4,193 nt of DNA from a virus (taxonomy: Duplodnaviria > Heunggongvirae > Uroviricota > Caudoviricetes): positions 1 to 4,193 of the IMG/VR virus record IMGVR_UViG_2675903417_000005; one strand, written 5' to 3'. The position numbers and the translations under genes are program-made. This document shows positions 1-4,193 of the stretch, in pieces. The notes below the pieces were generated by a model. That model was not told the origin of the DNA. It made no database searches and saw only the letters and a list, made by a program, of their open reading frames with translations. Positions within the stretch are counted from its first letter, which is position 1. The number at the start of each line of letters is the position of its first letter.

Positions 1-150
1 GGTCTGACGGCGCTTAGTGCTGAATTCACTATCGGCGAAGGTGAGTTGATGGCTCATGATGTCCCTCTGGGATGCGCTCCGGATGAATATGATGATCTCA
101 TATCAGGAACTTGTTCGCACCTTCCCTTACACACAGCGCAATGTTGTTAG
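1..150 (+). CDS. Possible 3' end of an upstream ORF (49 sense codons open to the window edge, stop TAG 148-150); product unknown
   Basis: Frame 1 is the only + frame open from position 1, and runs to TAG at 148-150. It is in the same orientation as the downstream coi/c1 pair. Chance openness of 49 codons is roughly 10%, so support is weak; no start codon or RBS is visible. Confidence 0.25.
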   Translation, partial: GLTALSAEFTIGEGELMAHDVPLGCAPDEYDDLISGTCSHLPLHTAQCC

Positions 151-229
151 ATTACCCCAGCATGGATCATGGGTGAAACAGTAGGTCAGAGCTTCAGGCT
201 CTGTGTTGTCAATACAGTGAGGCATAATT

Positions 230-439
230 ATGGCTTTCATTCAACCAACCATCGACGACGTTAGACATTGCTCTAACGCTTTATCTGTAGACCCTGCCGA
301 AACCGACGCTGCCCGCGCCATTGCTGAACACTACTCAAAGATATCCAATCAGGAGTACCGCATCACCCAAGACGACCTGGATGACCTCACTGACACAATC
401 GAATATCTCATGGCAACTAACCAGTTAGACTCACAATAA
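230..439 (+). CDS. coi: Coi-like C1-repressor inactivator (small acidic antirepressor), 69 aa
   Basis: ATG at 230 preceded by SD-like GTGAGG (217-222) with a 7-nt spacer; stop TAA 437-439. The protein is small and acidic (many D/E). Its length of 69 aa and position immediately upstream of, and co-oriented with, a 283-aa ORF match the P1 coi-c1 arrangement. Identity is by recall of family properties, not alignment. Confidence 0.75.
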   Translation: MAFIQPTIDDVRHCSNALSVDPAETDAARAIAEHYSKISNQEYRITQDDLDDLTDTIEYLMATNQLDSQ

Positions 440-482
440 ATGCACTAATAAATCTATTATTTTTGTTTGATCCCTCTATAAT
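439..482 (+). promoter_or_regulatory. C1-operator-like 17-mer (439-455, AATGCACTAATAAATCT) overlapping the -35 region of a putative sigma70 promoter (-10 TATAAT at 477-482) upstream of c1
   Basis: 439-455 matches the asymmetric P1 C1 operator consensus ATTGCTCTAATAAATTT at 14 of 17 positions, including a perfect CTAATAAAT core. A perfect TATAAT hexamer lies at 477-482, about 70 nt upstream of the c1 ATG; no good -35 is present, and the operator sits where the -35 would be. Confidence 0.5.
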
Positions 483-549
483 ATAGGTCAGTAATGACCG
501 GTTTTCTCAGCCGGGCGTTATTGACCATGTCAATTCTGGAGGAGGATCA

Positions 550-1401
550 ATGATAAATTATGTCTACGGCGAACAACTGTACCAGGAGTTCGTCAGCTTC
601 AGGGATCTCTTTCTAAAAAAAGCTGTTGCACGCGCCCAACACGTTGATACAGCCAGCGACGGTCGTCCTGTACGCCCGGTTGTCGTTCTACCGTTCAAAG
701 AAACTGACAGCATTCAGGCTGAAATTGATAAATGGACTTTAATGGCGCGGGAACTGGAACAGTACCCAGACCTCAATATCCCAAAGACTATTTTATATCC
801 AGTGCCTAACATCCTTCGCGGTGTTCGCAAGGTTACAACTTATCAGACAGAAGCTGTGAACAGCGTCAACATGACCGCTGGCCGCATTATTCATCTGATT
901 GATAAGGACATTCGCATCCAAAAAAGCGCGGGGATCAATGAGCACAGTGCGAAATACATAGAGAACCTGGAAGCAACAAAAGAGCTAATGAAGCAGTACC
1001 CAGAGGATGAAAAATTCCGTATGCGCGTACACGGCTTTAGCGAAACAATGCTGCGCGTCCACTACATTTCCAGTAGCCCTAACTACAATGATGGTAAATC
1101 AGTGAGTTACCATGTGCCACTGTGTGGCGTGTTTATCTGCGATGAAACTCTCCGTGATGGAATTATCATCAACGGTGAATTCGAAAAAGCAAAATTTAGC
1201 CTTTATGACTCCATAGAACCGATCATCTGCGACCGCTGGCCGCAAGCAAAAATATATCGCCTGGCAGATATTGAAAATGTAAAAAAACAAATTGCCATCA
1301 CTCGCGAAGAGAAAAAGGTCAAATCAGCCGCATCAGTTACGCGCAGCCGCAAAACTAAGAAGGGGCAGCCAGTAAACGACAACCCCGAAAGCGCGCAATA
1401 G
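550..1401 (+). CDS. c1: C1-like primary lysogeny repressor (P1-type), 283 aa
   Basis: 283-codon ORF with ATG at 550 preceded by a strong SD GGAGGAGG (538-545); stop TAG 1399-1401. The 283-aa length, its position downstream of a 69-aa coi-like ORF, the operator-like 17-mer just upstream, and convergence on pacB all fit P1 c1. No canonical nuclease or NTPase motifs were seen; the C-terminal tail is basic. Confidence 0.8.
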   Translation: MINYVYGEQLYQEFVSFRDLFLKKAVARAQHVDTASDGRPVRPVVVLPFKETDSIQAEIDKWTLMARELEQYPDLNIPKTILYPVPNILRGVRKVTTYQTEAVNSVNMTAGRIIHLIDKDIRIQKSAGINEHSAKYIENLEATKELMKQYPEDEKFRMRVHGFSETMLRVHYISSSPNYNDGKSVSYHVPLCGVFICDETLRDGIIINGEFEKAKFSLYDSIEPIICDRWPQAKIYRLADIENVKKQIAITREEKKVKSAASVTRSRKTKKGQPVNDNPESAQ

Positions 1402-1410
1402 TTTCCATCC

Positions 1411-1444
1411 GGCATGGTTAATGAGTTATTCATTAAGCCATGCC
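1411..1444. terminator. Stem-loop between the convergent c1 and pacB 3' ends (14-bp stem with one bulged G, 5-nt loop); candidate bidirectional terminator or RNA-stability element
   Basis: GGCATGGTTAATGA (1411-1424), loop GTTAT (1425-1429), TCATTAAGCCATGCC (1430-1444). The right arm overlaps the last codons of pacB. No flanking U-tract on either strand, so it is not a canonical intrinsic terminator. Confidence 0.4.
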
Positions 1445-2910
1445 AGAGCTTCATCAACCTGCGCTTCGTCTTCGACGCTAAGCACTTCATCTTGGGGAAC
1501 ATAGTTCGCCAACATAGCGAAACAATATGTATCCCAATGGTCCGGTGAGTGCAGGTTGAGTTTTTTCTTCATATCTTCCTTTGACATCACCTTCCATTGA
1601 CCTGCGGAATTTATCCCTACCGGTATCTTTGATGCTTCCTCTATAGTCGCAGCCCCCTTATCAAGCCTCATACGCCCTGATTTTACAGCTTCTGCCGCCT
1701 GAATATTCGCGAAAGCGCGCATATCGAAATAAAGGCTTTTATCTTCACGGCTGTGCATCTTTTTACCCCAGCGGATACGCTGGACGGTAATGCCATAGCG
1801 TTCGTACATTAGATCAGCCGTCGATTTCCCCAAGCCATCGCCATCAATAGCTATGGTTATGTTCGGGAACCGTTCTGGGTTACATTCTGCGAAAATCTTG
1901 GCGGCTAACTGCGTTTCTGTAACGTCTGTGTATTCCAGCATACGATAGTTGATTACACGGCGTTTATTTCGCTGGCCGGACACCATCATGATATTAATAA
2001 CGGACTTATCTCGTCCTGTGCCACCAGCAACGTCAACACATGCAACCCAGCCCCATCCTTTGGCAATCTTGACCTTTCGCCGCGTCGCCCGCTCAACCTC
2101 ATCACGACCAAGAAGAAAGCCATCTTGAGATTTGGGAAATTCACCACGTACTTTGATCATGTACATGGGGTTATCACGACCGCCATACTCCGCAAGTTTT
2201 GCTCGTATAAATTTTGCATCTACAAGCGGAGATTCTTCACTATTCAGTATTATCGCAGTAAACAATCCATCAGGATTTCCCGGGCGAATAGCTAGTCTGT
2301 GGTGTGAATCGTAGAAATAGCCTGAAGGTCGCGTAGGCTGGGAAAGAAGCAGAATACGGTTATCCTTACCGGTCAGCGCACCTGTTATCACACTGAATGC
2401 TTTATCACTCACACCCGACGCTTCGTCGATGATATACAAGAGATGATCGGCGTGTTCACCAGCCAACGCCTCCTCATTTCCGGGGCGACAGGACTTTATC
2501 AATATTGTCCAAACACCCTTGCCAGTCACCTCAAAAAAAGACGTTTCTGTAAGAATGAAATACTTCGACAACCACGGGAATCTGCTAACAGCAGTAGCCC
2601 AATTGCTCTTTATGTATTTGAAAATACCATCAAGGACTTGCTGTCTTTTGTTAGCGACCAGAATGACGCGAGCGCCGGGGAAAAACATGATGAAGAGTAT
2701 TGCAATGATACTCGTCATATCCGATTTACCAGTACCATGGCCGGAGGTCACACTTGTCCAACTGCCGTCCTGCTGCGTGGACTCAATGATCTCATCCTGC
2801 TGCCAGGTTGGTGTCTTCCCAAACAACACATCAGCGGCCGCAATCCAGTCATAACGATATAGCGCCACCAGCTCGCGCCAACGTGGGTCCGTTACGCAAC
2901 TTCTGGCCAT
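1426..2910 (-). CDS. pacB: Terminase large subunit (ATPase + nuclease), PacB-like, 494 aa
   Basis: Walker A SGHGTGKS is encoded at nt 2722-2745 and Walker B LLYIIDEA at nt 2419-2442. The C-terminal half has RNase-H-like nuclease acidic motifs ([23 protein letters not shown]). The ATG at 2908-2910 overlaps the upstream stop (TAATG). The 494-aa length matches what I recall for P1 PacB. Confidence 0.88.
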
Positions 2911-3980
2911 TAATCATCATCCCCGTACAGTTTGCGGGTAACTTCTTCGTCTTCCTCCTCGTCTTCGTCCAGATCCTGTTCAAGCCATGCTTCGTTTGAT
3001 ATGCCTTCCGCATCGACATCACCATAACCACCTGTATCGACGATATCGGCAATTTCTTCTCTACGATGCTCAATCCACAATGCCGCATCAGCGCGGCGGC
3101 TGGCGGCCCGTTCTCGCGCGATTTTATCCAGATCTTCAAGTGATGGAGCGCCAGATGCTGTTTGGTTTTCCTCATCATCGGTATTGGTCTTAGGAGCACG
3201 CAGATCGGCTTTGATTTGCTCCAGCATCAGGGGCGGCACTTTTCCTCCATGCGCCTCGATGAATTCAGCCGCTTCCAGCACTGACCAGTTATTTTCACGC
3301 TTTCGTTCGTATGCCAGCTTAACAATGCCAGCTTGCCCCATAGATAAAGCGTGCTTTTCCGCCTCCCGGCTTTCTTTTCGATAGTTATTCCGGATGCTGT
3401 AAATGGTGTTGATCAGGCTGCTTATCTGCGCGGAACAGCTGTTTAGCATGCTCGCGATACGGTATTCAGGCGGAGTACCTTCATCATCGTCTTTTTGCTG
3501 ATCGCGCATTTCCTGCACCAGGCGAATACACGTATCCCTGGCGTTCTCCAGCATAAGGAGATGAGAAAGAGACTTTTCCAGAAGAGTGGTTTCCAGAACA
3601 TCGGCCCCGGACCGACGCAACATAGCGCGCGCGGCCTTCCGCGCTTCAACGTTATCTATCAGGTAATCGCCAGCTTCGAATTCAAAGCGTTCACCATCAT
3701 CATCCAGGGTGTCGCGTTCCAGGCGATCACGTAAGGTACGGTGGGCGCGGGTGATCACGTCATGATCATCAGAACGATCATTTATGCGCTTATTTTGGCG
3801 CTTAGCGTTCTCGACTGCGGCACTAACAACAGCATTAACTTTTTGTTTTTCAGCCATTTCAGCCACAACGTAATCACCTGCACGTTGATCATTAGCGTGA
3901 TCAATGATCATGCTTTTTAGTGGTTTCCTGACAGGCTTATTTGGCTTAGGGGTTTGAGGGCCAATGATGCAAAAAACCAC
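2910..3980 (-). CDS. pacA: Terminase small / pac-recognition subunit, PacA-like (start codon uncertain: GTG 3980, ATG 3911 or ATG 3857)
   Basis: Long ORF immediately upstream of, and translationally coupled to, the large terminase (stop TAA 2910-2912 overlapping the pacB ATG). The 5' coding region contains the 4+3 TGATC(A/G) hexamer cluster, consistent with the P1 pac site lying within pacA. The C-terminus is highly acidic ([11 protein letters not shown]). An in-frame TGA at 3996-3998 limits the N-terminus, and none of the three candidate starts has a strong SD. Confidence 0.72.
3724..3911. other. pac-like packaging initiation site: seven Dam-methylatable hexamers TGATC(A/G), four at 3724-3780 and three at 3886-3910, flanking a roughly 105-bp core
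   Basis: Hexamers on the pacA sense strand: TGATCG (3724-3729), TGATCA (3752-3757), TGATCA (3763-3768), TGATCG (3775-3780), then TGATCA at 3886-3891, 3898-3903 and 3905-3910. About 0.15 such hexamers are expected by chance in this span. The 4+3 arrangement and overall size match the described P1 pac site, whose cleavage depends on Dam methylation of these elements. Confidence 0.6.
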
Positions 3981-4088
3981 GCTAACAGCGTTAGTTCATT
4001 GTTTATATTGAAATTGATAGGTACTGCGTTTACAGCCACTTCAGTCGTCATGGTGGGGCTGAGGGACGGGTCCGCTTGGAAAAAGGAA

Positions 4089-4103
4089 ATTATCCTACTA
4101 TAA
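4089..4103 (-). promoter_or_regulatory. Candidate promoter for pacAB: -10-like GATAAT (minus strand, 4094..4089) abutting the 9-mer TTATAGTAG (minus strand, 4103..4095)
   Basis: On the minus strand, CCCTTATAGTAGGATAATTTCC gives a TANNNT-type -10 with no recognisable -35, which is what an activator-dependent (Lpa-type late) promoter would look like. The 9-mer recurs at 4179-4187. This is weak: 9-mer repeats are expected by chance in 4 kb, and I cannot recall the exact late-promoter consensus. Confidence 0.25.
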
Positions 4104-4119
4104 GGGCTTCCCCGAACAG

Positions 4120-4191
4120 TCAACGCCGGTTTTTAATTTCTGTCTGTTCATCAATGAAAGGCAAGGGATAAGACTGCGCTACTATAAACGG
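4120..4191 (-). CDS. Possible 3' end of an upstream minus-strand ORF (23 sense codons open to the window edge, stop TGA at 4120-4122); product unknown
   Basis: One minus-strand frame stays open from the window edge to TGA at 4122..4120 (translation ...PFIVAQSYPLPFIDEQTEIKNRR*). In P1-like genomes a gene lies upstream of pacA on the same strand. A stretch this short is open by chance about a third of the time. Confidence 0.2.
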   Translation of the reverse strand, partial: PFIVAQSYPLPFIDEQTEIKNRR

Positions 4192-4193
4192 TC

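Follow-up and report, generated by a model that had tools for sequence, protein, structure and literature searches.

The short interval between coi and c1 in a P1-like phage-plasmid raises the question of whether the C1 repressor limits its own level by binding at the promoter of its own gene. We examined the question in a single window (the whole stretch of DNA analysed, 4,193 nucleotides), which by its sequence is the immC-pac region of a P1-like phage-plasmid at approximately 96% identity to P1. Positions 126 to ~3951 aligned at 95-99% identity with the immC-pac regions of P1, P7, RCS47, SJ46, and phiW39, and the window is oriented as the reverse complement of the P1 record AF234172. Its gene content comprises imcB, coi, and c1, with pacB and a 5'-truncated pacA on the minus strand. 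The genes that frame the interval were located as follows.

230-439, plus strand: coi, the C1 inactivator, 69 aa, an open reading frame that aligns with the P1 coi annotation
538-545, plus strand: Shine-Dalgarno sequence of c1, GGAGGAGG, read from the sequence
550-1401, plus strand: c1, the C1 repressor, 283 aa, an open reading frame

The c1 product was identical to P1 C1.100 at 281 of 283 amino acids and scored 611.6 bits against the NCBIfam equivalog model NF041318 (phage_rep_C1; cut-off 500); the Pfam search assigned C1 to no family. We therefore read c1 as intact and full-length, with the cognate repressor encoded on the same element as the site under study. The GGAGGA of the c1 Shine-Dalgarno sequence was unchanged across the compared lineages.

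The candidate binding site lies immediately downstream of coi.

439-455, plus strand: C1 operator Oc1a (formerly Op99a), AATGCACTAATAAATCT, identical to the Oc1a annotated in P1

The consensus of the C1 operator is given as ATTGCTCTAATAAATTT in a 2021 mBio paper. A first-pass annotation, made from the letters alone, had described 439-455 as an operator-like 17-mer agreeing with this consensus at 14 of 17 positions, at a chance rate of about 0.01 per window, and starting on the last base of the coi stop codon. All three particulars were reproduced: AATGCACTAATAAATCT and ATTGCTCTAATAAATTT differ at three positions, dinucleotide shuffles give an expectation of 0.01 (two matches were seen), and the 17-mer begins at the last base of the coi TAA because the coi reading frame spans 230-439. 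The wording "operator-like" was right as to the kind of site but too cautious as to its identity. When compared with the annotated Op99 operators of P1, the 17-mer was base-for-base equal to Oc1a, the former Op99a, and is thus the known P1 operator itself as annotated in AF234172. In that record the same site is labelled "monovalent C1-controlled operator C1a" and forms part of Oc1ab, described as [quoted passage not shown]. Oc1ab in turn overlaps "sigma 70 promoter Pc1; corresponds to former P99a". At the same place the P7 record carries Op(c1a), with the statement that it "regulates expression of c1". Because the P1 and P7 annotations agree with the circuit set out in the mBio paper, the 17-mer was identified as the known c1 autoregulatory operator, and positions 439-455 were assigned on sequence grounds as its strong half.

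The quality of the site was then assessed against the 21 C1 operators annotated in P7, using a leave-one-out matrix built from the other 20. Among these 21 operators, T3, C5, C7, T8, A9, and A10 are invariant, and 439-455 retains all six. Its three mismatches to the consensus (A2, A6, and C16) are all at positions where accepted operators differ from one another. By leave-one-out it scored 21.0 bits, which ranks 10th of 21 and is the best in the window. The second of the two 14/17 matches, TTTGCTCGTATAAATTT at 2198-2214 on the plus strand in pacB (antisense), was rejected as an operator: it breaks T8 and A9, scores 11.9 bits, and is unannotated in P1. This pacB match is identical in P1 and P7; it probably arose by chance and is kept by coding constraint.

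The position of the operator relative to its promoter was resolved from the following elements.

453-458, plus strand: Pc1 (formerly P99a) -35 hexamer, TCTATT, transferred from the P1 annotation (P1 locus L001, 622-627)
477-482, plus strand: Pc1 -10 hexamer, TATAAT, read from the sequence and annotated in P1 (L001, 646-651)
439-466: counterpart of the bivalent operator Oc1ab as annotated in P1, 28 bp, two inverted 17-mers that overlap by 6 bp
450-466, minus strand: positional homologue of P1 Oc1b (formerly Op99b), the weak, inverted partner of Oc1a, placed from the P1 annotation (L001, 619-635)

Oc1a adjoins a sigma-70 promoter whose coordinates match those of P1 Pc1. It shares 3 bp with the -35, and 21 nt separate its end from the perfect TATAAT, which the first-pass annotation had correctly placed at 477-482. 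The same annotation had put the operator in the place of the -35; an overlap does exist, but it takes in only those 3 bp of the annotated hexamer, and the 17-mer does not sit on the -35. With the start site taken as ~489 from the position of the -10 (a literature search found no mapped P1 start sites), Oc1a would extend from about -50 to -34 and thus lie mostly upstream of the -35, which spans -36 to -31; Oc1b would cover -39 to -23 and the -10 would fall at -12 to -7. The spacer between the two hexamers is 18 nt, and the c1 start codon follows the -10 by 68 nt with no gene in between. Relative to P1, the window was 100% identical over 439-463, which takes in Oc1a, the -35, and most of Oc1b, and the -10 at 477-482 was also identical. 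TCTATT is a poor match to TTGACA and is the same in P1 and in the more distant JK004 and Salmonella lineages described below. A consensus promoter scan of positions 1-700 called no promoter, because the Pc1 -35 is poor, and this was not counted against a promoter annotated in P1. Two GATC (Dam) sites were also noted, one at 469-472 in the Pc1 spacer (~-20 to -17) and one at 545-548, between the Shine-Dalgarno sequence and the start codon of c1. P1 and JK004 share the spacer site; the Salmonella lineage and two IMG/VR loci (L172 type) lack it.

The partner site that covers the -35 and the spacer in the P1 annotation, Oc1b, had been missed by the first-pass annotation. Here it differs from P1 at one base (T464, a C in P1), with two further differences in the spacer. 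Oc1b agrees with the consensus at 10 of 17 positions and has a matrix score of -6.2 bits, and 34 equally good 17-mers were found in the window. From its sequence alone Oc1b is indistinguishable from background. The P7 record annotates only Op(c1a) at this place, as a monovalent site, and carries no Oc1b. Since neither the sequence nor the P7 annotation speaks for Oc1b, its assignment rests on the P1 annotation. A weak second half would suit a promoter built for throttling and not for full shut-off.

We sought to determine how far the site has been held constant. The 17-mer was identical and at the same offset in all 88 of the collected P1-like loci. Three diverged lineages were then compared, namely Cronobacter phage JK004, whose C1 is 77% identical, and two Salmonella plasmids. 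Their versions of the site (AATGCTCTAATAAATCT / AGTGCTCTAATAAATCT) conserve 15-16 of the 17 positions and again begin at the last base of the coi stop. TATAAT was invariant in all four lineages and always followed the operator by 21 nt. The 3' end of coi and the c1 leader were largely different in JK004 and the Salmonella plasmids, and the block that remained invariant across the lineages was TGCnCTAATAAATCTATTnTTTT ... ATCC ... TATAAT. The operator together with the promoter is therefore best described as a clean phylogenetic footprint, as judged from the alignment.

Such a footprint could in principle belong to the polymerase and not to the repressor. The conserved A/T-rich block would then be an RNA-polymerase element of Pc1, an UP element joined to a non-canonical -35, and its likeness to an operator would be incidental. 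Its location at -50 to -34 is the one expected of an UP element, and a promoter with so weak a -35 may need upstream A/T contacts. The letters that are conserved, however, are those of the invariant operator core TGCnCTAAT, including G and C positions that an UP element does not require; the site also scores mid-range among accepted operators, and in P1 this very sequence carries an annotation as a C1 binding site. We consider this explanation very improbable. A functionless chance match has still less in its favor. The existence of another 14/17 match in pacB, probably non-functional, shows that such matches can arise, but only 0.01 are expected per window, the 17-mer equals an annotated P1 operator base for base and does not vary in 88 loci, its position is kept where the flanks have diverged, and all of the invariant core positions are retained, unlike in the pacB match. 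A chance origin of 439-455 is excluded.

The search for relatives was also extended beyond these lineages. A scan of species-representative genomes for diverged relatives returned four near-identical loci only. A remote P1-like module was encountered on the Pantoea agglomerans plasmid NZ_CP134741 (L094, 832-5191), which has, in the P1 order, genes for a Cre-like recombinase, for a 360-aa protein with 22% identity to C1, and for terminase. In the 611-bp intergenic region upstream of its C1-like gene, no P1-type operator, repeat, or comparable layout was recognised. Synteny is kept on this plasmid, and with no upstream operator recognisable the C1 homologue was dropped from the comparison.

The repressor's own operator thus overlaps the promoter that transcribes the repressor gene c1, and the autoregulatory layout proposed by the first-pass annotation was supported, as the P1 annotation places the operator on Pc1 of c1 and the mBio paper states that C1 inhibits Pc1. 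According to the same 2021 paper, P1coi and Pc1 both drive the expression of C1, which in turn inhibits each of them by way of adjacent operators; C1 is inactivated by Coi, and the corepressor Lxc and the antirepressors Coi and Ant modulate binding. In the window, C1 produced from c1 (550-1401) would bind the asymmetric 17-mer Oc1a, and a second C1 would probably occupy the overlapping weak site Oc1b with help from Lxc. The bound C1 is predicted to mask the -35 (453-458), the A/T-rich stretch upstream of it, and some of the spacer, in a promoter with a weak -35 that would depend on its perfect -10 (477-482). RNA polymerase would then be excluded from Pc1, and C1 would limit its own synthesis. 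As in P1, the Lxc/Bof corepressor would strengthen C1 binding, and Coi or Ant would relieve repression.

We hold it to be very likely that Oc1a, with the weak Oc1b as Oc1ab over Pc1, mediates negative autoregulation of c1 by exclusion of RNA polymerase. The basis for this in the present element is the identity to the annotated P1 operator and promoter, the intact c1, the operator-grade sequence, and the conserved site and spacing; C1 binding, the second site, the start near 489, and repression itself are carried over from the P1 literature and annotation. C1 binds as a monomer. With no more than 3 bp of the -35 inside Oc1a, a single bound monomer may not be enough for simple occlusion.

This geometry is also the starting point for a different account, in which the operator is real and serves mainly as an anchor for C1 DNA looping with Oc1c, Oc1d, and Oc1e, or as a roadblock to read-through from P1coi, and Oc1a alone represses Pc1 only weakly. 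At P1coi in P1, the interval from the -35 to the -10 is taken up by the operator, whereas the strong site at Pc1 lies mostly upstream of the -35, and in P1 four more operators are found within the 560 bp upstream. C1-mediated looping has reportedly been found, in work dating from 1994, to contribute to c1 autoregulation. This account is compatible with polymerase exclusion at Pc1 and does not compete with it. The P1 annotation ties Oc1ab to the control of c1 at Pc1, and the mBio paper describes a direct inhibition of Pc1. The upstream part of the window bears on the matter as well.

1-125, minus strand: IS5 end (5' part of insH) in imcA; P1 homology starts at 126
267-283, plus strand: operator Oc1c (formerly Op99c) inside coi, ATTGCTCTAACGCTTTA, identical to P1 Oc1c (L001, 436-452)

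The IS5 insertion separates coi-c1 from the promoter P1coi and from the operators Oc1d and Oc1e. The same junction is present in phage RCS47, where it is annotated as insH IS5D and "imcA part 2", and the insertion was found in 3 of the 47 loci with the leader allele carried here. Because IS5 has removed Oc1d, Oc1e, and P1coi, long-range looping or a block to read-through cannot be the main function in this element, and we regard this account as unlikely. The same loss leaves Pc1/Oc1a and Oc1c (267-283) as the only visible control of c1, and it leaves coi without an annotated promoter. Oc1c matches the consensus at 12 of 17 positions, with a matrix score of 16.9 bits (11.1 bits by leave-one-out). 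It was noted that Oc1c falls within a 7-bp inverted repeat, CGTTAGA-cattgc-TCTAACG (259-278), which was flagged by the terminator scan and is identical in P1.

A second insertion bounds the window on its other side. P1 homology ends at ~3951, and positions 3952-4193 (242 bp) were 100% identical to the end of an IS110-family (IS5708-like) element that is present on hundreds of enterobacterial plasmids and is common on resistance plasmids. This insertion truncates pacA, so that the first ~40 codons and the upstream late promoter are gone. The junction between IS110 and pacA was encountered in no complete E. coli genome of the collection searched. Seven TGATCA/G hexamers are clustered at 3724-3910 inside pacA, at the position of the known P1 pac site, and this cluster is still present despite the truncation.

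Downstream of the -10, the window departs from P1 in the c1 leader, and a further feature was found there.

486-526, plus strand: 41-nt hairpin of the c1 leader, at or close to the start of the Pc1 transcript, from folding and covariation

The hairpin begins 4 nt after the -10. Over 483-524 about half of the bases differ from P1, and both flanks are identical, so that the leader forms a sharply delimited cassette of variable sequence and conserved structure; the hairpin alleles differ at ~20 of 41 nt. The folded leader (75 nt) reached -29.5 kcal/mol with z = -4.9, and the P1 allele gave the same shape with z = -5.9. The predicted fold of both alleles has a lower stem of 11-12 bp, one bulged base on each side, an upper stem of 5-6 bp, and a loop of 5 nt. 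When eight distinct variants were aligned, 93% of cells paired; five compensatory pairs distinguish the two alleles, and a sixth both-sides pair involves a bulge variant. None of the register shifts of this alignment paired comparably. In 119 further loci the single-base variants affect the loop, the bulge, or the ends of helices, or else create G-U pairs. Only two leader alleles were recorded among ~200 P1-like loci. For the allele in the window, the sense RNA folds at -23.0 kcal/mol versus -12.3 kcal/mol for the antisense. The leader sequence of the JK004 and Salmonella lineages is unrelated, yet a GC-rich hairpin is present there with weaker statistics. No Rfam family matched anywhere in the window.

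Taken together, these results suggest that the Pc1 transcript carries a genuine RNA structure at its 5' end. A role as an intrinsic terminator was rejected, since no U-tract follows the stem in the P1, JK004, or Salmonella alleles. A plausible role would be that of a 5' stabiliser or an RNase III/E site in the coi-c1 RNA. Whether this amounts to a functional RNA element, providing a second layer of c1 control (as stabiliser or RNase III/E site) through exchangeable alleles that keep their shape, is a tentative suggestion that we think rather less probable than its opposite. If true, the hairpin and Oc1a would be the only remaining control of the C1 level in the IS5-disrupted element. It was also noted that this leader allele contains a 19-codon open reading frame at 494-553 (MTGFLSRALLTMSILEEDQ followed by a stop) that runs through the hairpin and ends in ATGA over the c1 start codon. 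Only its last 8 codons are open in P1 and it is not conserved in JK004; this reading frame is probably meaningless.

These results demonstrate that the feature is already known: it is the Op99a/Oc1a operator that a P1-like element carries at Pc1. The first-pass annotation, made from sequence alone, had correctly recognised a classic regulatory site, and little biology is added by its rediscovery, because the model of P1 immunity has included autoregulation of c1 through Op99a and Pc1 from the late 1980s onward. The retention of the site and of its 21-nt spacing to the -10 despite a C1 of only ~77% identity marks it as an evolutionarily stable core of immC. P1-like plasmids are frequent carriers of resistance genes, and the loss of the upstream promoter and two operators to IS5 may bias such plasmids toward stable maintenance. 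Only the leader hairpin and the regulatory region trimmed by IS elements might merit a separate look.

The closest known system is the P1 operator Op99a,b (Oc1ab) at P99a (Pc1) in immC, with which the window shares an identical Oc1a, -35, and -10 and the same position relative to the coi stop, the -10, and the c1 start. It differs from P1 in carrying another allele of the leader at 483-524 and in the removal of the upstream P1coi, Oc1d, and Oc1e by IS5. In P7, Op(c1a) is the same 17-mer and is annotated as a regulator of c1, but the leader there is of the P1 type, unlike in this element. The bivalent ban operator of P1 and P7, Op72a,b (Op(ban[a])/Op(ban[b])), has the same architecture of inverted 17-mers with a 6-bp overlap in a 28-bp unit. 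Both of its halves are strong (17/17 and 15/17), whereas the second half at c1 matches at 10/17 and scores below background. The weak second half at c1 would fit a leaky, self-limiting promoter, and not a tightly shut lytic one. C1 is not known to regulate its own gene positively. A similar outline is seen for lambda cI at PRM, where the repressor site OR3 overlaps the repressor's own maintenance promoter and limits the repressor level. The protein and operator families of the two systems are nonetheless unrelated; the C1 operator is asymmetric, and C1 binding, unlike that of lambda cI, is modulated by a corepressor (Lxc) and by protein antirepressors (Coi and Ant).

Follow-up and report, generated by a model that had tools for sequence, protein, structure and literature searches.

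Stem-loops that lack a U-tract, such as REP-type stabilisers and those at Rho-dependent 3′ ends, shield mRNAs from 3′ exonucleases. At the sib/tI locus of lambda, a 3′ hairpin is situated downstream of a gene, and its effect is set by the transcript that carries it. Canonical intrinsic terminators, by the criteria used in this work, possess a GC-rich stem of ~5–14 pairs and a loop of 3–8 nt, followed by at least ~5 U within 8 nt. For bacteriophage P1, at least 45 transcription units have been reported (PMC10695390), and RNA-seq data from infection with P1vir exist (GSE173614; PMC8201110). In the P1 genome (OP279344; L194 and L195 in our locus numbering), a hairpin was found at all nine of the convergent gene junctions. 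Those at dbn/gp5 (AGAAAAGCCCGAACGCCGGGCTTTTCT) and U′/U are textbook terminators consisting of an A-tract, a hairpin, and a T-tract. The hairpin at the c1/pacB junction, the subject of this work, is likewise a single structure that overlaps convergent stops and forms a stem-loop on both strands, but it has neither the A-tract on one side nor the T-tract on the other, and it possesses a longer stem that is richer in AT toward the loop. Hairpins without such tracts also occur at hyp7/lxc (5138–5170 of P1), where 12 pairs overlap a stop codon in the absence of a T-tract, and at rlfB/pmgF, where a 13-pair hairpin is U-tract-less like the previous two. Elements of this kind are known and occur at every other convergent junction of P1; the c1/pacB hairpin is an ordinary one among them.

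Existing annotation is silent on the structure, as no terminator or stem-loop is annotated at c1/pacB in GenBank records AF234172, AF503408, or M74046. This silence is uninformative, however, because AF234172 omits all of the P1 junction hairpins, even the canonical dbn/gp5 terminator. Full-text searches found neither a paper on a c1–pacB terminator nor Term-seq or 3′ RACE data for P1; the P1 genome paper (Lobocka et al. 2004) and the first publications of the c1 and pacAB sequences may mention dyad symmetry at this place.

The window analysed here, i.e., the whole stretch of DNA under study, is 4,193 nt in length and represents a plasmid prophage of the P1 type. Its positions 126–3947 match phage P1 at 98% identity and an E. 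coli IncY plasmid prophage at 100%. Gene calls were taken from the list of open reading frames together with the curated P1 record AF234172. On the plus strand are coi (230–439) and c1 (550–1401, with a TAG stop at 1399–1401), which encodes the P1 C1 repressor of lytic functions with a product 99% identical to P1 C1.100. On the minus strand are pacB (1426–2910), encoding the P1 packaging enzyme or terminase subunit B, and pacA, from 2910 onward. The TAA stop of pacB is the reverse complement of 1426–1428, leaving 24 nt (1402–1425) between it and the c1 stop. A sequence-only reading of the window had proposed these two gene identities and their convergent layout, which P1 identity and AF234172 bear out, together with a 24-bp separation of the stops and a stem reaching the last five codons of pacB, both of which agree with the sequence and its open reading frames.

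Both ends of the window are foreign to P1. The first 125 nt hold the terminal inverted repeat and, on the minus strand, the initial codons for a transposase of the IS5-like (ISKpn26-type) group, and are 100% identical to positions 387–511 of locus L005, where a transposase is annotated. This IS5-like end is inserted upstream of coi, in place of the imcA/imcB side of immC, and the junction it forms with the coi side is common to several P1-like plasmids. At the other end, P1 homology stops at 3948, and 3949–4193 is the end of a widespread foreign mobile element with 100% identical copies in many unrelated conjugative plasmids. The element begins with GGGGTTTGAGGGCCAATGATGCAAAAAACCACGCTAAC, which we take to resemble a Tn3-family inverted repeat. 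CTTA is found at both edges of the P1 segment (126–129 and 3945–3948), and the pacA/mobile-element junction was absent from the plasmids and complete E. coli genomes in the collections searched. The insertion costs pacA ~52 N-terminal codons as well as the late promoter LPpac, and the prophage is therefore probably packaging-defective. The sequence-only reading had placed pacB in a “late packaging operon”; in this window that operon has lost its head, the 5′ end of pacA and LPpac being replaced from 3949 onward. Transcription in the pacB sense is probably weak in this element, and on that strand the hairpin is probably inherited rather than currently needed.

A separate feature of the c1 transcript is a strong 41-nt hairpin in the c1 leader (486–526, plus strand; −24.5 kcal/mol), which is the most stable 46-nt window of the plus strand. 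It lies directly 3′ of the Pc1 −10 box (477–482) and 5′ of the c1 Shine–Dalgarno sequence, and could serve as a 5′ stabiliser or attenuator of c1. The terminator scan also marked an alternative small hairpin at 486–499, followed by GGTTTTCTCA.

The c1/pacB hairpin itself is formed by a left, intergenic arm (1411–1424; GGCATGGTTAATGA) and a right arm (1430–1444; TCATTAAGCCATGCC) that join in 14 Watson–Crick pairs and leave G1437 as a bulge. Between them, the loop GTTAT (1425–1429) contains the pacB stop. Direct reading of the letters confirmed this geometry just as the sequence-only reading had described it. A spacer (1402–1410) separates the stem from c1, so that the stem begins 9 nt past the c1 stop, and the right arm, read on the minus strand, is made up of the five final pacB codons (A W L N E). 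The stem extends beyond the length first given, as 1408–1409 pair with 1446–1447, and the intervening 1410/1445 is mismatched (C·A) on the plus strand but paired (U·G) on the minus strand. The extension partner thus spans 1445–1447, and the stem has 14–16 pairs on the plus strand and 17 on the minus strand. Within the outer stem, five of the seven pairs are G·C.

The folding-energy calculation suggested by the sequence-only reading was run, and gave −19.4 kcal/mol (z −5.2) for the plus-strand, c1-sense RNA and −23.4 kcal/mol (z −7.1) for the minus-strand, pacB-sense RNA, with none of 200 local shuffles folding as well. When all 46-nt windows on both strands were scanned, 6 of 30 whole-window shuffles attained −23.4 kcal/mol, and free energy alone was dropped as a test of significance in favor of an inverted-repeat test. 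That test ranks the hairpin first among the short-loop inverted repeats of the window: it has 14 pairs and a single defect, whereas the best repeat in 200 whole-window dinucleotide shuffles had 12 pairs. Among such repeats it ranks first in the entire 88-kb genome of P1 as well. What makes the hairpin significant is thus how nearly perfect the repeat is and where it lies, and not its free energy, which is unexceptional once corrected for the whole-window scan and in that respect counts against reading the repeat as a functional stem-loop. The hairpin is real and non-random, and is located exactly where c1 and pacB meet tail to tail.

Several properties of the hairpin would suit a genuine bidirectional intrinsic terminator, acting on both strands despite the lack of U-tracts and possibly with help from NusA or NusG. 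The stem is stable, as the canonical kind requires, with a strong, GC-rich base and a loop of 5 nt, and the structure sits between two stops. The 10 nt past the stem read AGAGCUUCAU on the plus strand and GGAUGGAAAC on the minus strand, however, and contain only 3 U and 1 U, respectively. The sequence-only reading had noted the missing U-tracts, and both tails as well as a consensus terminator scan of the window agree, as the scan did not report the c1/pacB site. The tail scores of the hairpin were 0.15–0.98. The combination of a 5′ A-tract and a 3′ U-tract that characterizes bidirectional intrinsic terminators is also absent, with flanks of CCAUCC and AGAGCU. The hairpin is not a canonical intrinsic terminator, because a U-tract is found on neither strand. 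It can also be reasoned that on the pacB strand, where the 5′ arm is coding and the loop contains the stop, ribosomes completing pacB would prevent the hairpin from closing. In its favor, canonical bidirectional terminators occur at this same place in two distant relatives and at other P1 junctions, but on balance we consider this explanation unlikely. A d’Aubenton-Carafa-type score was discarded since its positive controls, rrnB T1 and lambda tR2, came out negative, and plain U counts were used thereafter. Rfam covariance models run against both strands of the whole window produced no match at E-values up to 1.

The RNA downstream of the hairpin differs between the strands. Past the hairpin, c1-sense RNA has a C/G ratio of 1.4–1.6 over 80–300 nt, and the untranslated, C-rich, G-poor read-through RNA antisense to pacB (1448–1747, plus strand) could be a putative Rho loading region. 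Read-through RNA in the pacB sense is not C-rich (C/G 0.8–0.9). That transcript would encounter a second hairpin 40–80 nt downstream, in the 3′ end of c1 (1347–1386, minus strand), composed of GGGGTTGTCGTTTACTGGCTGCCCC (1386–1362) and a U-rich tail, UUCUUAGUUUUG. This second hairpin looks more terminator-like than the one at c1/pacB, but its function is speculative, and its conservation is uninformative because it lies in the coding sequence of c1.

Junctions of pacB and c1 were gathered from IMG/VR, GTDB genomes, metagenomes, and plasmids, and were found to fall into two architectures that are about equally common. In the first, architecture A, pacB and c1 abut as they do in P1; its 127 occurrences, in which some contigs are counted twice, collapse to 12 haplotypes. 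The outer part of the intergenic arm, GGCATGG (1411–1417), is unchanged in all 12 haplotypes. By comparison, 10 of the 28 positions making up the spacer, left arm, and loop are variable, and the spacer by itself has five variable sites and one indel. A hypergeometric estimate for finding zero variable sites in the 7-nt GGCATGG block is ~0.03. The inner intergenic arm (1418–1424) occurs as TTAATGA in the window and P1, as TCAATGA in the commonest form, and also as TCAAATT and TTAAAGA. The right arm has no variation in any of the 12 haplotypes and, as coding sequence, is kept even where the left arm is missing. Conservation of the hairpin is partial: free energies over the haplotypes range from −17.7 to −23.5 kcal/mol on the minus strand and from −14.2 to −19.8 kcal/mol on the plus strand, the weakest being haplotype v1 (−17.7 and −14.2, respectively), in which pairing in the inner stem half is broken.

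No stem pair showed a compensatory double change on either strand among the 12 haplotypes, and in a covariation analysis, control shuffles matched the observed value in 500 of 500 cases, albeit with low sequence diversity (96% mean identity) and one arm frozen by coding. The one-sided changes are transitions that leave G·U pairs on pacB-sense RNA and C·A mismatches on c1-sense RNA, such that standard pairs fill 96.6% of cells on the pacB-sense strand versus 87.3% on the c1-sense strand. This hints that pacB-sense RNA may be the constrained one, although only two sites are involved and the pattern would arise by chance about one time in four. Taken as a whole, the comparative evidence for the hairpin is modest. 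The absence of compensatory changes and the broken inner stem half of some haplotypes both weigh against a stem-loop maintained for its structure.

These same observations are compatible with the hairpin being a neutral by-product, in which the repeat arose when c1 and pacB were joined or through templated (quasi-palindrome) mutation, and has no role in RNA metabolism. Besides the lack of covariation, this explanation draws on a stem that is longer and more perfect than those of usual terminators, and on variants (1419 T/C and 1410 C/T) that alter complementarity in the non-coding arm only. In addition, 1406 (C/T) and 1419 (T/C), only 13 nt apart, occur in all four combinations among the haplotypes, a pattern that points to recombination within the stem or to mutation that recurs there and may be templated, and that fits a neutral origin. 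What such an origin leaves poorly explained is the invariant outer intergenic arm, whose immediate flanks are variable. We regard an origin of this kind as possible but doubtful, and would say the same of its corollary, that the repeat persists because these elements are of recent origin and protein coding holds one arm in place.

It is likewise conceivable that the 34-bp near-palindrome operates at the level of DNA, as a site for a dimeric protein or as a cruciform. The extra G1437 makes the halves unequal and breaks the symmetry of spacing, however, and the commonest haplotypes are asymmetric (1419 C), while v1 lacks the inner half of one arm altogether. Half-sites with two-fold symmetry and fixed spacing, as expected of a protein-binding palindrome, were not found across the 12 haplotypes. 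One arm, moreover, is plain coding sequence that is conserved even without its partner, and the sequence has no likeness to the C1 operator that occupies the corresponding place in the second architecture. A DNA-level function is accordingly the faintest of the prospects considered here.

In architecture B, which accounts for about half of P1-like elements, the pacB stop is directly followed by a C1 operator (ACAATTTATTAGAGCAA), and a ~1.7-kb ash/icd/ant module encoding a KilAC-antirepressor, co-directional with pacB, lies between pacB and c1. An operator–icd–ant insertion is known for RCS47 and pTZ20_1P (PMC6906374). The operator AAATTTATTAGAGCAA abuts the pacB stop in L002, L003, and L004 (~1480–1500) and at many IMG/VR loci; in L002, L029, and L074, the pacB frame runs through the normal stop site and on into the operator. 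At the pacB stop of architecture B, the right arm is present, the left arm is absent, and no structure is formed (−1.6 kcal/mol, z +2.3). Homology between the two architectures breaks exactly at 1400 and at 1427/1428. The left arm is thereby situated at a module junction, and pacB works without the hairpin in architecture B, two further points that agree with a neutral by-product. The same facts tell against the stem-loop reading, since the pacB stop has no hairpin in about half of P1-like elements, and against a terminator or stabiliser role in particular, since pacB does without one where another module follows.

The ant/c1 junction of architecture B has a hairpin of its own, an unrelated 8-bp GC structure (ATGCCCGG CATCAA CCGGGCAT) located 3 nt past the c1 stop and identical in 32 loci. 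Because architecture B swaps one hairpin for another in this way, the hairpin goes with the site of convergence on c1 and not with pacB. This RCS47/pTZ20_1P-type hairpin resembles that of c1/pacB in its equivalent position, its sharing with a convergent gene, and its CCGGCAT motif; it differs in its short GC-rich stem, its partner, ant, and its weakly U-rich tails, UCUUCC and AAUUUAUU. CCGGCAT occurs in the c1 3′ flank of both architectures (1409–1415 in the window, 1811–1817 in L005) at an offset of +8 to +14 past the c1 stop, is part of the local hairpin in each, and is accompanied by an otherwise different spacer. A candidate origin of the c1/pacB junction by deletion between TGAATA repeats of the ant-bearing form was rejected, as the predicted product mismatches the window. 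Hairpins at ant/c1 and at every convergent junction of P1 are hard to accept as a repeated accident, which argues against the neutral explanation.

Among ten distant PacB relatives (29–61% identity), a hairpin at the 3′ end of pacB is frequent but not universal. Two Enterobacter/Pantoea-type loci with a convergent c1 homologue (L092 and L093) have canonical bidirectional terminators made up of an A-tract, a hairpin, and a T-tract, and L096, L097, and L098 have strong hairpins soon past the stop. In the Serratia locus L091, a hairpin of unrelated sequence holds the stop in its loop and is significant (z −4.1), and L090 has a weaker version of it. No significant structure was found in L089, L094, or L095, a result that also counts against the stem-loop reading. 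Recurrence of hairpins at equivalent junctions is, in sum, what these comparisons show.

L091 and L090 bear on another explanation, that of a regulatory RNA whose activity depends on translation or on the extent of the transcript, in the manner of lambda sib or of a ribosome-gated terminator. Translated late pacAB transcripts would read into c1 antisense, and untranslated or c1-sense RNA would be stopped or processed. The location of the stop in the loop and of the 5′ arm in the last five codons would be in keeping with this scheme, as would the like layout, in unrelated sequence, of L091, the weaker L090, and hyp7/lxc of P1. Overlap of a stop codon with a terminator hairpin is commonplace in compact genomes, however, and a 17-pair bulged stem is short for an RNase III substrate. 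The likeness to lambda sib/tI is one of resemblance only, the c1/pacB stem being shorter. We judge a regulatory RNA of this kind to be most unlikely. A narrower version, in which the hairpin is a translation-gated, U-tract-less insulator held open by ribosomes at the pacB stop in the loop, strikes us as very unlikely.

The interpretation that we favor, with about as much doubt as conviction, is that the hairpin is a shared 3′-end stem-loop that stabilises or delimits the two convergent mRNAs. The sequence-only reading, which had suggested a terminator or 3′ stabiliser, is supported in part: such a role is plausible because hairpins are present at all convergent junctions of P1, at ant/c1, and in the terminators of some relatives. 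In the pacB sense, the late pacAB mRNA would end in a 17-pair hairpin whose 5′ arm is the last five codons and whose loop contains the stop; in the c1 sense, a hairpin of 14–16 pairs would form 9 nt past the c1 stop. Lacking a U-tract, the hairpin is unlikely to make E. coli RNA polymerase let go efficiently by itself, and polymerase would presumably be released further downstream, on the c1 strand most plausibly by Rho acting on untranslated, C-rich RNA antisense to pacB. Trimming by 3′-to-5′ exonucleases back to the hairpin could then fix and protect the 3′ end of the mRNA, and ends protected in this way might limit the antisense RNA that the two genes impose on one another. Effects on termination or on the stability of the RNA, like the involvement of Rho, are something we infer. 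The locus resembles protective stem-loops of the U-tract-less type in having a stable hairpin directly past a stop and C-rich untranslated RNA on the c1 strand. Unlike REP-type stabilisers, its sequence is not a REP element, and RNA downstream on the pacB strand has the low C/G ratio given above.

Should the translation-gated insulator prove true, late lytic transcription of pacAB would enter c1 and silence the repressor through antisense RNA or transcriptional collision, and in the lysogen, where pacB is untranslated, the hairpin would stop or cap c1 transcripts and thereby spare the packaging genes from antisense. Stop-in-loop hairpins in the Serratia relatives and at hyp7/lxc would then represent a design principle instead of compaction. 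If the hairpin delimits transcripts in the more conventional sense, it would be one further U-tract-less hairpin at a convergent junction, opening no new question, and P1-based phagemids or delivery vectors cut near c1 and pac could be designed to keep it or to drop it deliberately. Provided that it truly delimits the c1 and pacAB transcripts, the hairpin would refine the transcription map of P1, a contribution of modest significance.

Follow-up and report, generated by a model that had tools for sequence, protein, structure and literature searches.

Genes at the locus and relation to phage P1

The stretch of DNA analyzed here, which we call the window, is the reverse complement of the entire sequence JXVP01000151.1 (4193 bp; assembly GCA_000948675.1). 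Positions 126-3947 share 98% identity with phages P1 and P7, in which the matching genes are annotated pacA, pacB, c1, and coi (Table 1), and all 20 P1-family phage records are 93 to 98% identical to the window over positions 3650-3947. The alignment to P1 (AF234172) is gapless, such that a window coordinate equals 94632 minus the P1 coordinate. Names for both terminase subunits came from PHROGs. Pfam returned no families for PacA, PacB, C1, or Coi, NCBIfam provided a name for C1 only among these four proteins, and no Rfam RNA families were found in the window.

The first 125 positions are not P1-like at the megablast level and are identical or nearly identical to phages RCS47, phi456, and ECO111 5-P; this mosaic boundary (125/126) lies upstream of coi, within immC, the immunity region. 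What we take to be the C1 operator consensus, ATTGCTCTAATAAATTT, has matches at 439-455 and 2198-2214, with 3 mismatches each (0.01 expected). The former sits between coi and c1, the place of the Op99 operators in P1, and the latter sits within pacB.

Table 1. Features of the window. Gene positions are those of pacA; fractions give the number of compared sequences in which a hexamer is intact.
Feature	Position	Strand	Remarks
coi	230-439	+	Intact ORF
c1	550-1401	+	NCBIfam C1 equivalog, 1.9e-184; intact ORF
pacB, large pacase/terminase subunit	1426-2910	-	494 residues, intact; phrog_2 'terminase large subunit', 1.7e-44
pacA, small pacase/terminase subunit, 5'-truncated	2910-3948	-	phrog_1711 'terminase', positions 64-402
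Minimal pac site equivalent (~161 bp), within pacA	3751-3911	-	Gapless alignment to P1 AF234172
Eighth hexamer, TGATCG on pacA strand	3724-3729		Gene position 375; intact 60/64; outside minimal pac site
HEX3 hexamer TGATCA	3752-3757		Gene position 347; Val-Ile-Thr; intact 62/64
HEX3 hexamer TGATCA	3763-3768		Gene position 336; Asp-Asp-His; intact 62/64
HEX3 hexamer, TGATCG on pacA strand	3775-3780		Gene position 324; Asn-Asp-Arg; intact 61/64
Primary pac cleavage positions equivalent, both strands	3819-3828		P1 annotation 90804/5, 90806/7, 90810/11, 90812/13
IHF binding-site equivalent, AAACAAAAAGTTA	3836-3848	-	One mismatch to WATCAANNNNTTR; P1 feature 90784-90796
Degenerate fourth HEX4 hexamer	3871-3876		Gene position 228; TAATCA on +, TGATTA on pacA strand; GATC gone
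HEX4 hexamer TGATCA	3886-3891		Gene position 213; Asn-Asp-Gln; intact 62/64
HEX4 hexamer TGATCA	3898-3903		Gene position 201; Ile-Asp-His; intact 62/64; present in JK004-type relatives
HEX4 hexamer TGATCA	3905-3910		Gene position 194; Met-Ile-Ile; intact 61/64
Mobile-element end, starting GGGGTTTGAGGGCCAATG	3949-4193		Replaces pacA 5' end, LPpac promoter, and lpa

A cluster of Dam-site hexamers within pacA

A sequence-only reading of this DNA had described seven TGATCA/TGATCG hexamers, counted on either strand, that begin at 3724, 3752, 3763, 3775, 3886, 3898, and 3905. These positions are exact, and every hexamer contains GATC as that reading had stated. Its chance expectation of about 0.15 agrees with the 0.136 hexamers per 187 bp that base composition gives. 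Across 5000 dinucleotide-preserving shuffles of the window, the maximum in any 187-bp span was 4 hexamers, reached 16 times, and 7 never occurred. The total number of GATC sites in the window is not enriched (23 observed versus 19.2 expected), and the signal therefore lies in the local clustering and in the flanking T...R context.

Because the site is inside pacA, the hexamers are written into codons, and they occupy two different reading frames (xTG-ATC-Axx and xxT-GAT-CRx). The peptide MIIDHANDQ had been offered as an example. Its codons were given correctly, the reverse complement of 3885-3911 being ATGATCATTGATCACGCTAATGATCAA, but MIIDH is internal to the protein and not a native N terminus, its methionine being Met65 of the 397-residue PacA.

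The cluster corresponds to the P1 pac site

In P1, pac occupies 161 bp of pacA: seven TGATCA/G repeats, grouped as HEX4 and HEX3, carry Dam sites, IHF has a site there, and cleavage takes place in the middle (PMC10028697). Dam methylation at pac is required by P1 (PMC12707154). The proposal that the window holds a P1-type pac site inside its small terminase gene is borne out by homology: the cluster matches, with no gaps, the part of P1 in which pac cleavage and IHF features are annotated (AF234172, ~90722-90880). The gene, the position within the gene, and the flanking genes are all the same, and identity to this experimentally mapped region is 94% over 298 bp (94.3%; 17 substitutions in 298 bases). 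Six canonical hexamers, the eighth hexamer, the IHF site, and the cleavage core are all in register with P1. A location in the 5' coding region of pacA had also been proposed, and this holds for the hexamers, which lie at gene positions 194-380 of 1194 with pacB directly downstream, but the copy of pacA in the window is itself truncated upstream of the site.

The internal arrangement is likewise that of pac. Two groups of at least three hexamers (three at 3886-3910, three plus one at 3724-3780) surround a core of about 90 to 105 bp. Within it, the equivalent of the P1 cleavage positions carries one substitution relative to P1, at 3825. A consensus scan returned AAACAAAAAGTTA as the sole IHF-consensus match in the core, a predicted site beside the cleavage positions, and the P1 record describes the corresponding interval as 'IHF binding site in the region of pac cleavage site'. 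The P1 reference set of seven hexamers is represented by six, although the full set is a property of the reference site and not of every natural member. Between the IHF site and HEX4, the pac core also contains a perfect 9-bp tandem duplication at 3848-3865 (TTTCAGCCA twice), of which the P1 version is imperfect.

Dense GATC clusters are typical of Dam- or SeqA-regulated origins, and this one might instead serve as an origin of replication under SeqA or Dam control, or might switch transcription, in the manner of oriC or P1 oriR. We reject that reading as extremely improbable: the position is homologous to the mapped P1 pac cleavage site, no repeats are present beyond the hexamer contexts, and the cluster holds no promoter-like sites. 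The P1 origins oriR and oriL (the latter within repL) are located elsewhere in the P1 genome.

We found nothing that contradicts identification of the cluster as a pac site. The best overall explanation, in which we have very high confidence, is that this is the pac of a P1-family (Punavirus) element, the start of PacA/PacB headful packaging. In this contig the site is most likely a relic.

Registration of the hexamers and loss of one HEX4 element

The sequence-only reading had counted the hexamers as "4+3". This count is misregistered and coincidental, in that P1 has 4+4 hexamers in the same span and the window has a canonical 3+3 plus one extra. We took the canonical seven from the pac-disrupting template in the supplement of PMC10028697, which mutates the hexamers at pacA positions 194, 201, 213, and 228 (HEX4, toward the start of pacA) and 324, 336, and 347 (HEX3, on the opposite side of the core) and leaves the one at 375 unmutated. 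The mutated hexamers span gene positions 194-352, equivalent to window positions 3752-3910, and are all that a 161-bp site can hold.

The element that differs from P1 is the fourth of HEX4. Positions 3871-3876 (P1 90756-90761) read TGATCA in both P1 and SJ46, whereas the window carries TGATTA, a single C-to-T change on the pacA strand that replaces His with Tyr. Across the 64 sequences compared (see below), position 228 reads TGATCR in 58, TGATTA in 3 (the window included), and TAATCA in 1, and GATC is missing there from 4 of ~61 close relatives. The TGATTA variant is natural, being common to the Escherichia coli AW1.7 IncY plasmid and an IMG/VR locus (L007), both of which have full-length pacA. 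The AW1.7 IncY plasmid (NZ_CP073625.1) and the IMG/VR contig 2667527959_000010 are 100% identical to the window over 3600-3948, TGATTA included; unlike the window, they carry a full-length 397-residue pacA with lpa upstream. Sternberg and Coulby are said to have found, in 1987, that removal of one hexamer lowered cleavage roughly tenfold.

Conservation in close and distant relatives

We compared the hexamers across 64 sequences, comprising the window, P1, SJ46, and 61 IMG/VR loci. Conservation across P1-family pacA genes was one of the points on which the earlier reading had staked its assignment, and each of the seven hexamers is intact in 60 to 62 of the 64; the exceptions are two loci without the region and one divergent locus. 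In a set of 45 distinct close sequences, variation affects 5 of 48 hexamer positions versus 42 of 139 positions elsewhere in the site (Fisher p = 0.006), and the mean minor-allele frequency is 0.004 at hexamer positions versus 0.039 at other positions, statistics that are indicative only, given the close kinship among the sequences. Three of the five variable hexamer positions fall in the element at 3871.

Divergent relatives are stronger evidence of conservation than these close-relative statistics. Cronobacter phage JK004 and locus L059, with PacA identity of about 70%, have hexamers at positions 201, 213, 228, 324, 336, and 347, although the encoded residues differ, and extra hexamers at 175 or 275 and at 364 and 390. 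Farther away, the PacA homologs of Pantoea and Citrobacter phage-plasmids are 25 to 30% identical to that of P1. Pantoea phage-plasmids (23 loci, 25 to 28% PacA identity) carry two TGATCA hexamers that precede the start codon by ~70 bp, and a further six inside the pacA homolog, at positions 153-218 with an exact 12-bp period, where they encode repeated Asp-His. Citrobacter relatives carry five TGATCA hexamers upstream of the pacA homolog. All three types resemble the window in placing two hexamer groups in the 5' part of a PacA homolog or immediately ahead of it, with a large terminase gene downstream of the homolog. They differ from it in layout: 4+5 hexamers in the JK004 type, two hexamers upstream of the gene plus the 12-bp periodic array in the Pantoea type, and five hexamers upstream of the gene in the Citrobacter type.

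The Pantoea- and Citrobacter-type loci were L070 (1735-2028), L073, L075-L096, L069 (1765-1835), and L074. When clusters in four distant loci were set against 1000 Markov simulations, three exceeded every simulation and the fourth equaled the maximum. A single-protein search of genome contigs confirmed zero relatives, and an alignment-based search of genome contigs found 6.

These comparisons bear on a simpler account, in which the hexamers have no DNA-level function and are a by-product of encoding Asp-His, Asp-Gln, and Asp-Arg dipeptides. Five of the seven do encode Asp followed by His, Gln, or Arg, and elsewhere in the gene, too, Asp is mostly encoded by GAT (24 GAT, 6 GAC). Two hexamers, however, lie in the other frame (Met-Ile-Ile and Val-Ile-Thr), and the preceding T, a third-codon position, is also kept. 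Hexamer positions are some ten times less variable than their neighbors, at 70% identity the hexamers persist while the surrounding residues change, and the Pantoea and Citrobacter arrays lie partly upstream of the start codon. In P1 itself, synonymous mutation of the hexamers reduced the titer ~9-fold (PMC10028697). We regard a purely coding origin as very unlikely indeed, and the two frames and the divergent relatives exclude it in practice.

Two IMG/VR P1-like viral contigs (L062 and L063, 1546-2001) have a pacA cut to its C-terminal 151 residues and do not contain the hexamer cluster. They represent an independent loss of pac together with the 5' end of pacA.

Truncation of pacA at a mobile-element junction

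Homology to every P1-family record ends at 3948, and this truncation, at 3948/3949, was absent from the sequence-only reading. From 3949 onward, the window shares a segment, at 100% identity, with hundreds of unrelated plasmids; there, the match always begins at the same base and the left flanks differ. An IS110-family IS5708 transposase lies ~160 bp past the end of the window, and sister contigs run into this transposase. This sharp shared boundary, with a transposase adjoining it, fits the insertion of a Tn3-family-like or IS5708-associated mobile element; no target duplication or second junction came to light. The terminal sequence GGGGTTTGAGGGCCAATG, which we take to resemble Tn3-family terminal repeats, may be part of IS5708 itself or may be an inverted repeat of the Tn3-family type that IS5708 has entered. 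The longest sister contig shows the element ending, on its far side, in an inverted, imperfect GGGGTTCGCGCTCAATGGAACGAAATCACC (GGGG...) repeat. The 50 bp past this repeat match plasmid pEc78 and not the 5' end of pacA; therefore, the event was more than a simple insertion, or at least the rest of pacA does not adjoin the element. The mobile-element loci examined were the window (3948/3949-4193), L097 (1-1650), and L006 (7001-8615). Part of the same mobile-element end also occurs on an E. coli plasmid (NZ_CP010179.1, 35532-35685), where the overlapping gene carries the annotation Ref family recombination enhancement nuclease.

The P1 sequence kept in pacA corresponds to about codons 53-397 of an intact protein of 397 residues. 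The first usable ATG, at 3911, is Met65 and opens a 333-residue ORF, the longest that draws on P1 sequence only, such that the first 64 codons are gone; the phrog_1711 match covers positions 64-402 of 417 versus 1-402 for an intact relative. The P1 late promoter LPpac and lpa would map to 4139-4157 and to 4189 onward, respectively, and both are missing. In P1, pacA codons 1-64, LPpac, and lpa stand where the window has the mobile-element end. The removed N terminus holds the sole helix-turn-helix-like similarity of PacA, which is weak (phrog_370 and transposase HTH matches, residues 3-103). Inside the mobile-element end, a terminator-like hairpin followed by a T run (3979-3991, minus strand) is oriented toward the truncated pacA and would restrict expression of the remnant by read-through.

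The junction is genuine and recurs. An identical 333-residue product occurs on 22 contigs from different assemblies, and across the junction, four of five sister contigs are identical to the window at every base, the fifth differing only at 3612. None of the 22 contigs exceeds 10 kb, and the block is therefore bounded by repeats. A 356-residue product of a GTG-started ORF, unlike the 333-residue product, has no database record. Searches of PLSDB plasmids, complete E. coli genomes, and JGI metagenomes did not turn up the exact junction; in the first two sets, no record reached 80% coverage.

One view of the truncated locus is that a descendant of P1 pac sits dead in this genome, in a ~4-kb remnant (coi, c1, pacB, and truncated pacA) between mobile elements, with no functional pacase made and nothing packaged from the site. 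It concerns the functional state of the site only and not its identity, and we incline toward it slightly. The loss of codons 1-64 and LPpac points this way, as do the removal of the segment with the only HTH-like similarity, weak as that similarity is, the disappearance of one HEX4 hexamer, the confinement of the truncated gene to 22 repeat-bounded contigs below 10 kb, and the presence of DNA other than the pacA 5' end past the far end of the element. Against it, the 161-bp site is intact except for one point change, and that same change occurs in relatives with intact pacA (the AW1.7 IncY plasmid and L007). pacB, c1, and coi are moreover intact ORFs, and a co-resident or superinfecting P1-type phage could provide the pacase.

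DISCUSSION

Homology to P1 suggests how a site of this kind would work. The pacase would recognize the two groups of TGATC(A/G) hexamers that flank the core of ~90 to 105 bp. By analogy with P1, binding and cutting would need Dam-methylated GATC adenines, IHF (3836-3848) and HU would bend the core, and the cut would be spread over about one helical turn (~10 bp) at 3819-3828. Headful packaging would presumably proceed to the left in the window, toward pacB and c1.

The contig retains six of the seven canonical hexamers, the conserved eighth, an IHF-like site, and the core, and the outermost hexamer lies 38 bp from the mobile-element junction, which leaves the minimal site physically intact apart from one point change. 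With codons 1-64 and the late promoter of pacA gone, the site is most likely a relic; because the minimal site is intact 38 bp inside the junction, it could still be cut by pacase from another P1-type phage. In cis, the site is probably dead. Taken together, these features of the sequence indicate that pac here is probably an inherited relic that could be cut only with pacase provided in trans by another P1-type phage.

A recognition site inside the small terminase gene is also found in P22 (gene 3) and SPP1 (gene 1), phages with series-initiated headful packaging. We know of no Dam-site hexamer arrays in the pac sites of P22 or SPP1, nor of any gating of these sites by adenine methylation. 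P1 pac is the textbook element on which P1 transduction depends, as do P1 and PAC cloning vectors and the P1 phagemids now used for delivery. A pac element of this kind is thus already known, and its presence in a P1-like contig adds nothing fundamental. Only two points are mildly new: the TGATCA arrays in distant PacA homologs, and the survival of pac beside a disabled pacA in a recurrent lineage.

A joint reading of these two points, which we put forward tentatively and rate at somewhat below an even chance, is that the TGATCA code is general to the PacA family and that, separately, a recurrent lineage keeps pac beside a disabled pacA. Given that the arrays recur, in a different bipartite geometry, at only 25 to 30% PacA identity, Dam-site TGATCA repeats may be a recognition code that is ancestral to PacA terminases and general among them, beyond P1. 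The contig may likewise represent a recurrent lineage (22 assemblies) in which a near-intact pac stands beside a disabled pacA.

Several consequences follow for annotation. Anyone counting "4+3" hexamers should note that the span contains eight in P1 and that a canonical element is lost in natural variants. TGATCA arrays in distant PacA homologs offer a cheap sequence rule for pac prediction in phage-plasmids. A pac site can also outlive its own terminase gene, which bears on predicting the segments that helper P1-type phages transduce at high frequency. If the recurrent lineage is as proposed, such DNA could hitch-hike in P1-type particles whenever a helper supplies pacase, and if the family-wide code holds, methylation-gated initiation of packaging would be widespread among enterobacterial phage-plasmids.
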